DNA of 64,000 bases, from positions 22,880,001-22,944,000 of the forward strand of contig CM119372.1 of NCBI GenBank assembly GCA_051294905.1, in the 5' to 3' direction. Position numbers and translations under genes: made by a program. Numbering within the stretch: position 1 is the first letter of the stretch; the number at the start of each line of letters is the position of its first letter. Of the stretch, positions 1 to 64,000 are shown piece by piece. The stretch is from Botryllus schlosseri. Lineage: Eukaryota. A model generated the notes under the pieces. It did no database searches. It had not been told where the DNA came from and worked only from the letters and a program-made list of their open reading frames with translations.

Positions 1-531
1 GATAATTCATTAATCGGCGGAGTTGTAACTTCCTACAGTAACGACCAATTTGTAATCGATCATTACATTGTAAAATCATTTTTGTTATTTCTGCTTTTTG
101 CGAGAGGCCTATGGTATGCCGCTTGATGAAATTATTTGAGGCGGTGATCATAGATCCTCAATGACATAAAGAAATTACCAATACATGCTCGCATATCTAA
201 GTCAATTGTGGCCGTTTTGGCGAGATGGGGAATCGACTAGAATAGGAGATAAACTCCAAAAGACAATTCGATTTCACCACATTCGATGTAACATTAGTCG
301 AATGCCTCCCTACACGCGGGTCAGCAGTATTGGGAAAACACCTGTGCCCGGATATTCCGACTCGCCTTCCACGCATGTCTTGTGTTCGAGCGGTTTTGGT
401 ACGATTGGACTTATTTTGATGATTCTGTCAGCACTGTGCAACATTACTGTCCTATTACAATTTAGTTGAAGAGCTTCATGGAGGTACAGAACTTCAATAT
501 ACAATTGAATAGTATATTCATATTGAAATAA

Positions 532-575
532 ACCCGAATATTTTCGGCTGACACTCGTCAGGGGTAATCGTCAGC
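532..575 (-). ncRNA. Minimal type I hammerhead ribozyme motif (Penelope terminal repeat), copy 1
   Basis: Minus strand reads GCTGACG-att-ACCC-CTGACGA-G-TGTCAGC-C-GAAA-ATAT-TC-GGGT: core CUGANGA/GAAA/UH, stem I ACCC/GGGT, palindromic AATATT stem III. Confidence 0.8.
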
Positions 576-757
576 AACTAGTAGAGAATTGGAAAGAACA
601 TTGTATATCAACAATTGTATCACAAAATATGACGTCACCAGCATGAAAGAGAGAGCACCCAATGTACTATATTTAGGTGGTACACGAACTCCTTCCGTTG
701 ACATAGTTTGGGTTGCGATTGTTGATATACAACGTTCTTTCCAATTCTCTACTAGTT

Positions 758-801
758 CCTGACGATTATCCCTGACGAGTGTCAGCCGAAAATATTCGGG
801 T
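758..801 (+). ncRNA. Minimal type I hammerhead ribozyme motif, copy 2 (two substitutions)
   Basis: cctgacg-att-atcc-ctgacga-g-tgtcagc-c-gaaa-atat-tc-gggt; core intact, one G-U pair in stem I, one pseudoknot mismatch. Confidence 0.7.
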
Positions 802-3800
802 TTATTTCAATAGGAAGATACTATTCAATTACAATTTAGTTGTAGCGCATATTCTGACTTCTATTTATGGTGAGAGTCATAGAAAAGGTGACGGCAACAT
901 ATGCTTTGTCGCCATTGACCTCGCAGACAGCGCACTGAGCGTATAGTCGTCAAAGCGAAATAAGCTCATGGTGCACACATTGCGTTTCTCCTATGTTTCG
1001 ACTCTGCAAGACGCCGAAATTCGATCGTATTATCGCAAATGGCGACTTTCTCCGCATTTAAAGCAATTATAGCGTGACCGCACCGCTTTCTTAATTTCGG
1101 TCGAAACGCAATCGATTTGATCTAATTGGATCTTCGTTTGCGTGTTTCAAATATTTGGGCGAATGGCGTTGCCCTCGAAAATTTGCAGAAATACCGAGCC
1201 AGCAATTATATAATAAGTTTACTACACATAAATTCATAATGAGATTGATAGTTGAAAGTCCATTCTTAGTGAATCAAAATTCAAAACTTCTAACATCCAT
1301 CCTTACCTTGCTTAAATCAACTTTAAAGTGGGCACGGCTTATTGATCGCGTACTATAAACATGTGCGCATCAGGTCGTCTTGACTATGACACACGTTCGT
1401 AATTTAATTTCGGCCTGGATTGAGGGTTGGCGAAGAACATTAGTGCCAAATAACATTCTCAAAGGTGGGCGTTCCTCGGCTGAAAGCTGTCACGTTTTAC
1501 TTCCACGACTAGAACAACACAGCAGCTTTAAGGCCATTATCACCGACAGTCTGCGTTTACTCATCCGAAATCACATCCGGCTTGGTTATCAGTTCAATTA
1601 CGGCTGATCATATTCCGTAACCTTTTCGGACCGTATCAATAGGGTTTCTGGGCTAGATCCATATACCGCTAATGTTATTACGCCCCGTATCGCTACAGGT
1701 TGCATACACGAACTTCCGCCTTGGTCTAGTCTGGGATCCGTATAAAGCCACCGATGAATACACTCCTTGAAACATTCATCATGCGACATGTTTCGTCATC
1801 AGTTTATAAGAGCGCGTTACTAAATGGTCAAAAACACGGGTTTGGGAGATATCAAGCACCAGGTAGCATGTAACGTTGGACGCAGCGAGCTTCCGGCACC
1901 ATGTGGGATCTCGCCAGCATATGCTAGTAACTGCCATTTCTTGATAATCCGGTACCGGATTAGACTGAGATTTGCTCCATCAATTTGCCAGCACCGATAT
2001 TTTAAAATAATTTTGAACATACACACAATTATAATAAAGAATTAAAAAATTGGTCACCGTAAATACTATTTTATTGATAATCCAAATTTTGACGGCAATA
2101 ACTCCGCCTCCACTGGTTGGAATTGAACCAAATTTTGTGAACAACTGAACATCGTTTCTGTAGACAACCCACCACTTTCATGGGATGAACAGAAAATGTT
2201 GAAATTTTTTTCAATTTATTTTTAGGCCTATATAACAAATAGAAACTTTCTTCTCCTGTCGCAATGTGGCTACTGGCTGAAATTGAACCAAATTTGGTGT
2301 GTAGGCTTAAATTAGGTAACCTAATAATTTTATCAAGTAGCTAGTACAATTTGAGAAAACAAAGTCATTTTTGAACACCCCTAATGAAAACTGAACAAAG
2401 TACCATTCAAGCAATCGTTAAGTTGCCGATAAATAGCAGTTCGCAGTTGACCTCTGTTTCCAGCGATATTGTTCACGGGTGATCTAACACGAAATATACA
2501 TTGATTTGAATGCGTTTTACTCGTATTGTATTTGCAATACAGTCTACTTAACAGCAAATACATATCGCATCACTATTGCATTTAAGTGTATAGGCCTATT
2601 CGTTAAAGACGTTGTGCGTCACGTCATAATGGCAACACTTATTACAGCAGAATAGGCAATTTTTGTGTGCTAGAGCATTTTAAGTTTCAAGGCATCAGAA
2701 CTATTTTTGAAGGGGAAAGAAGCCAGTAGAAATATTGCAGTATATTTGCTAGCAGGATGTTTAACGGCAATGACAGTATGATGAGTTCACAACATAATAA
2801 CTTACAGTTATATGTGTTAGCACATAGGCCTATTGGAAATTTGCTATCGAAACCTTTGACCTGCCCATTTGATCTGCTAGCTACCAATGCAATAAATATA
2901 AATTTCTTTCACATAATCTCTGTATGTTAGAAATGTGGGTAATACGAATTCTCCGTGCCGTCGTCAATATATCATCAAAAGCTAATGTCGGGTGACCAAA
3001 CGTTGAATACATAGCACCCACCAGGAAATATCCACACTTGCTCAGAAAATGCGGGATCCGTGCGGGAGAATACTGTGTCTTCTGCTTTTATCGTAGTTTG
3101 ATTCCCGAGAAGCGATCCGTTGTGGGTTCGTGAATGAGCGACCATCGTTCGACCAATGCATCCATATTCCATTCTCTGTATCGAGGCGGACGATACTCCG
3201 GCAAATGTCGTATTCAACATACCGCTCATTGTGACGTACACTCAATTTTGTACAGGCGAAGTAATAACTAATCAGTCATCGCGGCGTGTCACTGTTGGTA
3301 GAAATCAGATTGAAGGGACGTGTTCAGTAGCCTCTTGTTTTCTTCAGTTAATATATCAGTAGGTAGGACCAAAACAATAGATATCTCCACCGGCGTATCC
3401 ACTACTGGAATCCAAGCGGCAAAACAATTTCAGCAACAAAGCGACTTAAAGAATCTATTATGACGACCCCTATTTTGCTAACATCAAACTTGGGTGCGGT
3501 AAAGGTGACATTCGTCCCTTTACACTAGGTTTCGCCAATGCGAAAGTTCGTTATATGGAGCAGACATTGGCCAATTACTGTATCAATGTAATAGATTACG
3601 ACTATGATTGCGATTACGTCTGAAACGCGGGATAGGGTTTACAAATACAGCAATGTCTAAAAGTTTTCGATTGCGATTCCAATTACATGGAAAAAACAAT
3701 GGCGATTTTATTGACGATTACATTCATTTTGATTCCTTGGATTTGATGCTGGCAATTATTCGAAGACAACATGATTATTAAAACGGCTAAGATGAGAGCG

Positions 3801-4179
3801 CATCATAAGAAACCCGATTTTCGAAAACTTTGATGTCATTCTTTTGTTACGTCACGACATATCCATCCATTACAAACTATATCGCTGACGATTTCCCGCC
3901 CCACTACCAGCGTTCGTTCTTGCTTGGACACATTATAACTAACACGATATATAAGTGATCAACGATAGATACAAATCTTGAGTAAAGTACGGTGAAAAAC
4001 AATTGGTGTCTCCTTCAAGCAGAACAGCCCGAGAATAAGATAAATTCGGTCTGAACGATTAGTGATTCTTGTAACCAACACGCGTATATGCCTACAATCC
4101 ACATACTGAATAGGACATTATATATTTTTATCCTTGATGTTTTGCGGCATATACATCGACTAATGATATACATACACAC

Positions 4180-5000
4180 CAGTGACGTGCGGTCAGGGGA
4201 GGCGAGGTGCAGTGCCTCGCCTATCGTCAGGATAAATGAAACAAAATTGCGTAACCTTCAATGACTATAACATCAATAATTATTAGTATTTTCTGTCGAT
4301 ATTCATGAATGACTAAATTTTAAACATTTTTTAGTTGCATGTTTAATTTTCATATTTATTGTTAAAAAATATAGCGTGAAAGGAGAGGTGGGACACATGC
4401 GGGCCCGGCCTCATATGTGATAGCGTAATTAATCCTAAACAGCTCAGAATTTATAATAACTGGTAATAATCGAAAGCTCTTGTCGCACTGATGCCGTAAA
4501 TCTAAATATTACTGACGTCAGAGCACCAGAACCCCTCAAAATAGCCAAGGAATGTGAGATTCGGCTTTGTGAGTAACAGTGACATCACAGAGAAACAATG
4601 ACCAGGTGAGGCACATATGGATTTGCCTCACCCACGGTTAGCTAACAATCCGACAGTCGCAGTGTAGTGATGCAATGCGTGATCCACTTCGCAAATCGAC
4701 GTTATAATACGAATCGTGTAGTCGGGACGGTCAACATGTAGCCTATGCCAGAGCAATTTCATTCACTTACTGACGTATGTAATTTGTTTTCAATCCACAG
4801 GTATGCCTATATTTGTGGATATATAATTATATATATAGTAGCTTCTCACGTATCGTGCGTGTGAATAATGCTAATGTGATAAGAAACAGGTGATCAACTG
4901 AATCAGCTATACCATCTTGGGTTTATATAATTGTAAGTCTGACTCTTAATGGGTTAGTCGTTAGTGCCTCACTAGTGATGAACCTTACCGCACGCCACTG
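4180..5000. mobile_element. Non-autonomous hAT-type DNA transposon (MITE)
   Basis: TIR cagtgacgtgcggt / accgcacgccactg; perfect 8-bp TSD atacacac (4172-4179, 5001-5008). Confidence 0.9.
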
Positions 5001-5109
5001 ATACACACGATCTGTGCATACAGCATATGCAATATGCATACAATGAGTGCGTAATGCCCAGATACCGCTGGGCAATGAAGGTGCAGAAATAGTCTTGCAA
5101 TACCTTCTA

Positions 5110-5250
5110 AGTCTTGCACCACCCCTCCATGATATCACGGAAATGCTAGCACCAAACGGGGAAGCCACAGATACCGGTTTTACAGATCAGGTCTTTAGTC
5201 TGACCCGGCCGGAAATTGAACGTAGGCTTACGACCTACTGATTAAGATGC
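5110..5250 (-). mobile_element. Degenerate tRNA-headed SINE, family B
   Basis: Shares ...ggggaag...gatacc...caggtcttt(a/g)gtctgacccggc... with 56460-56610; B-box-like motif on the minus strand. Confidence 0.5.
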
Positions 5251-5548
5251 CGGGAGCTCCCCAATTACGCTATCTTGTCAACGGATATTGAGAGTCATAT
5301 ATAAACATATGATTATAGGAACCACCGCAGAGTTGTAATGAAAAGCATAATATTTTGAAACCTTCAACCATTTGTACGATTTGCATTTTCGGCGCCTAAC
5401 AGCAATGTTCAATCTGAGTTTACTTGGTAAGCAAATCCAAAATTCAGTTTCACTAATTGCGCTAGTATCGACAATTCGACATGTACGATTAAAAGAAGTT
5501 CGAATCCAAGCCACGTGGTGATTGTCGGGTGTCGGCCTTCAACCAACG

Positions 5549-5830
5549 ACCAAGCATATAGTGGTACGTACAGCCGCTGTAACAACAATGAGTCGCGGGT
5601 TCGAGTCCGACCGAGGTCGACTACAGAACTCCTACCTAAGAGTTAGGGGGGGGTTCATATAGGCTCCTCTTGGCCATTTCTTCCGCGTAAGCTGTGTCTA
5701 AAACGCTCAAAACGAAAGTGGGCCGTGCTAGAAGTCGGCAGATCAGGAATCATACTGCTGAATTTCGGCCAAGTGTCAAATGACCACATATTTTGGAACA
5801 CCATGATCACTACTAAAAGCAACAGCAACT
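5549..5830 (+). mobile_element. tRNA-derived SINE, family A (near full length)
   Basis: A-box-like tagtggta, B-box ggttcgagtcc, body (ccgcgtaagctgtgtct...aagtcggcagat...caccatga) shared with three other copies, ends in an (A/C)-rich tail. Confidence 0.75.
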
Positions 5831-6587
5831 TCCATCCCCAGATAAATGATTCGGTATAGCTACCAAAAGTGATGTAATAATGAGAAACGCGATTGACAAA
5901 TTCGACATTTCTACTGACAATACGTGATATCGCACTATCGCCAGTCAGTAATCATATTGATATGTCCTTTCGAAGAGTGACGTCAAATCAATATGGGGCT
6001 ATAGGTCATCTGTGGTTACCTTCGACAAGTGCTGGGTAGGATCTATTAGCAGCCATAGTTGCTTCGGCATATGTAAATATAGCTTATTTTTGGCGTTATT
6101 CAGATTTGGCATTGCCACGAATAAATTGTCGAACTAGAATTGATGGTCATATAAAACGTTAAACTTAGGTGTTTCTGATCAAACGGAATTCACAAAACGT
6201 GCATTATCGCCCAATGCCAACAAACAGCAAGCAAAACCGTATTTGCAGCGATGTTGGAGAACGAATTCACCCGATACAAAGCAGACTGCTCCTACAATGT
6301 CGAAGCTTTACAGTCGATTCGCCATTCACTCGGATCACAGTACAGATTATCATAACAATTCTGCTGACACTTTTGGATGACAGTCTTCACTACCAAATCA
6401 ATGGTTAGTAGCCATGAGTGACTTTAATTTTCAATGTATCACAAAACATATCTACCCATGTAGTAAAGAAAAGTGTAGGAAAGCAACTGAATGTGAGTAC
6501 GGTAGACGGAAGTTGCTTCTAGGCGACTGAGGCCTGTTGTACAATGAATTTTCACATGTTCATTGATGAATCTATATGTCCGTATTA

Positions 6588-9542
6588 CAGTGTTCGGATC
6601 AAGTCACTACTTTCGAGTCACAAGTCATCTCGAGTCATTGCACATTTTGACTCGAGTCAAGTCAAGTCAATCGATTTTCGAAGGTGACTTGAGTCAAGTC
6701 AAGTCACTCGTTTTTTGGAGGTGACTCGAGTCAAGTCAAGTCAAGTCAAGTCGAGTCGAGTCACGAGTCAAGTCACAATTCATGTCAAATTGAATTTTCG
6801 AAGTATCAGTGACGGTTCAAAGTCGTTACATTTTGCTAGCTGTTTGAAAGACAGAAGGATTGATCATTTATCTTGAATCAAATAACGAATACAAAGTTTA
6901 ATATGCATGCAATAAGGCGTTGTATCGCTTACGAACACGTAGAAATGCAAATAAAATACGCGAGTAACTGTATAGCTGCATGTTACAGTCTGTTGTTAAT
7001 AGCCAATAGGATCGAATACGCAGCCTCGAGAAGTTGCAACGAATTGATATGGTACAATACACTACCCATCTACACATCTGTGAGAAAATTAACGCATAAA
7101 CTATATTCGCTCGATTTAACTCATACAAGAGAGTTGGTACAGGTGATCACAGCGCAATGTCAGCACTGAGGCCGTCTAAGAAACAGAGATACCTTGCTAT
7201 GAGATTAATCTACTGCTACTACGATAATCTAAGCCAGTGATTCCCAAGTGCGGCCCCCAGATGGCCTTCTTGCGGCCCCCAAAATATATTAGGAAATCGA
7301 TTTATGACAAAAATATATATATTTATAAAATACTCTTGCTTGGCTTGGCCTCTATAGTTTTTAATTATAGAATTGCAGGAAAGTTGTGAGTATAGACTGC
7401 TAACGTTACGTCACTGCTGTTTCAATGCATTGTGCCCTAACTTTCCAGTTGAACGGGCAGTAGCTATAGATATATAGGTATTGATAACTTTCAAAACCGG
7501 AGGAAAATCCTGAAAAAATGTAAATTTTTCCAACTTCGTGGTCGCTTGACTAAAAAAGAAAAAGGCTCAACTCCCGGAAAATGCAGTTTTTCTTTCACAT
7601 TAACAGGTGGTTGATTGAAAAAAGGGTCAACTTTCCGGTCCAGCTCCCGAAATAGTCGCCGTAGCGTTCCCACAGTGTTGACGTAATGTATATCAGTCGA
7701 ATTTGCCCCTATATGTAACCAAAATCCTCAAAAAAGAAGACAAAATCTCAAAAAGAAGACATCATCTTAAAAGAGGACGTATGGCAACCCTATGATAACT
7801 ATATGTGCAACACGTGACTCGCGGTTGAAAACGCCGAAATGCACACTGCTTCGTCGGCTAAAAGCAGCATAATTAGTAGTCCTATAGTCAGGGCCGTAGC
7901 TGTCGCACCCCAAACCCCCCAATTGAGGGGGGCCGAGCTTGAAGGGCGCACAAAATTATTTCGTGAGTTACCATAAATTATGGAGTATTTTTTTAAAATT
8001 TATGGAACTTTTTAAAAAAATTTTCGTGCCGTGCGCGATTTCAATTCGCCACATATCTTGATTTTTGGGCACTCTTCCCCAAGAAAAAATACGCAAGATT
8101 TATAGAAATGGGCATATCACCGTTGGCCATGACAGCACCACAACGCACCAAGACATATATAGTTTTAGGCCATGTAACATGTGACTCCATGAAGTGTGTC
8201 AGAACGATCGGCAGCTGACCAAAAACTTCGAAATACCAGAAAATTCGTTATATGTACAAACTACATATAGGTTTAATTGTCCATATAGGCGCCTAAATGA
8301 CTGGCGCCGAATGTTCTTGTCTTGGCAATCTGAACCTCACAAGACAAATATCATCCCGCAGGAAAGAAAGTTATATGCCAATGAAGAAATACCAATCTGA
8401 AATCGTGTGATCTTTCAGTTTAGTATAGGTTTGGGCAATTCTACATTTTTTATATAGCAGACAGGAGGTCACGAAATAACTTCATGTAAAGAAGTCATAC
8501 CTAGGGGTCCGCCCGCCCGAAGATGTTTAATTTTACGTGGTCTGCAGTTTCAAAAACACTTCTCACTCAGCTCTACCGGTTAATCTAATTACGTGGGCAA
8601 AGAGGACAACCATGCCATTCCCGATCTTATCCACCGTTTTTACATGAATTATCGAAATATTCGCGCGTCGCGCTGTCTCACTAAACAGTACAACATTAAT
8701 TTCGTTGCAAAAGCGAACAACGTGATGCGGGGTCAGTTTATCACCCTATGGGAGTCTGGGGTCCTGACGAAGTGCTGTTACAATCCTGCCAACGGGTATA
8801 CCCCCGGAGATGTTTAATTACTATTGAGGGGGCCCATACCTTTTAAAACACACCTCACTCAGCTCTACCGGTAAATCAGTTTACGTGAACAGAGACAGGA
8901 TGAAAATTGATAGCAATACATGCAATTCCCGATCATATTGACCGATTCAGTCATGAATCTAAAGAAATTTCTCGCGCTTAGCGCGTTTAGGCCAGGAGAG
9001 CTGATTCACTCCACGGACAGACACCCAATTCAGCAGATAAGTAGCGGTAAACAGTGTACAGTTTCGAAATCTCGTCAGGGCAATAAAACTACTCCGAAAT
9101 AGCCACGATGACTGCTTGGGTCCGTTTCATAGCCGTAGTATTCGTGCGGCCCCGACCGTACTCTGAAATTCTAAATTTGGCCCACACACCAAAAAAGTTT
9201 GGGAACCACTGATCTAAGCTGTGATCGTTTCGTTTGTGGTCAATTCATCTGTGATGTAACAATTGAGGATCAATGAAACTTACAATCATTGAATGGCATG
9301 GTTATTCTCACATGTGACACAGGCGTATCGCGATCGCGAACAATACGAACATACACAAAATACAGTGATTTAAATCGATTCCGTTTCCCGATGACTTGAA
9401 ATTGACTCGTAAATTTTGCTCCGAGTCCCGAGTCTCCGAGTCAAGTCAAGTCAAGTCATTTTTGCAAAGTGACTCGAGTCAAGTCAAGTCATACGAATAA
9501 GTTGACTCGAGTCAAGTCATGACTCGAGTCATCCCAACACTG
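6588..9542. mobile_element. hAT-type non-autonomous element with GAGTC/AAGTC subterminal repeats, interrupted by a nested element
   Basis: TIR cagtgtt / aacactg; diverged 8-bp TSD ccgtatta / ccgcattt; gactcgagtc and agtca arrays at both ends; same repeat type as 18029-18625. Confidence 0.7.
7235..9211. mobile_element. Composite non-autonomous hAT (Buster/Charlie-like) element
   Basis: TIR cagtgattcccaa / ttgggaaccactg; perfect TSD atctaagc (7227-7234, 9212-9219); reverse-orientation relative of 26776-30172. Confidence 0.9.
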
Positions 9543-9955
9543 CCGCATTTCAGACAACGTGAGAAAGTCCATTGATTGAACCATGTAGGCGCCGGCACAT
9601 TGAGCTAAATTGACTGTGCGTCGCGCGTGGCAGAACATGATGTAACAAAATGCACGAGCACAATGCACTGTCGAATACCTTACTTTTCGGGGCAAAGACC
9701 ATCTACTTTCTACAATCGCTGGATTGATCAATCCACAGGTAGGCCCAAATCCAGATTTAATTACTCGGCCTAAGATTTTCATTGGCTTTTCATGAACCCC
9801 TTGAAGCTATAGTCCGCTGACACACAAACCAATCAAAAACACTTTTTGTCGCGTCGTGCAAACTCTTTTCACTTCTTGTTTACATTTTAATAAGCATTTT
9901 ATAAAAATGCACTTTTCCGAAAAGCCTTACAGTTGGCATATTCAAAATTGTATTT

Positions 9956-10346
9956 GTGGCAGTTTGGCTAAGGAGCTGCAAAGATGAGTGGGACCGCATC
10001 TATCAATCCACAGATACTGGGAGAGCGAACAAAGATCTGCGACCCTCGGTACATGACAGACTATCTGAAGTGGATACAAGATTGGGAAACTCGATTATGC
10101 TGCGGTTAAGAACGACGCATTGCAGACTAAACCACCATCTCAACAAGATTGGATGCATCGACTCGCAACTGTGCGAAGCATGTGGTATTGTGGAAACCGT
10201 ATAGCATTATCTCATGAATTGTAGAAAATACCGCTATCAAAGAGAATGCTTACGACGCCATGCAGAGTCGAAGAATGTAAATTTCGACATTCGAACCCTA
10301 CTGACTGATCCACAAGTACTGCGATATGTTGTTGAATATGTTAGAT
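9956..10346 (+). pseudogene. LINE (I/Nimb/Jockey-like) ORF2 C-terminal fragment with CCHC zinc knuckle
   Basis: RLRTTHCRLNHHLNKIGCIDSQLCEACGIVETV*HYLMNCRKY: C-x2-C...ET..H...C motif typical of non-LTR retrotransposon C-termini; in-frame stop at 10202-10204. Confidence 0.8.
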
Positions 10347-11174
10347 CGACTCGAGGAATATTGTAAAACCTTTTTATGTGCACATCAGAGATGGATCAAT
10401 TACAATATTTTAATTCAATTATAATTACAATTACAATTACTTTTAAAAAGGTAATTAATTCTGTAAAGAGGTGTTCTTTGACAACCGTAGCGACGTAATT
10501 AACAACAATCTCAAGCTATTCATGTTTCATTCCTGATATGTAGAATACCCTTCAATTTAAAAAAACTCGAACGTATTCGAACTATTCCTAATCCTGAGTA
10601 CTGAAAACTACAAGCACAGAAAATTTGTTCAAGCTACTGTTAAGAACCAAAGGTTTGAGGGACCAACAGCGAATAGGCTACAGGACAGTCAATGAAATGT
10701 AATCAAACGATTAGGCTACACAAAGCTGAGTCAGAATAATTAAATGTAATTGGTAAAGCGTCAGAGATAAGGATGATACCGATAAGGTGCTTAAAATTAC
10801 AATAAATGCAAAAGGAGCGAATCTCCTCATAACTAAGAATTACAATATTTTGGTTCGCATTTACATTTTCACTTGCTCGGAACCTGTGAGATTGGATTTG
10901 ATGAACATTAGGATGCGAAAAGTTTCTGGCCCCAGTAAATTTGGCCAAGATCGGAGGTAAGATTGGATAACATCTCTACAAATGCGTGATCAAGTTTGAG
11001 GAAGCCTTGGTTGGAAACTTGAATTTTTTTTTGCTATTGTTGCAACAAGCCTCGGTACTGGTCAGAAATTAAAAAAAAAACTTTGACTGTGGTATAGGAA
11101 ATGGTTCAGCACAGGTTTCAGATGAATTTATTTGCTGTTCATCCATTTTTGAAATATTAAGATTCAGTTTAGCC

Positions 11175-12428
11175 CACTGGTTCTCTAACTTTTTTTAGAC
11201 GCACTTTATTACAGTGAATATTTCGAGCCCCCCTTATCGTCACAGGACACAATTACTTCGTTTCCATGCTCGGCCGACGGTCGGCCGAAAGGCCATGACG
11301 CATGCGTTGTACATGTCGGCCGTGTTTCCATTAGCAGGCGTAACCCAACCGTGACTTGGCCGAACTAGGTGGGCGAAGCGATCGCGATGACGTCTTTGGC
11401 TTACTTACTCAGTAACAATTTAATAATAATCAGAAGATTGCGATAAATGACGCGGTAGGAATGAGCCGAAAAGACTTGTAGCGGTCATTCAATCAAATAA
11501 CACGCTTTGACCTTGAACACGAAATGCATCCAACATGTAAAATGGTCACGATGAACCAATTGCTTAAAACTAACAGAAGATAAAATAAGATGGATAAAAG
11601 ATGAAAATTGGTGGCATATCTTAGTATGTGGGGGATATAGATATGGGATATCGTGGTCCAATAATTTCGAGCACAGAATAGTAACTTCTCCAGTAGTCTA
11701 CCGGTACTACTGTTCCGTCGTCGTGATTCAGACATGAACGTCCAGTGTCCTGTCGATGATTTGCTTACCAGGGGAATGTGAATAAGTTCACCTAGTTTGT
11801 GGTCAAGCGGTATAGTTTGTATTGTATCCATGCACCATAGAACGCAAACCTTCGAATTGTGGCAGCAGCGTATGTGATCAGATCGCGAAGATTTCGGTAG
11901 CCTACGGGTAATTCGTAGCAGTAGCGGTACTACTAAATTCCGTTGCGATCATAATTCTTGGTTACTCAAGGCGTCCAAGATCCGTCCGAAGTGCAGCCAT
12001 GGTTAATTTGATACGAAAAGTGTATTGTAAGTAGCGAATACCAATTAGCTAATCGAAGACACAGCGCAAGCATGGCCGAAGGGCTAAGCCGAAGGATTTA
12101 CTAGATGGGCGACGAGTCGGCCGACGTGGGTGTGCATCACTGTAAATGCGCAACAAAATTCTCTCGTTCGTCGGCCGAGTCTCTCGAAAATGGGCCCATC
12201 GGCCGAGCATGGAAACGAAGTAATATAGTTTGATGGTATGGAAAGTTATGACTGTTGATGAGAGAATTCTCCAATACGAAATTCAGAATATATACACCGA
12301 GCAATAACCATAAAACGCAGGTGAATCGGGCCAAGCGCGGAAAAGATTTCAAATCACCAGAGTGTCGCGCCCCGTTCAGATGCTCTAACGCCGCCCAAGG
12401 GGGCACACCCCCAGTTTGAGAACCACTG
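11175..12428. mobile_element. hAT-type MITE (degenerate TIR) hosting a nested element
   Basis: TIR cactggttctctaact / agtttgagaaccactg; TSD only partly conserved (gtttagcc / gtttccta). Confidence 0.55.
11256..12220. mobile_element. Non-autonomous TIR element with TA target duplication and tcggccga repeats
   Basis: 22-bp perfect TIR cttcgtttccatgctcggccga / tcggccgagcatggaaacgaag, flanked by TA on both sides. Confidence 0.75.
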
Positions 12429-13734
12429 GTTTCCTATATTGTAATTCACAAAGTTTTCTGTTGCTACTGAAGTATGGAAAACGGTTTAGCGTGACTGAAT
12501 TATCTATAACGCAGCACGCATAGAACATCGTTGTAAATAGGCTAATTATTACATGTGGTGACTGTTTACTAAGGCCTTGAGGCCCCTCGTCGTCATCCTG
12601 GTTCGTACCGGATTTTCACTGGTGCGACGAATAAATGATTGATTAAAAAATGATTATTTTATGTTGCGATTGTCAGCGGAACGGATAAAATTAGTGAACA
12701 TATAGCGGCTCAGTCACCTAACCTCAACTCTTACCAAACCCTAAGGTACTCGTGCAGCAGAAAGCAGTTTTCGAGGCAGACCAGAAGTCAACATAGAATC
12801 GAAGTCGAAGACCAAAGCTTCCAAAAGTAAGATGGTACTTCTCTGTAGAAATATAGCCTGATTACTATTTGCCGACAGTACGCAACAACCTAGATCATCG
12901 CAGGATATATGTCTCCATACATATCCATATAAAATAACGCAAAGTGGCAAGAAAATAGGCTCGCTTTCAACAGCCTTCTGCAATTGTGACGATTGCAGCG
13001 AAAAAAAGAGACGTAAATGAATCCATAATCACTGTCCTTGTCACAATACGCGCGCAGTAAAACATGTGATCTGACTTTGAAAGATGTCAAAGCAATAGTG
13101 GGAATAATCCGTAACCACATATTCTCGTGTACTTACAGTAGGCGTAGTGCGAATTGTAGAGACCCATACTTGGGCCCTTTAAAAGTACAAGTAGTCGACC
13201 TATAGCAACCTCTATTGATGTTGTTGCATTGCGAAAGTCGCTAAACAATGTTATACCTCATTTTGGATGTACGGAAGTCTCGATAATATGCGCACGCCAG
13301 ACACAGCCTTAAATACAATAATCGTGATATGGCTCGTACGAGTTATCACTTTTGCAGTGTCATTTTGCATAGGCTTGCCAGCAGGGGTCAAGTTGCAATT
13401 TGTCAGCGAAAACCAATATTTATGAGCGCAAATATGGCATATGTTATTAGATTGAGTATATGTTCACGAGCACCGGGTAGACGCATGACCCGCACTTGAC
13501 TCGATATCGCAAATTAGACATACGTTGGTTTACTAAAATCCTTCGCAGATGGCAGGTGATTGATTCAAATTATAGCAGTTACACGGGCTAGATATCAAAT
13601 TTAGTATACCCAAGCACAGCATAAATTATCGAAATTTCGTTATGGATTTGGAAGAGGGGTAAACAAGAAACTCATTATTTTCATCTGTTCGTTTCTTTGT
13701 TAATTCAATCATATTCAACACCAGGAAGGAATTC

Positions 13735-13932
13735 CTGGTTAAGTGTTGGGGGTTTATCTAGGCTCCTCACCGCCATCTCATCCGCGTAAGCTGTGTCTTA
13801 CAAAAAGCCTATAAGCGGTCTGTGCTCCAAGTCGGCAGATACGGAATAACAAATAAGTAATATCGGCCTGGTGTAAATGACCAATGACCATAGTAGTCGA
13901 CAGACACCATGAATACCACAAACAGCAACAAC
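13735..13932 (+). mobile_element. SINE family A, 5'-truncated copy
   Basis: Aligns by eye to 5630-5830 and to the reverse complement of 31078-31255. Confidence 0.75.
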
Positions 13933-14018
13933 CAGGTAAGTCTTAGCGAATACACAGGAATGTATGAAGCCAAAATAATTTAACGAATTTAGTGAAGCAC
14001 ACACACTTTGACGTAGAA

Positions 14019-14826
14019 CAGGGCTGGCCAACGTGCGGCCGTAGACCGAAATTTGTGTGGCCGTGGACCCGTGGTTCAAGTACTATGTGTTGGCGGCCGT
14101 CGACTTGCAATTTGAATTTACGAATTAACTAGCAATTTTTCGAGAGATTTTTATTGATCTTAAAAATTTTTCGCGCTGCGCGCGAAGCAATGTGACACCG
14201 TTTTCGATTATAATATAATAGCACCCTTTGCAATCACAGCCCCACAGTACAGATTCGAACATTAGAGAAAATGCTGTGCTCCACATTGAAATACCCACTC
14301 GGAATCGTGTGCTCCTCACTATACCGAGAATCCTGATGGGAGGTCAAGAAATAACCGCATGTAGCAAAGTGACTAATAACAGTTTGCCCATCCGAATATG
14401 CATGATCTTGATCATTCATAACCTGCCCTAAATTTTCGAAAACACCCCCTCCATCAACTTGACCGGTGAATCTGATTACATGGGTTGAGAAAGGATAAAT
14501 GTTTCGTAGTAATATGTAAAACTACCAATATTAATGACGAAATTCATTAGTGAATGTGAAAAATTTTTCGCGCTTTGCGCGACTATTGGCAATCCCGTAA
14601 CGTCACCATGCTGTAACGTGTAACCACTCGCGATTCGGGAGCGTATATTAAGCCTATATGCTTAAATATATTCGTCGGGAATTCATCACAAAGGGTCACA
14701 GACACTTCAACATTGGTATTTGGCTCCAGCTAGTTCATTACGACTATATGCCCTGTAATGCGGCCGTAGGCTATAGGAGTATAGTCGAAATGTGGCCGTG
14801 AATAGCAAAAAGGTTGGACACCCCTG
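14019..14826. mobile_element. hAT-type MITE
   Basis: TIR cagggctggccaac / gttggacacccctg; TSD acgtagaa / acctggaa (6/8); ggccg subterminal repeats. Confidence 0.7.
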
Positions 14827-17800
14827 ACCTGGAATAACAAACAACATAATATACAATTTACTAAACTTAAGTCCCGGCAGAGTTATTGACGATGAGCTAG
14901 AAAGTATAAATATGAAGAATCGTATACAATTTTATCAACAACGCGGATATAAAGAAGTGGGACACTTGTACAGTATGTGCACTGTGCAAAGTGTGCATTA
15001 TGCAATTGTACATTTTACATATTACATTTACTCGCTACGCATAATCTACATGTTATAGTGGGAATGTGCTCATAAATTGTAATTTAATGTATTATGTATT
15101 GTCCATTCAGCATTCGGCAACGCCTGCTTGTAGCGATTGCTGACTTCAAGGCTTCTGGTAAGCTTCAATCTCACATGCATTTGCCTCTCTGGATAGCGAT
15201 TCACAATACCCGAGTTACATGGAAGGTACAGCGACTGTATCGTAAATCGTAATCCCTAACTGCCGCAAAATATCGCAGCCTACGTATTTTCCGTTACTGC
15301 CTGACCCACAATAACGCATTCTGACAGCGATTCGATTATCCTCCTAATTACTAATTATTACTAATTAACGCAGTGATAACTGAGTGATGGCTTCTCGCAA
15401 TATTTTAATAACACGTATCCATTATGATCCATTAGAAATTCGTAACAATGCGTTGAGAACGCATCTCCGATTCTCCTCGTTCTGAAATTTCACACTTAAT
15501 TTGAACCTGCCGACATGCATACGGCAGAACAGCGCTTCATTAAAGATCGTACGGTAGATTACACTCAAATTCCCATCACTAATGTGTTTTATATCAGATT
15601 GAATCAGTGATAAATCCAGATTGCCGAAGTGGGAAGAACTGCACTGCACTGCACAAAACCTACGTAAACACCCGACTTGTAATATTGACTAAATCACCGA
15701 TTGGTACACGTCAATGGTTCACAATAATGTCTGGTGTCCACGGATACTTCAATATAGAATCAAATTTTCGCACAAAGCGACCTCAAGCCACAAATCATTA
15801 CTGTGACGTATACAGCTTCACTCTTGGATAATACACATTTGACATATATATGGCGAGGGTTATGCCTTACCGTAGGCCTGTACCAACTGCCCTGACTGCC
15901 ACAATTTGTATTACAGCGAATTTTGGGATTCTGGATTACTACATAGTTGGATACCTACGCGTTTCAGGCAAAGTGATATGCCACATCACAATAGAAGTAG
16001 CGTGAATACTGTCTATAATCCTGTGGAACAACGACAATGAAGTGAGCGTTCGACGGTAGAATAATGTAAATGTCATACCAAATTTGGTCGTTCATAAAAT
16101 TCAAACCTAGTAGCAGTATCTGTATCAAGGTGGGTGATTGACGCACAACACGTACCAGCTGCTATAATCGGAGCTACATGCAGTCACACTGAATATTATA
16201 AACAGTAACAACAAACCAATTTTATCACCGTTGCTAACCAATATCAATATATTCGATAGTCCTGAACCACATACGCATCACGTACGTATTGGTCACTGTT
16301 GAACTAAATCCGTACCCAACATGTAAGGTCAAAGAGTAATTGGTAATTGACCTTATATGTGAAATATAATTACGGTCACATGTCGTCTGATGAACGTAGT
16401 CCCCGAAGACAGGGACTTTCATCCCATGCGAATTCTCGTCACCACAACTACATCACGGAAGATCTGATCAAAGTGAGTGAGCCGTCAACTGTTCAATCAC
16501 GTGTAACAAACAACGACATGTCCAAGCGAACGGCTATTTCTCGTGTGTCCGATACCTTCTGATCATTAACTTTCGAAGTCTCACGCAGTTTCAATTTCTG
16601 TGCCACACTTTCGCTACCAACGACTACTTTTTGCCTGTCATCCGAAATCGACAAACCGTCTCAAAATCCCATTATGATTCCGCTGCGCGCCAATCGATAT
16701 AATTATTCATTGACCACTCAACTTACGTCAGGGTGGATCTTGCATCCTCTTTCGTTCTTAAGAGATAGACATAGGGCCTACGCGCAACATAGGAGTAAAA
16801 TGAACGGTGAACACTCGAGAGAGTGCATTTTAGTCTCGTTGAACCTGGCGTGGTCGCGATATTGATGTTTTTTTTGCAGACCAGACTCGACGAGCGCAGA
16901 CAGCTGACACGATTATGCTTCTTGCGAAGCGGCGCTGCTGTGCACTTAGTTCGATTAGTCACGGACCAGGGTCGAATATTGTTCGATTTTCGACACTTTC
17001 GGTGCGATACGTAAATATTTTTTATAAAATTTCGTTCGATACAAGCTATCTTGAAATTTGCGGACGTCACACCGTATCGTAATGAGGGCTGGGCAAAATC
17101 GAGTAATTGAGTGATTCGATTTCAAATCGCATAGTGGGCTTCGAGTCGGGTGTTCAAGTATTAATCATTATGACATCATAAATATATGAAAGATTTGTAA
17201 ACTTTAAATAGGTACCTTTTATGTGACCACAATTACAACTCAATGCTATCCACCCAATTAAAGATAATTTGGTAATTTTTGTATTTCATTGCGCTTTGAC
17301 GCAATCCTGCGGGTTAATCAGTACCAGTAGGGATGGTGTGAACCTCTGAAAGGTTCAGGTTGGTGTGAACGCGAACCTTTTTGAAAGGTTCTGTGTGAAC
17401 GCGAACGTGAACCTCGTGACGTCACGAGACGTCATATTGTTGATTCCAACCCTATTTTTCAGCGAATTGATAGCCTATATTATAGAGTTACCATACGTCG
17501 GGAAAAACTACCATTTTTCGGAATTTTTCTCCAGTATTCTATGTCTGAAAATTTTAAAAATGTGTCCTTATTTCGGATTACCGAAATATGGTAACCCTAC
17601 TATATTAATGTGCACGATACCTAGCGACAACTCGTGCCACACAGTACCGAAGTACATATTGACTGGTGCAATCAAATGATATATAATAAATGTATCAACT
17701 GGGGCAATCAAATAATACGATAATCAACCACGTCCGTCGGTTTGCCAACAATTTCGCCGAGGACTTGCAAGGGAATATAAGCATGCGCCTTAACGGTCTT

Positions 17801-18028
17801 GACCGAGCCGGACAATGTATTCGACGTCTGTGCATTACTACGTTGATATTGAGCAGAGTGTAAAACGGGTTTCTATACTTGCTACCGATATTACCCCATT
17901 AACAAGTTATACGGCAGTAGCCCCAACACCCCAATCGCACGGATTTGGTTTTATGATACAATAAACATATGAAGTCGAGATTGACCCCGTACGCCTGCTA
18001 GATTTTTTACGGCATACAATGATATCAA

Positions 18029-18625
18029 CAGGGTTGTAACCAAGTCAAAAGGCTCCGACTCACAAGTCAATCTCACTTCTATAGTTTTGACTCGAGTTAA
18101 GTCGAGTCATTTTCAATTCACCACCAAGTCAAGTCCGAGTCCAAGTCAGCAAACAGAGGGCCCAGTCCGAGTCTTGGTATTATGACTCGAGTCCGAGTCC
18201 TAGTCATTGTGTTGACTGCTCAGTTTCCAGTTGAAGTCTTGTTAAACTCACTTTGTATAACTTCGTTTGGTTATATGGAATGGTTCGCATTTATAATAAA
18301 CTAAATTTCCTCACTTTTAGTAGTGTCTGGTCGCACTTTCAAGTACCAGTACCAATACCCGAAATCCCAATAGTGTGGTTACTTGACTATTCTTCGAAAT
18401 CACAATGAAATGTCGGTATTGGCCTTCTGAGCATCGAGTCATATGACTTGGTTCGAGTCATGCACAATGACTCGAGTCCAAGTCGAGTCAATACACAAAT
18501 TGACTCGAGTCGAGTCGAGTCATTTCCGTATCCTGAGAAAATGACTCGAGTCAAGTCGAGTCATCAGAAAATCGTGACTCGAGTCGGATTCGAGTCAAGT
18601 CATGACTCGAGTCATTGCAACCCTG
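18029..18625. mobile_element. hAT-type MITE with gactcgagtc repeats
   Basis: TIR cagggttg / caaccctg; perfect TSD gatatcaa (18021-18028, 18626-18633); truncated relative at 49185-49300. Confidence 0.9.
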
Positions 18626-21521
18626 GATATCAATTTCATTGATTGATTGAATAAGCATTATTCGCTGACTACATGTAATGTATTTTGCTCTTGATGTTGT
18701 GTGATTTCTGGTCAAGCTCAGTAGAGAGTCACTAAATATTCTCAAACGGAAAGCTGGACATTTCGAGCAAACTTTTGTAACAAAGCAGGTAAAAGTTTTG
18801 TGATTGTAAAGGTGGATGCTCGTTTAGTGTTGATTTTTTATGTGATTTTTTTTATGTTGCCAGTGCCATGCACAGATTGGCCCGCAGTTGAAATGCAAAA
18901 AATTTTAGGTAATGAATGAATTCGGTCAAAAATAATGTTACTTGCATGTATTGCGGGTCATTTCTGCATGCCGCTGGGGCTGGGCTAATTCGGCTAGGAC
19001 AGGAGTAATCGCCGCTTTGACATATCAATATCAAAGATTTCGGCAAATATGCGTTCATCATTTTGTACAAAGGTTTCATCGCTTACGATGTCTCTGCGAC
19101 TGCAGACGCCAAGTCGCGGACGACGCGTCCTCTCATAATTGCGAATATAGTTAGTGTCAATTCCGTATCATTTCAATTTTTTGTTTTCAGGAGGGGATCA
19201 CCAATACTAATAGAAAGAAAGAAATTAAATCTGCCAAAAAAATTCTACTTTATGGTCATATACGAAGATCTACGAAAAATGTGGCTGGCCCCTGGCTGCA
19301 CCAATGCGTCGGAACTGATATTTTTGTCATTAATGTTCCACACTTTGCGGTCAGGTCAATCAAATTTTCGGCTGGCCTTGCAAGTTCACAATAAATTTCC
19401 TGGGTGACTCATTTTTGTGATATCACAACAAATGGCGAGAATTACCACGCGGGCCACCCAAAACTTTTTGCGGGTCACATTTTGCCCGCGCCACGGGTTG
19501 GCCGCCTCTGCTCTAAAATATCGATCGGCTATCGCTATACTCAACTAGAGTAATCACAGTCAATACTCGATTCGGATTCGAGAACTCAAATCATTACGCC
19601 AGTCCCTATCGCACTCACCGATTACAGGCTCATACAACGCTGCGAACATCATATCGCTGAAGAGCGAGTTATTTATCAGGGGGTATCCGATGAACTGCTG
19701 TGTTGTGGCGCTTTTGTCCTTTAATTGCAGATTTAGACCTTGCCTGCCGTATCGGAGCGTACATGCTGACAAATTTCGGCGTCACACTTTTGTGGCGAAA
19801 CCGTTAATTCGGGTGAAACTATATCAGTACTTCTTTTTGTATCGTATCTTCCAGAAATCGCGAATCATTTATCTTTATTATTCATTTTAATGCGACTGAA
19901 TATAAGTGCATGGGATTTCACTAATCCAGACATTATATTACAGGCCGAAATTCGCCTTTCCAGCAAAATAATTGGCGCGATGTTTCAAAGTTCGAAAATA
20001 TTTACAATGAAAGTAGCAAACTCTAAATTATTTAAAGTCGACAACGTGTAATGTACTCTGTAGAGTACAAACACGAGCAGGTTGATTTGAAAACAATGCA
20101 CGATCCAAACTGAGTCGTTTAAAATCGCTATTACTGACATTACAATATCACGCTGCGCCCGGTGTGAATAATATATAAACCGATCCCATACATGCATGCA
20201 TATTTTTATACAATCATCTTTATGAAATAACGCTTTGTGTAATATTCCGTAAGAGTCCTTAAAATGTTATCTCGCGTCATTAGCAGCTACGTTTGTTTAC
20301 CCTTCGTCACATCTGACACTCATTATTCAGCAGTTATAGAAACGAAGGGTCGAATACCCATTTATGTAAACTACTTAATATCAATGCACATTGCACAGCT
20401 ACTATACATCATCGATATTTCATTATTCGCTATATCATTCTATAGTGTAGTGAATACAATCAAGCAATCTACCCCGAAATATATCACAATATGGTTGACA
20501 GACGGACGCCATTGCGATGAAAGATAGGACGTAGAGTCAATTTGAGCTGAATTTCAAATGTTTGCCTAAAGCTCAAGTAATGCCTACCAGCAGCGTTAAC
20601 CTGGAGGGTGTTTTCGACTGTCGCCATCGATCGAATAAATGCCTACCAGCCGCGGCAAGGACTATAATGTAATTGTCATCTCTTTCGATCTGAGCGATTA
20701 TAAGGCTGGATTTAGGTCATGTTGAAAGGATTGCAATCAGAGATCATTGATCCGCGCGACAGATATAGCACTAAATTAATAGCAATTCTTCAGCCAACAC
20801 TGTCTTCCGACTACTGTACTGAGTACTGTTCGATCATTCCACTCCAATTGTTTCTATCAAAGGATTGCCGTGAGTTAATATCTCGCTTCATTAGGCAGTA
20901 ATCAATAGCAATGCATTCTATCATAGATGTTTAATAGGATCACAGTGTCACAGCGTAGTTTCGTATCTTTACATTCCGTATAATACCACTTTAAACATGT
21001 AGGACGTATAGGTGTATCCTCGTAAACTCATATCGGTATCGCTTAGTTTAATTTACACGGTATAACGGTTGATGTAATGGACTAATGGTACACTTATGAC
21101 GCGAAGACACTTTATAGCCATTACTTCAGTGACAGCATCAATTGATATCAAGATTATTGGAAATCACAGAATACCGATTTCAACAAAAACCCATTCACAA
21201 CCGTTTTCACTTGAATGGTATATATATTCCTATCAGTTAAAACTTCAGTCTCAGTATTGATGACCCGTTTATATTTCTAATAGTTGGGAATTAAAGAAGC
21301 ATTTCGATATGCCATGGTGTCAACCGATCTTCGCGGGAACATTCGGGGTTGTGGTTAGTGTTGTGGCATATAATCCAGAGCTGCAACACCAATGGAATTT
21401 TTGAAGACATTTCGAAGTCACTTGTCAGTTGTCTCCTAGATCGACCACAATACTTCAGCTTCGATTTTTCCACATTCCCCAACAAAACAGCTCTAAACAG
21501 CGATGTGTTTATATCAGTAGG

Positions 21522-21984
21522 CAGTGGTGGCCCTACGAACGGGGGGACCCTGGGCGAGACTTACCGGGGAGGCCCCCTATAAGTATCCATACGTAACTTC
21601 TGGGGGGTTCTGCCCCCCAGACCCCCCTTCCGCATCGGTGATTATTATCTATCTTTCACCACCGCAAAGGTTTGCCCAGATGCAGGATTCGGCCATGTCT
21701 ATTTTGCATGTGTGGAAGGATAGACTACATCAAAACTAAGTAATTCTACCGCATGCAGAGACGTGATGATTATCGGGATACGGGACTTTTCTAACAAATG
21801 CAGTGATTTGATGATGATTGACACATCTGTACGGAATCATATTCTTGCTTAGTGCACGGATTTCCATGTTTATTCGTCATTCTCCTTGAAAAAAGCGCAA
21901 AATCCAAATAGGGGGGGGGGGGGGCCTTCGACCAGGGGGGCCCCGGGCGACCGCCCACCTCGCCCACCCCGAAAGCCACCACTG
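21522..21984. mobile_element. hAT-type MITE
   Basis: TIR cagtggtggc / gccaccactg; perfect TSD tcagtagg (21514-21521, 21985-21992). Confidence 0.9.
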
Positions 21985-23744
21985 TCAGTAGGCTATTGGC
22001 AATTTAGATGAGTTTGCGCTGTAGGATATTTCATCTTATACGGCCATTTTGTCGATGTGAGTCATAAAGCTTTAGCAGTAATGAAGCACAAACTGCCTCG
22101 TGATTAATATATATATATAAAATAGGTTATTAACATTTTGCAAATTTAGAGGTTTCGTGAACAAACTGCCCTGCAAATGATTCGCGGACCACTGATTTAA
22201 GCCGTATAGACTAATGGTATTTGTCACTCCTGCTGCCCGAATGACAGTGCACCAATCTCGATGACAATGGTTTTACAATACAGGGTTACGCTCCACGCTT
22301 CGTTATGGTACTTTCTGATATTCGATTTCAGCATGTATGTCTGATATCTGGGACTAAACGTAACGGTGTGGTCCAGGATGAGTATGTTTTCATAATAAAC
22401 GAAGATGATGACACATGCCTGTATCAAAAGTCTGCGGTATCCAGATGACCTGTAGGTGGTTTGGCTTATCGATGTTAACCTACAGATCAATTGAAATTCG
22501 GCTTCCTAACCTTGCGAGGTAGGAGATCCCAGCTCATTTTAATGCCGGGCAGTGCAAATCGGAATGTTTTGCTTCCTTCACACTTTCCGCTTCAACCAGG
22601 AAGGGGTCTAGTCCTACCGATTACATATTTTCCACCATCGTGACACCCAATACGGAGCCGGTTCATGTTGAGATACTGGAATTCATACCATAGTGCCGTA
22701 ATCATGTAAATACTTCTTCTATCATGTGGAATGGGACGGGTATTCATAACGTAATCTGAAATTAATCTCCAATGTAACACAAAATCGTGATCCTCATTGT
22801 TGTGCAGAAGATTTCCTATGTTCAACATTCTCTTCAAACTATAATAACAAGCGAGGCGGCCATGGGCATGGGCATTCGGCAATGAATATTCTGAAAGGCC
22901 TTGAATGAATATACCAAAACAACGAACGAGACGTATTGACTTAGTTTTTGTGGTATATATATCATGGAATTTTCAATGCCCTGCCTTTAAGTCACAATGA
23001 ATATTCAGAAAGTGTAGCAATAATCACCGAGGTAAAGTCGCCTATAATGTGGGTTGGTGGATTTTAGTCAACGGATTTCGCTGCTGTATGTACAACTGAA
23101 GCATCCAGATGGCCACTATAAATGTAAATAGGAACACAGCTCTATTCACATTTATGTAGCCTATTGTGCGTATACATTTTGTGTTACATTATAAAATTTG
23201 CATCAGAAGAGTGCATATCAGTTGAACATCATTCTCCAAATTATGTGTATTGTTCTGGAGAGGGAGGCACCCTAGAGAAAACAAGAAAAAAAATTCAATT
23301 TGAAAAGTTTTGTTATATAGGCTATTACTCTATTTTATGCTAATTTGCGAAATAATTTTGGCCCCCTTCAATCTTACACGCGCCAAGGGGGCTTTGGGGT
23401 GCGGCAGTTATCGTTCTGTAGGCTGGGCATGGTAGTGGAAAATAATTCCTTGTTTCCACACCAGAGATATGTCTGTCTGAAGCAACTGATATTGCAAATA
23501 TCATTGATACTTTGCAAATGATTCCCAAGGTGGCGCTATTAGTGTGAACGCAATACGGCGATACTCAATTCGTGCTGCGTAAACGAGCAGATCTTTTCCT
23601 GCAGCTGCCACTAACAGTGGCCGTATGAGACGGTTTTTTGTGGTATTCATGGTGTTCGTCGACTACTATGGTCATTTACACAACGCCAATTTTCTTCATT
23701 TGTATTCCGTAGCTGTCGACTTGTAGCACTGGCAACTTCTAGGC

Positions 23745-25495
23745 CAGTGGTTCTTAACCTTTTTTCCTCCAGCGCCCCCTTTCAAAAATTATCGTGCTCT
23801 AGCGCCCCCCCCCCCAACCTCATATTGTAAGGAATGTAATAAAGACAGTGAGTAAGAGGGAGGGCCGTAACAGCACTTCGTCAACCCCCCTAAAACCGAT
23901 TGCCTTGCGCACCCATAGCGTGATAAACCAAACTTCTGAGGGCTTCGCCCCCAAGAACCCCGTAGCGTGATTTCGATGGTCAGCAAAGTTTGTGTGGCCT
24001 GGTCACCCTAGGTACCAAAATCTTCTATAATGCGTGAATGAAGAGGTGATAATTACATGTATAAGTCGCTATAAACTTTTTATCCTCTCAGCCCACGTAG
24101 TCAGATTTACCAGAAGCGCCAGGGCCGTAACAGCACTTCGTCAGCCCCCCCCCCAAAAAAATAACGTTGGTCTTGGGCCCCCCATCGGGGGATAAGTCAA
24201 ACTTCCGGGGGGCTTCGCCCCCAGACCCCCCTTCGGCTATCCGCTATTTACTGATACTAGTCATCTACATTGGGTGTCCATTTACTGATCCAGCTATTCT
24301 CGCCTAGACGCGCCAAGCGCGAAAAATTTCAATTATTAATGACTGAATTGGTCAATATGATCGGGAATTGCATGTATATTGATATCAATTTTTATCCTCT
24401 CTCTGCTCACGTAAACAGATTTACCGGTAGAGCTGAGTGATGTGTGATTGAAAAGGTAGGACCCCTCAATAATAATTATACATCTTCGGGCGTATACCCG
24501 TTGGCAGGAACGAAACGGCACTTCGTCAGGCCCCCCGAAAAAAATTGGGTCTTGGGCTCCCATAGGGTGATAAACCGACCGCCCCCCATCACGTTGTTCG
24601 CTTTTGCCACGAAATCAGCTGTACTGTTTAGCGAGCCAGTGCGAAGCGCAAAAACCTTCGACAATTCATGATAAGATCGGGAATTGCGTATATATTGCTA
24701 TCAATTTCTTGTCCTCTTCACTCACGTTACCAGATTTACCGGTAGAGCTGAGTGAGGTGCAATGTTCCCTCTAAGCTGCGTACATGCGCAGTGCTGACAC
24801 GGTCTCTGCGCACAGAAAATCTATGTTGCGCACAACGAATCCGAAATTATGACCTTTTTTAGTCGTTACGCACTGTCGTCCAAGGGTCTGCGCATTGAGT
24901 TGTTGAGTGTGCGCAGAGTCGTCAAAAGGTAGAGCAAACATTGTGAGGTGTCGTGGAAACTGTAGGGCCCGTAACTAATAATTAAACATATTCGGGCGGG
25001 CGAACCCGTTGGTATGACTTCGTTGCATGATGTTATTTCGTGACCTCCTGTCTGCTATATCAAAAAATATTGAGTCGCCCAACAGGGATATCGCCAGTTT
25101 TAGATATCCCTGTCGCCCAATCGTACTAAACTAAAAGACGCACACGATTTCAAATTGGTTATTCTTCACTGGCATATCATTTTCCCTGCCAGATGGAATT
25201 CGTCTCCTGAGGTTCAGATTGCCAAGACAGGAACATTCGGTGCCAGTCATTTAGGCGACCATGGACAATTAAACCTATATGTCTTTTGTAGGCTATATAG
25301 AACGAAGTTTTCGGTGTTAATTTGCTCTGAATACTCATTAAGGATATGTCCTACCACCACATCATCTACTGCGAAGCCATTTTTCTCAAGCGCCCCATAC
25401 CGCCCCCCTGAGCCCAGTGCCCCCTGAGTGTTTCCGCCCCCTTCAAAATCGCCAGCGCCCCTTTGGGGCGCTGGAGGCAAGGTTATGAACCACTG
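23745..25495. mobile_element. Composite non-autonomous hAT (Buster/Charlie-like) element
   Basis: TIR cagtggttcttaacc / ggttatgaaccactg; perfect TSD ttctaggc (23737-23744, 25496-25503). Confidence 0.9.
24760..24943. mobile_element. Small MITE nested in 23745-25495
   Basis: TIR caatgtt...ctcta / tagag...aacattg; duplicated (g)tgaggtg; the paralogous empty site is visible at ~29190-29215 (agctgagtgaggtgtcttggaaac). Confidence 0.8.
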
Positions 25496-26967
25496 TTCTA
25501 GGCTTTAAAAGACACCGCTTACCCGGATGAAAGTGCAAGGAGGTGTCTAGTTAAACCTCCAACACTTAGGTAGGACTTCTCTACTTGACCTCGGTCGTAC
25601 TCAAACACGTACCACTACGTTATCTCACCACTATCAGACGGTTCGAACAGGTTCTATAGAGCCGTTTCAGGAGATCGTCGAATCAGCTAGCATTACTGGT
25701 TACTGTCAATCAATTTTTGTAACAGAACCGGCTGAAAAATATTGCTTTCGTGATAGAACCGGCTGACAAAATTTGAATCCTACCACTCGGCCCAAAGATG
25801 GGATACAAATGATTTCTTTACTATGTAGTTGTTTCATGTCCAATATTATTGAAATATTGCTAATACGCATTTCATCAGGCCCCATCTCAAGAAAACTGGA
25901 TAATTGTATCGTGATTGGTTTGCAGAGAGTTTTAACGGCATAGCAGCTATCCTACCCGACGTTGAGCGTACTCGCTAGAAAGTTGTTTGTGGTATACAGA
26001 GATGGTCGGTGACGGAATACTTCTACTATTTCGAAGTACTTAAGTAGTTTTCCTCTACTTTTAGTATTTAATCAAGTAGAAATAATTTTTGCTACTTCTA
26101 ATTCATATCATTTTATGATCTACTGACTTAATTTTCGCAATTTTCAGTTTGTCAAGTAGAAGTAGTTTAATCCTCCAAACAGGAAGATAGCCTGATAATT
26201 TCGGGACTGTCTTCGCGGAGTATCAACATTTAATTTTCATAAAAGCTGATTAAAGTCCAGAATTTTCGTTGCGCCTCGCGCAAAGTGGCCATGGAGCGAC
26301 CAATATGATTTCACGAAAGTATTATCGGGTAATATAATTTAGGTAGCGAGTTGAGTGGTTCCGCTCACAACACATTGTCGCCCATATGAAATATTTCATC
26401 GCAGTATATATGGCCCATCATAACGTTTGAAACTGATGTTTCCCAATCTAGCATTTATACTTATCATATCGTAGTCTAGCAGTCCATTGTGTGTCCTAAT
26501 CTGGAAAAGTTGGCTCTGACTTTTTTTTAGCTTTAGAGCTGTTTTAGCACACAACCTTTGAATCTTTCTGGACTAAAGACATGAAATACATTTTCCGATT
26601 TTAGAAGTAGTAGGCCTATTTATACTGCACGTTTTTATACTTGTCTGGAGAACATACATGTTTAAGTATACGTAGTAATTCCTTTAATTTCCTGAAATAA
26701 AGCTACACAATATGGCATTTTTACGATCCACCATATTTTTTATCAACGTTTACTAATAGCTCAAAGTGTTTACACCAGTGGTTCCCAACCTTTTTCGGTG
26801 ACAGGGCCAAATTTAGAATTTCAGAGTACGATCGGGGCCGCACGAATACCAGGGCAATGAAAGGAACCCAAAATAGTCACAAAATATGAAAATTGGCATT
26901 GTTCCGATCATTCGCTTGACGCCATTGGCCATTGTGTTGCCGCGCTCCCGTTGTTCAGAACAATCAA

Positions 26968-28053
26968 CCTTTGCTAACCTCCAACACTGTCGATGGTTTG
27001 CATGCATCTGTGAATATGGAGCTCCCAAAAGTGTCGAGATGGCTCCAAGCAAACAAACTAAGTTTGAATGCAGATTAGACCGAGATGCTCGTTTTAAATA
27101 ATGCCAGTCATAATTTCACTGTGAACATCAATCATAAACAAATCTCAATATGTGACTCAGCAAAATATCTCGGCGTCACCATTGATTCCAAATTGTCTTG
27201 GAAGCAGCATATTGAATGCACAATATCAAAACTAGCTCGGTGTGTGGGAATAATGACCCGTCTCCAATCTTTGGTTTCCAGATCAGTGCTACGAACCATC
27301 TACTTCTCTCTTTTCCACTCTCATCTGCAATATGGAATTGTAGTATGGGGAAATGCATGCACCACATTTTTGTGCAGAATTCGAACCCTGCAAAACCGTG
27401 CGATACGGCTGATCTCATCTGTACCTTTACGTACCAATTTATCGCCTTACTACCGTAAGCATCGAATTTTGCGAGTTGATAAACTATATCGCCTCGAAGT
27501 ATCAAAAGTTGTTCACAAATATTTTTCCAATAGTCTGCCTCCTGTGTTTGATGACTTTTTCATACCTGCTAAACATGTCCATTCCCATTACACGAGATCC
27601 TCGTCTAAAGGAAACATCTACCTACCCCCACCCAATAGCAACCTAACTAAGAGATCTATCGACTACTCGGGACCTATCATCTGGAATGCATTACCACCAC
27701 ATATCCGTGAATTGCCCTAAAATAGATTCAAAAAAGCCCTACTTGATCACCTCTTGTCGTTACACTAACACTGTTGCCCTACCTCGCCCAGACATTGCTT
27801 CATTCATCATTTGCCACCATTGTTTAAATTTTTTTCTATTTTCCTTTAACTAAACATTTCTTTACAGCCAGACTGTTCAGAGTCAAGTGTACCTGTTTGA
27901 TGCTGGTGTGATCAGACTAGATGACCTTCACGGTCTTATCGATCATTCCTATCTAATACCGAATACTGTGCACGCATATTTTCTGTACCACCATCACTGC
28001 CGTTTGTTATGTATTTTGGTTCGATGAAAATAAAGACTCTCTCTCTCTCTCTC
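26968..28053 (+). pseudogene. 5'-truncated CR1/L2-group LINE: reverse transcriptase C-terminal part, 3' UTR and (CT)n tail
   Basis: WLQANKLSLNAD*TE...AKYLGVTIDSKLSWKQHI...YFSLFHSHLQYGIVVWG...WNALP; stops at 27076-27078 and 27718-27720, likely natural end at 27768; aataaa followed by (ct)n at 28029-28053. Confidence 0.9.
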
Positions 28054-28351
28054 TGGCTATTTCGGAGTAGTTTTATTGCCCTGGCGAGATTTCAATTCGT
28101 ATTTTTGGAATCAGTGCGACACTTGCTTTCGATAAACACCGACATATCAAATTATTCGGACGCTTGGGTCGCGAGCTATAGGACTACCAATTATGCCGCT
28201 TTTTGCCGGTTAAGCTAGATGACTGTTTACCGCTATTTATCATCTAAATCGGGTGTCCGTTTTAGGCAGCTTCTCTCGACAAATCGCGTGAAGCGCAAAA
28301 AATTCCTCTAATTCATGATTAAATCGATAAAATCGGGAATTGCCTATATCT

Positions 28352-28806
28352 TAGGCTTACCATATTTTGGTAATCAAAAAAGAGGACACTTTTTCAGAAA
28401 TTTGCAACTTGCAAAACCGGAGTAAAATTCTCAAAAACCGGTTAATTTTTCCCACTTTGGAATCGGTTGACTAAAAAAAAAAAAAAAAAAAAATGGTCAT
28501 CACTTCTGCTCAGAGTTCAAAATAACGTTTTTTACTCCACATTGCCAGGTGGATGACTAAAAAAAAAAAGGTCATCTTTTCGCTCACAGCTAAAATCACC
28601 GTTTTTCACTCCGAAATACCCGTCGGAGCTTCACTTCTGTGCTAATATGCGGCATATCACTCGCAATTTCCTCTAAATCTGCCTAAATTTTCAAAAAAGA
28701 GGACAAAATCTCAAAAAAAAGGACAAAAAGGCGTCCTCCGAGGACACTTTCAAAAAAGTCAAAAAAGAGGACAAATCCTCTTAAAAGAGGACGTATGGTA
28801 AGCCTA
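28352..28806. mobile_element. hAT-type MITE with TAGG termini and aaaagaggac repeats
   Basis: TIR taggcttaccata / tatggtaagccta; TSD ctatatct / ctatatat; relatives at ~7490-7792, 17490-17600, 47316-47600, 51165-51430, 57680-57890. Confidence 0.8.
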
Positions 28807-31077
28807 CTATATATTGGTATCAATTTTCATGTTCTCTCTGCTCACGTAATCAGATTGACTGGTTGAGCCGAGTGATGCTGTGTTTAAAAAGGTAGGACCA
28901 CTCAATAATAATTAAACATCTTCGGGCGTATACCCGTTGGCAGGAACGAAACAGCACTTCGTCAGGCTCCCTAAAACACCTAGGTTTTGATCTCCCATAG
29001 GGTGATGAACCGACCCCCCGTGCCGTTGTTCGCTTCTGCCACGAAATCAGGATCCCCGTTTAGTGAGCCAGCGTGGAGCGCGAAAATTTTCGATAATTCA
29101 AAATGAAATAGGTCAATAAGATCGGGAATTGCGTATATATTGCTATCAATTACTTGTCCTCTCTGCTTACGTAATCAGATTTACCGGTAGAGCTGAGTGA
29201 GGTGTCTTGGAAACTGTAGGGCCCGTAAATAATAATTAAACATATTCGGACGGGCGAACCCGTTGGTACGACTTCGTTAGATGATGTTATTTGTTATTTC
29301 GCGACCTCCAGTCTGCTATATCAAAAAATATAGAATCGCCCAAACGTACTAAACTAAAAGATGCACACGATTTCAAATTGGTAGTTCTTCACTGGCATAT
29401 ACTTCTTCCCTGCGGGATGGTAGCCTATTTGTCTCGTGACGTTCAGATTGCCAAGACAGGAACATTCGGCGCCAGTCATTTAGGCGCCTATGGTCAATTA
29501 TACCTATATGTATTTTGAATATACATAACGAAGTTTTCGGTCAGCGTAAGAGCAGTCCTTTTCGGCCAAGGTTTTCTCGCTGCCGATCGTTCTGGCACAT
29601 TTCTTGGAGTCGCATGTTACATGGCCTAAAACTTTATATGTCTTCGTGCGTCGTGGCGCGGTAATGGCCAACGCCGATATGCCCTCTTCTATAAATCTTG
29701 CGCATTTTATCTTGGTCGAAGAGTACCCAATAATTAAGGTACTTGGAAACTTGAAATCACGCGCAGCGCGAAAAATCTTTGAAAAAGTTGCATAAAATTT
29801 CATAAAATAATAAAATAATTTATGCTAATTCACTAAATAATTTTGGCCCCCCTTCGAGCTTGCTCCCCCCAATTGGGAGGCTTGGGGTGCGGCAGTTACG
29901 GTCCTGTCAATATACCTATATCTATAGGTACTGCCCGTTCAACTGGAAAGTTAGGGCACATTGCATTGCAACAGCAGTGACGTAATCTTAGCAGTCTACT
30001 CACAACTTTCCTGCAATCCTAATTGAAAACTCCAGACTCCAAGCCAAGCAAGAGTATTTTATAAATGTATTTTTTTTCTTCATAAATCGATTTCTCAATA
30101 TTTTTGTGGGGGCCGCAAGAAGGCTAGCTGGGGGCCGCATGCGGCCCTCAGGGCCGCGGTTGGGAATCACTGGTTTACACAGTATCCGATACAACTTCTC
30201 CGTATTGCTCTTCGACTAAACTACAGGTGCTATAATATGGGGGAGGGTGCCACACCAAGTTATTTCCTAAAACGTGCTGTTCGAGTAAACAGAGGATTAG
30301 TATCGCATTTCGATATATCGATACTATCATTTTCATCCCATCATGCGGACGAACGCTTGTGCTGTCGAAAATTGGATACCTCCTGGTATTCATCAATATG
30401 AATCAAGCCCTGGACCTTTCGCATAGCTCAGTTTGCAGCTTTTGACAATCAATGCGAACGAATTACGATCGTTTTCACAACTACTTACTAACTTGAGTAG
30501 ATTTAAAGTCAGTCAATTCTACTTCTACTTCAAGTAATTTTAGGTCGCTTATAGAAGAAGTACTTCTACTCTTACTTGAGTGGATTTTTCCGTCGCTACT
30601 CATATTTCTACATGAGTAGCTTTCTTGACTACTTTTACCACCTCTGCATTTAAAACAAATGGTGTTTAAAACACTTTGTTTAAAACATGTTTTAAACAGT
30701 GTCTTTAACAAAAGCCTTTTTAAGAAGTTGTAAAACTATGCCATAATTGTGTAAATAAACTCCCAAAAACATGTTGCATGAGCCTATACGGAGAATTACC
30801 ATACCACCCGCTATAGCCAACGTATATCGATATGGGATGGTCGGAACCCTCAAAATGGTCGATTCAACAGCAATAGTACAGATATTTCGTCAAAGGAGCT
30901 TAATTTACCCTATATTTTCAATTGTCAATATCAATCCACTATGACGTCACAACTGAATATTCGTGACGTCATGGCTTTAAAAACAAAACAAAACAAAAAA
31001 AACATGTTTTAAACAAGGGCCTTGTTTTAAACATGTATATGTTTTAAATCGATTTTTGTTTCAAATGTAACCCCAAG

Positions 31078-31325
31078 GGTATTCATGGTGTTTTTCGACT
31101 ACTATGGTCATTTACACCATGCCGATATTCCTTATTTTGGTTCCGTATCTGACGACTTGTAACACGGCTCACTTCTAGTTTTTTTATAAGACATCGCTTA
31201 CGTGGATAAGATGGCGAGGAGGATCCTAGATAGACCTCCAACACTTAGGTAGAAATGCTGGAGTCGACCTCGGCCGGAATCGAATCCACAATCCATTTAA
31301 TGTTGTAGCTGCGGATTATACCACG
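31078..31325 (-). mobile_element. SINE family A copy
   Basis: Reverse complement of the 5549-5830 family, including B-box-like gattcgattccggccgagg. Confidence 0.75.
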
Positions 31326-33263
31326 ACATCATCTTGATTAAGAGTTGTTGATTAGGGAAGCATTTGGAGCGATATTTGTTAAATGGCGCGTCAGGTAATA
31401 GGCCTACATCTGAACATGCCGTATTGCTAGTACGTAGTTCGAGTTCAAATTCAAAAGCTACCACAAGCCGACAGCTACAAAGGATTAAATATTGAAGTTC
31501 ACCAATTAGAGAGCGGTTTAGATTTGTATATGCGGTGCATATGTCGCTGAAAGGGATAATAACGGCTTTAAACGGAATTTCAATCGCGGAAATGTTTTTA
31601 AATTTTACAAAACCGATAACGTCCGCTTCCTCCATTGATATGCCTTTCTTTGATTGCAGCGTAGCAACAACAGCAGACCTATTTCATTTGGGATTCTTGA
31701 TTGATGTTTACTTCTTGTATTCGCCCACATGAGTTATGTGATGATTTTGACTTATCACTATTTTTGACAAAAGAATTACGTGCGAAATATGACGAAGCGT
31801 GAAATGGTTGATTCATACTGAAAACTTGCATTCACAATCCTTCCTTCTCATTTCGTATAGTTCACACGAGTAATGAGCGGATATTGATTTCTGAGAATCA
31901 GATTCCATCCGACATCTCTGAGGAACTATCCGTCCTAATTTGAACAAGCCCAGCCAGAAATTCATGCGAATCCGGATAATGTCGTCCAGAATCCGAAAAA
32001 TCCGAATCGAATAACTTTTCCGAAGAATCCTAATTGTACAGCTCAGCTGAGCGCAGTCTTTACAAAGGCTAAGATTAGGGTTAGCTGATTGTGTCTACCG
32101 TATAGGTATGGTCGAGGCAATGTAATTACCAATTAACTTAAAACAAACAAGCCATTTTTGACCCAACATTATTGATGCAATTTTCCATTTCTGCCACGCG
32201 ACAGTTTGAGCCTAAACTCGGCAATTTGATCTTGTAATAATCCCCGCAAAGGGCTGAACTTAAGGCGAATGTGATAGTCGCTATCTCATACAAAGCTCGA
32301 GTTTCACACGATTCGAGTGACATCAGCCCTCCGATGACCTGCCTCGAGTTTTGATACTGGAGGCGAAATCAATTTGCGATAATAATCTATGTTTACACAT
32401 GATTTCGGAAGACAGGTTAGCAGGATTACATTGAGATCTGATCTTCGATCTGTCCTCATCGCTTCTGTTCTATTTTGCATGTGTTTGCGACTAGCTTAAC
32501 TTTTCCCGCATCACAAATATGGCGATGTCTCCGCCAGAACGCGCTTAAAAAAGAATGACCACTTTTTGCGTATGTCTTTACTTAGAGTTGCTCTACAATT
32601 TAGAAATAAATACGACCCAGGCACGCATCTGGAGAACTATCAATCATGGAATATGTTTCGAGATTAAAGTTGTACAATGTGCAGGAATGTTGATAACCAA
32701 AATCTTGTATAGCTAGTGCGCACTGTGATTTTAACAGCAACACACGTATTTATTGTACTTATTTTCATATATACTGATGGTAGTGTTCGGTGTGCTTCAG
32801 ACTGCGCTACTTCTCATTGAGTATAGCACATGGATACCGTGTCCGCCTCCGGTACCACGAGAGCGACTTTTGTCATATATGTCAATGGTTTGTGGTCGCT
32901 TCAAAAACCTTATCCGCTCTCTCAAGCCGAATTTCCTCGTGCAACACGGAAAACCGGATTTTCGGTTTCGCGCTTCTATTTCACAGAACAGTTATTCAAT
33001 CGCTACATGTAGCCTATACTGCCGAATGTTCAGTAACAAGCTCAAGGCGTCACTGGCGTTCCATTAGTAAACGATGCAGCGTCACCGTATTCGTGCTGGC
33101 TAACAAGATCCAAAGTTCATTTCATTTCATTCTGAGACATAGCACATCAAAGACGGAAACTCCCAACTTCCGACTTAATCATCGCCGGAAGAACTTGAAG
33201 AATACGGAATCGACCGGCCTTTATAATGTGACACACGATCCAAATCCACTTGCAATGCGATCA

Positions 33264-34481
33264 TTAGTCGCGTCGAAGCATTATTGTCGCCCGGTGCAAA
33301 CCTTCAATCTCTTCATTCAAATTACGGTATTCGGCGAAACACAGCTTCAATAATCCGATCATAAATAGCGAGTGGTATACTGCGTTGTGGTTGAATTCCG
33401 GCGGTAACGGACACGGTACGTTCTCAGAAGCTCCAAAGCCGCAGCGGAATGACAGAAAGTACTGGGTAAGACCAGATGCAATCATAACCATTAATCCGAC
33501 ACATCGTAAAGTACAAGCTCTTAGCCTTCTACTCTGTAGGCAATCATCTTGTGTGCGCGGCTGACTTTTGAGATCTTTCACACTACTTCCCGGCGAAGCG
33601 CTGCCGGTGTCGGAAGAGCTCAAGAGATCGCACTGCGAAATGTTGGCGACCGGGTCCGTGTTTCGAGTGTCGGTTCTCATCTGCATGCCGTCCACGAGAA
33701 TTAGGAATGCATTAACTGTGTAAATCAGCAAAGATATTCCTATGAGGTACACCATCGCCGAAAGAGTCCACATCTCTTCAATGCCTTCCAGTAGTCCCGG
33801 ATTTTGCATAGAGCGTACCTGGTTAATGGCGGTTGATACTGCGGTGCACGCTTGAAGCACGCAAAACAATAATAACAACACGAAACAAACGTTTTCCATC
33901 ACACGCATTCGCTTTTTCACGAAGACAAAAACAGTTTTCAAATTGGACTTATATCTTCTGTTATCAGTTGGTATTTCAATAGCTCTTTGAGGGTGGTATG
34001 TGCAAGAAACCAGAACGTGCAAAGAGGTCAGCGCTAAAAATACTGCGAATGCGGTCGCAAAAAGCTTCGCCACGTGCCACGCAAAATACAGTGGTATGAC
34101 TTGAATTAAGAGGTCCGCGTCTGCTTCTTGCCCGACACCGGGAACTTGAACATGGTTAATGAAATGGTGCGCCACGCCGGCGATAAAATGCATGAATCCG
34201 CACGCGAATAGCGCCCCGGTAATGGAATTTTTGATATCGATAATGTTCTGGTGGCGTGACATTCTCTGTAGTTTTGTTTCTTGTCGGTCATCGCCCGGAA
34301 CTTTAGAAGGTGATGTTTCCCGGCCGATGTTAAGATGCTTATCGCTTCGATTTCCATCTATACGTCGGAATATTTCAGCGATCACGAAAATCACGATAGC
34401 GTTTATGTAGTCTGTGACGTAAGTGGCGGTTGCAGAGTCCAGTCCCAGGATGTAGGTTGACGAAGATGACGCGTTGACCAT
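33264..34481 (-). CDS. Single-exon ~405-aa multi-pass membrane protein, CREST-superfamily/DUF6962-like putative metal-dependent membrane hydrolase
   Basis: By far the longest ORF in the window; first ATG at 34481 (MVNASSS...); about 7 hydrophobic segments; motifs TYVTDY, AGVAHHF and FNHNAVYH. The family assignment comes from recalled motifs, not a search. Confidence 0.75.
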   Translation of the reverse strand: MVNASSSSTYILGLDSATATYVTDYINAIVIFVIAEIFRRIDGNRSDKHLNIGRETSPSKVPGDDRQETKLQRMSRHQNIIDIKNSITGALFACGFMHFIAGVAHHFINHVQVPGVGQEADADLLIQVIPLYFAWHVAKLFATAFAVFLALTSLHVLVSCTYHPQRAIEIPTDNRRYKSNLKTVFVFVKKRMRVMENVCFVLLLLFCVLQACTAVSTAINQVRSMQNPGLLEGIEEMWTLSAMVYLIGISLLIYTVNAFLILVDGMQMRTDTRNTDPVANISQCDLLSSSDTGSASPGSSVKDLKSQPRTQDDCLQSRRLRACTLRCVGLMVMIASGLTQYFLSFRCGFGASENVPCPLPPEFNHNAVYHSLFMIGLLKLCFAEYRNLNEEIEGLHRATIMLRRD

Positions 34482-34740
34482 ACTCGAAGGCAGATGAACT
34501 ACTGATATCTGCAAACAACTCGCGGATTAGTTACGTCGCAGCGTGCGCAAATTTCGGAAATGTCACACCATACATTATCTGCTTCTATTCAAAATTCGTA
34601 TTACTCGATTTTATCGTTTCAATATAACGTACATCGTACCGGATAATCTGATCAAGAGTCGAATATTGAGTCGAATTCATGTGTAATAAGGGACTTGTCG
34701 GAATCGTGAGTTATACATCAAAACATTGGTATGTTACTAC

Positions 34741-35065
34741 CAGGGCTGTGGAGTCGGAGTCACTGAAATTTTGTAACAACCTTTGGAGTCGCAGTCGGAG
34801 TGAGCAAACATATGCTGAGTCGGAGTTTGCGAAATTGCTATGACCCCAACCATGCACTCTAAAATCGAACTAAATGATTTTAAATGCTACTAAAAAGTCC
34901 CGTTGCTAACTTAATGTCTTTCCGCGAGGACATTTTCTTTAATATTTCGGAATGGATTGACAAGAATCCCGGAGTTAAAGTTCTGTGAAGAAAATATTAG
35001 GATCCGGAGCTGGAGTGACATCCGGTGTTGGATCGATGGTAAAATGAATCGACTCCACCTCTCTG
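34741..35065. mobile_element. MITE with ggagtc repeats, upstream of the membrane-protein gene
   Basis: Termini cagggctgtggagtcg / cgactccacctctctg; TSD not conserved. Confidence 0.55.
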
Positions 35066-38000
35066 ATGCACACTATAGGGGCAGATATAGAAATGAAAAC
35101 CAGGAGCATTTGCTTGCTTCCTCCCGCTAGCGCAGCTCATGTATGCATGGGAATCCAGAGCTATGACAAGGTGGTTTGGCGATCGTTGGCAGAATGGCGC
35201 GACTACGAGCGATGACGTAGCCCACGATTTTCTTGGCACGTGTTGCAACAATAATTTCAAGTTGTGATCAAGTGCTTTTTCGATTAGATGTGAAGGAGAA
35301 ATGCGATGTCACCGTATAGTAGTAATTTATAATCCTGTTTATTAAAGGTTTTGCGGGTAGGTTAACAGTACTGTACGAAACCACGCGCAGGACATTCCAT
35401 ACCGATGTATAAGTCCTGCGATATTTAGGATTGTGCAATATTCGAGCTAGGGGTAAAAGCTTAACTGGATGATAGCCTAATTACACGAATAATTATTTGA
35501 GTGCTAATGAAGGTAGCGGTCATTTGAGTGACAAATATTTCAAGCTCATTTCAGTAACTGTTCGTTTGACGGAGAATGCAGATAAAGGTTATTTGCTGGG
35601 CAAATATTTCAAGCTCATGTAGGTCTGTTTCATTTGAGTGACAATGTCAGGATGGGATTGTAGGTTCATGGGTTTTGGGCTATGTGATTCGACTTTAGAT
35701 GGGGTTAGGGTTAAAGTTTACGGGGTCGAATGATTCAAATAAAGCATTTCCATGTGTCAACAATTCTATTTCTCTCTCTCTCTCAAATGAGTGATCATAA
35801 CGTTATTTTTAAATGTGTCATGAAATTGACTTGTCGATCAGTTGACATACAACAAAACTGGGAATAAGTCCTAGCTACTAGCGCTCCGTTTTTAGCTCGA
35901 AGGCGTAAAAGCCTAAAGCCGTTCGTCATATATGTCTGCGCAATCCAGACGATGGATCCAAATTAAAATACTGCCATATGGTAGTATTTTACTTACATAA
36001 AAGTGGAATAATACAGGCTAGTGCCCTTCTTACCAGTGACACCTTTCCAACTATGAATCCATGCAAGCAATTTTACTATACAATCGTGCAACACACATTT
36101 ACCCGCTCTCGGCTACAATTGCATAATAGTAGGCCTACTACAGTACTGCACGGGTGCGACAGCAGATTTACAAAAGGGTTATTCTTATCTGGACATGTGA
36201 CATTGACAATAATAATCTACTCGGAAACAGTTGCAACATCTTAATGTAACTTTAAACAGATTACTCTTAGTCATATTTGATATTATATCAAAGATTTAGT
36301 ACAAGTTATGTTAACTTTCGTTTTAGGAATAATAATAAAAGTCTATAGAAGAGAATTCGACATATTAGTATTCGAAAGTTTTCAATATCTCCAGCGAAGA
36401 CAGGCGCTTTAAAGATAAGTCTCACAATATCGAAGTATTGACGATAGGCGCTTTGCCTTGTTGGATTATCGAATAACCGGTGTAAGAGGGGGAAGAGCAA
36501 GATGTATTGGAACCATCATGAGTTTGAAATGCAGATTTCTAACAAATCTATAAGAACCAGTATTTCTTAGGATGGAATGTTTGACAGCATTTACAGGCGA
36601 ACATTAATTTATAATGGACAATCAACCTATCACATGGGGATGCCGCCTTGCTATATGCTTCGCAAACATGTCCTCAACTATATATAATAATCTGACTCAG
36701 CTATTTTCAATTTTCTCTTGAATAATATATATGCATGCTGTAAGCTGCTCGAGAAATGATAATAAAAAGTGAAGCTCCCGTAATATTGCACAGGTGTATC
36801 TGAATCATGCACTTGTTGCTTTCATATCGACGCTATTCTCAACCATTGTTTTTCTCAAGAATTTCAAGATAAATAATAATAGATACCTCGATATCAATGA
36901 AGTTATGAAAGAAACTTTCTTCACAAAATTCACAAAAGTTGAAATCCTTAGCAATGTGTATAACATAGACAACACAGACAATTATCACGTACAGTTCTTG
37001 CTATCATCACAGTTCGCGCGGCTAAGTAAGTTTCATAAATCAAGCCACGCCGCCGGCCGAAGGACACCCTCGTTGCACGAGTAAACGCCTTCCGCTATAC
37101 TTCTACTGTGCTTTTACTATGACAGTCACTTTATTTTGGTTTTTGTGACCCGTTATGTCACCTTCTTTATAGTAGCTGATACCCAAATCGTTTGACCTCT
37201 GACTCCGTAACTTGTGGTGGTGTTAGAAGGCTTAGTAATAACCAGATTCATCATTTCGCAACGGAAGGATCGGCATTCCCGCATTACCTAGCAGTCTGTC
37301 AATGCTCGACGCCTAAGGCGGCCGAGCGAAAATTCCTATTGGTGTTTTTGGTTACGGAAATTATGTACTTCTCACAAATGAACATTTCGTGACTGCACAG
37401 TGCACATAACGTTTGTCCGACATCTGTACTAAAATTGATTCAGAAACAAGTCGACTACTACAAACGTTTATATAAATGCAGAGGCAGCCACGTTCGGGAC
37501 AGCGAGTATCATTTTCAGTACAATTTACATAGTAAATTAGTAACTATAGGAATGGTGCAAGTCCTTCAGAGATTCTGGTTCGTGCGAACACGAGCTTCGT
37601 TGAAGGGTTCGCCGTGAACACGAACGCGAACACAAACATATGACTTCGTTGGGAAGTCAAACATGGATCACTTTTTCCTTGTGTTGACGCCTCTATCTGC
37701 CTAAGATATTTCGAGAGTAGTAGTCAAATTTGGGGTTGGTATCGTTGGAAATATCTCACTCACGACGATATGACTAGAGCTAATTGTCTTATTGCGATAT
37801 TATCGCAACTATTGGTAGTAGAGGTTTACCCTAATTCATATCCAGTATTATGCTGGGCTGCTCATATAGAATCGTCGAAGTCCATCAGCAATTATGGAAC
37901 TCATGGCGCCAAATATCATTTGAGGTTGCATGAGGCACAGCATGCCCCGCTACTCCGCAGGACAATAAGCTCATGATCTCGCTCTTGTCCATTAGGGCCA

Positions 38001-38158
38001 GGCACGTAACCGTGGTGGGAGGCTTAGTTAAATTTCCCTTTCTGCTGCCACAGTTAATGCAGTGAGTGATAAGAATGTCAAAATTATGGACGTTTGGATA
38101 AAAAAAGGCTATGATTACTGCACAAAAATATCCACGGTGCAGAATCTATATCAAGGTA

Positions 38159-38654
38159 TCATGTCCCCAGATTTATCAGAACACGTGCGTCACGCGATGT
38201 GAAAAGCTCACCCTTAACTCATCCACTTAAGATTGATGCTGATCGATCAAAGGCAATTAATTCTGCCATCGGCAAACATCTGTTGGATAATCCGATTTGT
38301 GCGAATAATTATCGAGACGACCGATTTCGAATCGTAGGTCGAGGCCGTTCACAATTCCATTTGTGTGCCTTGGAATCAACTTTTATCAAAATACACCAAC
38401 CAAAACTCTGTCAACAAAAGGAGTTCGTGTATCACCTAAAAATAGTACATTGAACGCTCTCTCATTCGAAATTTCATGCTGGTGACGTCATATTTTGTGA
38501 TACGATTGTTGATATACAATGTTCTTTCCAATTCTCTACTAGTTGCTGACGATTACCCCTGACGAGTGTCAGCCGAAAATATTCGGGTTCATTTCAATAT
38601 GAATATACTATTTAATTGTATATTGAAGTTCTGTACCTCCAAGAAGCTCTTCAA
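38159..38654 (+). mobile_element. 5'-truncated Penelope-like element: GIY-YIG endonuclease C-terminus plus terminal repeat
   Basis: ORF 38199-38453 SAIGKHLLDN...FRIVGRG...LCALESTFIKIHQPKLCQQ matches the SA..H..., LE..FI...P.L pattern of PLE GIY-YIG domains; 11-bp TSD atatcaaggta (38148-38158, 38655-38665). Confidence 0.9.
38545..38588 (+). ncRNA. Minimal type I hammerhead ribozyme motif, copy 3
   Basis: gctgacgattacccctgacgagtgtcagccgaaaatattcgggt, in sense orientation ~90 nt downstream of the PLE stop codon. Confidence 0.82.
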
Positions 38655-40307
38655 ATATCAAGGTAACCTCATGGATCAGTAAGGTTCGCATAACGAACAC
38701 GACCGTGAACCGAACGTTCACACCATCCCAACAGTAATCATATTCATTTGCCTTTGAATTTTATTTTTTCATACAACATTATACCACCAACTAATGAAAT
38801 GAGGCACACGTAAAGGGGTTTTAATTTATGATTGTATCTCTTATTGAAGTTGACGTGAAAGTTGCTGAATGCCCTATTGGAAAGTAGGCCTATTAGACGA
38901 CTGTCACGTATGCAGTTGTTATGTTCCTCATGTAATCCGATTTACTTATTGGGTTTTACGGCTGAGCGAAAATTCGAAAATAGATATGTTCTTATTAGAA
39001 AAGTGACTGCTGCGGAGTATTTATGTATGCTTACATGTTTTGCAATCATATGCCGCACGACGTTTCTCTTTCAATGCATTACCAAAGAGACGGAGTCAGA
39101 TTAATCGGTATTGTCGAATAAATGGGACGAAGGGACAGTAATATAGATGCAAACAAAGTAAGTGAGACATTTAGTATTCAGTACGCCAATGTGTGACTTT
39201 GAATTTCGAAGAACCAATTGGAAGAGTCAAGAGAAATATCACTAGTACTGAAGCTTCATTACTGTGCATGAGTAATAGTTGTCGGATATATCCTCCGTTT
39301 GGGTTTTTCATGGCATTTACTTTTGTGATTAATAACGGGAATTTTTCAGATCGCCCGGAAAGCAATTCGCGGTATGCGCAGTTATTCGCTATAAATAATT
39401 GAGCATATCTTCAGGGAACGGGGTGGCTCTCAATTTTCATGTTTAGAGTGAACCATTGCGTTTCCTTTCCTATTAGAACAGGCATCATCTACCATCCCAA
39501 ACAACTGTGCAGTATGACATGGTCAGGAGTGTATTATGATCTTTATAACGGAGTCCTTTGTGATTATAGATTTCCCATAAAAGTATACACTATAAAGCGC
39601 GTAATGTCTGGATATTACATATCAAATTGATGCATTCACACTTATATATTTCAGATTCATTTGGTATGTAATATAGTGGTGACATTGCTCAGGAACGTAA
39701 GTGACGTGACAAATTCTGTGCCCGCTTGGATATTTCATGTGTAACATTACGATATCAGTTTTGTTCATTTCATCTCTATGTGCCTATTGGGTGATCATCA
39801 ACTGAGCGACAACTGTCTCGAGTGTCAGTGTATTTGATTGACAAATGTCAATGACGTACATTTCAGTGACAGACATTCGGCTGTCGGAACCATCAATCAA
39901 CTGGATTTTCAGGATCTACGATTGGTTAAGTTGAGTTAGAACAGTGGTACCTACCGGTCTCCCAGGTGTGGCGTGGGCCCGCAGCTTCCTCTGGAACGTC
40001 GTCTCTGGATTCCACCCCAGAGCCCTCGGCAATTTTCTTATCGTAATTGTCGCAAGAATCTTTTGTCGTTGATTTGAATTATGACATCATAGAGGTGCAA
40101 AGAATAATCTACCGAAGCAATTGTAAGCGCGGTAAAGTGACGGTAACGCTTTTGCCATTATGCTTTAGCATCGCACAGTTTGATCGACTTTAATCTAACT
40201 AGAAACCGATTTTGGCAATCAGTGAGCGACGAGAGCTCACTTTACTTCCGAGCGGGGCCTACGATATCGTAAGGATCGCTACTGATGCGTGTCGTTCGAC
40301 ATCCTCC

Positions 40308-40735
40308 CAGAGATGAGCATGGATTAGGATTAGGGTTTTGAAAAAACAGGATTTGTGAAATTTTGTCGGATTTGGATTGGATTTGGATTAGATATTTTTT
40401 TCAGAACGGATTAGGATTTGGATTGGATTGAACTATTTTCTGGGAGATTGAAATGTCGTGTGGCGAATGGCGACAAACTTTATTCAGATCAGTTATTAAT
40501 GTACTAATGGTTACTAAGTTATCTTGAATCAAGTGAATCGTTGGTTGTGAAAGAAAATTTTCGAATCCCTCCATTGCATAAATTAATATTTTTTCTGAAT
40601 TTCCAGTTAGAATCGGATTAGGATTGGACATGGACTTGAATATGAAAAAGTTATGGATTAGGATTTGGATTTGGATTCGAAGGTTCGGATTTGGATTGGA
40701 TTAGGACATAGAAATTTCAAATCCGCTCATCTCTG
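40308..40735. mobile_element. hAT-type MITE with ggatt repeats
   Basis: TIR cagagatgagc / gctcatctctg; perfect TSD catcctcc (40300-40307, 40736-40743). Confidence 0.9.
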
Positions 40736-42617
40736 CATCCTCCTATCTGTTCATGACATCGCATTGTGTCTTATCGCATTGTACATTGTGTGTGACTTGT
40801 TCAGATTAAAAATATTACCCAACGATATTATTATTATTATATTACCATCACAATGAAAACATAGCGCAACGAAATAGTTTTGGTTGAGAAATATGAAATA
40901 TTTCGGATCAAGTCCAATTGATGTCATCATGTTCCCTGTGACCACAAAAAGTAGGCGCTGCTCGAATACTCGATTTAACCCAGTCGTATAATGGCTATTA
41001 AAGAGTAGCGACTGACAAAAGACGTTATAAGAACATCCAGGTTAGAGTATACGTTCGGATGGGTTTCGTTTCTAATGTGTAAATTTCCTGCACTTATCTG
41101 TAAGTAAATAGAACTATGTAACATAAACGATTTTTATGGAGTTGTGATGCCACACAGTTGTTATAGCTGCTTAGCTGTTACATCTCATCATTGATATAGT
41201 TCATCGTGGCAATGCTCGTGGAAAAATCATGACCGTTGGATGCATGGTCTTGGAATTCAAAACCCTGACTATAATTGAACTATACTTTGGCATTTCGCCA
41301 AACAGCTTGTAATTTCACAGGTACAAGACACATAATTTACAATGGGGTACGCGCGTCGCAATGACTAGATATGTGCAACTGTGCAGTCTATCAGCCAAAC
41401 ATCCACCTTAGCCTACTGTTATATTAGTATTATATTAACGCGTGACATAGTAGTGACGTTTATAGTGTCCAACTGTCCATATAGACTCTGTTATACGACG
41501 CCCAATTAATTGCTCTCTCGTTCTTTTTCGCCACACATGAGTTCTACATCGGGCCTTTCTCTGGGATTGTTGTAGAATTCTTTCTTAACAGTGAAGGCCC
41601 ACTTGAGACCGACAAATATTTTGATGGTCTCGTGTTCAACTAGAGGGGTGGGTATACTGGGATGATGAGTTGTTAAGAATAGCCGCGGTGGCATGATCAA
41701 ATAGTAATAAATTTCGAAGACTGATTGCATATATACCTTCAGAGCGAGATGGTACGTGACATTTTGGCCTAAATCAACTTGGCTCCTTGCCGGCAAATCT
41801 GATATTACAAAGCCCCTGTGTAATTCTGAAATAAAGAAACATATAGGGCATTGTTTGAACGATCGTATAATGCTGCGATTGAAATCTCCAGAAATAACAA
41901 TAAAGTGCGTCTGTACTTCGTGAACGATATTTTCTATTCACGATAATGATAATGCGAGGAATCTCCACTAAAATTTACTTCGCCAGTCGCCTGATGAATA
42001 ATACATCCAAACGAAAATCTGTAAATGTGACTATTATAACTGCAATGAGTGTTAGCAGTATTCATGGTTTCTACGTTATATTTCACACCAAGATAAAAAT
42101 TTCAATTAGATCAATTTTTTTCTAAATATTAGGGCGGCTACCCAGGGCTCTGTGACGCAATTGATTGACGCGTTCGGTTGCTAGCTGAAATGTTTGTGGT
42201 GTGTTCCCAAGCAGAGATGCCATTTCCATATTTATTCGCTAAAACCATTGTTATATTTATAGCATGGAAGATTTATGCTTGGAGACATGCAACAAGCAAA
42301 TCATAGGCTGATTCTGAGTACCGATGAATTACTACACATACTTGTTCTTACAATACATATTTTGACCCGTTTCGACCTATAATCGCATCTCTCGTCATTC
42401 GTATACACGTGATATTATATGGTTTGGCGTGACGATAAAGAAACATGATAAGGCGATAGTGATAAGAATTCCCGCTTAGCAACGTAATATTTTGTCAATC
42501 AGTAACTACCGATTTCAAATTACATAAAGTTTGACTTTATATTAGGCCTACATATAATGCACAATGCACATATTATATTGAACACCAGCAGTTCTGCTTA
42601 TGCCAGAGGTTCTTGGA

Positions 42618-43371
42618 CAGTGGTTCTTGACTTGTTTCCTGCAGCGACCCCTTTCGAAAATTGCCTGGGTATAGCGCCCATCCCCCCGTATTTTAAGGAC
42701 GGTAGTAAAAACACGGGGTAAGAGTTCGAAGCCCGGTCGATCTTTTAGGGTTGGGACTTTGCTATTGAAAATAGCTTGAATTGCGGACGAAGACCACTCG
42801 ACTAATTAATGCTATGATAATTGTATGTACTATATTCGAGATCAAATCAAGGTTGTCATAACAACCATCGCGTTGTTCATACCGTCTGGTCAATTATCTT
42901 TAACGTTATTGTATTCCAAAAAAGCAATCCATATTATATAACGTTCATGTAAGATTGCGGATCACATGCAGCACTAAACAGTATCATCCTTTATGATACG
43001 ATGAATAAATATTCTGAAGATTTAATTTTGTAGCTCTCAAATACAAATATATTTGATTAATAATTTCTACCAAAAAGCCTCAAAGCATCTTTTGTACAAA
43101 GGGCTTTCACTCTCGCTTTTCAAAGTGGTACAGTACCTCTGCATTCGACTTCGACGCGCTGTTCAGTGCGGAATAAAATACTCAAGGATATATAGAACTG
43201 TTGTTTTACTATGTCCCTATACTGCACCCTCTACTGCGAAACCATTTTTCTTCAGCACGCCATATACCGGCCCACTGAGCCCAGCGCCCTCATATCGCCC
43301 CTGAGCGTTTCCGGTCCTTCAAAATCCAAAACGCCCTTTGGGGGCGCTGGTGACAAGATTAAGAAACAATG
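42618..43371. mobile_element. Degenerate hAT-type element with the same termini as 23745-25495
   Basis: Left end cagtggttcttgac; right ~200 bp matches 25330-25495; interior differs. Confidence 0.65.
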
Positions 43372-44854
43372 TTCGGATGGGTAAATTGCTACTTTCTGGG
43401 AGGTAGATTTAGCAGTACAGTTCTAAACACGATATAATAAACTACGAAAATGTTGTTTCACAGGTGACTAAAAACGATTAAAGCAGTGTTACACTCCCGT
43501 GAAACTCCAGTTTTACTTCCCCATCCCACTGTTAACTCTTTCCCATTTGCGCAACCCAAGGTTTCTCTTTTGTATGAAAAAGCATAACCCTAAATTAATT
43601 CGGTTGAAAATATAGGCAATGGATTTTAGGAAACTTGCAGAGCAGAGCTAATACCTATAGCAAAACAGCTATATAGGACGATGTTGATTAAAAACGGCAT
43701 TTATGCAAAATATAAATTTTCAATTACAAAACGAGAAGAGTTTTAAGTTAAAATGAAATCGGCCTGCTAGTACCCACGGATTTCTATATCTGCTCTGTTT
43801 TCATACTCTGGTTACTCGTCCCCTTATCGGTGTGGCAGTGACTTCTCTACAATGTCGACCATCACATTTACAGCTCCAAATCGATACCACATCGAATCCC
43901 ACGGTCGCTGTGCATTATCCACTGTTGAACGCCCAAAATCGATGACAACCGTTTCATTAAATAAAATAAAGTAGTATTTCGCGCAATTCGTTTTGTTCTA
44001 ATTGGTAGGTGGATTTATTCACCACTTCAGCCAAAGATGTAAAATATGGGGAAAACAGGCTTAGATCTATCCCGAAACATCGTGGATGACCGTCCCCGTA
44101 ACGGTATGTTATTGCTTCATACGAATTCTGGTCCACCTTAAAATAAAGTAATTGTACACAGCAACGATATGCCATTTGGAATATTTTCACCATCTCAAGT
44201 CGAATTATATAGTTCAACTGTGCGATTCCCCGCGTTCGGTACAAAACGTCAGATCAAAACCAATCCTCCCTTGTTCCCCTGTAGAAACTCAACCATAAAA
44301 ATGACTTTCTAAAAATGTCGAGGAAATACACATATAGGAATGAGGAAGCAATACATTTTATTTTTTGCACCATCATGATGCATGTGTTCGTGAGCTCATG
44401 ACGCGAATGACAGTGAGCATTAGCACACGCACGGCTTGTCGCGTTGATCACAGCACCGCGTCTCTTGTGTGGTGGGTTCAAAATCCTCCTTATAAGGTGA
44501 AAATATGAAGGACATTACTTTACGAAATCATCGCCTTGGCGATTTAGTTTAGAATTTAGATGTATAGTTGTATACGAAACCGATACAAACGCAAGAAACA
44601 TTTCGTTCAGAACAACAGTACGCGTGGTTATAGCCAGGACAAAAGGTAGCTTACTCTGGCCCTAATAAAATGTGATTATGGAACTTTGACGTCATCACGG
44701 CTATGCCTGTGTCATTGAATAGCCTACATTTGTTTCAGATATACACGGTATTTGGAACTACGGTGTAGGCTATGTTCGTGACGTCATGATATCGCGATCG
44801 CACTCCCGACTAACTTGTCTTTCCGAAGCTTGATCATCCTTATTGTGGTATATA

Positions 44855-46146
44855 CATCGGTGGTCAGTAACGAAGTACTTCTACTTTTTGGAAGTACTCA
44901 AGTAGTTTTCCTCTACTTCTGTTACTTACTCAAGTAGATCTGATTTTCTCTACTTCTACTTCTACTTCGTAATATTTTGTCATCTACTTACTTACTTTTC
45001 GCTATTTTTAGTTTGTCAAGTAGAAGTAGTTTAATCCGACTATACGGAAGATAGCCTGAGGAATTTCGGGGCTGTTTTCATGGAGTACCAACATTTAATA
45101 TTTATAAAAGTCAAGTAAAGCCCAGAAATTTTTTTGCATTTCGCTCACAGTAGTTATGGAGTGACAAATTTATTTTCGCGAAAGTATCATTGAATATGAT
45201 TTTTAAGTAGCGGATTGCTTGGTTCCGCTCACACTGCATTGTCGCTCATACCAAATATTTCATCACAGTAAATATGACCAGATATAACGTTTGAAACTAC
45301 CGTTTCGATTCGCAATCTAGCAATTACCTATCATATCGTAATCTAGCAGCCCATAACGTGTCTTGCTAGTCTGGAAAATACAGCTTTTTTGAATGTTAGA
45401 CCTGTTTTAGCAGATCGCCTTTGAAGCTTTATGGACAAAAGACATGAAATATATTTTCCTCATTTGAGAAGTGGTATTTGTATTTCACTTTCAATTGCGA
45501 GTATCATACTTTGAGTCTTAATTACTTTCAGTTCTTTTGTCTGCAGAACATGCATGTTGAAGCATAAAAGCAAGTGTAGTAATGCCTCTATTTTCCGAAA
45601 ATAAAGCAACACTAAATATAACTTTTACGACCAACAACATTTGGTATTAACGTACACTAATCGTGCAAAGTGATGAAACCGTATCCGATACAACTTCTAC
45701 GTATTGCTCTTCGCCTAAACCTGGGGCCTTATCATGTGGGGTAGAGGGCGCCATGCCATGATATTCTCTAAAATGGGGTCTTCTAGTAAATAAAGGGTCA
45801 GTATCGCATTTTCATATCAATACTATAATTTGCATCCCATGATGCGAAAGAATGCTTATTCTGTCAAAAATTGATACCTCCTGGGATGCATCAATACGAA
45901 TCAAGCTCTTTCTCACCTTCTGCATAGCTCAATTCGCAGCTTTTGACACTCCATACGAACGAATTAAGACTGTTTTCAAAACTACTTACTTACTTGAGTA
46001 GATTTAAAGTCAGTCAATTCTACTTCTACTTCAAGTAGTTTAGGTGTCTGATTGAAGAAGTACTTCTACTCGTACTTGAGTAGATTTTTTCGTCGCTACT
46101 TCTACTTCTACTTAAGTAGCTTTCTTGACTACTTTGACCACCTCTG
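44855..46146. mobile_element. hAT-type element with AGTA/TACT repeats (uninterrupted copy)
   Basis: TIR catcggtggtca / tgaccacctctg; perfect TSD ggtatata (44847-44854, 46147-46154). Confidence 0.9.
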
Positions 46147-48172
46147 GGTATATATCATGAATATATCGAATGCATAAGTTTACATTGTACATGCTCTTAT
46201 CGTGCAAATGGAGAAAACCCTTTCTTTGTTCGAGAAAACTCAACTGTGATTTCAATCGGATCCTGTTTACTGATGCCTTTCCGGCCCCTCACCCACTGAA
46301 AATAACCACCATAACCCTATTCTAGGCTAATTTCATATTACTGAACTTGAAATGAACTTGACATTGGTTCAGGAGAATAGGTTTTCTGTTTGAGACGTAT
46401 TATATAATTTTAAGACGAACCTTGATTTAGATATGAAACACGAATTTTACGAAGTTGCCCTGATTTGTATGTGTTTTGGATAAACTATAATTGCGAGAAT
46501 TAATTTGAATTTGGATATCAAAACTTTTCATGAGCAACACTTGGCAAGCACTTGGATAATTGATAAATAATTTGATTATCATAGAGATGGTGCTGAACCT
46601 TGGAGAGGTTAGGTGTAGCGTGAACACACGAAGAGGCCTATTCGTCTTCAGCTTAAGTACTGCAAGAATCAGCTATTTTCATATTGTACAAAAAGCAATA
46701 TTTGAAAATTAATTGACTATTCGACAAAATCCAACAAACACTAATGATGATAATGATTACATTCACGACAATATAAATATGTGTACGTGTTCGTGTCTGC
46801 TGGAAGATTATTCTTTAACGAGCAGTATCATATGAATAGTGAACCAGTTATGCACCTTCAGCTATACGATAACTCTTTACTTAGAGATGGTGTTGTTCCT
46901 TGCCAATCAAATGACATTTTGTAGCACGAAAGTTATTCTGTGTCATCACAGTGGACACTGGACAGCAAGAGCGTACCAAAGAACATATGTTTTGTCTCAG
47001 TGGCTCACAACCAAACCACTAGGGGACGACCCCCCCCCCCATTCCACTGATACTTAATAATCCGAGTTGGTCGTTATGATGTGACAGTGTGTTTGTGTTT
47101 TATTGTGTATAAAAATAGTCTGTCTGGGAATGGGATCGCAAGGTATAATCGACATGTCATATAGGATGCCGTCAATCTGTACCACATGTGGTTAGGTACA
47201 TCTGTACGGTTCGAATTGATATGTCGAAATGATTTCGGTTTTCTTGTAAGTGCACTAATTGATTGATCAACTCCGTATCTTACCCAAAACTTCCGCCGAT
47301 GCATCGTTAATTATCGTAGGACTACCATATTTTTGGATCGGGAAAAAAGGACACATTTTACAAATACCAAAAGTTGGATTACCGGACTAGAAAACGGCTG
47401 ATCATAACAATTTTACGGGAAATCTTCATGTCTTGACTAAAATAAGGTCATTTCCCAGTCCCACTACCGAAAGATCCGCTCGAACATCCACATTACAGAT
47501 TTTGCATCATCTACTACGTTTTTTAGTTGTGCGTGTCCGTTGGCGTGGCTGTCAAAGCTACAAAGGAGGACGAATTCACAAAAAGGAGGACATCTATGCA
47601 TCCTCTGGGGACATACTAGTTCCGCCCCAGCGAACCCTTGTCATTTGTCTTCCCTATAGCGAAAATCTCCTATGCATATGCCCAGACCTTCCATAGCCAT
47701 TACAAATGTACGGATAATGTTTTTTCGGGACTTGGATTCGATCCGGTTCGATAAAACGAAATCTTGATCCAATCGCGATCCTGTTGCCGTTTACAATCCG
47801 GATTCAAAATGATCCTGCGAGCGGCAAGCATCTGTTTCCACCCGACGTCGAAGGAGGTGGTCAGTGACGAAGTACTTCCACTTTTCAGAGTATACTCGAG
47901 TATGTTTCGCATACTTAAATGCCACTTCCAAAGTAGTTCCAAAGTACCACTTCCAATTCTATTTAGGTAATCTAGCAGGTTTTTCCAAATTGGTCAACTT
48001 TGTTCATCACTTTAGTCTAGAAATTTCAAATCCTCACCTGATCTGGATCCGGCTCTCGGGTGAAAAATGGGGACCGGATCCAATCATGTTTCGAAAAAGT
48101 TTTCGAATTTCTGCCTGTTTGAATCCAAAATCCGGATCCTGTGCATCTCTAATAGCCATATAATCTCAAAAC

Positions 48173-48564
48173 CAGTAGTTCCCAACCTTTGCCGGCTCAT
48201 CGCCCCCTTATCAAGCTCGACATATATTCATCATCACCCATATTTTCGGAACAGTGACAGGGGACTTATGAAGAGAAAATTTATACAGTTAACTCTGATC
48301 GTTGATAAATTCACTAAAAAAGGGTCAACTTTTCGCGGCGAACCCGGTGTCTCAGAATAGATTGTGTCGATTTGACCTTATTTATTCTTTCGTCAACTTT
48401 CGCGGCAGTTCCTGAATAACCCGTTGTAACATGTTCTACCCCTATCGCCAACTTCATATGTTTTTGCCCCCAATCGCCTCTTCGTTATTTTCGCCCCCCT
48501 TATTTCTCAAAATCGCCCACTAAGGGGGAAGGGAGGCAATATCGCCTACGTTGGAAACCACTTG
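48173..48564. mobile_element. Degenerate hAT-type MITE with cgccc repeats
   Basis: Termini cagtagttcccaacc / gttggaaaccact. Confidence 0.55.
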
Positions 48565-48977
48565 TTTAGATAGTCTATACACAGACACGCGCAGATGTGG
48601 AGTTGTTACAATTTGTAATGTCGCAAGTTCCTTATTCAAGAGCCAAATCAATATTCCTCATGTCAATAAATTTCGTCTAAATAAATTCACCAATTTTCCA
48701 CAAATTGTGGCACCGACAGTGGAAGTTATTCAATTCAAAAATATGTTGTGAGGACTGAGGAGTGTGTTTTAGGGAGCTGAAATATTCTCAGGCAGAATTG
48801 GTCGTTATCACTTACGTTACCAACAAACGTATTGCCATGGTTCGACAGTTTCCGGATTTTCTGAAATCTATTCAATTAGAATTAAAATCCCATTGGAACG
48901 CTAATTTTACGGAAGAGTCTTCGGTACCGATAAGGGTGTGTTGATATGTCTAGCAAATTTGAATATGGGTAAAATGG

Positions 48978-49050
48978 CATCTCCGCCGGGACTCGAACCC
49001 GGAACCTCTGGATTAGAAGTCCAGCGCGCTATCCATTGCGCTACGGAGAC
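48978..49050 (-). tRNA. tRNA-Arg(TCT), intronless, copy 1
   Basis: GTCTCCGTAGCGCAATGGATAGCGCGCTGGACTTCTAATCCAGAGGTTCCGGGTTCGAGTCCCGGCGGAGATG; 73 nt, intact cloverleaf, followed by CCA-TTTT. Confidence 0.96.
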
Positions 49051-49505
49051 CACAGATTGGCCCGCCTCTGACCCCACTTCATCACATTCATTGTTCGCAG
49101 CCTCTGTCGTCTGTTGGGGTTGAGCTGTCTCATATATGCCGGTATCATGAGATATATAATTGAAATCTTTCCGTTGTCGCCGTGCAGGGCTGTAACCAAG
49201 TCCCAATGCTCCAAGTCTCAAGTCAATCTCACTTTTATAGTTTTGACTCGAGTCAGGTCGAGTCACGTACTACCGTATTTTGAGAAAATGACTCGAGTCG
49301 CACTCGCGATATAATTCTGAGTTTTGTGTACCGTCCTTATCGACTCTTTAGGTTTGAATAAACTTTTTTCGCTATGAGTTCGCCATAATTAATATGCATG
49401 CAATAATAAGCAATTGCGGCATGCAAAGCAGCCATGGAGAATTTGAAAACAGTATCGGTAGAATAATTTACGGGGTTAACTTCCGATGTGCAGGTATGTC
49501 TAGCA

Positions 49506-50630
49506 CAGGGGTGGGCAAACTACGGCCCGCGGGCCGCATGCGGCCCGCCACGCCGTTCTGTGCGGCCCGCGAGAGTCTAAAAAAACTTTTTAAAAATTTT
49601 GATAAAATGCGTACTAAAAATCGAAATAATGCAGGGACTTGATTAACTTTTTTTAGTATATTTAAACTTGATAATTCTAAGACAGTGGTTTTCAAACTGG
49701 TGGGCGTGCCCCCCTTGGGGGCGTGAAAGCATCTGAAGCGTGGCGCGAAGCTGAGCTCAACTGAAAAAATTTTTCGCGCTCCGCGCGATTTTCATCCGAT
49801 TCATAGTTATTGCTTTGTATTTAGTCTGAATTACATATTTAAATATCTCTCATCCACAGTCGTAACATTCCATGCCATCAAACTACCCCTTAGGTTGGCT
49901 AGCATCCTGGGTGCGTTTTGTGATATGACGATAAGGGGGCACGAAATCTTTGACCATCATAAGGGGGCGGGACGTGTCTTAAAAAGTTTGAGAACAACTG
50001 ATCCAAGGTAAATACTTGATATCATAGCGGGATCTGCAACGAGATTGACATAATTTGGATCACCAGTGGGATTTCAGATTGGCCACTTCATTTTCATTTT
50101 TAATTAATTCAGTGATGTGCTTATAAAAAAACGATTCGGGCGTGTCTTAGGTGGATTCGTTGTCTATATGCGCAGGATGGTGGTATTTATATTTTATCTA
50201 CACATAATAGTAGACGCGTGTTTGAATCTAACATGGTTATGATGCTGTCAGCATTGTGTGTCCTGGAACTGAGCCAAAAGTGGAATTACTAAATCTATGA
50301 ACAGAGCGCTGCTCACAGATTTATATTTCAATCCTGTTCTAAGAATCGGGTCAACCGACTTTCATCTCTGTAGTTTTGACAATGGTTATGGTTATTGAGG
50401 TCCGCCAGCCTATGAAATCTCGACACTATATGTTTCAGGCGCGTGTTAGATATAATCAAAGCAATATTTGGCTTGTTTTAAATAGCACATATATTGTCTT
50501 CATGTCCTCACTATATAATCAAATATCAATATTGCGTTTTGGTTTATAATCCCAATTTTATATAGTGCGGCCCGCGAATGAATTCATATGTTGAATGCGG
50601 CCCGCGAGCTCAAAAGTTTGCCCACCCCTG
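49506..50630. mobile_element. hAT (Buster/Charlie-like) MITE with a nested MITE at 49683-50000
   Basis: TIR caggggtgggcaaact / agtttgcccacccctg; perfect TSD gtctagca (49498-49505, 50631-50638); gcggcccgc repeats; inner TIR cagtggttttcaaact / agtttgagaacaactg. Confidence 0.92.
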
Positions 50631-50660
50631 GTCTAGCACATTTGAATATACACAAAATAA

Positions 50661-50733
50661 CATCTCCGCCGGGACTCGAACCCGGAACCTCTGGATTAGA
50701 AGTCCAGCGCGCTATCCATTGCGCTACGGAGAC
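50661..50733 (-). tRNA. tRNA-Arg(TCT), intronless, copy 2
   Basis: Identical 73-nt sequence to 48978-49050; followed by TTATTTT terminator. Confidence 0.96.
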
Positions 50734-51658
50734 CCTCGTGCGCCATACTGATACCGGTTGATTTCACATCGGAACCCAAAGCACATTTAAATAAACACGC
50801 CTGTCCTCGTCATCTAAAACTTACATATGTTCAGTTCGAATTGCATGAAAACACATCGCTCTATCCTGCAAGTGTGTCGATCTTGTCGGACCTCAAATGT
50901 GGAGCAGTATCTTGCCGGCTATCCGACAGTCGTCGAGCATGTTCACATTCAAGACGTAATACAGGCGGTTTCTATTCTGAATGAACTCGATACCGCCTAC
51001 CGACACATGCCACATTCATTTTCGTCGCTTGTCCTTCGGACTGTTGGGTTTTGGAAGAACGTGGATCTGTAAAAATCATGTGGCAACTTGTATTGAGCGC
51101 ACCGCGACAACACGAAGCTTGATTACTGCCGGTTTTATAACAAAGAGTTACCATGAAATGGAATCAGGAAAAAAGGACATTTTTTACAAATCCTAAAAGT
51201 CAGATTGCCGGACTAGAAAACTGCTGATTCTAAAATTTGTACTGGAAATCTTGTTGTGTTGACTTAAAAAAGGTTATTTTTCGAGTCCTACCCTCGAACG
51301 ATCCGCGTCATTCATGGCGTTTTCTGGCTGTCAAAGCTATAAAAGAGGACGGATGTCCATAAAGGAGGACATTTAGGCGTACTCGGAGGACATTTCCGGA
51401 AAAAGGAGGACAAATCCCCCTAAAGGAGGACATAAAACAGCACACCAGTTTTAACAGATAAAATATGGCTTAGGCGACGAATCTTTTGAAGTGATGTGAA
51501 GTGTCTTATCATTATAGTGATGTTACAAAGTGTACTTTGAGTCTATGCAGTTATTTATTTTAGGTCCATCTCTGTTACAACAATATCAACATTTGAAGAG
51601 CTTCTTGGAGGTACAGAACTTCAATATACAATTAAATAGTATATTCATATTGAAATGA

Positions 51659-51702
51659 ACCCGAATATTTTCGGCTGACACTCGTCAGGGGTAATCGTCA
51701 GC
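51659..51702 (-). ncRNA. Minimal type I hammerhead ribozyme motif, copy 4
   Basis: Same 44-nt motif as 38545-38588, on the minus strand. Confidence 0.8.
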
Positions 51703-51779
51703 AACTAGTAGAGAATTGGAAAGAACATTGTATATCAACATTGTTGATATACAATGTTCTTTCCAATTCTCTACTAGTT

Positions 51780-51823
51780 GCTGACGATTACCCCTGACGA
51801 GTGTCAGCCGAAAATATTCGGGT
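51780..51823 (+). ncRNA. Minimal type I hammerhead ribozyme motif, copy 5
   Basis: Same 44-nt motif as 38545-38588. Confidence 0.8.
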
Positions 51824-51914
51824 TCATTTCAATATGAATATACTATTTAATAATATCAACATTGTGTACCTTGGTCAATTCTTTATTTCCTGCTGCACAG
51901 ATCACACTGTCAAC

Positions 51915-53763
51915 CAGACATGGGGTGATTACTTCTTGAATGTAATCGATTACGATTACGATTACTTCTGAATCACGCGATTACGATTACGATTACGATT
52001 ACAGCAAAATCAGGAAGTAGTCGATTACGATTACGATTACATTGGAAAAGTAATCACGATTACATTTATTTTGCTTCTTAGAACTAATCTTATAAGATTT
52101 ATTGGAAGACAATATAAGGATTGCGATGAAAAGGCCTAACGAGATAAGAACTTTCTTTATAAATTACGTTTCGTTTGCTTGTTACGTCATAATGTACACA
52201 TTGCCCAACTTTATAGGGGACGATTTAACGCGACCAACGATTTGCATTATTGGCATGTCCATAACTGCTGCACCTCAAACTCCCCAATAGGGTGGCGAGC
52301 GACCTCAAATGGGACTTAAGAGTATTTCGTTAACCAATATAAATTTTCTGGAGATTTAATTAACTTGAAAATTTTCTTCGAGTTTCGCGATTTCAAATGT
52401 CTCTAGATAGTTTGATTTTGAAATGCATACCTCTCCCTCTCAAGAAAAAAAGCATGCACAATTTATAGGAATAGGCATCTCGGTGCCGGTCATTACCGCG
52501 ACAGGACACACTGAATGACTTATGCAGTTTCGGCCAACATGCGACTCCACGAAGTGTGCTACTAAAGAAAAACCTTGGCCGAAACTTAGAGTATGCGTCC
52601 ATTGTCAATAGCCGCGCTTGGTGGACCTGACTAATAGTCCTGTTCTTCCAATCTAAGCCCACAATGCGAATGCCACTGGGGCACCCACCGAAGACATGAG
52701 AAATAGCAAATTGTGTGTGCGTCTCACGAAGGTTTTAGTCTGCTACGTTTGGGCGACTGGACTACCTTTTGATTAGACCGTAGGTCATGAATCAGCAACA
52801 TACAATAAAGTAATTATAATAACATACCAGATGCTATAATTATGAATTACGTGTCCCCTGCTCTACAGGTAAATCTGAACAGCGGGGGCTGAAAGAGGAT
52901 TAAAAAGAATAGTGCTATAAAGCAATTGACTAATTGACTACCACGGGGCCCAAGACCAACATGTAGAGTGGGGGATGAATTGCTGTTTTGGTCCTGATTC
53001 TAGCTACAACCCACGCTAACATGATATATAAGCGAATGGCTATGGCGACAGGTCCACATTGTGAAATAACATTGTCGCCCGTTTCAAGTACAGAGCAGAT
53101 AAAGATAACATAAAATTATCCCTTCAACTTAATACAGATGCTGTAAGCTTCCGTTACGAGAAACGGCAAATAACGGCTCGGTTATAATATATATCAGCGG
53201 CTGTTCATTTTTAATGCTTCGTTTGTCCCAAACCTCCTGCTTGCCAAGCAGCAACGGTCAAACTGCGTTTACCTACGCATAGCCAAACATCAATACATAA
53301 GTTGGTATTTGAAACTGATGTGAGGTAGTGGCATCAGGAGGGTATTGATAACCTGATATACAGCACGGCGCGTGTTCTTACAATCACACTACACTACAGT
53401 GTTCATTGAAAATCTATTTACAATGTGAGGATTTACTTTTTACGCAATGCCGAGCAAAGCTAATACTTCTGACGTAATAATCAGCGATGGCGTTTGAAAA
53501 TCGGACGTTTGTGCTACACTAACCTGGTATAATATATCTTCCTTGTTCACGAATGTTAAGTTTATGTCATACTCGTTGTTCAAATAAAAAGTAATCGTTC
53601 TTTCACAAGGAAATCGATTAGATATGGAAAGTAGTCGATTACGATTAGGCCTACGATTACTTCAGATTATTTTCGAATGTAATCGATTGCGATTACGATT
53701 AGTTGAAAATGCTGTAATCGTCGTAATCGATTACGATTACTAATCGCGATTACCCCATGTCTG
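51915..53763. mobile_element. hAT-type element with GATTAC subterminal repeats
   Basis: TIR cagacatgggg / ccccatgtctg; perfect TSD ctgtcaac (51907-51914, 53764-53771); related fragments at 1-90 and 3560-3740. Confidence 0.9.
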
Positions 53764-55754
53764 CTGTCAACAACGGAAGCTGTTTTCCTTCATTGTGCTG
53801 CTGCTAATTTATATTTAGTTGCTTGTGAATTTGCTTTTTTGATAGTTGTATATGTTTCTACTTACCCGAAGGAAGGAATTGATTTCGACATCCAAATATA
53901 TATATTTGACTATAGAGATTGTACAATCTCTATAGTTTGACTCCGGCTTCGAAAACTGCAGTCATATCAGGTCCCCCTGTCAATAGCATCGCTAATATGT
54001 TAGTCTCTAAGTATATAGGCCGTTCCAAGTAGGCTAGGCCTTATTTGACGGGATGAGATTGTCCGATTGACAGTGAAGTAACCTTGCACACTGACATTAC
54101 ACATACATCGTGAAAATGTGATTTAGTATTATACAGCATTTCGAGCCTGGCACAGAACAATTCAATCACATTTATAAATATTTGAACAAAGTTGTTGTTG
54201 CATTTGGTAGAGTTAGAGCAAAATTTATCAAAATTATAAGATTAAAGAGACCATGCGAGAAGACAAATGCATCATATCTTTATAGAAGCTGCCGCGGACA
54301 TTTGACGCACCACAAATCGGTAGAATATTTTAGAATTTCACAAAGATTGATATCAAACACTTGATAAAGATAGCATTTGAACAGTGTTGCCTATTTCAGT
54401 TTTCAGGTATAGGCTACTCCTGATAATGAGGCTATTGCTTATGACCTTGCCCAAGTAAAACTAAAAATGCGTTAGATTTACCTTCGAATATTGCAACAGA
54501 TAAATAACAACAGAAATACGATAATTAATGTGTCATAGTGATAGAAAAATCCAATTGCCGAATAACTCATCGGTCTTTCAGCGGTGGGGCGTACCACTAC
54601 GTCACTCCCCACCTTCGAGTGGAGTTATTAACATGATTAAAAGGACCCAAGATGTAAGTAACTACACATATAGGGGGCGCCACAGAATGTTAATGGTTGC
54701 CTAACGACTTGCTCATATGGCGAAATACAGAGGCCCCTCTACGGCCTTCTGATCTATTACCCATGAAACGCGAATGGTTTGTTGCGTGCAGTGTTGTAAC
54801 CATAAGTGACTGCGTTCCGAGTCACAAGTCCTTTTCCGATTTTAACGTTTGGCACGAGCTAGGCTGTAACTCGATACATTTTCAATATGTCACTATGGTG
54901 AGTCCAGGTCCTAGTAAATCTACGAACGATCGCGTCCAATTAAGCCACACTTTTTAGCCACGATTCATCTGCGGGTCATGTTTTATCATCAAGAATCGGC
55001 GATATGATGTAATACCAGATCTTCCACCACATGGTAGATTTTCAAAAAGATGTGAGAGTGAAGTTTGATGAGTAGTTGCATATTTTTGGAACAATGTTAA
55101 AGTTAATTTTAACTTTTATTTTTACCGCTATGCTGGCCTCGGCTGCCATTGTATACAATTATTAGATTACTAACCAACGGATGGATTCGCAACACGTGAC
55201 TCACGATTGAATACGCCGAGAAGCGAACTGCTGAGCCGGCAAAAAGCAGCAGAATTGATAGTCCCATAGCTGGCGATCCAAGCGTCGATTTTAGATATGT
55301 ATGGGCCTAATCGCACTGATTCCGCAATAAAAGTATATTTCCAGGCAATGGTACCATCCCAAAATAGTCGTGAAAGTCTGGGAATCAGCATTGTTCTGAA
55401 CAGTCGCTGGGCGTAATTGGTCATTGTTGTGGTCATGCTGCTGCCACTGGACCATTGGATATTATATAACGTCTTATCTGACAAAGCACGGTTTTGTTTT
55501 TACTCCTCATCCTGATTCCTACGTCCCTCGATAAAAAAATATTATTTCTTTAGTTATATACTATATACGCAAATCCAACACGTGCATATATTATAATACT
55601 TTTTTCAACGACATACTGCATACGGGAATAGTTCGAAAACGTTTTTTCTTTTTAATAATTGACGGGTATTTGCACATCATGAATGAAACATGAATACTTG
55701 AATTGTTGTTTATTACGACGCTACGGTTGTCAAGGAGCACGTTCGAATTTATGA

Positions 55755-55937
55755 TTATTCAATTACATGTTCAACAGCAGTAATTGTAATTGTAATTGTA
55801 ATGTAATTGAAGCATGCAAGGAGTAATTGTAATTGTAATTGTAATTTGATATTTTTAGCATGGAGTAATTGTAATTGTGATGTAATTGAAACATGCATGA
55901 AAGTAATTGTAATCGTAATTGTAATTGAACTGAAATA
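55755..55937. repeat. (GTAATT)n subterminal array of a hAT-type MITE end
   Basis: Ends gtaattgatccaactctg; the reciprocal end type cagagatggatcaattac is at 10385-10445. Confidence 0.65.
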
Positions 55938-56429
55938 ATGTAATTGATCCAACTCTGCTGTGAATCGTGTGCATAAAGGGTAGTGATGGAATCGCCCATT
56001 TTAAAGGATGGATAGATATGGGAAGTGGAAATAAGTTCCCCTGAATTCATAAAAAATAATTTTGTCTACGTCCTTGTCTCGAATAGCATAATATATCGAA
56101 GAACCAAGTTCGGATTTGAAAGTACACCATTGAACAGGCTCAAACTACAAATCGCTTATATTGTTGTCTAACGGAAATGCACCTGCGAGGACTATTCCAA
56201 CGAATCAAAACTTATAATTGTATAGGCCTACTTCGTATAGGACTATACGTGCGATTCACGATAGCGCGAAATATATAGAATAGAGATAGGATAGGATAGG
56301 ACAGGGCGTAGGCCTAGTATATTTTGTTCTTGATGTTTTTGCGGTATATAGGCCTACATTTCATATAAATACACACGATCCGTTGCATATGCATATCATG
56401 AGAGTATGGCGAAGGAAGGTGTGGATATA

Positions 56430-56610
56430 TAGCCTTGCAATAAAGCTTATACCAAGTCCACCACTCCTTAATGATATCCCAGTGATGCTGAGAGCCAAGC
56501 GGGGAAGTCATGATACCAATGTTACTGTGCAGGTCTTTGGTCTGACCCGGCACGGGATTGAGCCCACGATACCTATTCCTATCAAGAAGTCGGAGGCCAC
56601 ACCATTACGC
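56430..56610 (-). mobile_element. tRNA-headed SINE, family B
   Basis: Minus strand gggctcaatcccgtgccgggtcagaccaaagac (B-box-like head followed by conserved body); second copy at 5110-5250. Confidence 0.55.
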
Positions 56611-56725
56611 TATCTTTATATATATCTTCAATAATAATAAGTACAATAGGGAGAAAAATTTGGATAAAATAGGCATTTAATGCTGTCACTATGAGAAGAA
56701 AAATGAGCAGGTTCTACAACACGCG

Positions 56726-57400
56726 GTCTCTGTGGCGCAATCGGTTAGCGCATATAGTGTTCTATATGGTGTCGCCACAAGCAAATCTCACGCCTCAGTG
56801 AAATTGTATCACGTCACAATTTCCATTTGGCTACAGGCAATTTGACGGTCTTGACCGGTTTGCCGAGCATTAAATTTGGTAAAACAGGTATCAATCGAAA
56901 GCTGACTCTGCACTGATTACGAAAATATAAATTTTATTCCGCTCGTGGCCCTGGAACTCCCACGATCAGCCTCCAATTTTTCATTGTTATGGAGATTGGC
57001 ATTGGGACGCAACAATGATGTTTGGCGAAACGAGAGAGTAGCTCAGGAGAAAAAGAGCCAGGCAGCATTGTTCAGCATTGTTGCGTCCCAATGCCAATCT
57101 CCATAACAATGAAAAATTCGAGGCTGATTGTGGGAGTTCCAGGGTCACGAGCGGAATAAAATTTATATTTTCGTAATCAGTGCAGAGTCAGCTTTCGATT
57201 GATACCCGTTTTACCAAATTTAATGCTCGGCAAGCCGGTCAAAAATTACCGTCAAATTGCCTGTAGCCAAATGGAAATTGTGACGTGATACAATTTCACT
57301 GAGGCGTGATATTTGCCTGTGTCGACACCATAGAGGACACTATGGTTAGCGCGGTCGCCTGTTAACCGAAGGGTTGGTGGTTCGAGCCCACCCAGGGACG
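56726..57400 (+). pseudogene. tRNA-Asn(GTT) gene split by a transposon (5' part 56726-56751, 3' part 57353-57400)
   Basis: gtctctgtggcgcaatcggttagcgc + ggtcgcctgttaaccgaagggttggtggttcgagcccacccagggacg rejoins to a typical animal tRNA-Asn with a few substitutions. Confidence 0.92.
56752..57343. mobile_element. Foldback-type element (~270-bp inverted arms, ~50-bp spacer)
   Basis: 56752-57020 is nearly the reverse complement of 57073-57343; flanked by duplicated ggttagcgc (56743-56751, 57344-57352). Confidence 0.9.
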
Positions 57401-57419
57401 CACCTTTAATTTTCTGTTC

Positions 57420-57629
57420 ATGACCACGAGTGGAATAAAATTTTTATTTTCAAAATCAGTACAGCGGTAGCTTTCGATTGATACCCGTTTTATCGGACTT
57501 AAATGCTCGACAAGCCGGTCAAAAATTACCGTCAAATTGCCTTTGACCAAATGGAAAGTGTGACGAAAACCAATTTCACTGAGCCGTGAGATTTACTTGT
57601 GTCCACTCCACACCATATAGGACACTATG
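57420..57629. mobile_element. Solo, more diverged arm of the same foldback family
   Basis: Direct repeat of 57145-57344, ending in the same ggacactatg terminus. Confidence 0.85.
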
Positions 57630-58157
57630 GTAAAACTGGTGTCCGCGACGCCCAAAATACAGTTTCTTCATTCACATTATCAGGTGGTTGACTAAAAAAA
57701 GGTCAACTTTTCGGCCCAGCTCCCGAAATACCCGCCGGAGCGTTACTTTGGTGCTGATTTACTGTATCTAAGTCGATTTTGCCATACATTATTATTCTCA
57801 AAAAAGAGGATATTTGGCCGTCCTCCGAGGACACTTTCAAAAAAGTCAAAAAGAGGACAAATACTCTTGAAAGAGGACGTATGGTAGCATTGAGGCTGTA
57901 TCGCCTTTCCATCTGCAATCCATCCTCGATGATGCAGACGAAAATAAATCTGACATCTGCCTCTCTCTCTGTCTCTCTCGTGACGGTTTCTCTGGTACGG
58001 TTGCAAATCACCAAGAAATGCTGCAGAGTGCCAACTCTCCTCACGTGATCGAACTCCTGCAAATACGCTTTCGCCGGTACTGCTGATACATCTAAAATTC
58101 TCTGCTGTCCTTCGTCGTTAAACGTGAACCTAAAATATGTGTGTTTCGAGGGAGGCA

Positions 58158-58576
58158 ATGACGAAGTCGGCTGAAGGGTTTTTAAAGTTCGTTAATGCAT
58201 CACCTTCTCCGTATCATGTCGTCAGCGAGTGCAAAAACAGACTTGTGAGGGCTGGTTTCACCGAGTTGCGCGAGCGTGAGCAATGGGATATCAAGAAAAA
58301 TTCCAAGTGCTTCGTGACAAGAAACCAGTCCACAATTGTAGCCTTTGCTGTTGGGGGAAAATATATACCAGGAAATGGCTTTAGTATCATTGGAGCCCAT
58401 ACAGACAGTCCATGCCTAAAACTCAAGGTAAAAAGCTTCAAAGAAAAGCTGGGCTTTGTGCAGGTCGGCGTTGAAACGTATGGAGGGGGGAATTGGGGAA
58501 CGTGGTTTGACCGAGACCTCAAAGTAGCTGGAAGAGTTCTAGTAGCTACTAAAGATGGCAAACAAATTCATCATAA
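58158..58576 (+). CDS. DNPEP: Aspartyl aminopeptidase (peptidase M18), coding exon 1
   Basis: [22 protein letters not shown]...[12 protein letters not shown]...VETYGGG.W.TWFDRDL..AGRV; donor gtaaga at 58577 (phase 2). Confidence 0.96.
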
Positions 58577-58640
58577 GTAAGAGCACTATTCGGTGATACT
58601 CGCAGAAATATATTTTATGCTTCGGTTACTTTTTTTTCAG

Positions 58641-58792
58641 GTTGGTGCACATTGACAGACCAATATTACGGATTCCACACCTTGCTATCCATCTCCAACG
58701 GGAAATGAATGACCGGTTTTCCATAAATAAAGAAACTCATATGGTTCCAGTTCTTGCGAGTCAGGCAGAATTCGAACTCAACAGATCATCAT
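58641..58792 (+). CDS. DNPEP: Aspartyl aminopeptidase, coding exon 2
   Basis: Acceptor ttttcag; LVHIDRPILRIPHLAIHLQR...NKETHMVPVLA; donor gtgagt (phase 1); absent from the ORF track. Confidence 0.95.
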
Positions 58793-59912
58793 GTGAGTTA
58801 AAATTTATGATGTAATTTGATAACTAACTAACAAATTCGATAACTAAGTAACAAGTTTATATTGACACTGTATATGGCTAGTTCTCATATCATTGAAAAG
58901 CTCCGAGAGGCATGAAGACTCGTTGCTGCTGGACAGCTGGAGTATTTATGTCCCGGAGTGGAATTGGTGGCAACGTCACGCAGGATTTTCTGTTTAATTC
59001 CTTAATTATTCTATATAGAAAAGCTCTCATCACGCAGGATTTATTTCAAAAAATGGACAGAGATTCCATATAGGTTTATGTCTGCATAACAACAAGTTAT
59101 TGTAATTTTGCTAAAATTTGAAAAAGGGTCTACTGCAAGTAGCCTATGTCAACATTACCATATATAATTTCATATTTGGTAAGCTAGTTCTAGAAAACGA
59201 AGTGAAGGGGCTATAGTCTCGGCCTCGGGATATGAACTTTTGATCTGTTTCGAAGTTCTTTAAAAATTATGCTGCTGAGAGCACACTGCCCCATAGGAAT
59301 TTGAAAGTCAAGGGGCACTGTATGTCAATAGGCCTGAAAAAGAAACCATAATATATAAATGTTAGTTAGCCCTCCATTTTCCGATGAACCAAGCTGGGTA
59401 TAAAGGAATAAATGCGAAAGGAAAGTCCGTCATCTTGAAAATGTCATGTACCTTGGTGCTGCCATTACTATCCATTATGTAAACAAGATATACTCATGCA
59501 GCAGCTCTGGCCTCCTTGTTCAAAGTCCTCGCTGCTGAATTTGTAGAGCAATTGACTTTGTCAAATTGTAAATATATAACTCTTCTTGTGGTTGTTGAGA
59601 ATTATTTTCTATGGGCAATTTATTTTTATCAATTGCCCCAATCGCGCATTCAGGAGTAACCTTTCGTGGCGTGTGTACAAGAGTGATATATAAACAGAAC
59701 TGTCACACAGTTTTTTTGTCGTTTAATAATTCTATCATTGATTCCATTCCATGTAGAGGAAAAATTTAGTAATGCAGATAGATGTATGATATTTGATAGG
59801 CTCGCAGGTGGTCAGTACCATCATTCCATGCATTATTATATAATTGCCTTGAAATAATCTGTCAATCTATGTAGCGGCCAAGCAATCACTGACCATAGAG
59901 GTTTATTTACAG

Positions 59913-60148
59913 GCGTCGATGACTTGAAACGTGCCGAAAGCAATGCAGTGAAACGATCTTGTTGCAAGAAGCACCATCCTGCTCTTTTAGCCGCTCTATC
60001 CGAGGCGATGGGGGTGGCTGTCGAGGATATCGTCGACTTTGATTTATGTCTTGCAGATCACCAACCGGCTGCAATAGGCGGAATTTATAACGAGTTTATC
60101 TTTTCTCCGAGACTGGATAACTTGATGAGTAGCTACACCGCATTAGAG
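59913..60148 (+). CDS. DNPEP: Aspartyl aminopeptidase, coding exon 3
   Basis: Acceptor tttacag, phase consistent; KHHPALL...DFDLCLADHQPAAIGG...EFIFSPRLDNLMSSY; donor gtgagc. Confidence 0.95.
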
Positions 60149-61480
60149 GTGAGCACAGTCGACCGATGTCTCGCCGTCTAGTAGTCTACCTGTCTAGAAT
60201 TTTCTGCACAGTCTGAGATTTCAAGCATTCTACCCTTTGCTTGAGGTCTCTGGATACATAGCTATATTTGAAATTTTTAAGCATCCCTTAAAGCAGGGCT
60301 TCCCAACCTGTGGGCCGTAAACCTTTTTTGGGGGCCATGGAACAATTTTAAAAATTTCGTCATCTCAGAGTCTACTGCAGGATAGCAAAATAAATGAATA
60401 ATAATTAAATAAAAATACCAGTTCAGTAATAAGCTACGGCACTATTCTTGATCTCAAGTTTATTTTCTACCCTCTACCACCAAACAAATCTAATATGTAT
60501 TGATTGACATCTGGAATTGGTCCGTGTGATGTTGTTTGTGGGCATATTTGTATGAAAGTGATGGATGATGTTTGCGGATCATTGTGTTCATTGGCAGTGA
60601 CAATTGGTTAGATTATGTTCTACGGAGTAGGCGTGAACTGGTGTTTTGGAGCATTGGTCCAATCAGGTCGTTGATTTACTATTTGTCTTGTTTGCACAGC
60701 TATAGAAATCTGATTCGGCACTTTTCAATGGTACTGCTTCCTGCCGATGACCTCTTTTGTGAATGTACTATGCAAACTGAATGTATGATCTAATTTGATT
60801 ATGGGACTCTCCATTTTGCGATAATATTTCATACTCTTCATCAATATGCAGTTGATTGTTGTTACTGTATGCTATGTGTGAGAGAGAGAGAGAATTCTTT
60901 TATTCGTCAACCATGAAATATATGTGCACAATCAGTCACGTCCAATAGGACATATTTTTTATATTTTCCTGACTATATTTTACACGGTATATAGACTGGG
61001 CGACCTTCTAGGCCGGAGTAATACAAGCATATTTGGCAGTATTAATAATAATATGAATCAATATCTCATCTTCTCAGTCGAGTAGCACAGCAATGAACCA
61101 ATTACCAATTATTCCGTTACGGCATTTACCAGGTGCTATTAATAGGCATTGCATGATCTTGTTTTTCAAAATTTCAGACATGTCTTTCGCTGAATTGTAT
61201 TCTTGGTATAATTTCCATATCTAGTAATTGTATTGGAAATTGATAATTCGTTACATGTGAAAATCGCATGAAAAATTGACCACTGTGACAGAATAAAAAA
61301 AATGTGATAGCAAGATTTCGAGCATGGGGTTAATGCATAATAATGGTCATTTACCACGATCACTTGAAATAGTAGGCTACTCATTAAGCTCCGATGGAAG
61401 TTGCTGGCCTAGCTAGAGAATAAATTGCGAACTCCTTGTATGACGATTAATCCACATAACATCCGTTAATATTTGCTCAG

Positions 61481-61636
61481 GCTCTGGTTGCATCTTGCGA
61501 ACAAACTGATAGCCTTGATATGGACACCAACATCCGCATGGTATGTCTCTACGACAATGAGGAAGTTGGGTCGCAGAGTGCTCAAGGTGCTTGTTCCTCA
61601 ATTACCGAATATATTATGAGAAGGATATCAAAGTCG
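61481..61636 (+). CDS. DNPEP: Aspartyl aminopeptidase, coding exon 4
   Basis: Acceptor gctcag; ALVASC...LYDNEEVGSQSAQGA; donor gtaagt. Confidence 0.95.
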
Positions 61637-62756
61637 GTAAGTCATGTAGTCCCGAAGTTTTTCTTATCTGATACAACTCTTTTGTTTGTACTAAGCTGCT
61701 TACTACTGGTTGCTGTTGACTCATTTTACTTGTACGTATGGGTTAAGCACGAGCTTACCTATTAAGGGTATAACATTACCCATAGGGACAGCATATCGGA
61801 GATCGTGTCTTGGCTCAATGAGGCTCTTGGATTGAATGGATATCAAGACCAAAAACCCTCGCTCACACTTGCGTATCGAGGCAGAGGCAGGGGTTTTGAT
61901 TCTTCTTTCGTTCATGGTTCAAATCAAAGCGCCGTTTCAACAATATAGGATTAAGGGCTGCGTTGGAAACTACGCCCTTGCTAATATTCTCCTCCGGATC
62001 CGATTGCGATGAATCTATATTTTGTTTTTGACATGGTGAAAATTTATCCTGCTGTATAGATTAGCCCTATTAGCCGACTTAGCCAATCCCATTAGTTAAA
62101 TTGGTTTTCTTTTTCGTGAATCTGCTATGACACAATAATATCAATGTGAAATTGTACAGCTGAAGTAAATCATACACCGTGCAATGTACGTTGTTTTCGA
62201 CACTGCAAAGGTCACCAAATAGTAGACTAAATACAAATACCGCTCAACTCTTCCGTGCCACAGTTTGAGAACCGCTGTTCAGCTTATTGAAAGTGAATTA
62301 TTGGTTATGGTATTCATTGAATGGACTATTATGCAAGTCTCAAAGTCTGGTCGTTGTCATGAAAAATAATGATGTTTGAAATGTTCATTTCTCTTCATTT
62401 TTTGATTTGATCTCGTGTAAAAATATAGCACTCTACCTTGGCTTATAGATGCATAATTGCATAATGCCATCAAGTAGCCTAGTGTTAAGGATATAAGCTA
62501 TACAGAAATAGACATGCCTTGGCTATGTATCCAGTGAACTATGCTTAGTCGACTGTTTAGTAGGCAGGCTCTTCTATATTATTACTCAGAGACAGAAGCT
62601 CTCTAACAATTTACCCCTGCGAATTTTCAGTTCTTAATCACTTTGACTGTAAGCCGAGTTCACTGGGCCTATGTCCCATATGCCATTTGCAGTCCATGCA
62701 TATCTAATGTTTCATAGACGGTGGCTCGTTCATTGGACAGGGTCCTCTTGTTTCAG

Positions 62757-62917
62757 AGTGCAAACAACACCGCTTTTGAGGAATGCGTTCCGAAATCCTT
62801 CATGATAAGCGCGGATATGGCTCATGCAATCCACCCCAACTATCCGGATAAGCACGAGGACAATCTTCGCCCTTCACTTCACGGGGGTGTGGTTATAAAG
62901 ATAAATAACAACCAAAG
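62757..62917 (+). CDS. DNPEP: Aspartyl aminopeptidase, coding exon 5 (gene continues past the window)
   Basis: Acceptor tttcag; [29 protein letters not shown]...[11 protein letters not shown]; donor gtaatg. Confidence 0.95.
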
Positions 62918-64000
62918 GTAATGGATCGAATGATTACAATGCAACTGCGTTATTATTACATTCTTTTCTGGTTACCCGACGATTGAGCATGCCACACATG
63001 AGCATGTGACATTTGACCTCTTGACTTTCTACCCCAAAACTTACCCCAACCTGAACTTGCACCCTCAGTCTTAAGAGTAGCTTGCTCAAATGTCCATGAC
63101 CAGTGCCTGTGTATTGCAAATCAAATGATACTTCGGCAATCTATTGTAGAAATCTTCTGTTTAGTTAATATGTAGGCTGGTTATGTAGTAACCAACTGGT
63201 GTCAGGTTAACACTGTGGCGTTGCAAGATGAAACAAATGTTCATTTTTGTTCTTGTATACAAAAAGTATGTTGAAAATCTGTGTCATCTATTTTGTTTGT
63301 GGTTCCAAGGTAACGAGAGTTGTCTTCACTCACATTGTCTGATGGGCCTTGCCGTCTGTCTTATGCTTGTGCCCCTGTGCAAATTCTTGTCAGCATTATT
63401 GAAAAGACCATGCTCGTGTTGAAGTTTTTCGAGAGAATCGAATTTAGAACCATAAGATGGAACAAAGGAAAAATACAATTGTTCAATGAGAATAGAAAAG
63501 GTTATATGAAACAGAAAAGGCGATAGTAACTCTTTGCCTATGTAATTGTGTCTGCATACCACAATCACGAATGCAGCTAACGGCTTTGATACCCTACTGC
63601 AAAATGTTAAGGTGTTTTGATATGTTACCTGATTTTTTCCACTTTTACAGAGTATAATGATATTCTACTTCATTTATTGAACGAAACGCTTCAATAGTAA
63701 CTTTGGTTATGCGTCACCATAGAATATTGATTGTGTCTTACCATTAAAAATCCAGCTTTGTCAGAGAACCCATTGGATTTGTCGACTAGACTCAGGTAAT
63801 TGTGTGGTGTTCGGTTTTTATTACTGTCAGACCTACTCTAAACGATTTTTGTAATCAATTCACTCTCTCTTTACTTTAAAGATCTTGATCAGTATTGATT
63901 AGATTTTAAACATAAACACGCATCATTTTCAATTGTGAAATCATCATAACAATAGGGTGATATAGTGCCTCGATCACAGTCACACATCTGTGCACTTATT

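Follow-up and report, generated by a model that had tools for sequence, protein, structure and literature searches.

A probable hammerhead ribozyme with a pseudoknot in place of helix II in a Penelope-like retroelement of Botryllus schlosseri

A 44-nt motif found in the genome of Botryllus schlosseri (GenBank assembly GCA_051294905.1) is very probably, judging from sequence comparison, the hammerhead ribozyme of a Penelope-like retroelement (PLE), with a pseudoknot taking the place of helix II. Its place in the element is the spacer between the ORFs (pseudo-LTR). It was analyzed in a stretch of 64,000 nucleotides of contig CM119372.1 (positions 22,880,001 to 22,944,000 of the forward strand; hereafter, the window), in the whole 495.5-Mb assembly, and in metagenome contigs encoding related proteins.

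Architecture of the motif

Direct reading of the sequence identifies, in type I order, every core position of the hammerhead, namely C3 U4 G5 A6 N7 G8 A9, G12 A13 A14, the A15.1-U16.1 pair and H17. The elements of the copy on which the analysis is centered are given below; all were placed by reading of the sequence, and the 3' strand of stem I is supported in addition by counts of pairs with its partner.

38545-38551 (+): GCUGACG, 5' strand of the pseudoknot, complementary to loop II; 5 of 7 pairs with two-sided changes between families
Between the upstream heptamer and stem I (+): spacer AUU
38555-38558 (+): ACCC, 5' strand of stem I, partner at 38585-38588; 3 of 4 pairs covary
38559-38565 (+): CUGACGA, core box (C3-A9); relatives have C3-G8, U3-A8 and U3.G8 forms
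38566 (+): G10.1
38567-38573 (+): UGUCAGC, loop II and 3' strand of the pseudoknot; the one-pair stem II spans 38566..38574
38574 (+): C11.1
38575-38578 (+): GAAA
38578-38583 (+): AAUAUU, palindrome, predicted to form stem III between two copies only; a palindrome is kept in other lineages
38584 (+): C17, with the predicted cut after this position, between UUC and GGGU
38585-38588 (+): GGGU, 3' strand of stem I, partner of ACCC

With just 9 nt between the core box and GAAA, stem II can be no more than the single G10.1-C11.1 pair around a 7-nt loop, and the motif lacks a stem II hairpin of at least two pairs. The loop is complementary to the upstream heptamer through six Watson-Crick pairs and one G-U pair. 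Stem III cannot form inside one molecule; the palindrome, which is 6-10 nt long and is kept with compensatory changes at its center, fits the pairing of two copies.

Within the window, the 44-mer is present without mismatches at 38545-38588(+), 532-575(-), 51659-51702(-) and 51780-51823(+), and with two mismatches at 758-801(+); no match was obtained in 100 dinucleotide-preserving shuffles. A preliminary description of this DNA had reported a motif with a full type I core in these five places, all of which were recovered, and had anticipated that standard annotation would miss it. This proved to be the case: Rfam models detect no hammerhead at the gathering score in the whole window, nor at E-values up to 10 in the 181 nt around the motif (38480-38660). 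A scan with a generic minimal type I pattern, run on the window and the first 33 loci, yielded no motif outside this family, and Pfam searches of the five ORFs in the window that reach 150 aa gave no match.

The host element

The element carrying the motif (family A) is a young, very abundant retroelement. The 29-nt core is found in the assembly, with at most two mismatches, in 5,023 + 4,922 copies (at least 9,945), compared with none for the reversed control, and the full 44-mer occurs in 3,084 + 2,984 copies genome-wide; most family A copies are identical. The ORF upstream of the motif encodes a protein with RVT_1 matches at E-values of 1.7e-8 and 7.8e-9, the latter above the curated cutoff, a YVDD motif and, as seen by eye, a GIY-YIG-like VVYEYRCHCDCGYVGRT motif near the C-terminus. 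The Pfam GIY-YIG match of the family A protein (E-value 0.022, 15.5 bits) is under the cutoff of 22.6, and PF01541 is carried by 2 among the 120 homologues listed. Altogether, 842 public homologues of the protein were detected at E-values of 1e-10 or lower, the best of them 64% identical; one is named as an octocoral reverse transcriptase.

One locus (L032) contains the reference unit, in which an ORF of 860 aa is flanked by two hammerheads 2,692 nt apart, a distance equal to the unit length. Tandem units measure 2,692 nt in family A and 2,778 nt in a second family (family B, see below), with a spacer of about 190 nt between the tandem ORFs. A stop codon finishing 106 nt ahead of the core closes the ORF in locus L004. 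The ATG of the following unit, as read in L032, is located 14 nt past the predicted cut. Hammerheads flanking the ORF, together with a stop codon and a start codon in these positions, correspond to the tandem pseudo-LTR layout of PLEs. Among 35 oriented copies, the homology ends sharply at the 3' side, 57-105 nt after the start of the core, whereas the 5' ends are ragged, which indicates that these are 5'-truncated, reverse-transcribed copies. All five copies in the window are such 5'-truncated 3' fragments, four of them arranged in two head-to-head pairs, and none is a whole element:

38160..38658 (+): 3' fragment of family A (end of the ORF, spacer with the hammerhead, long tail), 5'-truncated, 100% identical to positions 2381-2841 of the L032 unit; the match continues into the first 187 nt of the next unit
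38451..38453 (+): TGA stop of the PLE ORF remnant, in the same sequence as in L004
38599..38601 (+): ATG of the ORF of the next unit, inside the tail, 14 nt after the predicted cut; in L032 the ORF starts with MNILFNCILKFCTSKK... right behind the hammerhead
463..715 (-): 5'-truncated fragment of family A with the hammerhead 532-575, 91-97% identical to the unit
702..838 (+): 5'-truncated fragment of family A with the hammerhead 758-801 (2 mismatches), head to head with 463..715(-) (inverted pair)
51588..51740 (-): 5'-truncated fragment of family A with the hammerhead 51659-51702; arms of the inverted pair 98% complementary and 1 nt apart
51740..51871 (+): 5'-truncated fragment of family A with the hammerhead 51780-51823, head to head with 51588..51740(-)

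Head-to-head pairs of truncated copies have been described for PLEs (PMC8557442). The Penelope context proposed in the preliminary description is therefore upheld by the RVT_1 matches, the YVDD motif, the C-terminal GIY-YIG-like motif, the tandem units, the inverted 5'-truncated copies and the 30-40-nt tails considered below.

Sister families and metagenome relatives

Because copies of one young family cannot show selection, the genome was searched for the architecture only, with patterns consisting of one anchor letter, 14 free bases, CTGANGA, G, seven free bases, C and GAAA, in which loop positions were forced to differ from those of family A. Two such patterns produced 575 and 503 matches, compared with 13 and 6 in the reversed controls; G10.1 and C11.1 were fixed by the pattern in all searches of this genome, so that their conservation there carries no evidential weight. 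The matches include two amplified families:

Family B, 244 copies: pseudoknot ACUAAC/GUUAGU; stem I GCUA/UAGC; palindrome AAGCUU; U at position 17
Family D, 209 copies: pseudoknot ACUGGC/GCCAGU; stem I ACUG/CAGU; palindrome AAGCUU; C at position 17

Smaller groups have the pseudoknots UCUGGC/GCCAGA and ACUGGU/ACCAGU, with GCUC/GAGC as stem I. In families B and D the hammerhead occupies the same place relative to their own ORFs, and the start codon of family B is 19 nt past the predicted cut. The proteins of family A are 56-59% identical to those of families B or D, which are 75% identical to each other; by these sequence comparisons, families B and D are separate lineages and not decayed copies. 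Another architecture match, a group with the loop GTGGACT (L036, L041), has neither stem I nor the palindrome and is taken as a chance match.

The U3-A8 form of the core gave 692 matches in the genome, compared with 57 in the controls. Among the 100 matches listed, one family combines CGUGCC with GGCACG (8 exact copies) and another UGUGCC with GGCACA; the U3-A8 families were judged on 35-nt rows. A further U3-A8 family, with GGUGCC upstream and the loop GGAAACC, forms 4 of the 6 pairs (5 exact and 5 near copies among the 100 matches listed), and in two additional U3-A8 groups and four family B copies the upstream sequence is unrelated to the loop. Some amplified variants thus have no good in-register pseudoknot, an observation that counts against the reading favored below.

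A protein-alignment scan of metagenome contigs identified 80 loci encoding relatives with 34-68% identity, from a handful of projects that may stand for few host species. The expected region, defined as the end of the ORF plus at least 260 nt beyond it or the start of the ORF plus at least 90 nt before it, is present in 27 of these 80 loci: 8 contain the strict motif, 18 a looser one and 1 none. In most of the looser motifs the core reads UUGAAGA (U3.G8); a different single core mismatch is present in two, and stem I is weak in one. From mutagenesis, U3.G8, which most metagenome relatives carry, is expected to weaken catalysis. The pseudoknots of the metagenome relatives include the following:

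UCCAGUG/CGCUGGA, with the palindrome AACGUU
GACGCG/UGCGUC, with the register shifted by one
UCUGAC/GUCAGA, with C3-G8, U3-A8 or U3.G8 cores
UCCGACG/UGUCGGA, where the spacer measures 6 nt and the palindrome 10 nt
ACAAUU/AAUUGU, combined with a 6-nt loop and an A10.1-U11.1 pair, from the relative that is most distant (43% identity of the protein)

In some of the metagenome relatives, the start codon lies directly behind stem I, or an in-frame AUG inside the motif is made by U11.1. In families A, B and D, as in the U3-A8 families and the majority of the metagenome relatives, 9 nt lie between the core box and GAAA; in the locus L114 the distance is 8 nt. Across lineages, the palindrome takes the forms AAUAUU, AAGCUU, AACGUU, AAAAGCUUUU and AUAUAUAU. 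The related lineages share a lone 10.1-11.1 pair and a 6-7-nt loop, whose partner strand precedes a 4-bp stem I by 3-6 nt. Lineages that differ in the length of this spacer all keep the pairing between the loop and the upstream strand.

Covariation and energetics

Covariation, which the preliminary description had suggested as a check on the motif, was assessed in two alignments, one of 54 distinct 44-mers and one of 19 representatives, and the pairing of the upstream strand with loop II exceeds that of shuffled controls in both:

54 distinct 44-mers (set including truncated copies, the GTGGACT chance group and pattern-selected loop mutants): 81.5% of cells paired; shuffled 72.3% (reached in 0 of 500 shuffles); partner slid 23-36%; covariation 0.318, shuffled 0.164
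19 representatives (families of the same genome and metagenome copies, picked after the data had been seen, with the GTGGACT group absent): 91.2% of cells paired; shuffled 75.6%; partner slid at most 40.6%; covariation 0.502, shuffled 0.200

Changes on both sides were found for 5 of the 7 pseudoknot pairs in either set and, in the 54-row set, for 3 of the 4 stem I pairs and 2 of the 3 palindrome pairs; stem I cells are paired in 82.9% of cases in the 54-row set and in 98.7% among the 19 representatives. The covariation shows, at the level of sequence, selection on stem I, the pseudoknot and the palindrome alike. Both stem I and the palindromic stem III had been put forward in the preliminary description, and both covary among diverged PLE lineages. 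The pseudoknot had been described as a helix of 7 bp; six of these pairs are conserved, but the seventh, a G-U pair, is unpaired in 10 of the 19 representatives. The conserved helix accordingly comprises six pairs, leaving one base of the loop as a linker.

The duplex between the upstream strand and the loop has a predicted energy of -5.5 to -10.1 kcal/mol; in five of six families, the monomer fold of lowest energy contains it. Stem I alone is predicted at -2.1 to +0.6 kcal/mol. The minimum-energy fold of the family A monomer consists of two inactive hairpins, in which the core pairs with loop II and GAAA with the cut site; the dimer folds of families B and D include the intermolecular palindrome helix. 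We considered whether the upstream strand might be a decoy copy of the core box, given that in family A GCUGACGA repeats CUGACGA and loop II can also pair with the core. This was rejected as a general explanation because families B, D and U3-A8 keep the pairing of the upstream strand with the loop without any resemblance of that strand to their own cores.

Ends of insertions, expression and signs of cleavage

The 3' ends of 40 distinct family A copies, counted from the cut site, fall at +24 to +38 (26 copies), +64 to +74 (12 copies), +47 (one copy) and in the next unit (one copy). All 40 insertions contain an uncut motif followed by a tail of 24-74 nt past the cut site and, because of this sequence, each must have been copied from an RNA uncut at this hammerhead. 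The two clusters of 3' ends are 36-40 nt apart, matching the optional 30-40-nt tail of PLEs, which in the Anolis element goes along with two internal start sites of reverse transcription (PMC11167929).

In a sample of about 6% of the reads of one bulk RNA-seq run, there is no pile-up of read ends at the predicted cut site, and no other position stood out as a start or end point of many molecules. The depth over the motif in the same sample is about 150-200 in both directions and is confined to some 200 nt that are abundant in the genome; 96% of the mapped reads continue into unlike sequence, and the depth over the ORF is 0. The reads over the motif thus look like fragments embedded in other transcripts. 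Two patterns, with 46 and 274 matches, gave no indication of a large group of copies that begin at the cut site; these matches are mostly decayed hammerheads that provide no clean denominator, and the result is weak because the anchor at -10 excluded the canonical G. As in the preliminary description, cleavage of the RNA after C38584 is something we infer from the motif itself.

A model and its alternatives

In the proposed geometry, the 6-bp helix would stack on G10.1-C11.1 to give a split helix II, one linker base would cross the groove, as in an H-type pseudoknot, and the spacer of 3-6 nt (3 nt in family A) would tie the pseudoknot helix to stem I. The pseudoknot may in this way make up for the lack of hairpin II and also serve in place of the contact between loops that keeps stems I and II next to each other. 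As stem III is only a 6-nt palindrome, two copies must pair; through the palindrome they would form stem III and complete two active sites. By analogy with published PLE hammerheads, a tandem transcript could supply both copies, or each could belong to a separate RNA, with the protein of the element perhaps keeping them together. Cutting might be slow or conditional, perhaps requiring that protein, and a likely role would be the trimming of multi-unit transcripts. Production of the template for reverse transcription is not a likely role, because the template was uncut in every insertion examined.

The helix between the upstream strand and loop II could instead be selected outside the active ribozyme, either as an off-state conformer that encloses the 5' strand of stem I and the core, or as a hairpin bound by a protein. 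The nested folds of five of the six families are compatible with this possibility, in that the helix appears there as a hairpin enclosing the 5' strand of stem I and the core, with stem I unformed, as are the missing cleavage signature in RNA-seq, the uncut insertion templates and the Anolis PLE hammerhead, which cuts only with protein present (PMC11167929). Without this helix, though, the motif would be left with no helix II, despite the retention of the core, stem I and the palindrome, the latter two with covariation; furthermore, the dimensions (6 pairs, a 1-nt linker and a 3-6-nt spacer) fit a pseudoknot that can coexist with stem I, and an active hammerhead with a one-pair stem II relies on just such a 6-bp pseudoknot (PMC3088659). 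We regard a role of the helix outside the active ribozyme as unlikely. A function unrelated to cutting is quite improbable too, be it as a leader structure aiding translation or as an element for ligation or circularization. An ATG is indeed found 4-19 nt downstream or inside the motif (14 nt past the predicted cut in family A, 19 nt in family B), and a 2026 paper reports ribozymes used for translation initiation in RNA viruses (PMC13725137), but the features that are kept, that is, the core, H17 and the A15.1-U16.1 pair, are those that define a catalytic hammerhead.

That the motif is a decaying relic, uniform merely as a result of the recent burst of family A, has a very low probability: family A copies are mostly identical, which makes conservation within the family uninformative, and Naiad PLEs flourish without canonical hammerheads (PMC8557442), but the architecture persists, each helix showing compensatory changes, in lineages whose proteins share no more than 43-75% identity. 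A chance resemblance to the hammerhead, for which one could point to the silence of the Rfam models, has a next to negligible probability, given that all core positions are present in a place where PLEs are known to carry hammerheads and that the architecture-only matches far outnumber those in the reversed controls. The reading that we favor is, then, that of a PLE hammerhead with a pseudoknot in place of helix II. Much more tentatively, and with doubt prevailing, we suggest that this might apply to a whole PLE clade, with proteins down to about 43% identity and several source organisms, in which the hairpin of helix II was lost and rebuilt from loop II and a strand upstream of stem I, in a form invisible to Rfam and to published stem-loop descriptors.

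Comparison with known ribozymes

The existence of PLE hammerheads, the dimer logic and the poor in vitro activity are already known (PMC4209133 and PMC6765202); the published examples are described as minimal, without tertiary contacts, and of very low activity in vitro. A pseudoknot that replaces helix II would be a concrete reason to expect constructs without the upstream strand to be inactive. If the clade-wide reading holds, PLE hammerheads do have a tertiary clamp, and this might account for PLE lineages with an orphan 'HHR_core', such as some Naiads, in which Craig et al. reported core-only motifs with a 7-17-nt spacer that fit no descriptor (PMC8557442). A pseudoknot descriptor could find ribozymes where current tools report none, as in the present genome with its at least 6,000 full motifs, and the motif would be a natural example of how far the hammerhead scaffold tolerates rearrangement.

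Among known systems, the motif resembles the minimal type I PLE hammerheads (Cervera and De la Pena 2014, PMC4209133) in its location in the pseudo-LTR, the stem I of 4-5 bp, the G10.1-C11.1 pair, a stem III consisting only of a palindrome that implies dimers, and the thousands of dispersed copies, many of them in inverted pairs. The consensus in that paper has a helix II of 6-8 bp and an extra unpaired base between positions 9 and 10.1, whereas helix II here is a single pair. A 2020 review characterizes PLE hammerheads as variants without helix III or tertiary loop-loop interactions (PMC7761336), in contrast to the covarying pseudoknot described here.

Pseudoknots are common in hammerheads in general (Perreault et al. 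2011, PMC3088659), and in the published forms, as here, a helix of about 6 bp connects the loop region of stem II with the stem I side, and a single pair can be all that is left of stem II. If the mark of the pseudoknot type is a covarying contact of at least four base pairs that joins the loop of stem II to the side of stem I, the present motif has six conserved pairs. The example with a one-pair stem II and a 6-bp pseudoknot cleaves fast, and mutations in its pseudoknot kill the activity while compensatory ones rescue it; it is a type II hammerhead from a metagenome with a normal stem III, unlike the present type I motif, in which stem III would be intermolecular only, stem I is open and its free 5' flank provides the partner strand, and the whole of loop II is consumed (comparison with PMC3088659). 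The non-circularly permuted hammerheads (Eckert et al. 2023, PMC10085705) likewise have a linker of about 3 nt joining the sides of stems I and II and a pseudoknotted fold; unlike in their SGC, CSG and GCS types, the order of blocks here is that of an ordinary type I hammerhead, and the displacement is limited to the part of the helix II 5' strand that follows G10.1.

Among the papers covered by a full-text literature search, none describes a pseudoknotted PLE hammerhead, although forms of this kind may be shown in Lunse et al. 2017 or in the supplementary figures of Cervera and De la Pena 2014. A further parallel comes from the Poseidon PLE of Anolis carolinensis (Frangieh et al. 2024, PMC11167929), whose hammerhead is also located at the junction of the pseudo-LTR and the ORF, is associated with the 30-40-nt tail and an uncut template, and, in public RNA-seq data, has no reads that end at its cut site. 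The Anolis element differs in that its ORF begins within the ribozyme, which cleaves only in the presence of the protein. PLE hammerheads, pseudoknotted hammerheads and one hammerhead with a 1-bp stem II are thus already in print, and it is their combination in the Botryllus element that appears to be new.

Variation in the hammerhead core of metagenome relatives

Among the metagenome contigs that encode relatives of the Penelope-like elements (PLEs), the predominant form of the hammerhead, located in the spacer after the ORF, has a UUGAAGA core, in which U3 is combined with G8 (loci L101, L112, L120, L124, L127, L135, L136, L143, L148-L152, L156 and L158). The same lineage also contains cores with C3-G8 (L098) and with U3-A8 (L113, L134 and L145). 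Positions 3 and 8 of the hammerhead covary, and the U3.G8 form looks like a wobble intermediate of this known covariation.

Substitution was also observed in the one-pair stem II, where four loci, L098 (289-291), L110, L111 and L133, have U in place of C11.1, the partner of G10.1, with retention of a G-U pair. This C-to-U replacement creates an AUG within the ribozyme that, in L098, is in frame with the ORF; the predicted cut would part this internal start codon from its reading frame.

Positions at which RNA-seq reads begin to align were found close to the predicted cut in L032, the locus that holds the reference unit of the abundant family A, where 23 reads of the bulk run X23 start matching at position 6595, 3 nt past the cut. 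The sequence ahead of the match start is heterogeneous (agreement 0.54), and these reads probably derive from related families that have the ORF start, though not the ribozyme, in common with this unit.

Neighbouring hammerheads and a possible composite element in the Botryllus genome

At locus L049 (1516-1651, equivalent to 1406-1541 of L078), the hammerhead of the sister family B is followed, 110 nt further on the same strand, by that of family D, an arrangement that looks like the insertion of one PLE beside the tail of another. Elsewhere in the genome, the family B core is found four times (C1:39623149, C2:11662062, C2:18116705 and C3:3818731) with the upstream strand replaced by one common, unrelated sequence that does not pair. 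The matches listed for the U3-A8 core include a family whose pseudoknot is poor (GGUGCC versus loop GGAAACC). A second, inverted hammerhead-like motif, with a 3-nt duplication preceding its core, regularly lies 240-280 nt away from it (e.g., C1:1187432 with C1:1187671 and C2:2242969 with C2:2243246), an arrangement that suggests a composite or non-autonomous element.

Other features of the window

The following additional repeats, genes and open frames were delineated:

8079-8918, inverted: copy of about 1 kb of a repeat family
24375-25288: copy of the same family
28810-29517: copy of the same family
33264-34526 (-): longest open frame, 420 codons, stop to stop
48975-49050 (-): tRNA-Arg(TCT) gene inside a 104-nt direct repeat
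50661-50733 (-): tRNA-Arg(TCT) gene inside the other repeat copy
56754-57610: cluster of direct and inverted repeats
56851-57020 and 57073-57242: inverted arms within this cluster (170 nt, 96% complementary, 52 nt between)

The repeat family with copies of about 1 kb, their segments 77-94% identical, is unrelated to the PLE, and inspection by eye of its three window copies revealed no hammerhead. Pfam matches were found neither for the 420-codon frame nor for four other window frames of at least 150 codons. The 104-nt repeat copies are 93% identical and 1,683 nt apart; a head-to-head PLE pair (51588-51871) closely adjoins the two tRNA genes.

Comparison with nematode Naiad elements

In the consensus 3' ends of two nematode Naiads (PMC8557442, supplement), the bases that follow CUGAYGAG are complementary to a stretch immediately 5' of the core box, with CGAAAC about 40-50 nt further on. 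Judged by eye from these consensus sequences, the Naiad motifs may represent another displaced-strand hammerhead.
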